NCBI GenBank assembly: GCA_035389045.1
Contig: DAOORA010000032.1
Span: 1-47,697 of the forward strand
Direction: 5' to 3'
DNA length: 47,697 nt
Source: Bacteroidales bacterium
Lineage (GTDB): Bacteria; Bacteroidota; Bacteroidia; Bacteroidales; CAIWKO01
The notes under the pieces are model-generated. The model had not been told where the DNA came from, did not search any database, and saw only the letters and a list, made by a program, of their open reading frames with translations. Position numbers and translations under genes: made by a program. Shown in pieces: positions 1 through 47,697 of this stretch; the stretch's first letter is position 1; every line of letters starts with the position of its first letter.

Positions 1-153
1 TTAAACAAGCTCACGGTTCAAAGTATAATTGGAAGACTTCTTTTCTTTTTGAGAGCTACATTTATTGTTTCATTGGTGATATTTATATCTGCACTGTTAT
101 AAAGAAATTTTTCATAATGGGATTGGTCAGAGATACTGCTATATCTGCCAATA

Positions 154-2271
154 TTATCTCTGAATTATTAATTTTTGTTTTTTCGTCCATTCGTTGGATA
201 TGATTTCAATTACATAAACACCGATTCTCAGATCACCTGTTAATATTTGTGTCTGGCCTGATTTGATGTGTTCCGTCCGTACCAATATCCCCGACAGATT
301 ATAAATATTCAGTTTTATGTGAGCATTATTGAAACTGTTAGTTTTCACAGTGACAAGATCGGAAGCAGGGTTAGGGAAGACAGTGAATAGCTCATCAATA
401 ATATTTTCATTGACCCCTGCAGGTTCCTTTGTCATTTTTAGGATTATTCCTGCATAACCGACTGCATAGCCTGTATTAGCGCCGATAAAAAACACAGAAT
501 ATAACGAACTGGTTATTCCAATGTTATCTTCGATCCAGGAGGTGCCGGCATCTGAGGTTCTTAATACGGTGCCGCCTCCGCTCACAACCCAGCCATGATT
601 TGCATCGGTGAAAATGACAGATTGTAAACTGTGGCCAACTCCTCCTTGTTGTAAGTTCCATGTCAGGCCTGCGTCGGTCGTTTTTATTATGGTTCCGTAT
701 CGTCCCACGGCATACCCCGTGAGAACATCCGTGAAATAAACAGACAGCAGGTCATGGTAAATGCCGCTTGCCTGAACGTTCCAGTTAGCACCACCATTAT
801 TAGTTTTTAAGATCTTGCCAAAATTACCAACGGCATATCCGGTATCAACGCTGGTGAAAAAAACTGATCTCAGATCGTTTGAAATCCCGCTTAACTGCGG
901 GATCCAGGTAGCGCCTCCGTCTGTGGTTTTTAATATTCTTCCGTAGTCACCAACGATATAGCCGATAGTGGTGCTGGGGAAATATACCGAATATAAAATA
1001 CTGGACGACTGGTCTCTGAGCATGACCCAGGTTGTTCCGCCATTTACCGTTTTGAAGATCACACCAGTTTCAGTATATATACAATTGTCGCCTCCCACGG
1101 CATAACCGGTATCGGTATTGACGAAAAAAACCGAATTCAGGTCGCAGATAGGCGCCCATGGCTTTGTGGAGCCTAATTCTGCCCAGTTTGCGCCACCATC
1201 TGTTGTTTTTAAACAGGTTGACCGGTTACCCACCGCATAACCCGTATTTTCATCAGTGAAATACGTAGAATTTAAATGCTGGTTAGTGACCGGATTGGTC
1301 TGTTGAACCCAGTTCAAACCGGCATCAGTAGTTTTAAGAATGGATCCGCCAACTCCGGCAGTCCAGGCGGTATTGTCATCTGTAAAAAAAATGGATTTGA
1401 TGCCAAGCATGGTGATACCTGTTATTGCCGTCCAGTTTATGCCTCCGTCGGTGGTTTTCCAGATTCTGCCATACACACTTTCTGCAGCATAACCGGTATC
1501 TGAACTGGTAAAATACACCGTGTTGAAAAGTTCTGTACATGCACATGACTGAACCGTCCAGTTTGCACCGGCATCAACTGTTTTTAGCAGTGTTCCACTC
1601 TGACCGACAACATATCCGGAATCAGCATCCGTGAAATGAACTGATTGTAAAACGCCAATATTTCCTGCGGTTTGAGGAACCCAAGTAGTTCCGGCATCGG
1701 TTGTCTTATATATTATTCCATAATAAGTAGCCGTGCTAAAACCAACAGCATAACCGGTATGAGCATCCGTGAAAAAAACTGAATTAAAAAAATCTGTGGT
1801 GTTGGTTGTATGTACCGTCCAGTTTAAGCCGGCATTAATCGTTTTTAATATTTTACCATTAATACCTGCAGCGTAACCGGTATCAGCAGATATAAAATAG
1901 ACTGAATTCAGATTATCTGTTGTATTCAAGTTGCTTATCAGCAAGGTCCAGGTTGTACCACCGTTGATTGTCTTTATAATTTTACCCATTCCGCCAACAG
2001 CATAACCTGTGTTTGCATTGGTAAAAAAAACAGAAGTAAGATATGTGTTTATTCCGCTGTTTTGTATGGCCCAGGTGGTTCCGCCATTGCTTGTTTTCAT
2101 AACGGTTCCCATACCTCCTACGGCATAGCCCGTATTGGGATCAGAGAAATATACAGAGTTCAGGTCATTACCCTGTGGCAGGGGATGCTGAATTTCCCAT
2201 GTGCCGGGCTGGGCCTCAGAATAACTGATGATTACAAAAATTAAACTGATAAGGAGTAGTGCTTTTTTCAT
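154..2271 (-). CDS. Secreted YCF48/BNR (Asp-box-like) beta-propeller repeat protein with T9SS type A C-terminal sorting domain
   Basis: N-terminal signal peptide. 14 repeats of the form L.SV.F.D..TGYAVG..G.I.KT.DGG.TW. C-terminal VFPNPASD...GVYVIEI...KKQKLIIQR is typical of a T9SS CTD. Confidence 0.9.
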   Translation of the reverse strand: MKKALLLISLIFVIISYSEAQPGTWEIQHPLPQGNDLNSVYFSDPNTGYAVGGMGTVMKTSNGGTTWAIQNSGINTYLTSVFFTNANTGYAVGGMGKIIKTINGGTTWTLLISNLNTTDNLNSVYFISADTGYAAGINGKILKTINAGLNWTVHTTNTTDFFNSVFFTDAHTGYAVGFSTATYYGIIYKTTDAGTTWVPQTAGNIGVLQSVHFTDADSGYVVGQSGTLLKTVDAGANWTVQSCACTELFNTVYFTSSDTGYAAESVYGRIWKTTDGGINWTAITGITMLGIKSIFFTDDNTAWTAGVGGSILKTTDAGLNWVQQTNPVTNQHLNSTYFTDENTGYAVGNRSTCLKTTDGGANWAELGSTKPWAPICDLNSVFFVNTDTGYAVGGDNCIYTETGVIFKTVNGGTTWVMLRDQSSSILYSVYFPSTTIGYIVGDYGRILKTTDGGATWIPQLSGISNDLRSVFFTSVDTGYAVGNFGKILKTNNGGANWNVQASGIYHDLLSVYFTDVLTGYAVGRYGTIIKTTDAGLTWNLQQGGVGHSLQSVIFTDANHGWVVSGGGTVLRTSDAGTSWIEDNIGITSSLYSVFFIGANTGYAVGYAGIILKMTKEPAGVNENIIDELFTVFPNPASDLVTVKTNSFNNAHIKLNIYNLSGILVRTEHIKSGQTQILTGDLRIGVYVIEIISNEWTKKQKLIIQR

Positions 2272-2400
2272 TTTATGGCTGTTTCTTTTTAATGTGGCGA
2301 AATAGTTATTTAAAAATTGTTTTGATTTTGCTGGAATATATTACTCAATTATATATTGCTTCAAAATGTCACTTTAAATCGTCCCCCTTTATAGCATAGT

Positions 2401-2481
2401 GTGTCGAAGAGTGACAATCCCGGTCTACTTCGACACGATTCTTTTTCCACTTTCGTTCAAAGAGAACCGGCTCAGCCTGAC
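2401..2481. repeat. REP-like nested palindromic element
   Basis: GTGTCGAAG...CTTCGACAC inverted repeat (2401-2436), then an imperfect hairpin CGATTCTTTTT...AAAGAGAACCG and GCTCAGCCTGAC. It resembles GCTGAGC/GTCGAAG-type intergenic repeats. Confidence 0.4.
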
Positions 2482-2556
2482 CAGACAAACCTTTTGATAT
2501 GTTGCTTTTTGAAAAATTCAAAACAGTTTCTTAGAATTAATTTTATCTGCCTAATG

Positions 2557-3453
2557 TTATTTACGTGGTTTTTTAAAAAAGTCGGCAAAATAAAGAAACT
2601 GGTATTGTAATGCATTACTCCAGTATTCTCTTGTATGTTCGCCGGGCCTTTCAATATAATCATGTTTGATATTTAATTTAAGCATTTTCTCGTGAAGTTG
2701 CCTGTTTACATCAATAAAGAAATCATCGACACCGCAGTCGATAATCATTTCCGGCCGGTTGTCTTTGACTTGTGATAACTGATATATTATTGTGTTTTTT
2801 TCCCAGTTTTCGGGAAATCGTTCAATAGCACCGAGACGTTCGGTTAAATCCCAGTTAGTGTAAAACGGACGGAAATCCACGCCACCGCTCATGCTTCCGC
2901 AGGCGCCGAAAATATCCTGATGCCGTATCGCCAGATACAAAGCTCCGTATCCTCCCATGCTTAATCCGGTTATGGCACGGCCTTCATGGCTTTTTACCGT
3001 ATTGAAAGCGCTGTCGATGAAAACCACCAGTTCTTTGGAGATATATGTTTCGTATTTCATTGACGGATCAACTGGACTATCCAGGTACCAGCTTGAAAAA
3101 CCTCCGTCAGTGCCAATAATTATCATATTATACTGGTCGGCAAATTGCAGAACTTCCGGAAAAAAATTTATATAAGTTGCATAATTTCCGCCGTAACCGT
3201 GCAAAAGATAAAGGACAGGATAGGGGAGACCTGTATTGTTGTAATTAAGGGGAGTGATCACACAGGTACTGATATTTTTATTCATTGAGGGGCTGTGTAC
3301 TGTCAGGGTATCAACATGCGCCGCATTCAGCGATAATGCGCTGATTATGAAGGTTACAGCTATTAATAAATGAAAATGAAATTTCAAAGAATAATAGTTC
3401 ACGGAGATGTTTTTTTTATTCAACAGCCGCATTGATTTCATGTTTGCAAACAC
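2557..3453 (-). CDS. Alpha/beta-hydrolase esterase (putative esterase / FrmB-XynC-like family), probably exported
   Basis: YPVLYLLHG, nucleophile elbow GLSMGG, DCGVDD and PGEH catalytic motifs. Hydrophobic N-terminal segment; the true start may be downstream. Confidence 0.88.
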   Translation of the reverse strand: MFANMKSMRLLNKKNISVNYYSLKFHFHLLIAVTFIISALSLNAAHVDTLTVHSPSMNKNISTCVITPLNYNNTGLPYPVLYLLHGYGGNYATYINFFPEVLQFADQYNMIIIGTDGGFSSWYLDSPVDPSMKYETYISKELVVFIDSAFNTVKSHEGRAITGLSMGGYGALYLAIRHQDIFGACGSMSGGVDFRPFYTNWDLTERLGAIERFPENWEKNTIIYQLSQVKDNRPEMIIDCGVDDFFIDVNRQLHEKMLKLNIKHDYIERPGEHTREYWSNALQYQFLYFADFFKKPRK

Positions 3454-4049
3454 TATTTATCAGCACTTTCAAGTATCAGTTTTACCACATCATAACTAAC
3501 TGCATCGAACATGTCTTCCACGTTGTTGGTGTAATCAGAGTTATGGCTCATAATGGCATCTTTGACCATAAACGCTTTGTAATCGTTGTTTTGGGCGCCG
3601 ATCCATGTCGCCAGCACACAACCCACTGCGCTTAATCCGCACAGGAATAAGGTATTGCTTCCCTGTTCTTTGATAACATTGTCCAGATCGGTTTTATTAA
3701 AGCCATCACCGTATGTTTTTATTATTTTCGGGTCGTCGGCTTTTATCAATACCGAAGCCGGAAATTCAAACAGTTCCGTACCCGGTGCAGGGCCGGATTC
3801 TTTATCGTGATGGTATATCCTGATAACCGGATAGCCGTGTTTCCGGAAAAGTTCGATCAGCCCGTTAATGTAATACAAAGCCACTTCTTTCTCCCTTTCA
3901 GGAACCATCTTCAGGTATACGTTTTGAATGTCAATTATAAGAAGTGCCGGTTTAATTTGTGATTTGGCCTGTCCTTTTGTATCCTGCGAAAATGCATGGC
4001 CTGAACAGGCAACCAACAGGAAGGCAATAATCATAGATATTTTTTTCAT
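3453..4049 (-). CDS. Isochorismatase-family cysteine hydrolase with signal peptide
   Basis: ALLIIDIQN (Asp), IIKTYGDGF (Lys) and GLSAVGCV (Cys) form the catalytic triad pattern. Confidence 0.88.
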   Translation of the reverse strand: MKKISMIIAFLLVACSGHAFSQDTKGQAKSQIKPALLIIDIQNVYLKMVPEREKEVALYYINGLIELFRKHGYPVIRIYHHDKESGPAPGTELFEFPASVLIKADDPKIIKTYGDGFNKTDLDNVIKEQGSNTLFLCGLSAVGCVLATWIGAQNNDYKAFMVKDAIMSHNSDYTNNVEDMFDAVSYDVVKLILESADK

Positions 4050-4050
4050 T

Positions 4051-4584
4051 TCAATGTGTTTTGGATTTATTACTTTTTTTTAATTTAATAGTAACATATT
4101 CCCAGGGCATGTTGTCCGTATCGCCTTCAAAGTTATTGAAAAAATCCTCAGGTGATTTAAGGATAATTCTTTTTCTGCATTGAAAATGGACAACTCCTCC
4201 GCAGACATGGCTTTTATTGGTATAAAAATGTTTTTTATCATCCATGGCAATTGTAATATCACCTACTTCGGGATTGGAGTGTGCGGAAGACGAAATTAAA
4301 CAGATCCATCGGGCATTTTCAAGTTTTATCCAGCCGGAATCTTTTAACCGGAAGGAAAACATAAAATAGTCTTCAAAAACATTAGTAACAGGTTTAAGCA
4401 ATCCTGACAACGTGTCAGGGATGAAATCAATCATACGTGATGCCGTTTGCTCCAGCCATTTTTGTTGTATGGCAGGGCTGAATTTAGCAGTGTCTGTGTG
4501 TTGTGCCGTTACTTCATTAAACTTAATAAACAGCGATGCAAGGAGATAAATGAATATCAGAAAAAGTCGGTGGTAATTTGACAT
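4051..4584 (-). CDS. Hypothetical exported protein
   Basis: 177-aa ORF packed tightly between its neighbours. Signal-peptide-like N-terminus ending VTA-Q. No family recognised. Confidence 0.7.
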   Translation of the reverse strand: MSNYHRLFLIFIYLLASLFIKFNEVTAQHTDTAKFSPAIQQKWLEQTASRMIDFIPDTLSGLLKPVTNVFEDYFMFSFRLKDSGWIKLENARWICLISSSAHSNPEVGDITIAMDDKKHFYTNKSHVCGGVVHFQCRKRIILKSPEDFFNNFEGDTDNMPWEYVTIKLKKSNKSKTH

Positions 4585-4587
4585 ACA

Positions 4588-5565
4588 CTATTTTATTTTT
4601 TTTAATGGTCTTTTTTTGATCATACCGCCTCTTGCATCTTTAATACTGTGCATGACAAGAAACGCATTTTTATCGATTTTATCCACTTCCGTCTGGAGTT
4701 TGCTAAGTTCGAGCCTTGTAATCAAAGTATAGACAATATCCGTTTCTTTTAATTTTTCGCCACGGGCGGCATAACCTTTTTTTCCTGTGTATAAGGTACA
4801 TCCTCTTCCGAGGTTTTCGATCACCGCCATCCGGATATCTTCACTAAAATCCGAGATGATGGTCACACCAATATATTCTTCTATGCCATCAACAATAAAA
4901 TCAACGGTCTTGGAAGCGGCAAAATACGTCAATATAGCGTAAAGCGCTGTCTCTACCGACAGAATGATTGCGGCAACAGAAAATATTATGATATTAAATA
5001 TCAGGATTATATCACCAATGCTGATGGGAAGTTTACGGCTGAGGAATACGGCAAGTACTTCGGTGCCATCAAGTACGGAGCCTCCCCTTATGGCAAGGCC
5101 TATGCCCAATCCCAGGAAGAATCCCCCGAAGAGCGCCACCAGAAGTTTGTCGGACGTCACAGCGGGGTAAGGAATGACCTGAACAGCCAGTGCAAGCATT
5201 ACGATAGCTAAGATACTACGATAGGCAAATTGTTTGCTGACGCTTGAAAAACCGAGTATCAGAAAGGGAAGGTTAATTATGATCAGCAGCAGCGACAACG
5301 GAAGACCGGAAACAGTGGAAATGATGAGCGAAATACCTGTAACACCTCCGTCGATGAAATCAATGGGCATCAGAAACCCTTTTAATCCAAAACTGGCAGA
5401 AATTACACCAAGAAGTATAAAAAAGAAACCTTTTATAAACTGTTGAATTTCAATTTTGGCGTATTTTTGTTCTTTCCTGACTAAGGAAGGCGAAGGCTTG
5501 ATTTTTTTTCGCCGGATATTGTAGCGGGTTGCTTCGGTTATGATGTACTGAAATATTGATTTCAT
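4588..5565 (-). CDS. YitT family membrane protein (DUF161/DUF2179)
   Basis: FIDGGVTGISL, INLPF and GGSVLDGTE motifs; C-terminal GRGCT...DKNAF domain. Confidence 0.9.
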   Translation of the reverse strand: MKSIFQYIITEATRYNIRRKKIKPSPSLVRKEQKYAKIEIQQFIKGFFFILLGVISASFGLKGFLMPIDFIDGGVTGISLIISTVSGLPLSLLLIIINLPFLILGFSSVSKQFAYRSILAIVMLALAVQVIPYPAVTSDKLLVALFGGFFLGLGIGLAIRGGSVLDGTEVLAVFLSRKLPISIGDIILIFNIIIFSVAAIILSVETALYAILTYFAASKTVDFIVDGIEEYIGVTIISDFSEDIRMAVIENLGRGCTLYTGKKGYAARGEKLKETDIVYTLITRLELSKLQTEVDKIDKNAFLVMHSIKDARGGMIKKRPLKKIK

Positions 5566-6233
5566 TTATGATTATTTAGTGTTTCAAGTATTTGGTCCGA
5601 TTCCATAGTTATGATTCCTGACTTTGTTGATTTTGCGCATAGCACCATGGCTTCGGCCACCTTTGCGGCATCTATGCCCCGGTATTTTTTCATTGAACCG
5701 ATAAATAAAAAACCAAAAACCTTCATAAACCCTTTCCCCATCAGTTCGCCGAAACGGAATTCCTGTCTTTTACCCATCAGCATCGACGGCCTTAAAATAA
5801 TCAGTCCGTTCTTACATACTTTTTTCAGGTCTTCTTCAACTTTGCCTTTGGTACGCAGGTAAAAGTTTCCGGAGTTACTGTTTGCCCCAATGGATGAAAT
5901 GTACACAAATTTTTCTGCCACTGACCGTGCGGCCATTTCAGCGACAGTAATTACGTAATCATGGTCGGCCTTATAAAAATTTTGCTGGCTTCCTGCTTTT
6001 TTTATGGTGGTGCCAAGGCAGCAAAAAACATGCTGTGCATCAGTGTTGCCAATAGTTTCAATCGCATTGAAATCAATGATCTTCTCGATGAGTTTGGGGT
6101 GCACAATTCCGGTGGATTTGCGTACCCATATCTCTACTTCCTTGTAAAAGTAGTCCTTCAGTAAAAGCCGGAGGCAATGTCCGCCGGTCAGTCCGCTTGC
6201 CCCGATCAGCAGGGCTTTCATGTTAGTTTCCAT
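5562..6233 (-). CDS. NAD(P)-binding oxidoreductase, TIP30/YraR-like
   Basis: GASGLTG Rossmann motif, FCCLGTTIKKAGS, FYLRTKG, RPSML. Confidence 0.88.
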   Translation of the reverse strand: METNMKALLIGASGLTGGHCLRLLLKDYFYKEVEIWVRKSTGIVHPKLIEKIIDFNAIETIGNTDAQHVFCCLGTTIKKAGSQQNFYKADHDYVITVAEMAARSVAEKFVYISSIGANSNSGNFYLRTKGKVEEDLKKVCKNGLIILRPSMLMGKRQEFRFGELMGKGFMKVFGFLFIGSMKKYRGIDAAKVAEAMVLCAKSTKSGIITMESDQILETLNNHK

Positions 6234-6750
6234 CTGTATGTTTTTTGATCAGTTTATCTATTTGATCAGCAATTTCCTTTTCGGTATCCGTCTTATGTAC
6301 TTCGATAATATGTGTCGCATTATTATAATAATTTTCCCGTTCAGCAAGGGTTTGCATGATGTATGATTTCAGATTTTTTTTATCAGACAGCAACGGACGG
6401 TCGTTAAGATGATGCTGCAGGCGTTCAAAAAGGAGGTCAGGTGATAATTTTATATAAATGGTGATGCCGTTTTTATTCATGCGATCCATGTTTCCGGAGT
6501 AGCACGGAGCGCCCCCTCCGCTAGCAACGACCAGATTTTTATCAATGGTGAAAATTTCTGACAGGAGGTCCCTTTCCATTTCACGAAAGGTGCACTCTCC
6601 ATGCAGTTCAAAAAGTTTAGTTATGGTTTTACCGGATTTTTTTTTGATCAATATGTCCATGTCGAGAAAATGCCATGATAGCTTTTCTGCAAGCATACTG
6701 CCTATGATGGTTTTGCCACTACCCATAAATCCTGTAAGAAAAACCTTCAT
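6223..6750 (-). CDS. aroK: Shikimate kinase
   Basis: GFMGSGKT Walker A, GE..FRE.E, ASGGG, RPLL. Confidence 0.95.
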   Translation of the reverse strand: MKVFLTGFMGSGKTIIGSMLAEKLSWHFLDMDILIKKKSGKTITKLFELHGECTFREMERDLLSEIFTIDKNLVVASGGGAPCYSGNMDRMNKNGITIYIKLSPDLLFERLQHHLNDRPLLSDKKNLKSYIMQTLAERENYYNNATHIIEVHKTDTEKEIADQIDKLIKKHTDGN

Positions 6751-6767
6751 GATGTTTTACTGATTTC

Positions 6768-6775
6768 CAAAGTTA
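6768..6775 (-). promoter_or_regulatory. Bacteroidota -7 promoter element for the aroK run
   Basis: TAACTTTG (TAnnTTTG consensus) on the minus strand, just upstream of aroK. Confidence 0.55.
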
Positions 6776-6849
6776 GCTATTATTTAGATCATATCACTTC
6801 GTTTTTTTTGCGATATGGATAAGACCGGAAATTTCAATTTTAATAATAC

Positions 6850-6857
6850 TATCTTTG
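6850..6857 (+). promoter_or_regulatory. Bacteroidota -7 promoter element for the polysaccharide locus
   Basis: TATCTTTG (TAnnTTTG) about 50 bp upstream of the 6905 ATG. Confidence 0.6.
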
Positions 6858-6904
6858 TGATATGATTTCATATTATTAAGAGCCATTATAAATAATAATA
6901 TTCT

Positions 6905-8116
6905 ATGATCCCTTTTTCTCCTCCGTATATCAGTGAAGATGCCATCAGAGCAGTGGAAGAAGTTTTGAGGTCTGGCTGGATCACCACCGGACCTGTTACG
7001 AAACGTTTTGAACAGGAACTTTCTGACTATTGCAAAAACAAAAAGACTCTATGTCTTAATTCTGCAACGGCCGGGCTGGAACTTGTTCTGCGATGGTTTG
7101 GAGTAGGTGCAGGCGATGAAGTGATCATACCGGCATATACCTATTGTGCCACTGCCAATGTGGTAGTGCATTGCGGTGCGGTGCCTGTAATGGTGGATAC
7201 GAATACAGGTGATTTTAATATTTCGGTGGAGGCGATACGCCGCGCCATAAGTCCAAGAACCAAAGTGATCGTTCCGGTTGATGTTTTTGGAATACCCTGT
7301 GATTACAATGAGATCAATGACCTGGTACGGGAACCCTCTGTGATGAAATTGTTCCAGCCTCAGAATAAGGTTCAGCAAATGCTGGGGCGCATTCTGGTCA
7401 TGTCTGATGCTGCCCATTCGGTGGGAGCGACCTATCAGGGAAAAAGAACGGGAGCATTGACAGATATTTCGGTTTTTTCGTTTCATGCGGTGAAAAACCT
7501 TACGACTTCCGAGGGTGGAGCTGTTGCATTAAATCTTCCGGAGCCTTTTGACTGTGAAGAAATATACAAGCAAATGAATATGTTGAGTTTGCACGGGCAA
7601 AGCAAAGATGCCCTGGCAAAGACCATAAAGAAAGGCTGGAGGTATGATGTGCTCGAAGCCGGCTATAAAATGAATATGACCGATATTCTTGCAGCCATCG
7701 GATCGTCTCAATTAAAAGAATATGAACATATTATGCAGCGACGCAGACATATTTTTAACAGATATTCCAATGCCTTGAAACCTTTTGAATGGGCTGTGAT
7801 TCCTGAACATGTAACAGGCAACAAACAGTCTTCGTTTCATGTATATAACCTCAAAATAAAAGGTGCGGATGAAACACAGAGGGACAGAATTATTGATTTC
7901 ATGTTTGAAAAAGAGGTATTTGTAAATGTGCATTTTCAACCCCTGCCATTGCTGCATTTCTATAAAGAAAAGGGTTATAAAATATCTGATTTTCCAAATG
8001 CATATAAAAACTATTCATGCGAGATATCTTTGCCTGTTTTTTATAACATGACCGATGAGCAGGTTAGTGAAGTGGTAGAAACACTTATATTTGCCGTTGA
8101 AAAAATACAGGCTTGA
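6905..8116 (+). CDS. DegT/DnrJ/EryC1/StrS family PLP-dependent sugar aminotransferase
   Basis: SGWITTGP, NSATAGL, DAAHS, FSFHAVKNLTTSEGG (PLP lysine), GYKMNM. Confidence 0.95.
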   Translation: MIPFSPPYISEDAIRAVEEVLRSGWITTGPVTKRFEQELSDYCKNKKTLCLNSATAGLELVLRWFGVGAGDEVIIPAYTYCATANVVVHCGAVPVMVDTNTGDFNISVEAIRRAISPRTKVIVPVDVFGIPCDYNEINDLVREPSVMKLFQPQNKVQQMLGRILVMSDAAHSVGATYQGKRTGALTDISVFSFHAVKNLTTSEGGAVALNLPEPFDCEEIYKQMNMLSLHGQSKDALAKTIKKGWRYDVLEAGYKMNMTDILAAIGSSQLKEYEHIMQRRRHIFNRYSNALKPFEWAVIPEHVTGNKQSSFHVYNLKIKGADETQRDRIIDFMFEKEVFVNVHFQPLPLLHFYKEKGYKISDFPNAYKNYSCEISLPVFYNMTDEQVSEVVETLIFAVEKIQA

Positions 8117-8706
8117 TGTGTAAGCGGATTTTTGATATCTTTTTTGCGGTTATTGGTATTCTTACTGTTTTGCCCTTGATGGTTTTTTTATTTGTTTTGG
8201 TTGTTCTGGAAAGCAGGGGAGGATTTTTTTATGTTCAGAAAAGGGTTGGTAAAAATGGTATTGATTTCAAACTTTTGAAAATAAGGACCATGTATAAGGA
8301 TGCGGACAAGAAAGGATTGCTCACTGTTGGTGAGGATGATAAACGGATTACCCGTATTGGCCGTAGTTTACGGGCATATAAAATTGACGAATTACCTCAG
8401 TTGTTCAATATTTTATCGGGCGACATGAGTTTTGTCGGCCCGAGGCCTGAAGTCCGCAAATATGTTGATTTATATAGTAATGAGCAGTTAAGGGTTTTGT
8501 CTGTCCGGCCCGGCCTGACTGATTTTGCCTCGCTTCTGTATTATAATGAGAGTAAACTGATGGGGGGATATCAAAACTATGAAGAAGTTTATATTAAGAC
8601 CATAATGCCTCGAAAATTAAGACTTAATTTGATTTATATTAAAAAACATAATATTTGTCTTGATATGAAAATAATACTGAAAACGATACTGAAATGGTTC
8701 AGATAA
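8113..8706 (+). CDS. Initiating phosphoglycosyl transferase (Bac_transf / PglC-like)
   Basis: KRIFD, KIRTM, DELPQLFNIL.GDMSFVGPRP, RPGLT. Confidence 0.93.
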   Translation: MMCKRIFDIFFAVIGILTVLPLMVFLFVLVVLESRGGFFYVQKRVGKNGIDFKLLKIRTMYKDADKKGLLTVGEDDKRITRIGRSLRAYKIDELPQLFNILSGDMSFVGPRPEVRKYVDLYSNEQLRVLSVRPGLTDFASLLYYNESKLMGGYQNYEEVYIKTIMPRKLRLNLIYIKKHNICLDMKIILKTILKWFR

Positions 8707-10064
8707 AGGATTTGATTTCTGAAAAAGCATATGAAAGGCTTTTTCAGCTTTGGTTTCTCTGCTTTCCTTTTGGCGCTGGGTTTTTGGCATTTTCTCTGGT
8801 TTTTTTTACCATTTACCCGTTTCTGTTGTTGTCCGGGGTTTTATTTGTCCTGACTTTGTTTTTCAGGCCATTGAGAATGGATAAATTCTATTTTATTGTG
8901 CTGGGATTTTGGGGTTTCTGGCTAGCGTATGGTTTATTGCGGTTGTTTGTGCCTCCTGTAATTAACTTTAAAGATGCCATTTTTGATCTGCGGAGCCTTT
9001 TTATGTTTCTGCTTACTGTTTATATCGTTTTTCAATCAGTGAAAATACTAAGTTGGGAGAAGTTTAAAAAAAATATTGCGGATCTTTCGCTGGCGTTATT
9101 CACCGTATTTACGATCATCGGTTTTTTTGAATTTTTTACCGGCATCCATTTATTCGGAATGCACACCCTGAAAATCGTTGATCAGCCCGTTTCGAACTTC
9201 ACGTATGCCCCGGTTTTTATTTTTGACAACCCGAATAACTTTGTTACCTATTATATTTTACTGTCTCTTTTTTTGATCTTATTTAATGAAAAAATCAATA
9301 AAAATACATGGGCGATGCTGGCCCTTGTATTGCTGAATTTCTTTTTTTCATACATATCTGATGCCCGCTTAGGAAAGATTTCTGCCGGCCTGATGTTTAT
9401 TGGCGTGGTGTTTATATCCCGGTGGAAATTTAATATATGGCCTTATTTACTGGCCTTGGTATTTGCTGGGCTGTGTTTTTTATGGAATCCCTTGTTTTAT
9501 GGGCCGATGTGGAAAGATGGTGCGAAATACCAGCTGAATGAGCTGACCTGCATACAAACCGATACAATGCTGAAAATAAGTTCTGTAAAAGCACTTACTG
9601 AGCGGTATTCTGAAGATACGCTTATAGCGAAGATCAGCGCATATAAAAAATCAAAAGGGGAGTCAGGTAACACCCGTATGGGCCTGATCAAGAACGGTAT
9701 GTTTTTATGTAAACAAAGTAATTTTCTTGGCGTTGGCCCCGGGCAGTATATCAGCTATCATCGTATTAAACAGGTACCCGTAGATGTAGGAACCCAGTTA
9801 AGCGCACATTGCTGGCTTTTTGAAATTTTTTCACAGTATGGAATAATAATATTGGCAGGGTACTTAGCAATATTTTTGATTATTTCTGTCAAAGCCCTGG
9901 CAAAATTCAGAGCGACAAAGAACATGAGCGTGGTATTTCTGATGTGCATTCTGGTGTTATTTATTGTCAGTAATATCCCTTCTGCCTTCCTGTTGCTTGA
10001 TATCAACTGGATGTTTACCGCACTGCTGCTGGTATTTTATAAAAATGAATTTTCCGGCTCATGA
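8694..10064 (+). CDS. O-antigen polymerase/ligase family (Wzy_C) membrane protein
   Basis: Polytopic membrane protein with NPNNF, R...GVGPGQ and AH motifs, inside a polysaccharide locus. Confidence 0.75.
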   Translation: MVQIKDLISEKAYERLFQLWFLCFPFGAGFLAFSLVFFTIYPFLLLSGVLFVLTLFFRPLRMDKFYFIVLGFWGFWLAYGLLRLFVPPVINFKDAIFDLRSLFMFLLTVYIVFQSVKILSWEKFKKNIADLSLALFTVFTIIGFFEFFTGIHLFGMHTLKIVDQPVSNFTYAPVFIFDNPNNFVTYYILLSLFLILFNEKINKNTWAMLALVLLNFFFSYISDARLGKISAGLMFIGVVFISRWKFNIWPYLLALVFAGLCFLWNPLFYGPMWKDGAKYQLNELTCIQTDTMLKISSVKALTERYSEDTLIAKISAYKKSKGESGNTRMGLIKNGMFLCKQSNFLGVGPGQYISYHRIKQVPVDVGTQLSAHCWLFEIFSQYGIIILAGYLAIFLIISVKALAKFRATKNMSVVFLMCILVLFIVSNIPSAFLLLDINWMFTALLLVFYKNEFSGS

Positions 10065-11329
10065 TAAAGTTTCTGAAAAACATTTTATCGAAGTCGTTTT
10101 ATAAAAATTTCATGGTGTTGCTTTCCGGGAATGCCGTGAGCCAGCTTATTCCTTTCCTTCTGGCGCCTTTTGTAGCCCGTCTGTACGGTCCTGAAGATTT
10201 TGCCGTCCAAACCAATTTTCTGGTATTAGCCGGATTATTTGCTGTGGTTGCCACCGGACGTTACGAGCTTGCCATTATATTGCCCAAAGACGAAAAAAAA
10301 GGAATGACCTTGTTCAACCTGTCGGTGATCATAATGATTGCTGTGACAATGTTATCTTTTATATTGTATTTTTTCAGGGGACAGATTGCCGTTTTATACA
10401 AAGCCGAAAAACTCAGCGAATATGTTATTTATGTGCCTTTGGCCATAGTCGGATTGGCAGGATATAACATCCTTTACAACTGGCTGGTCAGGCACCGGGA
10501 GTTTAAAAATATTTCCCTGAGCAAAATAGCACAGTCGTTGTTCGGGAATCTTGCTTATGTTGTTCTCGGCTATCTCATCGCCGGAGTAACCGGTCTTATC
10601 ATCGGCTGGCTCATTGGCCAGTTGATTTCGCTTTTTATACTTTTATATAAAACTTATAGTTACCGGCAAGGGTTGCTGAAGTTCAACAAGGCTGAAATGA
10701 AAAGCACGGCCAGGGAGTACAAAAATTTTCCGATGATAAACTCGCTGCATGCCTTTACCGATTTCTTTGCAGGGCAATTTCTTCTGATAGGAATAATAAC
10801 AAGGGAATACGGCCTGATCACCCTGGGTTTGTTTTCGGTAAGTTACCGCTACCTGATAGCGCCTATACAACTAGTGGCAGGCGCCGTGTCCCAGGTGTAT
10901 TACCGGGATGCTACGGAAAAAATCAACATGGAGCAGAGAGCCATTCCTGTTTTTCATCAGACTTTAAAAATCTGCCTGTTGTTTGCTGTGCCTATGACCG
11001 TGGTAATCATGATATGGGGTGAGAAATTATTCACACTTTATCTTGGCCCGCAATGGACTGAGGCAGGCAAATATGCCCGGATACTCATGCCGGCCTTGTT
11101 TTTTAACTTTCTGGCTTCGCCGCTTTCTGCCACGCCGCTTATTTTTAAAAAACAGAGGAATGCATTTCTGATCACTCTTATTGGATATACCGTATGCCTG
11201 GGTTCGCTGATCGTATCATCATGGATGAAGATTTCATTTGCATACGCACTGGGGATATACACTTGCTTAATGGCTGCCTATTATCTTTTTTTACTGTTCT
11301 GGTACCGGCATTTATTAATAAAAAACTGA
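10061..11329 (+). CDS. wzx: Polysaccharide flippase
   Basis: SQLIPFLLAP..ARLYGPEDF, TGRYELAI, W.EAG.Y; many TM segments. Confidence 0.88.
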   Translation: MIKFLKNILSKSFYKNFMVLLSGNAVSQLIPFLLAPFVARLYGPEDFAVQTNFLVLAGLFAVVATGRYELAIILPKDEKKGMTLFNLSVIIMIAVTMLSFILYFFRGQIAVLYKAEKLSEYVIYVPLAIVGLAGYNILYNWLVRHREFKNISLSKIAQSLFGNLAYVVLGYLIAGVTGLIIGWLIGQLISLFILLYKTYSYRQGLLKFNKAEMKSTAREYKNFPMINSLHAFTDFFAGQFLLIGIITREYGLITLGLFSVSYRYLIAPIQLVAGAVSQVYYRDATEKINMEQRAIPVFHQTLKICLLFAVPMTVVIMIWGEKLFTLYLGPQWTEAGKYARILMPALFFNFLASPLSATPLIFKKQRNAFLITLIGYTVCLGSLIVSSWMKISFAYALGIYTCLMAAYYLFLLFWYRHLLIKN

Positions 11330-11330
11330 T

Positions 11331-12233
11331 ATGAACATTATCCTGACAGGACTTCCTTTGTTTGCCGGGCGGCTGTGTGATGAATTATCCTCATTCGACA
11401 AGAAGAATAAATATTATTTTTATAATACCTATTATTCACGGAAAGACCGTTTCAGGTTCATGCTAAGGCTTCCTTTTGCCGACAGGGTTGTATCTTTGAA
11501 CGGGGTATCCGATCGCAGCGGTAGCCTGGACTGGGTTTTGCGATTCAGGAAAAAACTGGTGATGTTGTGGCAGGGAACTGATGTCATGCTGGCTGTTGAA
11601 AGGTATAAGGACAACTCGATATTAGCAAAATATATAAATTATGCCACCCATTATACAGATGCCGCATGGCTTGCTGAAGAGCTTTCGGCGATCCATATCC
11701 CGGCGGAACTATTGTATTTTAAAAGCGTGGTTAGTAATCCACATGCAGAAAAATTTAATGAAATCAATGCATACAGCTATATTCCGAAGGGCAGGGAACT
11801 TTTTTATGGTTTAGATATTCTACTGGCAGTTTTTAAAAATCTACCCGATACGAAACTGTACATTTATGGTACGGATGGTGCAGGCTTTGAAAAAACAGGC
11901 AATGTTTTTTATAAAGAATGGATGCCCATGGTCGACTACAAAAGAGAAATATCGAATCATGCAGTTTATATAAGACTTTCTCAACACGACGGTTTTTCGA
12001 TGAGTGTGCTTGAAGCGCTGGCTAGCGGTTGCGAAGTTATTTGGAATCATCCATTGAAAGATTGTCATTATTTACAAGGTAATGAAAAGGAACTTACTGC
12101 TTTAATCTGCGAAATAAAAAAGACCATTATCAATCGGGATCAATTTAGAAATAAGGACTCGGCAAACAGAATAAGAGAGAGGTTCGGTAAAGAAAAGGTA
12201 TTACAGGCTTTTATTGATAAAATAACCAGATGA
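11331..12233 (+). CDS. Glycosyltransferase (GT-B fold, GT4-like)
   Basis: HDGFSMSVLEALASGCEVI signature and WQGTDV. Confidence 0.78.
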   Translation: MNIILTGLPLFAGRLCDELSSFDKKNKYYFYNTYYSRKDRFRFMLRLPFADRVVSLNGVSDRSGSLDWVLRFRKKLVMLWQGTDVMLAVERYKDNSILAKYINYATHYTDAAWLAEELSAIHIPAELLYFKSVVSNPHAEKFNEINAYSYIPKGRELFYGLDILLAVFKNLPDTKLYIYGTDGAGFEKTGNVFYKEWMPMVDYKREISNHAVYIRLSQHDGFSMSVLEALASGCEVIWNHPLKDCHYLQGNEKELTALICEIKKTIINRDQFRNKDSANRIRERFGKEKVLQAFIDKITR

Positions 12234-13498
12234 GAAAAACACATTTGAAAAATATTATTGTTGCATTTGTTACGAGTTTGGTTTGCACTATAATTTGTTT
12301 TACTATTCATATAATACCGCAGTCGAACAGTATGATAAATTTCAAAACCGATAGTATTAATACCAGTAAAACTAGTATTTCAAATGATTATTTGTCGGCT
12401 GTAATTGTATACCATAAAACGGAACCGGCTTTTGCAAAACGACCGCTGACAACTTTTCTTATCGAAGGATTTTCAAAAATAACTTCTTTAAACCTTGGTT
12501 TATCTTTTACGATCATAAACTTTTTTTTATTTTTTCTTGTTGGCATTCTTATTTTTTATGGTTCACTTGCATTGGGTAATCATTTGAAAGCGTCTGTTTT
12601 AAGTATTGTCTGCTTTTTCCTGAGTTTTACGGTGTTGTTTTCTTTTTTTCGCTCTAATTATTCGTATGATGAACCCCTTCAATATTTTTTTATTTTAATT
12701 GCATTGTTTGCTCTGTTTTACAAAAATTGGTTCGTTTATATTTTTAGTTTTTCTTTTGCCTTGATTGTCAGAGAAAGCAGTGTTTTTTTATTACCTTCTA
12801 TCGCATTATTTTTATTTCCTGATAAAGAAAAAACAGAATCATTTATTAATTGGAAATACCTAAAAAGAATAATTGTTCTATCAATTCCTGTCTTTGTTTA
12901 TTTATTGTTTTTGTTTGTTTACTTGACATATTTTAGAATATGGAATCAGTCAAAGACAGATATTTCAGGTCGCTTATCATATTTTCATTATAATTTTCAA
13001 GACGCCAACTTTTCAAATGAATCAATTATTTCATTATTCTTAGCGGTAGGACTTCATTTCTATTTTATTTTCTGGTATTTGAAAGATGCCGGGCTGACTC
13101 TTTTTGAAAGAAAACTGATTAAGTCTTTTATTCTGACACTTATTATTAACTCAGTTGTGATTCTTTTGGCAGCAAAAGCGCGAGAAATACGACTATTTGC
13201 ATTGCCGTTACTCTTTGTTTGGCCAATTATAGGAAAAGTTGTTCTGTCTGAGTTTAAATTAATGAAAACAGGCTACAAGAATCTGAAAAATTTATTGTTC
13301 GTACCTTTGTTTTTATTTTTAAGTTTCATCAGCCTAATAATTTCAAATTATATCTATACGCTTACAGAACCGGATAGAAATGAGAATTTTTTTCATGAAT
13401 ATCTTGGAATTACCTTAGTTTTGATTTCATTACATTTTTTAATACGGTTCTTAGGTGGGAGAAGGCAAAAAAACAGTAAGCCTGATGCAAAAGAATAA
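12230..13498 (+). CDS. Polytopic membrane protein, possibly a GT-C-type glycan-modifying enzyme
   Basis: About 10 hydrophobic segments; PAFAKRPL, YDEP and VRES loop motifs. Visibly more AT-rich than its neighbours. Confidence 0.55.
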   Translation: MRKTHLKNIIVAFVTSLVCTIICFTIHIIPQSNSMINFKTDSINTSKTSISNDYLSAVIVYHKTEPAFAKRPLTTFLIEGFSKITSLNLGLSFTIINFFLFFLVGILIFYGSLALGNHLKASVLSIVCFFLSFTVLFSFFRSNYSYDEPLQYFFILIALFALFYKNWFVYIFSFSFALIVRESSVFLLPSIALFLFPDKEKTESFINWKYLKRIIVLSIPVFVYLLFLFVYLTYFRIWNQSKTDISGRLSYFHYNFQDANFSNESIISLFLAVGLHFYFIFWYLKDAGLTLFERKLIKSFILTLIINSVVILLAAKAREIRLFALPLLFVWPIIGKVVLSEFKLMKTGYKNLKNLLFVPLFLFLSFISLIISNYIYTLTEPDRNENFFHEYLGITLVLISLHFLIRFLGGRRQKNSKPDAKE

Positions 13499-14711
13499 AA
13501 TACATATAGCCATTGTTGCCCCATGGTTTCCGCCTCTGACGGGCGTTGCCGTAAACCGTATTGCTGCGTTTGCAAAATACCTTAAAACCGCTGACACAGA
13601 AATCTCTGTTTTTACCATTGCGGAGAAAAATGCTGAAGCTTTTGAACATAATGATTTGTACAATGTGTACCGTGCCCCCAATACGGCAATATTGAAGTTC
13701 ATAAAAACAAAGACAACGGATTCGAAATTTCTGCATTATACCAAAGTAATATGGAATGTCTGCATTCGTTACTTTATCAAGGATGAATACCTCGGCTGGC
13801 AAAAAAACACAGAAAAAAAACTGGAACAGGTACATGCTGAAAAACCTATTGATGTGGTGATCAGTTCGTTTTTCCCGGCAGCTTCCCATGCAGCTACTTA
13901 TAATTTTCTGAAAGATAAACCCGGAATTTTTTGGGTGACAGATATGCGCGATGAGATGAGTTTTAATACGCTGAATTCTTCGTCAGTGAACGATTATTAT
14001 CGCAAGGTGGAGCAATGGATTAATTGCAGGGCTAACATGGTGACTACTGTGAGCAAGCCGATTTTAGATAAGTATAAAGTCATACTGAAAAATATAAACC
14101 TGTTTGCCGAGATCAGGAATGGTTATGATCATAATCATCTTCCCAACAAGCATTTCAATGATATTTTTACCGTAATTTATGCAGGCACTTTTTATGGAAA
14201 AAGAAAACCGGATACTTTTTTTGAAGCGGTCAGGCAGCTTCATAATGAAGGCAGGATCGATTTCAGGTGGAAACTAAAATTGATAGGAGCAAACAGAAAT
14301 TTTCATATTCCCGACTCTTTAAAAAACAGTGTAGAATTCTCTCCTTTTGTACCTAATGAAAAAATGATCCCCGAGCTGTTCAATGCAGATGCTCTTTTGT
14401 TTGTCAACCCGCCAACCGGTAATACCGGGGCGTTCACCGGCAAAATCTTTGAATACATTTCTACCGGCAAGCCCATGATACCTGTGACGGTGCTCCAAGA
14501 TGTGGCAGCGGACCTGATCAGTGAATACGGCGTTGGTACACCGGTTGATTTTTACGATATTGAAGGGATAAAGCGATCGTTTTTGGCTGCTGCACAACTA
14601 TGGAAAAACAAAAAAATGCTGGATATACCTGTAGAAAAGATAATGTTATTGCACCGGCGTAAACAGGTGGATATACTGTATGAAGCCATCATTAAAAACT
14701 TTAAGAAATGA
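13485..14711 (+). CDS. Glycosyltransferase family 4
   Basis: APWFPP, DMRDE, IRNGYD, YAGTFYGKR, TGKIFEY. ATG 13485 preferred over GTG 13455. Confidence 0.88.
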   Translation: MQKNKIHIAIVAPWFPPLTGVAVNRIAAFAKYLKTADTEISVFTIAEKNAEAFEHNDLYNVYRAPNTAILKFIKTKTTDSKFLHYTKVIWNVCIRYFIKDEYLGWQKNTEKKLEQVHAEKPIDVVISSFFPAASHAATYNFLKDKPGIFWVTDMRDEMSFNTLNSSSVNDYYRKVEQWINCRANMVTTVSKPILDKYKVILKNINLFAEIRNGYDHNHLPNKHFNDIFTVIYAGTFYGKRKPDTFFEAVRQLHNEGRIDFRWKLKLIGANRNFHIPDSLKNSVEFSPFVPNEKMIPELFNADALLFVNPPTGNTGAFTGKIFEYISTGKPMIPVTVLQDVAADLISEYGVGTPVDFYDIEGIKRSFLAAAQLWKNKKMLDIPVEKIMLLHRRKQVDILYEAIIKNFKK

Positions 14712-15748
14712 TAGTGCTTGTTGCCGGCCCCGAAGGTGTGCATGTGTTGAAATACTGCGAAATGATGCGGCGTTTTCAGGATCTAACAATGGTCTGCCTT
14801 ACGGAAAAACCTTATGAAAATCCTTATGTTTCCGTTACGTATGCCTTTGAATTCCGGAGTTCAAATCCACTGCAACTGTTACAGAATTTTCTGAAACTTA
14901 AAAAAACAATAAAAAATATCAAACCCGGCCTTATCCATGTGCATCAGCTGAACCGTTTTGCTTTTGTTATTTCCCTGATTGCAAAAAAACTTTCCATACC
15001 TATGGTTGCCACGGCCTGGGGCAGCGATGTGCTTCTTATTCCTCAGAAAAACAGGTTTTACCGTCAGATAACAAAATACATACTGAAAAATAGCGGGTGT
15101 GTAACAGCAGATTCAAAACAAATGATTGACGCCATTCATGATGTTTATCCTGAGTGCAAAACCAAGTTTTGTATTTATGGAATTGATGTTATCGGATATG
15201 GAGTTAAGGAGAACATCATGTTTACCAACCGCCTGCACAAGCCCTTGTATCGTAACAACCTTATCATTGATTTGTTTGCTGGGTTCATCAGAAATCATCC
15301 CGGATGGAAGCTTGTTATAGGCGGAAGCGGAGAAGAAACAGAACTTCTGAAACAAAAGGTTGAGAATCTGAATCTTTCCGGCAACGTAATATTTACAGGC
15401 TGGCTTGATAAAGAAAAAAATGATGAATGGTATCGCAAAGCCAGAGTTTACATTTCTCTGCCTGAATCCGACGGCACTTCGATAAGTCTGCTGGAGGCCA
15501 TGTCGGCAGGATGTATTCCTGTTCTGCCTGACATACCTGTGTCGCATGAATGGATCAAAAATGGTGAAAATGGCATCATCTGCGATTTGAATAAACCATC
15601 TCCCTTTGATGAAGTAATGAAAATTAATTTTGAAAAAGCTTCTGTGTTTAATTCTGATTTAATTTTGAAGTCGTTTACAAAAGAGCAATCATCGGAAAGA
15701 TACAGGTCTATATATGATGATATCCTTAAGATAAATTTGCAGCGGTAA
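14708..15748 (+). CDS. Glycosyltransferase family 4
   Basis: AWGSDV, RLHKPLY, SDGTSISLLEAMSAGC. Confidence 0.9.
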   Translation: MIVLVAGPEGVHVLKYCEMMRRFQDLTMVCLTEKPYENPYVSVTYAFEFRSSNPLQLLQNFLKLKKTIKNIKPGLIHVHQLNRFAFVISLIAKKLSIPMVATAWGSDVLLIPQKNRFYRQITKYILKNSGCVTADSKQMIDAIHDVYPECKTKFCIYGIDVIGYGVKENIMFTNRLHKPLYRNNLIIDLFAGFIRNHPGWKLVIGGSGEETELLKQKVENLNLSGNVIFTGWLDKEKNDEWYRKARVYISLPESDGTSISLLEAMSAGCIPVLPDIPVSHEWIKNGENGIICDLNKPSPFDEVMKINFEKASVFNSDLILKSFTKEQSSERYRSIYDDILKINLQR

Positions 15749-15749
15749 A

Positions 15750-16997
15750 ATGAATATACTTCTGATCGATCATTATGCAGGTTCTCCCGGGATGGGTATG
15801 GAATACCGGCCGTATTACCTTGCTGAATATTGGATCAAAAGCGGACACCATGTTACCATAATAGCAGCTTCATATGCCCATGTCCGGACCAATCAACCGC
15901 AGGTAAGCGCCGATTGGGAGGAACAGGATCTTGACGGAGTTAATTATCTGTGGGTTAGAACAAAACCGTACAAAGGGAATACGGTAAAGCGATTTTATAA
16001 CATTTTTGAATTTGTTCTCAAACTTTTTTTTAAAAGCAGATATATAGCCAGGTCTTTTACTCCTGATGTGGTGATTGCTTCGTCAACCTATCCCATGGAT
16101 ATATATCCCGCAAAACGTATTTCTGATATAAGCGGGGCAAAACTGGTTTACGAGATCCATGATTTGTGGCCGTTGTCGCCCATGATAATCGGCGGTTATT
16201 CAAAATATCATCCTTTCATTATGCTGATGCAGGCAGCAGAGAATTATTGTTACAGACATGCTGATGTTGTCATTTCCATCCTGCCCAAAACCCTCGATCA
16301 TTGCGTTGCTCATGGATTGAATCCTGAAAAATGGCATCATGTCCCAAACGGGATTTATGTGGAGGATTCTTCCAATACCATTGAGATTCCTGCAGAGCAC
16401 AAGGCTATCCTGGAACAGATACGAAAAAGGTTTGCTCATATAGTCGGATATACCGGTAACATTGGTTTGGCGAATGCCCTGGACACCCTGGTGCTGGCAT
16501 CTTTAAAACTGTTAAGCATGAATACTGCGGTCGTAATGGTAGGAAACGGGCCGGAAAAGGAAAACCTTATAAAATTCAGTTCAGAAAAAAATGCCTCTAA
16601 TGTGTTTTTTCTGGATGCTGTTCCCAAAAAGGCAATACCGGCGCTGCTGGCACAGTTCGATTTTTTATTCATCGGATGGCACGATCTGTTTGAATTATAT
16701 AAATTCGGTATCAGCCCCAACAAACTTATGGATTATATGATGGCTGCCAGGCCTGTTATTCATGCCGTACATGCCGGTAACGACCTCGTTTCTGAGGCCG
16801 GATGCGGTATCACTGTAAAGCCGGAAGATGCGGACTCCGTTGCCGAAGCGGTCCAAAATCTCATCAGCATGAGCAACCAGGAAAAGATGCGAATGGGAGC
16901 GAACGGAAAAGCCTATGTGCTGAAAAATCATGAATACCAGGTAATTGCGGGGAATTATCTGGAAAGTATTGCTTTAGCAGATCATTCAGTCAGATGA
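15750..16997 (+). CDS. Glycosyltransferase family 4 (WbuB-like)
   Basis: HYAGSP..GMEYRPYY, EIHDLWP, GISPNKLMDYM. Confidence 0.92.
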   Translation: MNILLIDHYAGSPGMGMEYRPYYLAEYWIKSGHHVTIIAASYAHVRTNQPQVSADWEEQDLDGVNYLWVRTKPYKGNTVKRFYNIFEFVLKLFFKSRYIARSFTPDVVIASSTYPMDIYPAKRISDISGAKLVYEIHDLWPLSPMIIGGYSKYHPFIMLMQAAENYCYRHADVVISILPKTLDHCVAHGLNPEKWHHVPNGIYVEDSSNTIEIPAEHKAILEQIRKRFAHIVGYTGNIGLANALDTLVLASLKLLSMNTAVVMVGNGPEKENLIKFSSEKNASNVFFLDAVPKKAIPALLAQFDFLFIGWHDLFELYKFGISPNKLMDYMMAARPVIHAVHAGNDLVSEAGCGITVKPEDADSVAEAVQNLISMSNQEKMRMGANGKAYVLKNHEYQVIAGNYLESIALADHSVR

Positions 16998-18211
16998 TGA
17001 AAGTAAAAACCAACATAGCGGAATGGATATTGATTTTACTGGCTTTCCTTATGCCGGTATGGGCAAAACTCGTACCCATTGTCATTGCCGTGTTGTTTCT
17101 TTTGTGGTTGGTCGAGGGAGGTTTTAAAAATAAATTTCACAACCTGATCCGAAACAAAACAGGACTGGTATTTATATTGTTTTATTTGCTGTATGTTGCC
17201 GGGATGATTTACACAAACGATATAGAACGTGGCCGGTTTGACCTTGAGGTCAAACTGTCGCTGTTCCTGTTTCCGGTATTATTCTTTTCCGGCAGTAAAA
17301 GCATTTCTGAAACCCGGATTTCCTATATTCTTAAAAGTTTCGTTTCGGGGTGCCTGGTGATCACTGTTTTTTTATTGGGCCGGGCGTTTTATTTTTATTT
17401 TCAAAACCATGAATTTGTAAGGCTGACCTATACTGGTCTTTCTTTTTTCATGTCGCCCAGTTATCTGGCCATGTACCTGAATTTTTCGGTCATGATAATT
17501 TTCTTTAGTTTCTTTGATGGGATAAAATCTAAGATCATTCTTTTTCTCCATGCATTTTTGATGTTATTTTTTGCCGGCTTCATTGTTCTTCTTTCGTCTA
17601 AATCCGGAATAATTACCATGGCTTTCAGTATCATTTTCATATTTATTTACCTGGTTATCCGAAAGAAATATTTTTTTCTTTCTGTGTTGACTTTGATTTT
17701 AATGGTTTCGGTTTTTCTTGTCTTAAAATTTGCTACGGTCACTACCGAAAGAATGATGACTGCCATTGACACATTTATGAATTACCAAACAGTTCCAAAC
17801 ACTGCTGAGGAAAGCACGTCGGAACGGATATTAGTCTGGAGGGCCTCTGCGGAAATTATTAAAAACAATCCTTTACTGGGTGTGGGTACCGGTGATGTCA
17901 AAGAAGAACTGCTGCACGAATATCAAAATGAGCACATCTCGTATGCTATTGAGAAGTCTATCAATGCACATAACCAGTATCTTCAAACCGCAGTGGCCAT
18001 AGGCCTTATAGGTTTGCTGGTTTTGCTTTTTTCACTTTTTGTACCTATGTTCAGGGCTGTGGCTCATCACCACTGGATATATTTTGTTTTTTTATTTTTG
18101 ATAGTGATGAACCTGTTGTTTGAGTCAATGCTCGAAAGGCAGGCGGGTGTGGTATTTTATGCTTTCTTTAATGCATTGCTATGGAGCAGACTAAGTAAAA
18201 ATGTAATTTGA
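16994..18211 (+). CDS. O-antigen ligase family (WaaL-like) protein
   Basis: Polytopic membrane protein with R..VW, GVGTGD, NAHNQYLQ and ESMLERQ. Confidence 0.85.
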   Translation: MMKVKTNIAEWILILLAFLMPVWAKLVPIVIAVLFLLWLVEGGFKNKFHNLIRNKTGLVFILFYLLYVAGMIYTNDIERGRFDLEVKLSLFLFPVLFFSGSKSISETRISYILKSFVSGCLVITVFLLGRAFYFYFQNHEFVRLTYTGLSFFMSPSYLAMYLNFSVMIIFFSFFDGIKSKIILFLHAFLMLFFAGFIVLLSSKSGIITMAFSIIFIFIYLVIRKKYFFLSVLTLILMVSVFLVLKFATVTTERMMTAIDTFMNYQTVPNTAEESTSERILVWRASAEIIKNNPLLGVGTGDVKEELLHEYQNEHISYAIEKSINAHNQYLQTAVAIGLIGLLVLLFSLFVPMFRAVAHHHWIYFVFLFLIVMNLLFESMLERQAGVVFYAFFNALLWSRLSKNVI

Positions 18212-18222
18212 TAATAAAAATA

Positions 18223-18230
18223 TATATTTG
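18223..18230 (+). promoter_or_regulatory. Possible internal -7 promoter element for the epimerase gene
   Basis: TATATTTG immediately before ATG 18239. Confidence 0.4.
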
Positions 18231-18238
18231 TGAAAACC

Positions 18239-19387
18239 ATGATTAAAATACTCACCATCGTTGGTGCACGTCCCCAGTTTATCAAAGCATCGGCCATAAG
18301 CAGGGCGGTCAGGGACTTTTTCAGTAAAGAAATTACGGAGTTGATTCTACATACCGGCCAGCATTACGACGATAATATGTCGTCGGTTTTTTTCAGGGAG
18401 ATGGAGATCCCCGTGCCTGCTTATAACCTGGAAGTAGGTTCCGGCAAGCATGGAAAACAGACTGCCGAGATGATGGCGGGTATTGAAAGCATACTGACAA
18501 AAGAAAATCCTAAAGCAGTATTGATCTTCGGTGATACTAATTCCACACTGGCCGGCGCCCTGGCTGCGGCAAAAATGCACATACCTGTTATCCATGTGGA
18601 GGCGGGTCTCCGGTCATTTAATAAACTGATGCCCGAAGAGATCAACCGCATCATGGCCGATCATGTGTCTACCCTTTTGTTTTCGCCCACACAACAAGGT
18701 ATCGACAACCTGCTCAGCGAAGGCGTAATACATAGTGCCGGCAAACCCTATAACATTGATAATCCCGGAGTTTTCCACTGCGGCGATATAATGTACGACA
18801 ATGCCCTGTATTTTTCTAAAATTGCCGATGATAAAAGCACTCTACTAAAAGACCTGCGCCTGAAACCAGGAAGCTATGTTCTGGTGACGCTGCACCGTGA
18901 CACCAACACCGACGATCCGGTACGGCTGAATGCCATTTTCAGGTCCATAAACCGTATCAGCGAAAAATATGAGGTAAATTTTGTAATACCACTTCATCCG
19001 CGAACCGGAAAAAAATGGGCGGAACTTACCGATGAAAACCTGAAAGATGTAATTGAAAATAATAGGTTGATTACTATTATTCCTGCCGTTTCGTACCTCG
19101 ATTTCATTTCACTCGAAAAGAATGCAAAGCTCATCATGACTGATTCCGGGGGGGTACAGAAGGAATCGTATTTTTTCAAAAAGCCCTGTCTGATCCTCAG
19201 GGATGAAACCGAATGGGTTGAATTGGTTGAACTGGGCACAGCCATATTGTGCGGCGCCGACGAAGAAAAAATAGTGCATTCCTGTAAAGAAATAATGAGC
19301 AGGAAAGATTTAAAATTTCCTGAAATATATGGCGATGGCCATGCAGCCAGGTTTATTCTGAAAAAAATTATCGCGAACTTTAGTTAG
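18239..19387 (+). CDS. wecB: Non-hydrolysing UDP-N-acetylglucosamine 2-epimerase (WecB/WbpI-like)
   Basis: GARPQFIK, HTGQHYD, GDTNST, HVEAGLRS, TDSGGVQKE, R.ETEW. ATG 18239 preferred over GTG 18230. Confidence 0.93.
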   Translation: MIKILTIVGARPQFIKASAISRAVRDFFSKEITELILHTGQHYDDNMSSVFFREMEIPVPAYNLEVGSGKHGKQTAEMMAGIESILTKENPKAVLIFGDTNSTLAGALAAAKMHIPVIHVEAGLRSFNKLMPEEINRIMADHVSTLLFSPTQQGIDNLLSEGVIHSAGKPYNIDNPGVFHCGDIMYDNALYFSKIADDKSTLLKDLRLKPGSYVLVTLHRDTNTDDPVRLNAIFRSINRISEKYEVNFVIPLHPRTGKKWAELTDENLKDVIENNRLITIIPAVSYLDFISLEKNAKLIMTDSGGVQKESYFFKKPCLILRDETEWVELVELGTAILCGADEEKIVHSCKEIMSRKDLKFPEIYGDGHAARFILKKIIANFS

Positions 19388-19532
19388 CGTCTGTCCATAA
19401 AAAAGTGTTTTGAGACCGCTTCATTTTTTATGCTTCGCAAACCTGGCAACTGAACTTTTCGATTCACACACCGGGTTTCCATTCAGACACGATAGAATTC
19501 TTCCGACGGATGGAGTGCATATTTTTCATTTT

Positions 19533-19949
19533 TTATAACTTCTCTATGGTAAAACTGAATTTCTTATTCAATTCATTCCTGAAAATAAATAGTAGAAAAA
19601 AATAAACCACAAGGGATACTACGATAATCAGTCCGGTAAACAATTCGGAAAGATCAGATTCATAAGCAATTAACATCATTGTGAACATCACAAGTAAAGG
19701 CAGGATATAGGCATAAAATACCGCCCATGCACCCATAGATGGTGTAATTGATACTTTTACCTTCTCGTCTAATGTAAAATCACCAGTATTCTTTTCCACC
19801 CTGATTATTTTTTGAGAATTGCCGTCCACACCGCAAATGTGTTTTGCTTTGCATGAGCCGCATGCAGATTCGGGTTCTATCTGTACTTCAATAAAGTTAT
19901 TACTAATATTTTTTACAGTGCCGATATGTGAAATATGTTTTTCGGACAT
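19533..19949 (-). CDS. rseC: RseC/MucC family protein
   Basis: SACGSC.AKHIC cysteine motif and AYILPL followed by two TM helices; adjacent to rnf genes. Confidence 0.9.
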   Translation of the reverse strand: MSEKHISHIGTVKNISNNFIEVQIEPESACGSCKAKHICGVDGNSQKIIRVEKNTGDFTLDEKVKVSITPSMGAWAVFYAYILPLLVMFTMMLIAYESDLSELFTGLIIVVSLVVYFFLLFIFRNELNKKFSFTIEKL

Positions 19950-19964
19950 TCAAATTACTTTTTG

Positions 19965-19972
19965 CAAAATTA
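19965..19972 (-). promoter_or_regulatory. -7 promoter element for rseC
   Basis: TAATTTTG on the minus strand just upstream of the rseC ATG. Confidence 0.5.
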
Positions 19973-20147
19973 GTTTTTTCATTTCAATTTCCACTGATAC
20001 ATCAGCAGTTGTTTATATACAAAATAATTAAACTGGGTTAAATGTATTTTCAGGCATATGTGTTCCTAAATATCCGATGTATAATAATTTTTATTGGGAT
20101 GCAAACGATATTGATAAAAATTATAATATTGCACAAAATTTTAAAAT

Positions 20148-21134
20148 ATGGTAAACCTTCGTACAAAATACATGGGGCTGGAACTGAAAAATCCGATTAT
20201 TGTAGCCAGTTCGGGCCTGACTAAAACCGTGGATAAAATAATAGAATTTGAATCAAAAGGTGCCGGTGCTGTTGTTTTAAAATCGTTGTTTGAAGAACAG
20301 ATAATGTTCGAAACCAACCACATCATGGATTATCCCGAATCATACAACAGTTATCCCGAAGCGCTGGATTATATAAGCAACTTCACTAAGCACAACTCCG
20401 TAGATGAATACCTTAAACTAATTCGTGATGCCAAAAAAGAGGTGAAAATACCTGTTTTTGGAAGTATTAATTGTGTTTCGCTGAACGAATGGACTTCTAT
20501 AGCGCGAGATATTGAAAAAGCCGGCGCTGACGCCCTGGAGCTTAATATTTTTATTATGCCCAGCGATCTCAACCTTACCGGTGCCGAACACGAAAAAATG
20601 TATTTTGACATCATCGAAAGAATTAAAAACACAATAAAAATACCTGTGGCCATCAAGGTGGGTTATTACTTCAGTGGTCTGGTAAACCTGTTACAAAAGT
20701 TTTCATGGACGGGTATTGGAGCTTTGGTGCTTTTTAACCGTTTTTACACCCCTGATATTAACATTGATACGTTACACCTTCAAGCTACCAATATTCTCAG
20801 CACTCCTGCCGAAATTGGCAACTCCCTGCGATGGATTGCCATGCTTTCCGATAAGGCAGGCTGCGACATTTCTGCTTCTACGGGCATACACGATGCCAGC
20901 GGTGTGATAAAACAACTGCTTGTCGGCGCCACTACTACGCAACTGTGTTCCACCCTGTACCTTAATGGTGCCGGTCGTATTCAGGAGATACTGGAAGACC
21001 TGACAAAATGGATGGAACATAAAAACTATAATCAAATAAGCGATTTCAGAGGCAAACTAAGTCTTAATAAGGCCGAGAACCCTGTTATGTACCACAGGGT
21101 ACAATATATGAAACATCTGTCAGATACCGATTAA
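20148..21134 (+). CDS. Dihydroorotate dehydrogenase-like FMN protein
   Basis: L.TKYMGLELKNPIIVASS, VLKSLFEEQI, LFNRFY.PDI, LRWIA. It lacks the SCPN catalytic Cys loop of class 1 DHODH. Confidence 0.88.
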   Translation: MVNLRTKYMGLELKNPIIVASSGLTKTVDKIIEFESKGAGAVVLKSLFEEQIMFETNHIMDYPESYNSYPEALDYISNFTKHNSVDEYLKLIRDAKKEVKIPVFGSINCVSLNEWTSIARDIEKAGADALELNIFIMPSDLNLTGAEHEKMYFDIIERIKNTIKIPVAIKVGYYFSGLVNLLQKFSWTGIGALVLFNRFYTPDINIDTLHLQATNILSTPAEIGNSLRWIAMLSDKAGCDISASTGIHDASGVIKQLLVGATTTQLCSTLYLNGAGRIQEILEDLTKWMEHKNYNQISDFRGKLSLNKAENPVMYHRVQYMKHLSDTD

Positions 21135-21161
21135 TTTGTTTAACATTTAATAATATACCAC

Positions 21162-22043
21162 GTGAATATTGTAATTATTTATGCTGTTATTACACTCAGC
21201 GTCATCGGGTTGCTGGCTGCAGTGATATTATTTTTCATTGCTCAGAAATTTAAAGTTATTGAAGACCCACGCATTGATGAAGTGGCTGCCTTGCTGCCCG
21301 GTGCCAACTGCGGTGGTTGCGGTTTTGCCGGATGCCGTAACCTTGCTGAAAATATTGTAAAAAAAGAATCCATTGACGGATACTTCTGTCCTCCCGGCGG
21401 TAATGCCACCATGAACACCATTGCTACTGTTTTTGGCCAGGTAGCTGAGGAAAAAGCCCCCAAAATAGCTGTGGTAAGATGCAATGGTACTAAAACCAAT
21501 GCGAAAGACAAAACGGTTTATGACGGACTTAATTCATGCTATTTTATACATAGTTTATATTCTGGTACAAATGGTTGCCCATACGGATGCTTAGGCGGAG
21601 GTGATTGCGTTGAATCCTGCCAGTTTGATGCCATGTATATGGACAAAGAAACAGGATTACCTGTAATTATTCAGGACAAATGCATAGCCTGCGGCGCCTG
21701 CGTGAAAGCTTGTCCCAGAGGAATTATTGAGCTTAGAAACAAAGGCAAGAAAGACCGCCGGATTTTTGTCAGTTGCATCAACAAAGAAAAAGGTGCGGTG
21801 GCAAAGAAAAACTGCGAAGTGGCATGCATTGGCTGCGGCAAATGTGTTAAGGAATGTAAATTTGAAGCCATCACTATGGAAAACAACCTTGCCTACATCA
21901 ACTTTGAGAAATGCACACTGTGCCGCAAATGTGTGGAATCATGTCCTACCGGCGCTATTTGGGAGGTGAATTTCCCGGAACGTAAAAAGAAAGAAGCAGA
22001 TGCTCCTGCCGCGGAAGTTGCGACTAATAAAAATGGAGGATAA
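21162..22043 (+). CDS. rnfB: Rnf electron transport complex subunit B (polyferredoxin)
   Basis: N-terminal TM helix, LPGANCGGCG.AGC and several CxxCxxCxxxC ferredoxin motifs. Confidence 0.95.
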   Translation: MNIVIIYAVITLSVIGLLAAVILFFIAQKFKVIEDPRIDEVAALLPGANCGGCGFAGCRNLAENIVKKESIDGYFCPPGGNATMNTIATVFGQVAEEKAPKIAVVRCNGTKTNAKDKTVYDGLNSCYFIHSLYSGTNGCPYGCLGGGDCVESCQFDAMYMDKETGLPVIIQDKCIACGACVKACPRGIIELRNKGKKDRRIFVSCINKEKGAVAKKNCEVACIGCGKCVKECKFEAITMENNLAYINFEKCTLCRKCVESCPTGAIWEVNFPERKKKEADAPAAEVATNKNGG

Positions 22044-22116
22044 AATGTTCAATATACAATGTTCAATATACAATGTTCAAAAAACAATATTCCATGAACA
22101 ATGTTCAATTGTTAAT
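22044..22116 (+). repeat. Left 7-bp-period degenerate tandem array (consensus AATNNNC)
   Basis: AATGTTC AATATAC AATGTTC AATATAC AATGTTC AAAAAAC AATATTC CATGAAC AATGTTC AATTGTT AAT, starting on the first base after the rnfB stop. Confidence 0.9.
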
Positions 22117-22146
22117 TGGGGGGAGGGGAGATAAAATTTTTTAATT

Positions 22147-22512
22147 ATGCAAACAAAATTTGATTTAGAAGACCGGTTGGTGGATTTTACTTGCAGAATG
22201 ATTGATATTGTTGAGGCATTACCAAGCACAAAAGCAGGAATTTACCTTGCAGGTCAGTTAATCAGAGCTTGTCATTCACCTGCTTTAAATTATGTAGAGA
22301 CTCAAGCGGCGGAATCCAAAGCCGATTTCATTCATAAACTGGGAATTGTTCTTAAAGAATTGAAAGAATGCAGAGTCATTTTAAAAATAGTTAAAAAAAA
22401 GGAAATTTTAAAGCCGGTTGGTCAACTATCAGAAATTTATAATGAAACGGAGGAGTTAATCGCAATTATTGGAAAAAGTATTAATACAGCAAAAAAGAAT
22501 AACAGTAAATAA
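22147..22512 (+). CDS. Four-helix-bundle protein (23S rRNA IVP / TIGR02436 / Avd-like family)
   Basis: DLEDRL..F, QLIR...SPALNY.E.Q.AES..DFIHKL.I.LKELKE, E.EELIAI...SI.TA. Confidence 0.9.
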   Translation: MQTKFDLEDRLVDFTCRMIDIVEALPSTKAGIYLAGQLIRACHSPALNYVETQAAESKADFIHKLGIVLKELKECRVILKIVKKKEILKPVGQLSEIYNETEELIAIIGKSINTAKKNNSK

Positions 22513-22545
22513 ATATTTTATCAGGTAATATATACGCCACTTCAG

Positions 22546-22609
22546 ATTAAAAATTGAAAATTGATAGTTGAGAATTGATTGTTGAGCATTGAAAATTGAA
22601 AATTATAAA
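22546..22609 (-). repeat. Right 7-bp-period degenerate tandem array, inverted relative to the left array
   Basis: + strand TTAAAAA TTGAAAA TTGATAG TTGAGAA TTGATTG TTGAGCA TTGAAAA TTGAAAA TTATAAA. The reverse complement reads AATTTTC AATTTTC AATGCTC AACAATC AATTCTC AACTATC AATTTTC AATTTTT AAT. Confidence 0.88.
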
Positions 22610-22636
22610 AAATAAAATATAAAGGAGGATTCATAT

Positions 22637-23965
22637 TTGAAAACTTTTAAAATAGGTGGTGTTCACCCGGAAGAAAACAAGATTTCTGCCGGTGCTGCAA
22701 TAAAAAGCCTGGCACTTCCGAAGACAGTTGTTATTCCGCTTTCCCAGAGTTTGGGAGCGCCCTCGGTTCCCGTTGTAAACAAAGGCGACAAGGTGCTCAC
22801 CGGGCAGCTCATAGCCCAGGGCAATTCGTTTATTTCTTCCAATATCCATTCGCCGGTATCGGGTACCGTGTCTAAAATTGACGACATGATGGATGCCAGC
22901 GGATACCGGCGCAAAGCCATTATCATCGATGCGGAAGGCGATGAATGGGTTGACACCATTGATAGAAGCCCGGAAATAAAGCCGGAGATGGCTCTTAGCA
23001 GGGAGGAAATCATTGCCAGGATAAAAAATGCCGGCATAGTTGGCCTGGGCGGAGCCACCTTTCCCACCCACGTAAAACTGATGGTCCCCGCAGGTAAAAA
23101 AGCAGAGTGCTTGATTATCAATGCTGTAGAATGTGAGCCTTACCTTACTTCCGACCACCGCATTATGCTGGAAAAAGGTGAAGAAGTGATGATAGGGATA
23201 AAAATTCTGATGAAAGCTCTCGCAGTTGACAAAGCGTATGTCGGTATCGAGAACAATAAGCCCGATGCCGTCGCACATCTGTCGAAACTGGCTGAAAAGC
23301 ACAAGGGGATAGAGGTGGCAGCTCTCAAGGTTAAATATCCGCAAGGCGGTGAAAAACAACTTATCAAGGCGCTTATTAACCGGGAGGTGCCTTCGGGAAA
23401 ACTTCCTATAGAGGTGGGTTGTGTGGTTCAGAATGTAGGGACGGCTTTTGCGGTGTATGAAGCCGTTCAGAAAAACAAACCCCTGATTGAACGCGTGGTA
23501 ACTGTTACGGGCAAAGCTGTGACAAACCCTTCAAATTTCATGGTTAGGATCGGCACACCTGTTTCGGCACTGCTCGAAGAAGCCGGCGGAATGCCCGGGA
23601 ACACGGGTAAGATCATCAACGGCGGCCCTATGATGGGTAAAGCCGTGAACTCCACGGAGATACCTGTTGTGAAAGGTATGTCGGGCCTGGTGCTGATGCC
23701 CGGAAATGAAGCCAGACGCATGACAGTGTCTAATTGCATCCGTTGTGCCAAATGCGTGAGCGCCTGCCCCATGGGTCTGGCTCCATACCTGATTGCACAA
23801 ACTTCAGAGATAGGAAAAGAAGAAATGGCCGAAGATTTAAGGGTTCTCGACTGCATCGAATGCGGTTCCTGCAGTTTTACCTGCCCCTCAGGTCGGCCAC
23901 TGCTGGAAAATATCCGCATGGCAAAAACTAAAGTAGGACAAATTATCAGATCACGAGCAAAATAA
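22637..23965 (+). CDS. rnfC: Rnf complex subunit C (NADH/FMN-binding)
   Basis: GGVHP, GIVGLGGATFPT, INAVECEPYLT.D, KYPQGGEKQLI, GGPMMG and two 4Fe-4S motifs. TTG start after AAAGGAGG. Confidence 0.96.
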   Translation: MKTFKIGGVHPEENKISAGAAIKSLALPKTVVIPLSQSLGAPSVPVVNKGDKVLTGQLIAQGNSFISSNIHSPVSGTVSKIDDMMDASGYRRKAIIIDAEGDEWVDTIDRSPEIKPEMALSREEIIARIKNAGIVGLGGATFPTHVKLMVPAGKKAECLIINAVECEPYLTSDHRIMLEKGEEVMIGIKILMKALAVDKAYVGIENNKPDAVAHLSKLAEKHKGIEVAALKVKYPQGGEKQLIKALINREVPSGKLPIEVGCVVQNVGTAFAVYEAVQKNKPLIERVVTVTGKAVTNPSNFMVRIGTPVSALLEEAGGMPGNTGKIINGGPMMGKAVNSTEIPVVKGMSGLVLMPGNEARRMTVSNCIRCAKCVSACPMGLAPYLIAQTSEIGKEEMAEDLRVLDCIECGSCSFTCPSGRPLLENIRMAKTKVGQIIRSRAK

Positions 23966-23974
23966 TATTTATTT

Positions 23975-24976
23975 ATGGCAAATTTATTAACTGTTTCAGG
24001 TTCACCGCATGTACATGGCGACCAAACCGTCAGAAGAATTATGTGGGGGGTGGTCATCGCACTGATACCAGCCATGCTGGTTTCGTTCTGGTATTTCGGT
24101 ATCGGTGCTTTGCTGCTTACGGCTGTCGCTGTGTTTACATGCCTGGTGGTAGAGTTTCTTATTCAGAAGTTTCTGTTAAAAGAACCCCCCAGCATCAACG
24201 ACGGGTCGGCTGTTATCACAGGTATCCTGTTGGCGCTTAATGTGCCCAGCAACCTGCCGGTGTGGATGATTATTGTTGGCGCTGTCGTGGCTATCGGCGT
24301 GGCCAAAATGACCTTTGGCGGGCTGGGCAAAAACCCTTTTAATCCCGCCCTGGTAGGACGTGTGTTTATGTTGATCTCTTTTCCGGTGGATATGACCTCA
24401 TGGCCCACACCATTAGTAAACCGGACCGTGCTGGTGGATGCCATCACCGGGCCTACCAGCCTTGGCATTGTTAAGGAAGGCCTGGCCAAGGGCGACAGCA
24501 TGAGCGATATCATGACTCAGGTACCTTCTTATGCCGAAATGCTGCTGGGCAATATGGGCGGGTCGCTGGGAGAAGTGTCTGCCATAGCCCTGATACTAGG
24601 CGGATTGTTTATGCTTGTACGCAGGATTATTACCTGGCATATCCCGCTAACTTATATTGGTACTGTATTTTTGTTTACCGGCGCTTTGTACCTCATTGAT
24701 CCGACACACTACATCGACCCTGTGTTTCATTTGTTAGCCGGCGGACTCATGCTGGGAGCTATTTTTATGGCTACCGATATGGTTACTTCCCCAATGACAA
24801 AATCAGGCATGGTGGTCTTTGGTATTGGCTGCGGACTGCTCACGGTACTCATCAGGGTATGGGGAGCTTATCCCGAAGGAGTATCGTTTGCAATTTTAAT
24901 AATGAATGCTTTAGTTCCTTTAATTAATAAAGGTTTTAAACCAAAAAAATTCGGGGAGGTAGTAAAAAATGGCTAA
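23975..24976 (+). CDS. rnfD: Rnf complex subunit D
   Basis: SPHVH, FGGLGKNPFNPALVGR, GSLGEVS, FMATD.VTSP, YPEGVSFAILIMN. Confidence 0.96.
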   Translation: MANLLTVSGSPHVHGDQTVRRIMWGVVIALIPAMLVSFWYFGIGALLLTAVAVFTCLVVEFLIQKFLLKEPPSINDGSAVITGILLALNVPSNLPVWMIIVGAVVAIGVAKMTFGGLGKNPFNPALVGRVFMLISFPVDMTSWPTPLVNRTVLVDAITGPTSLGIVKEGLAKGDSMSDIMTQVPSYAEMLLGNMGGSLGEVSAIALILGGLFMLVRRIITWHIPLTYIGTVFLFTGALYLIDPTHYIDPVFHLLAGGLMLGAIFMATDMVTSPMTKSGMVVFGIGCGLLTVLIRVWGAYPEGVSFAILIMNALVPLINKGFKPKKFGEVVKNG

Positions 24977-25544
24977 ACTGGAATCATCGCTTAAAAACAT
25001 GATATTGTGCCTGTTTCTGATATCCATGGTGATGTCGGCGGCATTAGGTCTGGTATATAACGTGACCAAAGGACCTATTGAGTTATCTTCCAAAAAAGCT
25101 GAGATCGATGCATTGAAAGTCGTGCTTCCGGAATTTGATAACGACCCGACAAAAGATACCAGAGAAATAGATGGCCTGACCTATTATACCGGAACAAAAT
25201 CGGGTCAAGTGGTAGGATATGCTGTAAAAACCTTTACCGATAAAGGATTTAGCGGCAGGTTCGACCTCATGGTAGGTTTGCTGCCCGACGGCACTATCAA
25301 TAACATTGCCGTGTTGAGCCAAAAAGAAACCCCGGGCTTAGGCGACAAAATGAAAACCAACTGGAAAGACCAGTTTAAAGGTAAAAATCCTGAAAGTTTC
25401 AAATTATCGGTTAAAAAAGACGGCGGTGACGTGGATGCTATCACAGCCTCTACAATAACTTCACGGGCTTTCTGTGATGCCACGCAGAAAGCCTGCGACG
25501 GTTATAATAAGAATTTCTCTAAAAATGAAGGAGGTAAACCATGA
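24969..25544 (+). CDS. rnfG: Rnf complex subunit G
   Basis: ETPGLG and VKKDGGDVDAITASTITS (FMN-attachment region). Confidence 0.94.
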   Translation: MAKLESSLKNMILCLFLISMVMSAALGLVYNVTKGPIELSSKKAEIDALKVVLPEFDNDPTKDTREIDGLTYYTGTKSGQVVGYAVKTFTDKGFSGRFDLMVGLLPDGTINNIAVLSQKETPGLGDKMKTNWKDQFKGKNPESFKLSVKKDGGDVDAITASTITSRAFCDATQKACDGYNKNFSKNEGGKP

Positions 25545-26131
25545 GCAATATAAAATACTTAACCAATGGTATCATCAGGGAAAACCCGACATTTATTTTG
25601 GTGTTGGGGACCTGTCCCACGTTGGCTGTCACCACAGCAGCATTCAATGGAATAGGTATGGGGGCTGCCACTACATTTGTATTGGTGTTTTCCAATCTTT
25701 TTATTGCGTTGCTGAAAAATCTCATTCCCGATAAAGTACGGATTGCCGCATTCATTGTCATCATTGCCACTTTTGTTACTATTGTCGATCTGGTAATGAA
25801 GGCATATACACCTGAACTTTATCAGACATTAGGAATATTTATTCCGCTGATTGTTGTAAACTGTATCATTCTGGGACGAGCAGAAGCCTTTGCCCAAAAA
25901 AACAAGGTCTTCCCGGCTATTCTCGATGGTATTGGCATGGGGATAGGATTTACTTTGGCTATTACTATTATGGGAGCTATCAGAGAGTTGCTGGGTAACG
26001 GATCCATATTTGATGTGAAACTGGTTAGTGAAAATGCCAAAACTATACTTCTTTTTATTCTTCCTCCTGGTGCTTTTATAACCTATGGATATCTTATTGC
26101 ACTTTTTAACAGAGTAAGAGCTAAATCATAA
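25541..26131 (+). CDS. rnfE: Rnf complex subunit E
   Basis: ENP...LGTCPTLAVT, LGIFIPLIVVNCIILGRAE, LPPGAF. Confidence 0.96.
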   Translation: MSNIKYLTNGIIRENPTFILVLGTCPTLAVTTAAFNGIGMGAATTFVLVFSNLFIALLKNLIPDKVRIAAFIVIIATFVTIVDLVMKAYTPELYQTLGIFIPLIVVNCIILGRAEAFAQKNKVFPAILDGIGMGIGFTLAITIMGAIRELLGNGSIFDVKLVSENAKTILLFILPPGAFITYGYLIALFNRVRAKS

Positions 26132-26143
26132 AATGTTATAACT

Positions 26144-26719
26144 ATGGAATTCATTAAAATTATAATTTTAGCACTCATTGTCAATAATGTGGTGCTTGCC
26201 CAGTTCCTCGGAATATGTCCTTTTCTGGGGGTTTCTAACAAAGTATCCACTTCGATTGGTATGGGAGCCGCCGTGGTCTTTGTCATGGCACTTGCCAATT
26301 TGGTTACCTATTTCATTCATTATTATATCCTGGTCCCGCTGAATATTGAATTTATGCAGACCATTTCATTTATTTTTATCATTGCCTTTCTGGTGCAAAT
26401 TGTTGAAATTATCCTGAAAAAATCAGCACCCAGTCTGTATCAGGCACTGGGTATTTATCTTCCACTGATTACCACCAACTGTGCCGTGCTTGGTATAGCA
26501 ATACTTGCTGTGCAGAAAGATTACAACCTGATTGAAAGTGTGGTTTATGCTGCTGCTACAGCTGTGGGATTTACCTTAGCTCTAATCCTTATGGCCGGGA
26601 TCCGTGAACAAATGGAAATGACCAAAGTACCAAAAGGCATGAGAGGATTCCCAATTTCTTTGGTAACAGCCGGATTGTTATCCCTCGCCTTCATGGGCTT
26701 TTCCGGACTAATTAAATAA
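26144..26719 (+). CDS. rnfA: Rnf complex subunit A
   Basis: NNVVLAQFLGICPFLGVS, LGIYLPLITTNCAVLG, LAFMGF. Confidence 0.96.
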   Translation: MEFIKIIILALIVNNVVLAQFLGICPFLGVSNKVSTSIGMGAAVVFVMALANLVTYFIHYYILVPLNIEFMQTISFIFIIAFLVQIVEIILKKSAPSLYQALGIYLPLITTNCAVLGIAILAVQKDYNLIESVVYAAATAVGFTLALILMAGIREQMEMTKVPKGMRGFPISLVTAGLLSLAFMGFSGLIK

Positions 26720-26968
26720 GGCTGTAAAAGTGATTATTAACTTTATTTTAAAGTAGGTCTGATCTGATTATTTATGTGTTTGTTTTAGGCGCATCTGTTT
26801 TAAATATTGAACACTGATTAACCGTTATGTTTTTTATTTTTACTTTGAAAAAAACTCACTACGACACATTTTATAATACTGTTTTATATAAAAGGTTTTA
26901 TTAATTAACGATTTCTGTGAAATTAAACATTATGCATTAAATATTTATAAATCCTAAAAAAGAACCTT

Positions 26969-28372
26969 ATGACAAAAAAAATTATTAAATGGCTGTTTCT
27001 TTTCGTTGCGATTATCGCTCCTGTGTGGGCCTTCGCCGAAGGTGGCTCCACCGGTCCGTCCATTTCGGGGATACGCATCGAGTTTATTTTGTTTGCACTG
27101 ACTCTTATCGGGGTGGCTCTGTTTCACAAACAGACCTTCTGGGTTGCCATTACCGGTCTTTCGGTAATCATCCTTTACAAAATTATTTTTATTTCAGGTT
27201 ATCCTTTTGTTGAGCATTTTTTTGGTGAGAACTCGTTCATCGACCAGTTGTCAGATAAAAGTATGAGGCAGGGAGAATGGGGAATCCTGCTCAACTTGCT
27301 GGGTCTGCTGCTCGGTTTTGCCATACTTGCAAAAATATTCGAAGAATCAGGCGTACCTGATATCCTTCCTAAATACCTTCCCAATGACTGGAAAGGGCCA
27401 TTTGTGCTGCTGGTTTTCGTTTTTATCCTTTCATCATTCCTTGATAATATTGCTGCTGCTATGATAGGTGGAACTATCGCCCTTGTAGTCTTCAAAAACA
27501 AGGTGCATATCGGATATATTGCGGGTATTGTGGCTGCCAGCAATGCCGGAGGTTCCGGCAGTGTGGTGGGCGATACCACCACCACCATGATGTGGATTGA
27601 CGGCGTTTCTGCTTTCAATGTATTGCATGCCTATGTGGCTGCATTTGTTGCCCTGATCATTATTGCGTGGTTTGCCGCACACCAGCAGGACAAATTTGAG
27701 CGTATCACCAGTGATGCCAAACCCGGCGTAAAAATCGACTGGGTTAGACTGCTCATCGTGCTTTTAATTTTAGTCGGAGCCATACTATCTAATATTTATT
27801 ATGACATGCCTGCTCTGGGTGTCTGGATTGCCATTGTTATTGGCGCATTTTTGCGTAAAATGCCCTGGCACGAAATTGGGGCTTCCATCAAAGGGTCAAT
27901 ATTCCTGCTGTGCCTGGTAACGGCGGCATCGCTGATGCCTGTCGAAACACTGCCTTCTGCTTCGTGGATGACGGCCTTTATCCTTGGCTTTGTTTCTGCT
28001 GTCTTCGACAACATCCCGCTCACAAAGCTTTGCCTCGACCAGGGTCATTACGATTGGGGTATGCTGGCTTATACTGTAGGTTTCGGCGGCTCCATGGTTT
28101 GGTTCGGCTCATCTGCGGGTGTGGCTATCACTAACAAATTTCAAGATGCACGCAATGTGGGCCTGTGGGTGCGTAAAGGATGGCACGTCATGCTTGCTTA
28201 TATCGCAGGATTCTTTGTTTTATATTTAGTGATGGGATGGGAGCCTGCCGATAATAAACAACACAAAGAACCACCTGTCGACTGCCAGGCAGAAGAATGT
28301 AAACTAAGAGATGAAGCAAAGGCTCTTCAGCTTATGGAAACGCTTAAAACTGACACAACAGCTATTAATTAA
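26969..28372 (+). CDS. Ion-transporter superfamily permease (NhaD/ArsB/CitMHS-like), paralog 1
   Basis: LSSFLDNIAAA, ASNAGGSGSVVGDTTTTMMW, SAVFDNIP, GFGGSM.WFGSSAGVA. Confidence 0.85.
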   Translation: MTKKIIKWLFLFVAIIAPVWAFAEGGSTGPSISGIRIEFILFALTLIGVALFHKQTFWVAITGLSVIILYKIIFISGYPFVEHFFGENSFIDQLSDKSMRQGEWGILLNLLGLLLGFAILAKIFEESGVPDILPKYLPNDWKGPFVLLVFVFILSSFLDNIAAAMIGGTIALVVFKNKVHIGYIAGIVAASNAGGSGSVVGDTTTTMMWIDGVSAFNVLHAYVAAFVALIIIAWFAAHQQDKFERITSDAKPGVKIDWVRLLIVLLILVGAILSNIYYDMPALGVWIAIVIGAFLRKMPWHEIGASIKGSIFLLCLVTAASLMPVETLPSASWMTAFILGFVSAVFDNIPLTKLCLDQGHYDWGMLAYTVGFGGSMVWFGSSAGVAITNKFQDARNVGLWVRKGWHVMLAYIAGFFVLYLVMGWEPADNKQHKEPPVDCQAEECKLRDEAKALQLMETLKTDTTAIN

Positions 28373-28389
28373 ATTAAAACGGATGAATC

Positions 28390-28451
28390 AGGGGCTGTTT
28401 CAAAATCAATTTGCGCCTGTATGCTGACCAAATTTTGAAACAGCCTCTTTT
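28390..28451 (+). terminator. Long inverted repeat, likely intrinsic terminator / MITE-like
   Basis: AGGGGCTGTTTCAAAAT ... ATTTTGAAACAGCCTCT followed by TTT, just after the paralog 1 stop. Confidence 0.6.
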
Positions 28452-28467
28452 GAATAATTTGTATAAT

Positions 28468-28902
28468 ATGCTGAGCGGAAATTGTAATGTGTTAAAATTC
28501 AAATACATATGTGTTTTTGTATTTGTGTGGATAATGCTGGTTTTTCTGCAAAGTATATACAGAAATCATGTAGGTGTTGGCAGGGAAGGCACTGAAGAGA
28601 AATCAGGCCTTGTTACTACAGACAAACCAACCGCTGCTGACGGCCAATGTCAGGATTCTTCTCATCCCATATCCATTGTTACTGCCCAAAAGCCTCTTGA
28701 TAATTATCCCGGAAAAGAAAGTCTTAAAGACATTCATAACAGTAAAATTGAATCCACTTCATCCGGGTCAACAGATAAGAAATTTATTAAAATCCTCAAT
28801 TTGGTTGCTGAAACTCAGTCGACATTGGCAACCTGGTCTCTGCCTCCTCCCGGCACTTATTCCTGTAGCGGAATAATAAAAATGCATATTTTAAGGATTT
28901 GA
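28468..28902 (+). CDS. Hypothetical protein with N-terminal TM segment and C-terminal ...HILRI (possible leader ORF)
   Basis: Open frame with a hydrophobic N-terminal segment and a polar linker. The start is uncertain: TTG 28411 lies within the IR, so ATG 28468 is preferred. Confidence 0.5.
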   Translation: MLSGNCNVLKFKYICVFVFVWIMLVFLQSIYRNHVGVGREGTEEKSGLVTTDKPTAADGQCQDSSHPISIVTAQKPLDNYPGKESLKDIHNSKIESTSSGSTDKKFIKILNLVAETQSTLATWSLPPPGTYSCSGIIKMHILRI

Positions 28903-29031
28903 AATAATTTACCGTAAGTATTCTGCCAGGTCTTTTGCTCTGGCAAGGCTTATCCATGCGATTAATGTAGTAAAAGCACTGCATTAAGAATTTTTAATTA
29001 TTTCAAAAACATCTTTATAAAGACTAAAATT

Positions 29032-30468
29032 ATGAACCTTAAAATTGTGCATCTTCGTATATTTTTTATTGCAATGGCTACCTTGCTGCTTTTTTTGACA
29101 CCTTCATTATTATATGCTGCCGGCGGTGCATCAACACCTTCCATTGGCGGAATTCCTCTGGAATTTTTCCTGTTTGGATTGATTTTGCTTGGCGTGGCGC
29201 TTTTTCACAATCAAACTTTTTGGGTTGCAGTGATTGGATTGACCCTAGTTTTAAGTTATAAGTTGATATTTGATCCCAATTTTCATGTATTGGAACATTT
29301 TTTTGGTTCCAATTCATTTGCCGACCAGCTTTTTGGCAAGGATGCCTCCGGCGAATGGATGCGTCAGGGCGAATGGGGTACTTTGCTGAATCTGCTGGGC
29401 TTGTTGTTGGGTTTCTCGGTATTGGCAAAGGTATTTGAAGAGTCCGGCGTTCCTGACATCGTGCCGAAGTATCTTCCGAAAAGCTGGATGGGCCCTTTTA
29501 TTCTTCTGGTATTTGTTTGTATAATATCTTCTTTCCTTGATAATATTGCCGCAGCCTTGATCGGGGGCACTATTGCTCTGGTAGTTTTTAAGAATAAAGT
29601 GCATGTGGGATTCATTGCAGCCATTGTCGCCGCAAGCAATGCCGGCGGTTCAGGCAGCGTCGTAGGCGATACCACCACCACCATGATGTGGATCGATGGG
29701 GTGGCACCTTCAAATGTCTTTCATGCCTATGTGGCCGCTGTTGTTGCATTGATCATCATTGGCTGGTTTGCAGCCCACCAGCAACACAAGTTTCACCCTA
29801 TTGAAAAAACAGCCGGGTTAACAGCTAAAGTGGATTGGAAAAAGCTCCTCGTTGTGTTCCTGATTCTTGTGGGTGCCATTATATCCAATTTTATGTATGA
29901 TATGCCTGCGTTGGGAGTTTGGATTGCATTATTCATTGGATTGTTGTTTACCAGACTACCCTGGAAAGAAGTACCGGGAGCTATCAAAGGAACAGTGTTT
30001 TTGTTGTGCCTGGTAACATGCGCTTCGCTGATGCCGGTGGAAAAACTTCCCGAAGCTTCGTGGATGACCGCCTTTGTGCTGGGCTTTGTTTCTGCAGTGT
30101 TCGACAATATCCCGCTGACCAAGCTTTGTCTCGAACAAGGACACTACGACTGGGGTATGCTGGCCTACACGGTTGGTTTCGGCGGATCCATGATATGGTT
30201 TGGTTCTTCGGCAGGAGTGGCCATTACCAATAAATTCCCCGAGGCTCGAAATGTGCTGTTGTGGCTCAGAAAAGGTTGGCATGTTACCCTGGCCTACGTG
30301 GCAGGTTTCTTCGTACTGTTCATGGTGCTTGGTTGGGAACCGGCAGATAACAGGGTACACAAAGAACCGGCAATAAATTGTCCCGCTCAGGAATGTGGCG
30401 CCCGCGATCATGCAAAACTGCTGGAACTGCAGAAATCGGGTGTGTTAGACAGCCTGCAACTGAAATAG
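29032..30468 (+). CDS. Ion-transporter superfamily permease (NhaD/ArsB/CitMHS-like), paralog 2
   Basis: Same motifs as 26969-28372, with long identical peptide stretches. Confidence 0.85.
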   Translation: MNLKIVHLRIFFIAMATLLLFLTPSLLYAAGGASTPSIGGIPLEFFLFGLILLGVALFHNQTFWVAVIGLTLVLSYKLIFDPNFHVLEHFFGSNSFADQLFGKDASGEWMRQGEWGTLLNLLGLLLGFSVLAKVFEESGVPDIVPKYLPKSWMGPFILLVFVCIISSFLDNIAAALIGGTIALVVFKNKVHVGFIAAIVAASNAGGSGSVVGDTTTTMMWIDGVAPSNVFHAYVAAVVALIIIGWFAAHQQHKFHPIEKTAGLTAKVDWKKLLVVFLILVGAIISNFMYDMPALGVWIALFIGLLFTRLPWKEVPGAIKGTVFLLCLVTCASLMPVEKLPEASWMTAFVLGFVSAVFDNIPLTKLCLEQGHYDWGMLAYTVGFGGSMIWFGSSAGVAITNKFPEARNVLLWLRKGWHVTLAYVAGFFVLFMVLGWEPADNRVHKEPAINCPAQECGARDHAKLLELQKSGVLDSLQLK

Positions 30469-30486
30469 TTTATTACTTATGGAATT

Positions 30487-30906
30487 ATGACGCATTTCCA
30501 CTATGGGGAAGTGCTGCAAAACATTATTGCCTCTATGCAAAAGGTTAATAAGGTAACAGGAATACTTGTTATTGCTTTGTTTTACTGCATCTCGGCAGGT
30601 TTGGTAAATACAAACTACGATAACGCCGAGTTTGCAGTATTATCCAAAGCCGACAAGAATGTATATTCCTCCGTTGCCATGTTGAACATGCAATGCCATA
30701 CCGTTCCCGGCGACAATCAGGTTAAGACCATCAGTTCCCTGGCCGCTAAATTCATCAGGATAGAATTTTGTAAATTATCAGTTATTGATGAACACTTTAG
30801 TGGTGTATTCGGGCAGAGATCTGGCAGGAGTATTTTTAATGTTGCCAATTTTTTTATACAGAAGTATAAAAAAAGCATCCTGTTCCCTTTTCATAATTTC
30901 TGGTAA
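30487..30906 (+). CDS. Hypothetical protein ending ...LFPFHNFW (possible leader ORF)
   Basis: Hydrophobic N-terminal segment and aromatic C-terminal motif. The start may be ATG 30535. Confidence 0.6.
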   Translation: MTHFHYGEVLQNIIASMQKVNKVTGILVIALFYCISAGLVNTNYDNAEFAVLSKADKNVYSSVAMLNMQCHTVPGDNQVKTISSLAAKFIRIEFCKLSVIDEHFSGVFGQRSGRSIFNVANFFIQKYKKSILFPFHNFW

Positions 30907-30989
30907 CCCGTAGTCTGTCAATTTTTGTAAAAACCTTTAAGGCGCTGCCTGTGCAGTGCTTCAATATTTTATTATTTAATTTAATCATT

Positions 30990-31469
30990 ATGAGTAACAC
31001 AACCATCATATCGGTAGCTATTTTTATAACTCTAACTTTAGTCCTGATTCTTTCTTTCAGGATTAATAAACAAAGTAAAATAAAAAAGAAATTGAGTGCA
31101 TTACATGATTCTGCTTCCAAAAATAATTGTAACATCACAAAACATGAATTTTGCGGTGATTTGTTAATCGGCATGGATGAACCGGCTGGTTTTGTTTTTT
31201 TTCTTCGGTTTGCACACGACCAGATAAGTAAGCAACATATCAACCTGGCGGAAATAGCTGACTGCAGGGTAATGAACACCAGCCGCTCTGCCAATGGAAC
31301 CGTGGTAATTGATAAACTGGAGTTGTGTTTTACAGCTACAGAAAAAACCAACCCGCAGGTATTATGGGAATTTTATAATTCTCACCATAACCCAGCCCTG
31401 ATTGGCGAACTTCAATTTATTGAAAAATGGGCTGAAATCATAAAAAACAAACTGAAAAAAAAACGCTGA
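30990..31469 (+). CDS. Hypothetical membrane-anchored protein
   Basis: N-terminal TM helix, basic linker and soluble domain. ATG 30990 preferred over GTG 30951. Confidence 0.7.
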   Translation: MSNTTIISVAIFITLTLVLILSFRINKQSKIKKKLSALHDSASKNNCNITKHEFCGDLLIGMDEPAGFVFFLRFAHDQISKQHINLAEIADCRVMNTSRSANGTVVIDKLELCFTATEKTNPQVLWEFYNSHHNPALIGELQFIEKWAEIIKNKLKKKR

Positions 31470-31561
31470 TACCTGAGGTCGGCATCTGTTTTTGACTCAC
31501 TACTTAATGATTTTACCAGGTATTTATGTCAACTCTCAAACTGGCTGACATATTTTGATAT

Positions 31562-31594
31562 AAAAAAAGCCGCACGAAAGGTGCGGCTTTTTTT
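31562..31594. terminator. Bidirectional intrinsic terminator
   Basis: AAAAAAAGCCGCAC-GAAAG-GTGCGGCTTTTTTT between convergent genes. Confidence 0.92.
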
Positions 31595-31610
31595 CTTAAA
31601 AATAAAATTA

Positions 31611-32969
<1,359 letters not shown>

Positions 32970-33193
32970 TTATTAATAAAAACATCCGCAAAGGAAGTCT
33001 AAAATTTTCTACTGGTGAAATTTTTTTATTTGTTTTTTCATACATAAAACTCTAAATTTTAAGTAATTAAGATACTGACATTATTAATTGAAACACTTAG
33101 GAATTCATACGTAGAATACTTAAAATTTACGATTTTACATGAAAGTTGAATTACATTGAATTATATTACTTTATTTTTATAAAAAAAAAGAAC

Positions 33194-36100
33194 ATGGCTA
33201 CGATAATAAATAATCATGATGAACTTCAGAAGTTGGCAGCCGAAAATGCTGAACGATTGAAAGAGCTTGCCTGTATTAATCAGACCACGCAAATATTAAG
33301 GGAAGACAGGCCTGTAAGTGAAACGTTTCAAAAAATATGCAACATTCTGCCTAAAGCATGGCAATATCCCGAGCACACTGTAGCCATGATCACCTACGAT
33401 AATCTGGAAGTCTCAACACCGGATTATGAAAAGACAGAATGGCGTCAGTTGCAGGCTTTTCAAACTATTGATGACAAAAAAGGCTTTATTCAGGTATGTT
33501 ATACAAAAGAGTTTCCCGACTGTGATGAAGGGCCGTTTCTTGTGGAGGAGCGCAGTCTTATCGAAAATATTGCCAACCTGATAACCGGCTATATCAACAG
33601 TATGCTGGCCAAATTGATCATAACCAAGACCAATATTTCAGATATTTCTGCCGGGGATCTGATTCAGCCTGATACAGCAAAAATAATGGGAAGACAGCTC
33701 TTGCAACGGTTTTTAAACAAGCAGAATTACGAACGGGATATTTTCCACGACCTGATGCCTTTTAAAGTCAGGGAGATATTGATCGTGGCCAATTTGTACG
33801 ATGCATATAATATTGAAAAGGAAGGCCGTTTTGTTGAACATTTCCTGGGGGAATATTACCAGCTGAACCTGATCTCGATGCCCCGTGTTACGGGTGTTTC
33901 GTCGGCTGAGGAAGTATTCAGGGAACTGCGGGGCAAACATTTCGACATGGTTATTTTTATGATGGGCGCCGATAGAAATATCCCTTCAGGGATCAGCAAA
34001 GAGATCAAGGCCGGTTATCCTTATATTCCAATATATATGATGCTCAATAATATAGGCGATATTGAGTATTATGAGAAGAAAAAAGAAATGTTTTCTGCCA
34101 TAGACAATGTTTTTGTCTGGAACGGTGACACCAAGGTGTTTTTTGCTATGGTCAATCATCTTGAAGACCGTGTCAATGTTGATAACGACACTAAGGTCGG
34201 TTTTGTCAGGGTAATACTATTGGTGGAGGATTCATCCATTTATTATTCAAAATATATGCCTTTGCTTTATACCAATGTGATGCAGCAAACCCAGCGGATC
34301 ATTGAGGATGTCAGTTCGGATGAACTTCTTAAAGTGCTCAGGTTAAAAGCGCGGCCCAAAATACTGCTGGCAAAGAATTATGAGGATGCCATCCAGATTT
34401 TTGATAAATATAAAGACTATCTGCTATGTCTGATCACGGATGTTAAATATGAACGAAATGGCCAGCTTGATGATAATGCCGGTGTGAAACTCGTTGAATA
34501 TGTGAGGAGCCAGAAAAAGGATATTCCTATTATTTTACAGTCATCCGATCCTGAAAATGCCGATAAAGCTTTTGAACTGAAAACTATTTTTATTGATAAA
34601 AATTCTTCTACCTTGTTGCAGGATGTTCAGAGTTTTATCACTCATTACCTGGGTTTTGGCAATTTCATTTATAAAAATGCCGAAGGTAAACAGATCGCCA
34701 TTGCAAGGTCGCTGAAAGAATTTGAGAATTATCTTAAAATTATTCCCGATGATTCGCTTGTATACCATGCGAAGAGGGATCACTTTTCGCTATGGCTGAT
34801 GGCAAGAGGCGAGGTGCAGCTTGCACGGTTCATTAATCCATACAAGGTTCAGGATTTTACAACAACAAATGATTTAAGGGAATTTTTGCTTCATGCCATA
34901 CGGATGCACCGGAGCGAGCACAATAAAGGGAAGGTCATCAGTTACGAAGAAGTGGACAGCCTTGAAGAAAGCAGCATCATCAGCCTGGCTTCAGGGTCGC
35001 TGGGCGGCAAGGGACGCGGAGTCGCATTTATCAATACGCTGATCTATCATTTCGACTTTCATAACCTTATCCCGAATATCAATATACGATGCCCGGTAAC
35101 GTTGATCATCGGCACCGACGAGTTTGAATATTTTCTCGACAGGAACAAACTCAGGAATATTGTGGCCACGGCTGAGAGTTATGAAGAAATCAGGCAGCAA
35201 TTTGTGAAAGGAAACCTGGGCGATGGACTGGTAAAACGTTTAAGGAAGGTGATGAAACTCATCAAAAATCCTATTGCTGTAAGGTCGTCTGGCTTGTTTG
35301 AAGATTCATTGATGCAGCCTTTTGCCGGTATCTTTGAGACCTATCTGCTGCCAAACAGCAATCCGGATCCTGATACCTGCCTGAAACAGCTTATGACCGC
35401 TATAAAACTTGTTTTCGCTTCTGTCTATTCAAAAGTGGCACGGGGCTATGTGGAAGCGATCAATTATAATATTGAAGATGAGAAAATGGCGATAGTGCTC
35501 CAGGAAGTTGTGGGAAACAGATATGGGGATTATTTTTATCCTCACATCAGCGGTGTGGCACAGTCGTATAATTACTATCCTATCGGGCATATGAAACCAG
35601 AAGAGGGGGTTGCTGTAATGGCTGTAGGACTTGGTACTTACGTCGTCGACGGAGAGAAAGCGTACCGTTTTTCGCCCAAATACCCGACCACGGAGAATTA
35701 TACGACCAAAGACCTGTATAAGAATTCACAATTATATTTTTATGCGGTTGACCTGAGCAATATGGATGTGAACCTCATGGAAGGTGAGGAGGCCGGCCTG
35801 AAAAAACTGGATATTGATGAAGCTGAAAGCCATGGCAACCTTAAACATTGTGCATCGGTGTATGATGCAGACAACGACCGGATGATACCCGGCATCAACA
35901 ATCCGGGCCCGCGCGTGGTGAATTTCGCCAACATCCTGAAATATCATTATGCACCTCTTGCAGAAACGATTCAGGTGGTGCTTGACATTGTCAAAGAGGC
36001 GCTTGGAACCCCGGTTGAGATTGAGTTTGCCGTTGATCTGAACAAGGACAGCAAAAACAGGGCTTCATTTTATTTGCTGCAAATAAAACCCTTGCTGGGT

Positions 36101-36652
36101 AATGCGCAGGATTATGAAATTGATATGGATGAAATCGACAGGAACAAAATCGTGGTATATGCCGAGAAAGCAATGGGCAATGGCAAAGTTGATAATATCC
36201 GTGATCTGGTCTATGTGGATATTGACCTTTTTGATAAGGCACGAACTGAGGAAATGGCAAAAGAGATAGACGACCTGAACCGAGAAATGATAGAGCAGAA
36301 TAAACAATATATTCTTATCGGCCCGGGCAGATGGGGCACCCGCGATAAATGGATCGGCATCCCGGTTAACTGGCCGCAGATCTCGAATGCTAAATTTATC
36401 ATTGAAACAAGCCTTGAAGACTTTCCGCTGGACGCCTCATCAGGCTCGCATTTTTTTCATAATGTAACATCCATGAATATCGGATATTTTTCGGTGCAGC
36501 CGGAAGTAAGCAAAAGCTATATTGCATGGGATATATTCACCAATCAAAAACTTATTAAAAAAACTGCATTTTTCCGGCATATTGAGTTTGAAAAACCGCT
36601 GACCGTGAGGATGGACGGAAAGAAAAGAGTCGCTGTAGTATCTTTGGATTGA
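33194..36652 (+). CDS. PEP-synthase/PPDK N-terminal (ATP-grasp) domain protein with receiver-like domains and an N-terminal GAF-like extension
   Basis: GSLGGKGRG, PIAVRSS..EDS...PFAG..ET, EKMA...QEVVG, VEIEFA, LLQIKP. Receiver-like ILLVEDS..ITDV..PIILQS. N-terminal ERLKEL..AWQYP..GPFL.EE. ATG 33194 preferred over TTG 33146. Confidence 0.85.
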   Translation: MATIINNHDELQKLAAENAERLKELACINQTTQILREDRPVSETFQKICNILPKAWQYPEHTVAMITYDNLEVSTPDYEKTEWRQLQAFQTIDDKKGFIQVCYTKEFPDCDEGPFLVEERSLIENIANLITGYINSMLAKLIITKTNISDISAGDLIQPDTAKIMGRQLLQRFLNKQNYERDIFHDLMPFKVREILIVANLYDAYNIEKEGRFVEHFLGEYYQLNLISMPRVTGVSSAEEVFRELRGKHFDMVIFMMGADRNIPSGISKEIKAGYPYIPIYMMLNNIGDIEYYEKKKEMFSAIDNVFVWNGDTKVFFAMVNHLEDRVNVDNDTKVGFVRVILLVEDSSIYYSKYMPLLYTNVMQQTQRIIEDVSSDELLKVLRLKARPKILLAKNYEDAIQIFDKYKDYLLCLITDVKYERNGQLDDNAGVKLVEYVRSQKKDIPIILQSSDPENADKAFELKTIFIDKNSSTLLQDVQSFITHYLGFGNFIYKNAEGKQIAIARSLKEFENYLKIIPDDSLVYHAKRDHFSLWLMARGEVQLARFINPYKVQDFTTTNDLREFLLHAIRMHRSEHNKGKVISYEEVDSLEESSIISLASGSLGGKGRGVAFINTLIYHFDFHNLIPNINIRCPVTLIIGTDEFEYFLDRNKLRNIVATAESYEEIRQQFVKGNLGDGLVKRLRKVMKLIKNPIAVRSSGLFEDSLMQPFAGIFETYLLPNSNPDPDTCLKQLMTAIKLVFASVYSKVARGYVEAINYNIEDEKMAIVLQEVVGNRYGDYFYPHISGVAQSYNYYPIGHMKPEEGVAVMAVGLGTYVVDGEKAYRFSPKYPTTENYTTKDLYKNSQLYFYAVDLSNMDVNLMEGEEAGLKKLDIDEAESHGNLKHCASVYDADNDRMIPGINNPGPRVVNFANILKYHYAPLAETIQVVLDIVKEALGTPVEIEFAVDLNKDSKNRASFYLLQIKPLLGNAQDYEIDMDEIDRNKIVVYAEKAMGNGKVDNIRDLVYVDIDLFDKARTEEMAKEIDDLNREMIEQNKQYILIGPGRWGTRDKWIGIPVNWPQISNAKFIIETSLEDFPLDASSGSHFFHNVTSMNIGYFSVQPEVSKSYIAWDIFTNQKLIKKTAFFRHIEFEKPLTVRMDGKKRVAVVSLD

Positions 36653-36871
36653 TCAAATGATTTTTGTATCAGGAATTAACTTCAAACCATTTGTAATGCC
36701 CGGAAAGACTGAAAGGATACTGTTTTGAATTCGTGATAATTTTCTGATTCATATTCATCAAACATGATAAAACGGCTCTGTGATCGGACAAAACTATTTG
36801 TAAATATTTTGCTGTTAGGAATAAGGAATGATTTTTGCAGCTTTTTGACCCTGAATTTTTAATCAAGTCAT

Positions 36872-37363
36872 ATGAAAAAGCATATTACAGGCTCTTTGAA
36901 GTTTTTTGCTGCCATGCTTCTGATATTTTTTGTTTCGGGAGTTTCTGCGCAAATGAAATCATATTCATGGGCTTCTTATAAGATGAAGTTCAAAGTACCC
37001 GAAAACTTCAAAGTTGATGAAGCTACCGGCACAAAATGGATCGGCCATAACAGCACTATTACATTAAGTATTTATCCGCGTAAAAACGATCAGGTATCAC
37101 AATCTGACCTAAAAACCGCCCTATATAACTGGACCGTGGAAAACGGAGTGAAAAACATTGATGAAGGAACAGAAATTGATCCGCAGAAACTGAACAGATA
37201 TGAGGGGTTTTTATATGAGGGTAAAACGGATGATTTTTCTGTTGAAACATTGCTGATTTCCGACCCCGATTATCCGGGAATAGTTTTTTATATATGTATA
37301 CACTATAAGCCTGGAAGTGAAGCAGATGTGCTAAAAATTGTGACAAGTTTCACACCTGTATAA
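36872..37363 (+). CDS. Hypothetical exported protein, tandem paralog 1
   Basis: Signal peptide ending VSA-Q; shares motifs with 37481-37972. Confidence 0.8.
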   Translation: MKKHITGSLKFFAAMLLIFFVSGVSAQMKSYSWASYKMKFKVPENFKVDEATGTKWIGHNSTITLSIYPRKNDQVSQSDLKTALYNWTVENGVKNIDEGTEIDPQKLNRYEGFLYEGKTDDFSVETLLISDPDYPGIVFYICIHYKPGSEADVLKIVTSFTPV

Positions 37364-37480
37364 AATTTGTTTTCAGGGAATCTCAAAATCATGCCGGTTT
37401 TGGTTTAAAAGATATATTTTTGTAAAAAATAGTTTTGATTCTGGAACAATAAGTTGCAAATAAATTAATATCTAAATCTT

Positions 37481-37972
37481 ATGAATACAAGTTTAAAAAA
37501 ATTTGTTTTTGTTTTTTTGACATGTTCATTGTTTTTTGCAGTGACGGGAGTTTTTGCCCAAATGAAAACCTATGATTGGGAACCCTATAAAACTCAGTTT
37601 AAAGTACCTTCAGATTTCGTGGTGACCGAATCGAGCGGAACCAAGTGGTCGGGAAAAAATGGAGATATTGCACTGACCATTTATCCCCGTAAAGACGAAA
37701 ACCTGAGTCATTCCGAAATGCTGGATGCCGTTTATGAATGGGCAGTGAAAAGTGGTGTAAAGGACATTGGCGACCCTGTTGAACTGGATACCGAAAAACT
37801 TAATGGCTACTGGGGCTACCTGTACGAAGGTACTGTCGACGGATTTCCCGTAGGCACCATGCTGATTGTTGATCCTGATTATCCTGAAATAAGCCTGTAT
37901 ATATGGGTTTCCTATCGTGAGGGATTTGAAGACACTGTTATTGACATGCTGATGAGTTTTATTCCCATGTAA
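37481..37972 (+). CDS. Hypothetical exported protein, tandem paralog 2
   Basis: Signal peptide ending VFA-Q. Same length as paralog 1 and shares FKVP, IYPRK, KLN.Y.G.LYEG and DPDYP. Confidence 0.8.
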   Translation: MNTSLKKFVFVFLTCSLFFAVTGVFAQMKTYDWEPYKTQFKVPSDFVVTESSGTKWSGKNGDIALTIYPRKDENLSHSEMLDAVYEWAVKSGVKDIGDPVELDTEKLNGYWGYLYEGTVDGFPVGTMLIVDPDYPEISLYIWVSYREGFEDTVIDMLMSFIPM

Positions 37973-37995
37973 TCATGGACGCTGATATTTTTTGT

Positions 37996-38024
37996 ACTCC
38001 TTTCGCTTATGGAAGGAGTTTTTT
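37996..38024 (+). terminator. Intrinsic terminator
   Basis: ACTCCTTTC-GCTTAT-GGAAGGAGT followed by a T run. Confidence 0.6.
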
Positions 38025-38044
38025 ATTTTTACTCAAAAATGCTT

Positions 38045-38446
38045 ATGAAAAAACCTGTAATTGTTTTTGCATCTGATGATATAAACAACCATTGGAAATG
38101 GCGTTATCAGATGGCTGAAGCTATTGCTCAGAAGATTAATTCCGACGAATTGGGAGTCAAAGCCATATATCTGATAGGCAGTACGAAAAATGCGTTCTGT
38201 GGACCCGCTAGTGATATTGATCTGATGATACATTTTGCTGGTGATCAACAACAGAAAATGATGCTGCAGAGTTGGATCGATGGATGGAGCAAATGCCTGG
38301 CATCACTGAATGATATGCTTACTGGTCATCATGATAAGCGGGGATTGATCGATCTTCATGTGATTACCGACAAGGACATAAAAGAAAGCAATAGTTATAC
38401 CGTGAAAATAGGCGCACATACTGATCCCGCGCGAAAATTATTATAG
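38045..38446 (+). CDS. Standalone Pol-beta-superfamily minimal nucleotidyltransferase domain protein
   Basis: IYLIGSTKN...GPASDIDL (hGS...DxD) plus a third acidic residue in LIDLH. The 38009 ATG lies in the terminator, so the start is probably 38039 or 38045. Confidence 0.8.
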   Translation: MKKPVIVFASDDINNHWKWRYQMAEAIAQKINSDELGVKAIYLIGSTKNAFCGPASDIDLMIHFAGDQQQKMMLQSWIDGWSKCLASLNDMLTGHHDKRGLIDLHVITDKDIKESNSYTVKIGAHTDPARKLL

Positions 38447-38507
38447 GCCGGTTCAATTGTCTCATCAGAGAATGTGTTATAAAAAAATATCAAATATATA
38501 ATCATCT

Positions 38508-39959
38508 ATGCTTATTGTATTTATTCTTTATCTTTTGATCCTGGTGGGGATTACCATATATACTGCCAACAAATCCAGGAACTCCTCGGAGTATGTCCTG
38601 GGTGGCCGGAAAATTCCCGGGATTGCATTAGCTCTGTCAGAAAGGTCTACAGGTGAATCGGCTTGGCTGATTCTGGGCCTTACCGGTGAGGCCTTTGCCA
38701 TTGGCTTGCAATCGGTATGGGTGGCTGTCGGTTGCGTTACGGGGATCGTATTTATCTGGACTGTCATGAGCAATCGCCTGCGCCTTGAAGCTGAAAGGAC
38801 AGGGGCGTTGACTGTCTCCGGAATATTATACAAACGTTTCCCCGGCGCCGAAAAAACTATTGGCCTGCTATCGGCTTCTATCGTTGTCTTTTTCTTTTTG
38901 TTTTATGTGGAAGCGCAGTTTTATGGCAGCGGTAAAGTGCTCGAACAAACCTTTGGTATCCCTGGCTTCTGGGGTGTCATTATCGGTTCGCTGATCGTGG
39001 TTTTTTATACCATGCTGGGTGGTTTTATCACGGTGGTTTATACCGATGTTTTGCAGGCAATACTCATGATCATCACATTGATAGTCCTGCCTGTAATTCT
39101 CATATACATAGTTGCTTCAGATAATGTAAATGTAAGCCGGGCACTGATAGAAGCAGGTAATAATTACAATTCCATAACAGGAGGAAAAACAGGTATTCCG
39201 GCATTGCTGCTGATCCTCAGCGGTCTGAGCTGGATGTTCGGATATACAGGCCAACCCCAGCTGCTTACCCGTATGATGGCAATTAAAGATAAGAAGGACA
39301 TTAGAAATGCAAAGGGTGTGGCTATAGTTTGGACAATCATAGCCTATGCCGGAGCTTTGATGATTGGAATTTTTGGCTTTGTACTTATGAAAAATCATTA
39401 TTTCGATTCCGCTGCAACTGCTTTATCAGCCGATGCAGAAAAGATACTTCCGGTTCTGATCAACACATTTGTAGGCCCTGTAATTGCAGGATTATTGCTC
39501 TCCGGTGCGATCTCTGCCATGATGTCGACGGCTTCTTCCGAGATCATTGTCAGTTCCTCGTCCATCACAGAAGATATGTACGGGAATCTTGCCCTGAGAA
39601 AGAAAAGCGGGAAAAAACTGCTGACACTGAACCGACTGGTGACCTTAGGTGTGGGGTTGCTTGCTTTTGTGCTTGCCTTAACAGTTAAAGATTCTGTTTA
39701 CGGTTTGGTTTCTTATGCCTGGTCAGGAATTGGTTCCTCATTCGGCCCGGCTTTGCTGCTTATTTTATTCTGGAAAAGAATCTCGCGTGCGGGTGTTATC
39801 GCTTCACTGATTTCAGGAACTGCCGGCACTATTGTCTGGAAACTGTGTTTATCCAACCCTGCAGGTATTTCCGAACGCCTTACCAGTTTTGTTTTTGCGT
39901 TGCTGATGGCAGCATTGTTTTCTTATATTTTTCCTGAAAAAAATAAAAATCATATATGA
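38508..39959 (+). CDS. putP: Sodium/proline symporter (SSS family)
   Basis: YVLGGR, ALSE..TGESAW, YT.LGGF..V..TD..Q, GY.GQPQ...R.M, SAMMSTASS, AWSG.G.SFGP. Confidence 0.85.
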   Translation: MLIVFILYLLILVGITIYTANKSRNSSEYVLGGRKIPGIALALSERSTGESAWLILGLTGEAFAIGLQSVWVAVGCVTGIVFIWTVMSNRLRLEAERTGALTVSGILYKRFPGAEKTIGLLSASIVVFFFLFYVEAQFYGSGKVLEQTFGIPGFWGVIIGSLIVVFYTMLGGFITVVYTDVLQAILMIITLIVLPVILIYIVASDNVNVSRALIEAGNNYNSITGGKTGIPALLLILSGLSWMFGYTGQPQLLTRMMAIKDKKDIRNAKGVAIVWTIIAYAGALMIGIFGFVLMKNHYFDSAATALSADAEKILPVLINTFVGPVIAGLLLSGAISAMMSTASSEIIVSSSSITEDMYGNLALRKKSGKKLLTLNRLVTLGVGLLAFVLALTVKDSVYGLVSYAWSGIGSSFGPALLLILFWKRISRAGVIASLISGTAGTIVWKLCLSNPAGISERLTSFVFALLMAALFSYIFPEKNKNHI

Positions 39960-41407
39960 CAGAAACCCGGTTTGAACTGAAAAAAAGTCTCAGGCTTATT
40001 GATTCAACAGCTTTAGTGGCAGGTTCCATGATCGGTTCGGGAATATTTATTGTCAGCGCTGATATGTCGCGGCAATTGGGTTCACCCGGATGGTTGCTTG
40101 TTACCTGGGTCATCACGGGAATCATGACACTGATTGCGGCATTGAGCTATGGCGAACTAGCAGGGATGATGCCTAAAGCAGGGGGACAGTATGTATACCT
40201 TCGCGAAGCCTATAATCCGCTAACCGGTTTTTTATATGGCTGGACCCTGTTTCTTGTGATACAAACCGGAACCATAGCTGCTGTGGCGATGGCATTCGCC
40301 AAATTTACCGGGGTACTGATACCCTGGGTATCAGAAAAAAATATCTGGCTTGATCTTGGTTTTGTAAAATTTAACACCGTACATATTATTGCCATAGGTT
40401 CATTGATTTTCATTACATGGATGAATTCAAAAGGAATCAAAACCGGTAAAATCGTCCAGAACTCATTTACGTTTACCAAGGTCGGCCTGCTCATCGCATT
40501 TATTGTTGTCGGTTTGATCATATTTCATGGTAATGGCGCATTTACGATTAACAAATCGATCTTTTGGGAAGCCCGGTCGGTGGACGAACACGGGTATACT
40601 ACCTTGCTCTCGGGTTTTGCCCTGGTGGCTGTTATCGGCACTTCCATGGTGGGATCATTGTTTTCTTCCGATGCCTGGAATAACATCACTTTTACGGCAG
40701 GGGAAATAATCAACCCGAGGCGCAACATTCCGCTGAGCCTTTTTTTCGGAACGTTGATCGTGACCATCATTTACCTGCTGATGAATTTTGTTTATATATA
40801 TGCATTGCCTTTGCGGGGTGACCCTGCAGCCTCTGATGTAATGGGCCAGGGAATGCAATTTGCGGTCAACGACCGCCTAGGTACGGCATCAATGTCCATG
40901 CTTCTGGGAGGATCAGCATCTTTGGTGATGGCAGTACTGGTCATGATTTCTACCTTTGGTTGTAACAATGGGTTGATACTTTCTGGTGCGAGGGTATATT
41001 ATGCCATGGCTCAGGACGGATTGTTCTTTAAAGGTGCCGGTAAAATCAATAAATCAGGCGTGCCCTCAATTAGTCTGTGGGTGCAGTGTCTGTGGGCAGG
41101 GTTGCTTTGCCTGACCGGGACATATTCCAATCTGCTTGATTATGTTATATTTTCTGTTCTGATATTTTATATCCTGACCATTATTGCAGTATTTATACTT
41201 CGAATCAAACAACCCGGCGCTGCGCGACCTTATAAAGCATTCGGATACCCGCTGTTACCGGCATTATATGTGGCGGCTGCCTTGTTTATAATGATACTGC
41301 TGTTGATCTATAAACCACTGTATACATGGCCAGGGCTGATTATAGTCTGCATAGGTTTCCCTGTATATTATTTCTGGAAAAAAGATAAACCCCAAAAAAT
41401 TGAATAA
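39956..41407 (+). CDS. APC-family amino acid permease
   Basis: GSMIGSGIF, ELAGMMPKAGGQYVYL, DAWNN, ARVYYAMA.DG, RPYKA.GYP. Confidence 0.92.
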   Translation: MTETRFELKKSLRLIDSTALVAGSMIGSGIFIVSADMSRQLGSPGWLLVTWVITGIMTLIAALSYGELAGMMPKAGGQYVYLREAYNPLTGFLYGWTLFLVIQTGTIAAVAMAFAKFTGVLIPWVSEKNIWLDLGFVKFNTVHIIAIGSLIFITWMNSKGIKTGKIVQNSFTFTKVGLLIAFIVVGLIIFHGNGAFTINKSIFWEARSVDEHGYTTLLSGFALVAVIGTSMVGSLFSSDAWNNITFTAGEIINPRRNIPLSLFFGTLIVTIIYLLMNFVYIYALPLRGDPAASDVMGQGMQFAVNDRLGTASMSMLLGGSASLVMAVLVMISTFGCNNGLILSGARVYYAMAQDGLFFKGAGKINKSGVPSISLWVQCLWAGLLCLTGTYSNLLDYVIFSVLIFYILTIIAVFILRIKQPGAARPYKAFGYPLLPALYVAAALFIMILLLIYKPLYTWPGLIIVCIGFPVYYFWKKDKPQKIE

Positions 41408-42269
41408 AAACTTAGTATTTTTTGTTTCCGACCTTCATGGTAAGGAGTGCCGGTATGAAAAACTTTTCAGCGCCATATTTTCTGAAAAGCCCGGACTGGT
41501 GCTGGTAGGAGGGGATATGCTTCCGTCGGGTATTGTAAGAAACATATTGAAGAACACCGAACATTTTGATTTTGTACGATCCTATATAAAACCAAGTCTG
41601 GAGCAACTCAGGCAAAATCTTGAGGACGAATATCCGTATTTCTGCGTGATTCTTGGTAATGATGATCCCCGTTCGGAGGAACCATCGCTGATAGAGCTTG
41701 AGAAATCCGGATTATGGCATTATATTCATTTCCGGCAAGTTCAGTACGGCTGTTATACCATTTGCGGGTATTCATATGTACCGCCGACACCATTCCGGCT
41801 TAAAGACTGGGAACGTTATGATGTTTCGCGTTATGTAGATCCAGGTTGCTCAGCGCCGGATGAGGGTATCAGAACGGTACCCATTTCCGATGATGAAGCG
41901 ATATATTCCACCATAATGAAGGATATTGCATTGTTGACCATGGATGTCGATATGCAAAAAGCGATCATGCTGTTTCATGCTCCTCCGTATAATTCATACC
42001 TGGACAGGGCAGCACTGGACGGAATAAAGGTTGACCATGTTCCTCTGGATGTACATATCGGAAGTATTGCTATTCAGCGTTTCATTGAAGAAAAACAACC
42101 GTGGATAACTCTGCATGGCCATGTTCACGAATCATCAAAACTAACAGGGTACTGGCGGCAGTCTTTTAATAAAACAAATTCTTTTTCAGCCGCATACGAC
42201 GGAGAAGAATTAGCATTGGTAAAAATCGACCTTGATAACCCTGAAAACGCATGCAGGGTGTTGATTTGA
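41400..42269 (+). CDS. Calcineurin-like metallophosphoesterase
   Basis: SDLHG, GGD, GNDD, FHAPP and HGHVHE metal-binding motifs. TTG start overlaps the permease stop. Confidence 0.88.
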   Translation: MNKNLVFFVSDLHGKECRYEKLFSAIFSEKPGLVLVGGDMLPSGIVRNILKNTEHFDFVRSYIKPSLEQLRQNLEDEYPYFCVILGNDDPRSEEPSLIELEKSGLWHYIHFRQVQYGCYTICGYSYVPPTPFRLKDWERYDVSRYVDPGCSAPDEGIRTVPISDDEAIYSTIMKDIALLTMDVDMQKAIMLFHAPPYNSYLDRAALDGIKVDHVPLDVHIGSIAIQRFIEEKQPWITLHGHVHESSKLTGYWRQSFNKTNSFSAAYDGEELALVKIDLDNPENACRVLI

Positions 42270-42437
42270 CAGTGCTGAACCATAAATATTAAAATATTCT
42301 AATATTTTATTTGGCAATTGTCTCCAAAAGTTTCTCACATCAGTGCTCATCGGTAATATTTTTATCAGGAAAACGAAAAAATATTCTAAGGATGTCTTAT
42401 TCAAAAAATTTGTTACTTTGTGTAATATAGGATTTTT

Positions 42438-45404
42438 ATGAAACTGCTTAAAAAAGTATTCGACACAAGCAAATATTATTATCAGGACAGGTCATTCATG
42501 CTCTTGATGCAGAAGCGAATTTATCATGTATTACTGGTTTGCAGCACCTACGATGCATTTATGCTGGAAGAGGACGGACGCATTGATGAACAGATTTTTA
42601 ATGAATACATGACCTTAAATTTACGTTATCCGCCCCGCTTTTTGATAGCTTCAACTCATGAAGAAGCCATAAATTACCTTCAAACCGAAACTATTGACCT
42701 GATTATCACCATGTTAAGTGTCACTGATCCGCTTGAACTTTCCAAAAAGATCAAGGCCCATTACCCTTCAAAACCTGTTGTTGTGCTGTTCCCTTTTTCG
42801 CGCGAGATCACTGAAATATACACTGAAAAGGACTTGTCAATATATGATTACCGGTTTTGCTGGTTAGGAAATGCAGATATTCTTTTAGCGATTATCAAAC
42901 TGATTGAGGACAAGATGAATGTCTCTCATGACGTTGAACAGGTGGGTGTTCAGACTATTTTACTGGTGGAAGATTCCACACGTTTTTATTCAAGTTATTT
43001 ACCGATATTATATAAAATTATTTTCCAGCAGTCGCTTGAGTTTATGACCGAAGGGCTTAATGAACATCAGAAAATGATCAGGATGCGCGGCCGTCCAAAA
43101 ATTCTGCTTGCAAAGAATTTTGAAGAGGCAGAATACTTTTATTCTACATTTAAAAACAACCTGCTCGGTATCATCACCGATATGTCGTTTTCGAAAAACA
43201 ATGTCATTGATCCCGAAGCAGGCGTGAAGATATGCAGGATGGCCAAAAATGATGATGTAACATTACCCATCCTTATTCAATCTTCAGACGATAAACATTA
43301 TTATACAGCTCAGGACTTAAATGCTAAATTTTTAAATAAAAACTCTAAAGCGCTCTCCATTGAACTTCGTGATTTTATTAACGAATATATGGTTTTTGGA
43401 GATTTTATCTTCAGGAATCCTGTGACAGGAGAGGAAATATCCAGAGCCACAGACCTGCAATCGGTTCAGCAAAAGATCTTTGAAATCCCTGATGAATCAT
43501 TAAAATATCATTTTGAACGGAACCATTTTTCAAAATGGCTGAATGCCAGGGCGTTATTTACATTGGGTGAAATATTTAAACCGGCACGGCTCGAAGATTT
43601 TGAAAGTATGGAAGAAACCAAGCATTATCTTTTTGATAATATAGCCAGTTACCGCATGAACAAATCAAGAGGTATTGTTGCTGAATTTGTAAGAGATAGT
43701 TTCGATGAGTATATCTTTTTTGCGCGTACCGGTAAAGGGTCGCTTGGCGGAAAGGCGAGGGGGCTGGCCTTTATTGATTCACTGATCAAACGCAACCGCA
43801 TTCTCGACATGTTTGATAATGTAATTATTACTATTCCGCGTACCGTCGTGCTTACTACTGATGTTTTTGACGAGTTCATGGAACAAAACAAGTTATATAA
43901 GACCGGGTTATCGGATATGACCGATGAAGAGATACTGAAAGAATTTGTAAAAGCCCGTCTGCCTTTCAGGATACATGAAGACCTCGTTGCATTCATCAAT
44001 GTGGTGAAAAACCCTATTGCAATCCGCTCGTCGAGTCTACTGGAGGATTCTTATTATCAGCCTTTTGCCGGAATTTATTCTACTTATATGATCCCTAAAG
44101 TTGCCGATGAACGCAAAATGATCGAAATGCTGAGTTGTTCAATAAAATCGGTTTTTGCTTCGGTATTTTTCAAAGCCAGTAAAGCCTATATGACCTCGAC
44201 GTCCAATGTTATTGACCAGGAGAAAATGGCTATTATATTGCAGGAAGTGTGTGGAAACCGTTATGAAAACATCTTTTATCCTACCTTTTCCGGAGTGGCG
44301 CGTTCTATTAATTTTTACCCGATTCATCCTGAAAAGAGCGAGGATGGAGTAGTCAATATTGCTTTCGGATTGGGTAAGTATATCGTTGAAGGAGGTACCT
44401 CACTGAGGTTTTCACCTTATTATCCCAAAAATATACTTCAGCTGTCATCTGCCGAGATAGCCTTGAAAGAAACACAAAACAAGTTCAATGCACTCGATCT
44501 TAATCCTGAGAGTTTTAAACCTTCGATAGATGATGGCGTAAATATTCTTAAACTGCCGGTCAGCAGCGTGGTCAATGATGTGTCGTTGCGTTATGTATCA
44601 TCAATATATGATTATAATAATAGTGTCCTCCGGGATACTTATGACCCGAAGGGTAAAAAAGTGATCACATTCTCTAAAATACTGAATTATAACACGTTTC
44701 CTTTGTCAGATATTCTCAAAACGCTATTAGAAACCGGTCAGCGTGAGATGAATAACCCCGTGGAAATAGAGTTTGCAGTTAATCTTGACGTGCCTGAAGG
44801 ATACCCGAAGGTATTTAATTTTCTGCAGATCAGGCCCATAGTACAGAATAAGGAAGAGATAAACGAAAAACTCGAAGATGTGAACAACGATCAGGTGATC
44901 ATCAGTTCAAATATGGCGATGGGGAACGGAATATACAACAATGTATTTGATGTGGTTTACGTAAAATCTGAAACATTCAATCCATCAAAAACCAGAGATA
45001 TTGCTTCTGTTATCGAGAAATTGAACGATACCTATGTCCGGCAAAAGAAGAATTATGTGCTGATAGGCCCTGGCAGATGGGGATCAAGCGACCCATGGCT
45101 GGGAATTCCGGTAAAATGGGCACAGATATCTGCTGCACGGCTAATCATCGAATCAGGGCTCGACAGGTATCGTATTGATCCGTCACAGGGTACACATTTC
45201 TTTCACAACCTGACTTCATTCAGGGTCGGTTACTTTACCATCAATCCATTTATTAATGACGGTTATTATGATATTAATTTTTTAAATAATTCGCCTGCTT
45301 CTTTTGAAGATGAATATATCAGGGCCGTTTGCTATGAAAAACCAGTCGTTTTTAAAATTGATGGAAAAAAACAAATAGGGGTTCTTTTCAAACCAAAGAA
45401 TTGA
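42438..45404 (+). CDS. Second PEP-synthase/PPDK N-terminal (ATP-grasp) domain protein with receiver-like domains
   Basis: GSLGGKARG, PIAIRSSSLLEDS..QPFAGIY, VEIEFA, FLQIRP, GPGRWG, SQGTHFFHN. Collinear with 33194-36652 but without the N-terminal extension. Confidence 0.87.
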   Translation: MKLLKKVFDTSKYYYQDRSFMLLMQKRIYHVLLVCSTYDAFMLEEDGRIDEQIFNEYMTLNLRYPPRFLIASTHEEAINYLQTETIDLIITMLSVTDPLELSKKIKAHYPSKPVVVLFPFSREITEIYTEKDLSIYDYRFCWLGNADILLAIIKLIEDKMNVSHDVEQVGVQTILLVEDSTRFYSSYLPILYKIIFQQSLEFMTEGLNEHQKMIRMRGRPKILLAKNFEEAEYFYSTFKNNLLGIITDMSFSKNNVIDPEAGVKICRMAKNDDVTLPILIQSSDDKHYYTAQDLNAKFLNKNSKALSIELRDFINEYMVFGDFIFRNPVTGEEISRATDLQSVQQKIFEIPDESLKYHFERNHFSKWLNARALFTLGEIFKPARLEDFESMEETKHYLFDNIASYRMNKSRGIVAEFVRDSFDEYIFFARTGKGSLGGKARGLAFIDSLIKRNRILDMFDNVIITIPRTVVLTTDVFDEFMEQNKLYKTGLSDMTDEEILKEFVKARLPFRIHEDLVAFINVVKNPIAIRSSSLLEDSYYQPFAGIYSTYMIPKVADERKMIEMLSCSIKSVFASVFFKASKAYMTSTSNVIDQEKMAIILQEVCGNRYENIFYPTFSGVARSINFYPIHPEKSEDGVVNIAFGLGKYIVEGGTSLRFSPYYPKNILQLSSAEIALKETQNKFNALDLNPESFKPSIDDGVNILKLPVSSVVNDVSLRYVSSIYDYNNSVLRDTYDPKGKKVITFSKILNYNTFPLSDILKTLLETGQREMNNPVEIEFAVNLDVPEGYPKVFNFLQIRPIVQNKEEINEKLEDVNNDQVIISSNMAMGNGIYNNVFDVVYVKSETFNPSKTRDIASVIEKLNDTYVRQKKNYVLIGPGRWGSSDPWLGIPVKWAQISAARLIIESGLDRYRIDPSQGTHFFHNLTSFRVGYFTINPFINDGYYDINFLNNSPASFEDEYIRAVCYEKPVVFKIDGKKQIGVLFKPKN

Positions 45405-45549
45405 TGTTTTTTTGTTCTCGGGATAAGTATAGATTTCGCATATTTACAACATGTACCGATTTATAAGATCGTTTTTTATTTTATTGGTACGAAATAATTT
45501 TTTATCATTGATTTATTATTATTTGTACTAAAAAATATTTTTCATGTAC

Positions 45550-45583
45550 TTTGCTTTCCATCAGAAAATAATATATAATTTTG
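45550..45583 (+). promoter_or_regulatory. Bacteroidota promoter (-33 TTTG / -7 TAATTTTG) for the second gdh
   Basis: TTTG at 45550-45553 and TAATTTTG at 45576-45583. Confidence 0.55.
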
Positions 45584-45640
45584 CGCTAAAATTATTATAC
45601 GTCTCTATTACTATATTTATAAATTAAAAAAATTAATGCA

Positions 45641-46978
45641 ATGAACGTAGACAAAATTATGAACGAACTCGAGAAAAAAAATCCAGGTGAAGTGGAATAT
45701 TTACAGGCAGTTCGTGAAGTATTAGAATCAATTGAGGAAGTAGTCAATGAAAATCCTCAGTTTGAAGCAGCAGGGATCATCGACAGAATAGTTGAGCCCG
45801 ACAGAATTTTAACATTTAAAGTGCCATGGGTAGATGATAAAGGCGAAGTTCACGTAAACCGGGGATATCGTGTACAGTTTAACCAGGCTATCGGACCATA
45901 TAAAGGTGGTTTACGCTTCCACCCGAGTGTTAATCTCAGCATTTTGAAATTCTTAGGTTTTGAACAGATTTTTAAAAATAGCCTGACTACCTTACCTATG
46001 GGTGGCGCAAAAGGAGGTTCGGATTTTAATCCCAAAGGCAGATCAGATAACGAAATCATGCGTTTTTGTCAGTCATTTATGCTGGAATTATGGAAAGTTA
46101 TCGGCCCTGAAACCGATGTTCCCGCCGGAGATATTGGTGTTGGCGGAAAAGAAATAGGATACCTTTATGGCATGTACAAAAAACTTACCCACGAACATGT
46201 TGGTGTCCTGACCGGAAAAGGTTTGAACTGGGGGGGCAGTCTGATTCGTCCCGAAGCAACCGGTTTTGGGGTTGTATATTTCTGTGCTGAAATGTTGAAG
46301 ACCAAAGGTCTTGACTTCAAAGGTAAAACAGTTGCGGTATCGGGTTTTGGTAATGTTGCCTGGGGCGCTGTTACAAAAGTTAATGAATTAGGTGGTAAAG
46401 TTGTTACCCTTTCCGGTCCTGATGGATATATATATGATCCTGATGGTATTTCAGGCGAGAAAATTGAATATATGCTTGAACTCAGAGCTTCTAATCAGGA
46501 TATTGTGAAACCATATTCTTATGAGTTCCCGAATTCAAAATTTGTACAGGGAAAACACCCCTGGGAAGTAAAATGTGATATTGCATTGCCATGTGCCACT
46601 CAGAATGAGTTGAATAAGGAAGATGCTTTGAATCTGGTAAATAATGGTTGCATATGTGTAACCGAAGGTGCAAATATGCCTTCAACACCCGAAGCCATTG
46701 AGATATTCCTCGAAAAGAAGATACTCTTTTCACCGGGAAAAGCCTCTAACGCCGGCGGTGTTGCCACATCAGGACTCGAAATGAGTCAGAACTCCATGAA
46801 ATTAAGCTGGGGAAGTGACGAGGTTGATAAAAGGTTACATGAGATTATGAAGAATATTCATGCCGCTTGTGTCCAACATGGTAAAGACAGTACTGGTTTT
46901 GTTAATTATGTTAAAGGAGCCAATGTTGCCGGATTCATGAAAGTAGCACATGCTATGCTAGATCAGGGAATTTTGTAA
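45641..46978 (+). CDS. gdhB: Glutamate dehydrogenase, probably NAD(H)-type
   Basis: Core GDH motifs. GFGNVAWGA...VTLSGPDGYIYDP matches the pattern of Clostridium symbiosum NAD-GDH. Confidence 0.88.
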   Translation: MNVDKIMNELEKKNPGEVEYLQAVREVLESIEEVVNENPQFEAAGIIDRIVEPDRILTFKVPWVDDKGEVHVNRGYRVQFNQAIGPYKGGLRFHPSVNLSILKFLGFEQIFKNSLTTLPMGGAKGGSDFNPKGRSDNEIMRFCQSFMLELWKVIGPETDVPAGDIGVGGKEIGYLYGMYKKLTHEHVGVLTGKGLNWGGSLIRPEATGFGVVYFCAEMLKTKGLDFKGKTVAVSGFGNVAWGAVTKVNELGGKVVTLSGPDGYIYDPDGISGEKIEYMLELRASNQDIVKPYSYEFPNSKFVQGKHPWEVKCDIALPCATQNELNKEDALNLVNNGCICVTEGANMPSTPEAIEIFLEKKILFSPGKASNAGGVATSGLEMSQNSMKLSWGSDEVDKRLHEIMKNIHAACVQHGKDSTGFVNYVKGANVAGFMKVAHAMLDQGIL

Positions 46979-47003
46979 TAGTATTGGGGTTTAAATTCAG
47001 AAG

Positions 47004-47036
47004 AAAAGCTGTTCCGTTTTTGGAACAGCTTTTTTT
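47004..47036 (+). terminator. Intrinsic terminator of gdhB
   Basis: AAAAGCTGTTCC-GTTTTT-GGAACAGCTTTTTTT. Confidence 0.92.
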
Positions 47037-47037
47037 G

Positions 47038-47639
47038 GTATGTCGGGCATAGTTCTTTGAATCTTGCAGAGTGAAAGTCTCTGTACACGCCGAGTTGAAA
47101 GGAAGTGTTAGCGAATGGCAGGGGTGTTTACCGTGAGGTAAAATCTGAAGGAAGCCATCAGCAAATTTAGCGTTCTGACGCACAGAAACCGGATATAAGG
47201 CTGAACAGCGGAGGGTGAGCGAGCCATAGAATTGCGTACAGCCCCAAAATCAACCGTAACCGCAAACAGTAAATCAGGCAGAACCTAAAGAAAGCAAAGA
47301 ACTTTATCCCGAGAGGTCTTGAAATTTGTTCCAAAGGACTATGAATATAGCGATATATTCAAAAGAGTTTCAAGAAGTCAGCAGAGGACATAGTAATCAA
47401 CGCAGGAACAGCCAAGATGAAGGTCTGAATCTTTAAATTTAAGGAGCAGTTAGTTCAAAATTCAATTTATGAAGCAGCAGCAAGCAATAGTTTACCAATT
47501 AGATTTGTTTAGTCAAACGAAAGAGGAAGCTATTCTCCCATCAGAAGACTGTGAAACCGTAAGTGGAGCAGAAGCAAGAAAGGAGTTGCAAGTAAAAGGA
47601 GCAGGCGAACAGAAACGAGCCTTAACAGGAAACGGTTAA
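47038..47639 (+). mobile_element. Class IIC group II intron, 5' part (domains I-III and start of IV), apparently truncated or interrupted
   Basis: Begins GTATGTCGGGCATAG right after the terminator. Contains GTGAAAGTC, GTTAGC, GGGTGT...AATCTGAAGGAAGC, GAGGTCT and domain III AAGTCAGCAGAGGACATAGTA...GAAGGTCTGAA, the same motif order as the O. iheyensis-type IIC ribozyme. Confidence 0.85.
47469..47639 (+). pseudogene. N-terminal fragment of the intron-encoded reverse transcriptase/maturase
   Basis: 56-aa ORF MKQQQAIVYQLDLF...EQKRALTGNG* at the position expected for the IEP start. It stops before any RT motif, and no RT-like continuation is seen in the other frames. Confidence 0.6.
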
Positions 47640-47697
47640 ACAATTTAACCCACATTGCAGCCTTAAATGTTAATTTTGGGTTTTCCCATGTTGAAAA

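Follow-up and report, generated by a model that had tools for sequence, protein, structure and literature searches.

Organization of the locus

The window analysed here comprises positions 1-47,697 of contig DAOORA010000032.1 (assembly GCA_035389045.1), that is, a stretch of 47,697 nucleotides from the genome hereafter called G000. The following gene order is found in it: rnfB, a period-7 array, a gene encoding a 121-aa protein, an inverted period-7 array, and rnfC (Table 1). The sequence, the open reading frames and the domains all confirm the original prediction, which had placed a four-helix-bundle gene inside rnfB-rnfC, at 22044-22609. The gene and its two arrays are here referred to as the cassette. 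The native AAAGGAGG region upstream of rnfC is kept. The Rfam search of the locus returned no rRNA or other family match, and the cassette lies between rnfB and rnfC, not in a 23S rRNA helix. When 22000-22700 was inspected by eye for the -7 promoter motif of Bacteroidota, no match was seen. The spacer between the left array and the gene cannot be aligned between related cassettes, and the GC-rich palindrome motif occurs between the arrays of gene-less alleles as well as dispersed in the genome.

Table 1. Coordinates of the cassette and its host genes in the window.
Feature	Position	Strand	Evidence or remark
rnfB, upstream host gene	21162..22043	+	ORF list; Fer4 and FeS domains
Tract near-identical to G010, the unit of lateral exchange	22030..22680	.	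Pairwise alignment, mismatch list
Left array	22044..22116	+	~10 heptamers; Tandem Repeats Finder, pattern test, unit table
Spacer, with purine run GGGGGGAGGGGAG ahead of the ATG	22117..22146	+	Sequence
Four-helix-bundle protein gene, 121 aa	22147..22512	+	TIGR02436 / PF05635 (S23p)
GC-rich palindrome, degenerate copy	22531..22548	+	Reads AATCCGCCACTTCGGATT in G010
Right array	22546..22607	-	~8-9 heptamers; Tandem Repeats Finder, inverted repeat, unit table
rnfC, downstream host gene, TTG start	22637..23965	+	RnfC_N and Complex1_51K domains

The four-helix-bundle protein

The 121-aa protein matches TIGR02436 with 77.6 bits (cut-off 24) and PF05635 with 46.8 bits (cut-off 33.8). The latter is its sole Pfam match at E <= 0.001, and the gene is not a Y1 (RAYT) transposase by this search. 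To our knowledge, nothing more has been said of the function of S23p/TIGR02436 proteins than that they occur in 23S rRNA inserts and have Avd as a relative. By sequence match, chain A of 2RLD is a structural relative (E 7.8e-10, residues 7-118 of 121); the 2RLD entry has five chains, and a pentamer is reported for Xcc0516, as cited in the available text of PMC4990558. The protein is under purifying selection (pN 0.14 vs pS 0.64-0.72; dN/dS 0.06-0.11, with synonymous sites near saturation). The family is very common in the phylum: TIGR02436/S23p was matched in 322 of 401 sampled genomes, with more than 1800 matches.

The period-7 arrays

Tandem Repeats Finder places the left array at 22044-22109 (period 7, 9.4 copies of AATGTTC; a period of 14 is also reported) and the right array at 22546-22604 (period 7, 8.4 copies of ATTGAAA). 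The consensus of the left array is CAAT(G/T)(T/A)T, in the register AATNNNC, and its last unit is TAAT. On the + strand the right array reads ATTGAAA/GTTGAGA, the reverse complement of which is the CAATNNT register of the left array. The innermost unit of either arm is of the TAAT type, namely TAATTGG in the left arm and, read as reverse complement, TAATCTG in the right one; the common register and the common inward end had both been predicted, and the unit table bears them out. The arms 22055-22116 and 22546-22607, of 62 nt, are 76% complementary. With one mismatch at most, CAATNNNCAATNNNCAATNNNCAAT has seven matches in the window, every one of them inside the two arrays (five on the + strand, in the left array, and two on the - strand, in the right array), against 0.01 expected from 100 shuffles.

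Two of the features initially ascribed to the arrays stand in part. The left array does start at the base after the rnfB stop in G000, but this adjacency is incidental, because the rnfB stops of the congeners G010 and G001 lie 12 nt earlier (TAA where G000 has AAA). As to the proposed difference between the arrays and a slippage microsatellite, the units are heterogeneous and a conserved core is common to three sites despite saturated synonymous divergence; on the other hand, copy number does change by multiples of 7, G000 and G010 differing by 28 nt and 14 nt. Solo CAATNNT arrays were not found elsewhere in the G000 genome: other matches to three consecutive CAATNNN units number five, namely four of the AGCCAAT/CAATAGC type and one isolated triple on contig C8.

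The rnfB-rnfC junction in relatives

An rnfB match was obtained at 17 loci of relatives, 15 of which also contain rnfC. In these 15, the junction is short (15-238 nt), except in the cassette-bearing G010. The query used did not detect rnfC at the remaining two loci, and in one of them (G013) the contig stops ~80 nt past rnfB. The expectation that rnfB and rnfC are normally adjacent consequently holds in the readable relatives (15 of 17 loci).

Among the seven congeners surveyed (G013, with its truncated contig, included), three states of the junction can be differentiated: (i) the cassette is present in one (G010); (ii) arrays and palindrome are present, and the gene absent, in three (G001, G002 and G016; 110-166 nt); and (iii) the junction is empty and array-free in two (G008 and G014; spacers of 52 and 36 nt). 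The nine junctions read in other families are all array-free. The cassette is therefore a discrete unit, which congeners carry at rnfB-rnfC in full, as arrays only, or not at all. Empty junctions, which the original prediction had proposed to look for, thus exist, and at this site the gene has not been fixed by vertical descent.

The cassettes of G000 and G010 are nearly identical. From ~22030 to ~22680 they differ by ~14 substitutions over ~650 nt and by indels of 28, 6 and 14 nt; identity per 100 nt is 98-100% over 22221-22520 and 93% in 22121-22220. The flanks of this tract are 78% (left) and ~68% (right) identical, and the rnfB and rnfC DNA of the two genomes is 60-87% identical per 100 nt. 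By this comparison, the cassette was exchanged laterally as one unit, and its sporadic distribution is consistent with horizontal transfer.

Homologs with 71-76% DNA identity occur at other sites: at a sufS-like/sufE-like junction in G016, G002 and G010, and at another site in G014. In all of them the left flank has CAATNNN units and the right one ATTGANN units, which points to mobility over time. A homolog on a viral contig (69% protein identity) has TTGA-type array hairpins, with a major head protein gene ~1 kb away. The proposal of a self-contained, possibly mobile cassette is hence well supported, given the empty and arrays-only junctions, the near-identical tract and the homologs at other junctions. 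Neither a transposase, nor an integrase, nor a clear target duplication was found for the cassette. GGAGGAT, which is present on both sides in G000 and G010, was considered as a target-site duplication and dropped, since it is missing at other sites and in G002/G016.

Arrays around other members of the family

The focal genome contains nine TIGR02436-family genes, and the other members are 16-33% identical to the protein of the rnf cassette. Arrays are found on both sides of six of the nine; two of the nine are array-free, as are the C45:11901-type orthologs from other genera (5 of 5). Across the phylum, many of 30 sampled loci, which are the best HMM scorers and not a random draw, have short-period flanking arrays, mostly inverted. 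An octamer-flanked copy on contig C49 has 65-66% homologs in two other genera that also carry YCTAANAG octamers, while its 46-49% homologs have heptamers instead. The array unit and its period follow the protein subfamily.

The original prediction had proposed testing the flanks of homologs for inverted arrays. In a sample of 44 cassettes, which are not independent (several are same-site orthologs), left/right inverted similarity exceeds the 95th percentile of permuted pairs in 23 and the 99th in seven, and direct flanks replace inverted ones in four. Alignment scores were used because RNAduplex energies (120 nt) are too noisy for the real pairs to stand out from the permuted ones (11 of the 44 fall under the 5th percentile of the latter). 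Both neighbours are on the strand of the gene in 35 of the 39 cassettes with both neighbours called.

Beyond the phylum, where plasmid records only were sampled, a period 7-8 array accompanies the gene at 12 of 12 loci (inverted at eight, direct at two). Three of the 12 are inside cas operons, cyanobacterial ones included, and in one cyanobacterial case the gene runs antisense to the operon around it. A like design is present in Cyanobacteriota, Gemmatimonadota and Pseudomonadota; overall, it occurs in at least four bacterial phyla. In Azospirillum, inverted heptamer arrays are found at a locus that falls within an LSU rRNA gene (500.8 bits).

Strong arrays of period 6-9 number 59 in the focal genome, versus two of period 2-5 and five of period 10-13. 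Most of the 59 are not beside a four-helix-bundle gene; nevertheless, nine are near the nine family genes, in windows that make up ~0.27% of the genome, where ~0.16 would be expected. Eight of nine gene-adjacent arrays have an inverted-partner score of at least 14, whereas none of 29 interior solo arrays exceeds 12. Inverted partners are specific to family genes in the focal genome. Each of the two largest dispersed array families of the genome includes arrays around one four-helix-bundle gene.

RNA pairing and transcript data

The ends of the cassette are complementary and could form a closing stem, and tandem heptamers precede the ORF on its 5' side. Pairing between the two arrays is predicted by the MFE fold and by the centroid fold alike, and the arms cofold at -34.8 kcal/mol, compared with -21.7 +/- 3.0 for shuffled sequences (z -4.4; 0 of 200 shuffles as stable). 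Only this arm-to-arm cofold is informative, because the fold of the whole 611 nt is no more stable than that of shuffles (z -0.24). For the alleles that have arrays but no gene, folding is not significant (z -0.8 to -1.7). The opposite-strand arms of the rnf cassette cofold with a z of -4.2. When the 44 cassettes were compared for strand bias, using G-U wobble as a test for RNA-level selection, the sense strand was more stable in 23 (Wilcoxon p 0.42). Therefore, an RNA-only function is not indicated, and a role at the DNA level or in protein binding fits equally well.

An RNase III gene is present in the genome. Three activated-sludge metatranscriptome runs contain exact contigs of the locus; one contig lies inside the gene (22227-22367), and contigs of all three runs begin at 22664-22671, in the 5' part of rnfC. 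No contig across the three runs bridges or ends in an array. As contigs cannot show ends or levels, these data speak neither for nor against processing. A fourth run yielded only short pieces of 90-95% likeness, from other organisms.

Interpretation

We favour, with about even confidence, a widespread compact intervening cassette, built like the ORF-bearing 23S rRNA inserts, whose array stem, by analogy with them, is probably cut by RNase III. Such a cassette would be a promoterless S23p/TIGR02436 gene between inverted 7-8-nt arrays, placed in the spacer between two co-directional genes, and its behaviour might be as follows: (i) it would be transcribed within the rnf mRNA; (ii) its two arrays would pair into a long imperfect stem, to be cut by RNase III as in the Coxiella 23S insert; (iii) this cut would free the cassette RNA, leaving rnfB and rnfCDGEA on separate messages; and (iv) the protein would act on its own arrays, as RNA or as DNA, in the maintenance, processing or spread of the element. 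Neither the direct flanks (4 of 44 cassettes and 2 of 12 plasmid loci) nor the antisense cyanobacterial copy fits a simple excision stem. The array-free family members, the lack of strand bias and the unexceptional fold of the whole cassette also weigh against this reading. Another reading, which we consider clearly less probable, is that the arrays are chiefly periodic, sequence-specific sites for an oligomeric four-helix-bundle protein, with no RNA excision. An array-specific protein could be an autoregulator, an operon tuner or a mobility/maintenance factor, and could coexist with an RNase III-processed cassette. Its binding to the arrays is putative, and it is the co-variation of unit and period with protein subfamily, where synonymous sites are saturated, that suggests it: three genomic sites share the CAAT core and the YCTAANAG octamers go with 65-66% homologs in three genera, while the spacers adjoining the arrays are not conserved. 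The pairing without strand bias, the direct-repeat flanks and the gene-associated arrays in both of the largest dispersed families agree with it, too. Avd, a relative of the protein, binds nucleic acid. Homology to Avd is a further point in its favour (PMC10053308, in the text available). However, plain co-inheritance of one cassette predicts the same co-variation, the CAATNNT unit of the rnf cassette lacks solo arrays elsewhere in the genome, and the Coxiella protein is apparently not made, yet its RNA is still processed (PMC4990558, available text).

It is unlikely, in our view, that the inverted arrays are ends for DNA-level recombination or transposition, comparable to REP around RAYT genes or to integron attC, which would act as a hairpin or cruciform in single-stranded DNA or as multi-site ends bound by a trans factor, the gene-less arrays being non-autonomous derivatives. 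The complementarity is indeed strand-symmetric, the cassette is an exchangeable unit with limits just outside the arrays, gene-less array alleles exist at the rnfB-rnfC site, many solo arrays share unit families with two gene-flanking arrays, and in Xanthomonas campestris Rehm et al. describe 70 convergent pairs among 186 heptamer arrays (PMC4692102, available text). But no recombinase lies in or beside the cassette, no clear target-site duplication is seen at the junctions, the solo arrays have no inverted partner (0 of 29), and ordinary homologous recombination can explain the G000/G010 exchange. Besides, the own-genome copies are so divergent from the rnf one (only 16-33% identical) that a recent burst did not take place. 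Least probable by far is that slippage-prone 7-8-nt intergenic microsatellites happen to surround an ordinary, vertically inherited small gene. The abundance of strong period 6-9 arrays, most of them away from four-helix-bundle genes, and the copy-number differences by multiples of 7 would be in line with such a coincidence. It is already largely refuted by the empty junctions, at which the gene proves not to be vertically fixed, by the arrays that travel with the gene to other sites, by inverted partners at family genes only, and by the plasmid loci, with their like design in three other phyla. The excess of arrays near the nine genes also speaks against it.

Comparison with known systems

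A close parallel is provided by the ORF-bearing 23S intervening sequences of Coxiella burnetii, Leptospira and the Azospirillum lipoferum plasmid AZO_p2, whose protein family is common to the rnf cassette. That the protein is akin to the one encoded in 23S rRNA intervening sequences, as had been proposed from the outset, is supported by family membership and by the architecture shared with the Azospirillum and Coxiella inserts. These inserts likewise have inverted ends around an ORF, strain-variable tandem heptamers 5' of it, and a sporadic distribution from which horizontal transfer has been inferred; in Azospirillum both arms are inverted heptamer arrays. According to the available text of PMC4990558, in the Coxiella insert (helix 45) tandem GACAGAT heptamers, the number of which varies between strains, precede the S23p ORF, RNase III was shown experimentally to cut at the start of the first repeat, and the ORF is decaying and untranslated. 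In contrast to the 23S inserts, the rnf cassette (i) occupies the spacer of a protein-coding operon, not rRNA; (ii) has an ORF under purifying selection, whereas that of Coxiella is decaying; and (iii) has longer arrays, of ~9-10 units per arm, the RNase III cleavage of which is proposed by analogy.

The likeness to Avd, the DGR accessory protein, lies in a homologous four-helix-bundle fold that matches PF05635 (PMC10053308, available text). Unlike Avd, the gene of the rnf cassette has rnfB and rnfC as neighbours, with no template/variable repeat pair; reverse transcriptase (PF00078) had no match in the whole 96.3%-complete genome, which carries nine copies of the family.

Tandem 7-nt intergenic units also make up the cyanobacterial STRR repeats. 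The heptamer arrays of Xanthomonas (GGGAATC) and Nostoc (GGGGAYT), as well as TAACTGA of Beggiatoaceae, Cyanobacteria and Bacteroidetes, are equally tandem and intergenic and, in the available parts of the sources, lie near the 3' end of the upstream gene, mostly between co-directional genes (PMC4692102; PMC4679880). Those parts draw no link between the arrays and a four-helix-bundle gene; in the full texts, the term "helix bundle" is absent from both, "S23" from PMC4692102 and "23S" from PMC4679880.

REP/RAYT systems (REPINs) consist of a small gene between inverted short repeats, with a repeat type per gene clade and dispersed gene-less repeats. All three traits, i.e., a small gene flanked by inverted repeats, a clade-specific repeat and dispersed gene-less copies, resemble what is found here. 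They differ in that the gene here belongs to no recognised nuclease or transposase family, and in that the repeats are tandem arrays, not single palindromes, and are unpaired when solo. No published description of the general gene-plus-array architecture was found.

Significance

The rnf locus and its relatives show the S23p/TIGR02436 family to move as a defined cassette, bordered by inverted 7-8-nt arrays, into operons as well as rRNA genes. RNase III processing of the operon mRNA plus cognate protein-array recognition offers a concrete model for it. Such cassettes might also explain why intergenic heptamer repeats are, as has long been noted, in excess in some groups of bacteria. A broader, tentative and rather doubtful extension of this model is that S23p proteins are sequence-specific partners of short-period tandem arrays, the cassettes being the autonomous form and the dispersed arrays their gene-less derivatives or trans targets. 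If so, a very widespread autonomous element would colonise spacers that are transcribed, among them those in rRNA helices, in cas operons and in rnf, suf and nrd, and the dispersed arrays in question would include the heptamers and octamers seen in Bacteroidota, in Cyanobacteria (STRR) and in Xanthomonas. It would amount to a REP/RAYT-like partnership built on a protein without a known catalytic family. Finally, the family turns up as CRISPR-associated in large screens, and a figure legend of PMC10910872, in the part available, lists it; insertions inside cas operons, such as those at 3 of the 12 plasmid loci, are a likely reason.

The rnfB-rnfC cassette and its exchange between congeners

The layout originally described for positions 22044-22609, in which a four-helix-bundle (4HB) gene lies between two mutually inverted period-7 arrays, was borne out on re-reading the sequence. 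The 121-aa protein clearly belongs to PF05635, scoring 46.8 bits against a cut-off of 33.8, and to TIGR02436 (77.6 bits; cut-off 24); it also matches the solved structure 2RLD (E 7.8e-10). Four successive CAATNNN units (at most one mismatch) occur seven times in the 47.7-kb window versus 0.01 expected, and all seven matches fall within the two arrays, on opposite strands. The arms 22055-22116 and 22546-22607 (62 nt) are 76% complementary.

Features of the rnfB-rnfC junction
Feature	Position	Description	Source
rnfB	22043	end
left array	22044-22109	period 7, 9.4 copies	Tandem Repeats Finder
121-aa ORF	22147-22512	PF05635/TIGR02436 member
right array	22546-22604	period 7, 8.4 copies	Tandem Repeats Finder
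rnfC	22637	TTG start codon

The left array does begin directly after the rnfB stop in the genome studied here (G000), but this abutment is incidental, as the stop sits 12 nt further upstream in the congeners G010 and G001. Their TAA is AAA in G000, whose RnfB is four codons longer (22029-22043), the next stop being the TAA that abuts the array. A 29-codon ORF spans the left array and a G-run (22046-22135); its ATG at 22046, five bases downstream of GGAGGA, simply belongs to an AATGTTC unit and is also present in related cassettes.

RnfB was found in 17 of 30 relatives searched, seven of them congeners. In general terms, the following congeneric junctions can be differentiated: (i) filled, with the same cassette (G010); (ii) gene-less, with both array types and, between them, a GC-rich palindrome (TCCGCCAC..CGGA), in 110-166 nt (G001, G002, and G016); and (iii) empty, with spacers of 52 nt (G008) and 36 nt (G014) that lack arrays. 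The G013 contig ends ~80 nt past rnfB. All nine other-family junctions read have short spacers without arrays, and a tenth other-family locus yielded no rnfC with the query used.

Compared in steps of 100 nt, the cassette cores of G000 and G010 share 98-100% identity over 22221-22520 and 93% in 22121-22220; in the same alignment, rnfB and rnfC DNA is 60-87% identical. The near-identical tract runs from ~22030 to ~22680 with ~14 substitutions, and its 210-nt flanks are 78% identical on one side and ~68% on the other. The left array differs in length by 28 nt and the right by 14 nt, in each case a whole number of 7-nt units. An assembly chimera was ruled out, as the island is tiny and has orthologous but diverged sequence on either side. 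The cassette was recently exchanged laterally between G000 and G010. The view of the cassette as self-contained and possibly mobile is well supported, both by this tract and by the filled, gene-less and empty junctions among congeners.

Related cassettes at other sites

In the DNA of 23 genomes from the family, 71-76% identical genes were located at other sites: three at a sufS-like/sufE-like junction (G016, G002, and G010), one at a different junction (G014), and a further, truncated copy. In each of them, the left array is built of CAATNNN units and the right array of ATTGANN units. Since pS between copies is 0.64-0.85 and pN 0.13-0.19 (dN/dS 0.06-0.11 where computable), the protein is under purifying selection, with synonymous sites near saturation. 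Even so, six cassettes have the consensus CAAT(G/T)(T/A)T in both of their arms (49 units per side); the choice of unit register constrained positions 1-3 of it but not position 4 (T in 80-86%). The stretch from array to start codon is unalignable between related cassettes.

A 69% identical protein homolog with TTGA-type array hairpins is encoded on an IMG/VR contig (sampled locus L100, 1250-2211), with a gene for a major head protein ~1 kb away, and, in consequence, a phage vector is possible. On its 3' side there are at least three copies of a ~120-nt higher-order repeat (YTTGAAN array, loop, and inverted array).

Architecture across the family and in the rest of the genome

Family matches are present in 322 of 401 sampled genomes of the phylum. 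The flanks of 44 cassettes were analyzed: the 30 top-scoring loci, each from a different genome, plus 14 from G000 and its relatives, a non-random sample in which several same-site orthologs are non-independent. Arrays (Tandem Repeats Finder; period 6-9 or doubled 14, 16, 21; at most 170 nt from the gene) are found on the left in 28/44, on the right in 26/44 and on both sides in 18/44; outside the flanks, the same loci hold 44 array matches in 100.8 kb, by our arithmetic an approximately eight-fold excess at flanks. Inverted similarity of the two flanks is also recovered: in local alignments of the left flank with the reverse complement of the right, 23/44 exceed the 95th percentile of permuted pairs and seven the 99th, while four have direct instead of inverted flanks. 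Both neighbours lie on the gene's strand in 35 of the 39 cassettes with both neighbours called.

G000 itself has nine TIGR02436 matches. Of these, six are flanked on either side by short-period arrays whose unit differs from copy to copy (CCTAACAG, GTTCGGA, AGCCAAT, GTTGGGA, CAATGTT, and GATTTGA); weak octamers accompany an interrupted copy, and the remaining two lack arrays. A 147-aa array-less member (contig C45:11901-12221), downstream of a serA-like gene, is kept at the same place in five other genera; its five 43-44% orthologs there (L095-L099) are counter-examples that likewise lack flanking arrays, and this type seems to represent a family form that is fixed and has no arrays.

G000 has 59 strong arrays with periods of 6-9, compared with 2 whose period is 2-5 and 5 whose period is 10-13; long 7-/8-nt examples are C84:16113-16391, C59:1-283, C45:9871-10405, and C7:52481-52645. 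As 21/59 touch contig ends, many breaks in the assembly are probably due to these arrays. Nine of the 59 adjoin the nine family genes. Eight of these nine score 14-31 for an inverted partner, whereas none of 29 interior arrays away from family genes has one within 1.2 kb (scores ≤12); hence, within G000, inverted bracketing is specific to family genes. Interior solo arrays usually lie a few to ~40 nt from the upstream gene's stop.

By permissive single-linkage clustering, the two largest unit families are GGGAGTC-like (20 arrays) and CCTAACAG-like (12 arrays), and each includes arrays around one 4HB gene. Triples of CCTAACAG (at most two mismatches) occur, among 121 genomes of the order, only in G000 (88) and G491 (3). 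Close homologs of the octamer-flanked protein (65-66%) occur only in G491 and G513, and both are flanked by YCTAANAG octamers; 46-49% homologs have heptamers. Another genus has, at the same serA-adjacent site, a homolog (61%) of the GTTGGGA-flanked gene with GGAGTNR-type units.

Other phyla, cas operons and 23S rRNA inserts

A tblastn search of plasmids with a typical family member returned 37 records, mostly from Cyanobacteria. In 12 loci picked for taxonomic spread, with flanks unseen at picking, a period 7-8 array always adjoins the gene (12/12; eight inverted, two direct). The gene lies at cas6/cas4 in Anabaena sp. 90 (L068) and Pseudanabaena galeata (L072) and at cas10/cmr3 in Picosynechococcus PCC 7003 (L069), with heptamer arrays in all three; the Nostoc edaphicum copy is antisense among nrd genes, and further hosts are Calothrix, Stanieria, Gemmatirosa, and Riemerella. 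Such cas-operon insertions may be the reason why a figure legend places "23S rRNA IVP" among CRISPR-linked domains (PMC10910872).

The Azospirillum lipoferum copy is located within an LSU rRNA gene (Rfam, 500.8 bits), bracketed by inverted CAGAGGA/CGGATGA arrays; the classic ORF-bearing 23S inserts and the operon cassettes thus share one architecture. In Coxiella, three tandem GACAGAT heptamers, whose copy number differs between strains, precede the S23p ORF, and RNase III excises the insert, cutting on the 5' side where the first repeat begins (Warrier et al., PMC4990558).

Folding and interpretation

The proposed pairing of the arrays in the mRNA stands in part: left and right arrays pair in the minimum-energy and centroid folds of 22030-22640, but the whole-molecule energy is ordinary (z -0.24). 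Cofolded on their own, the arms reach -34.8 kcal/mol versus -21.7 ± 3.0 in shuffles (0/200 equally stable). The antisense arms cofold about as well (z -4.2), and no sense-strand advantage is seen over the 44 cassettes (23/44, p 0.42).

Judging from the junctions, the exchange and the architecture, the cassette is a mobile or exchangeable intervening element of the 23S-insert type, inside an operon. Most likely, it would be co-transcribed with rnf, and RNase III, whose gene is encoded in G000, would then cleave the predicted array stem, as argued by the Coxiella experiment, the stem itself and the strong co-orientation with neighbours. Nevertheless, the unit is conserved and subfamily-specific, neither strand is favoured and some members have direct flanks, all of which argues for more than pairing; some factor, most economically the encoded protein, apparently reads the unit sequence. 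The related protein Avd binds nucleic acid; a reverse transcriptase was not found in the G000 genome. Full-text searches, with subscription journals mostly outside coverage, returned no report linking the family to flanking heptamer arrays generally or describing operon-located cassettes.

RNA contigs of three metatranscriptome runs start within 8 nt (22664-22671), just inside rnfC and without loose ends. The public RNA data consist of contigs, which cannot show RNA ends; these starts may mark a true RNA end, a point where strains branch in the assembly graph, or a coincidence.

The GC-rich palindrome, TCCGCCA-N(2-5)-CGGA, occurs 61 times in G000 (~40 loci, both strands counted; e.g., C68:15190, C31:31157, and C16:32128), with some copies between or beside tandem arrays. 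Downstream (3') of the 4HB gene there is a copy in G010 and a degenerate one in G000 (22531-22548). It looks like a separate, REP-like element.
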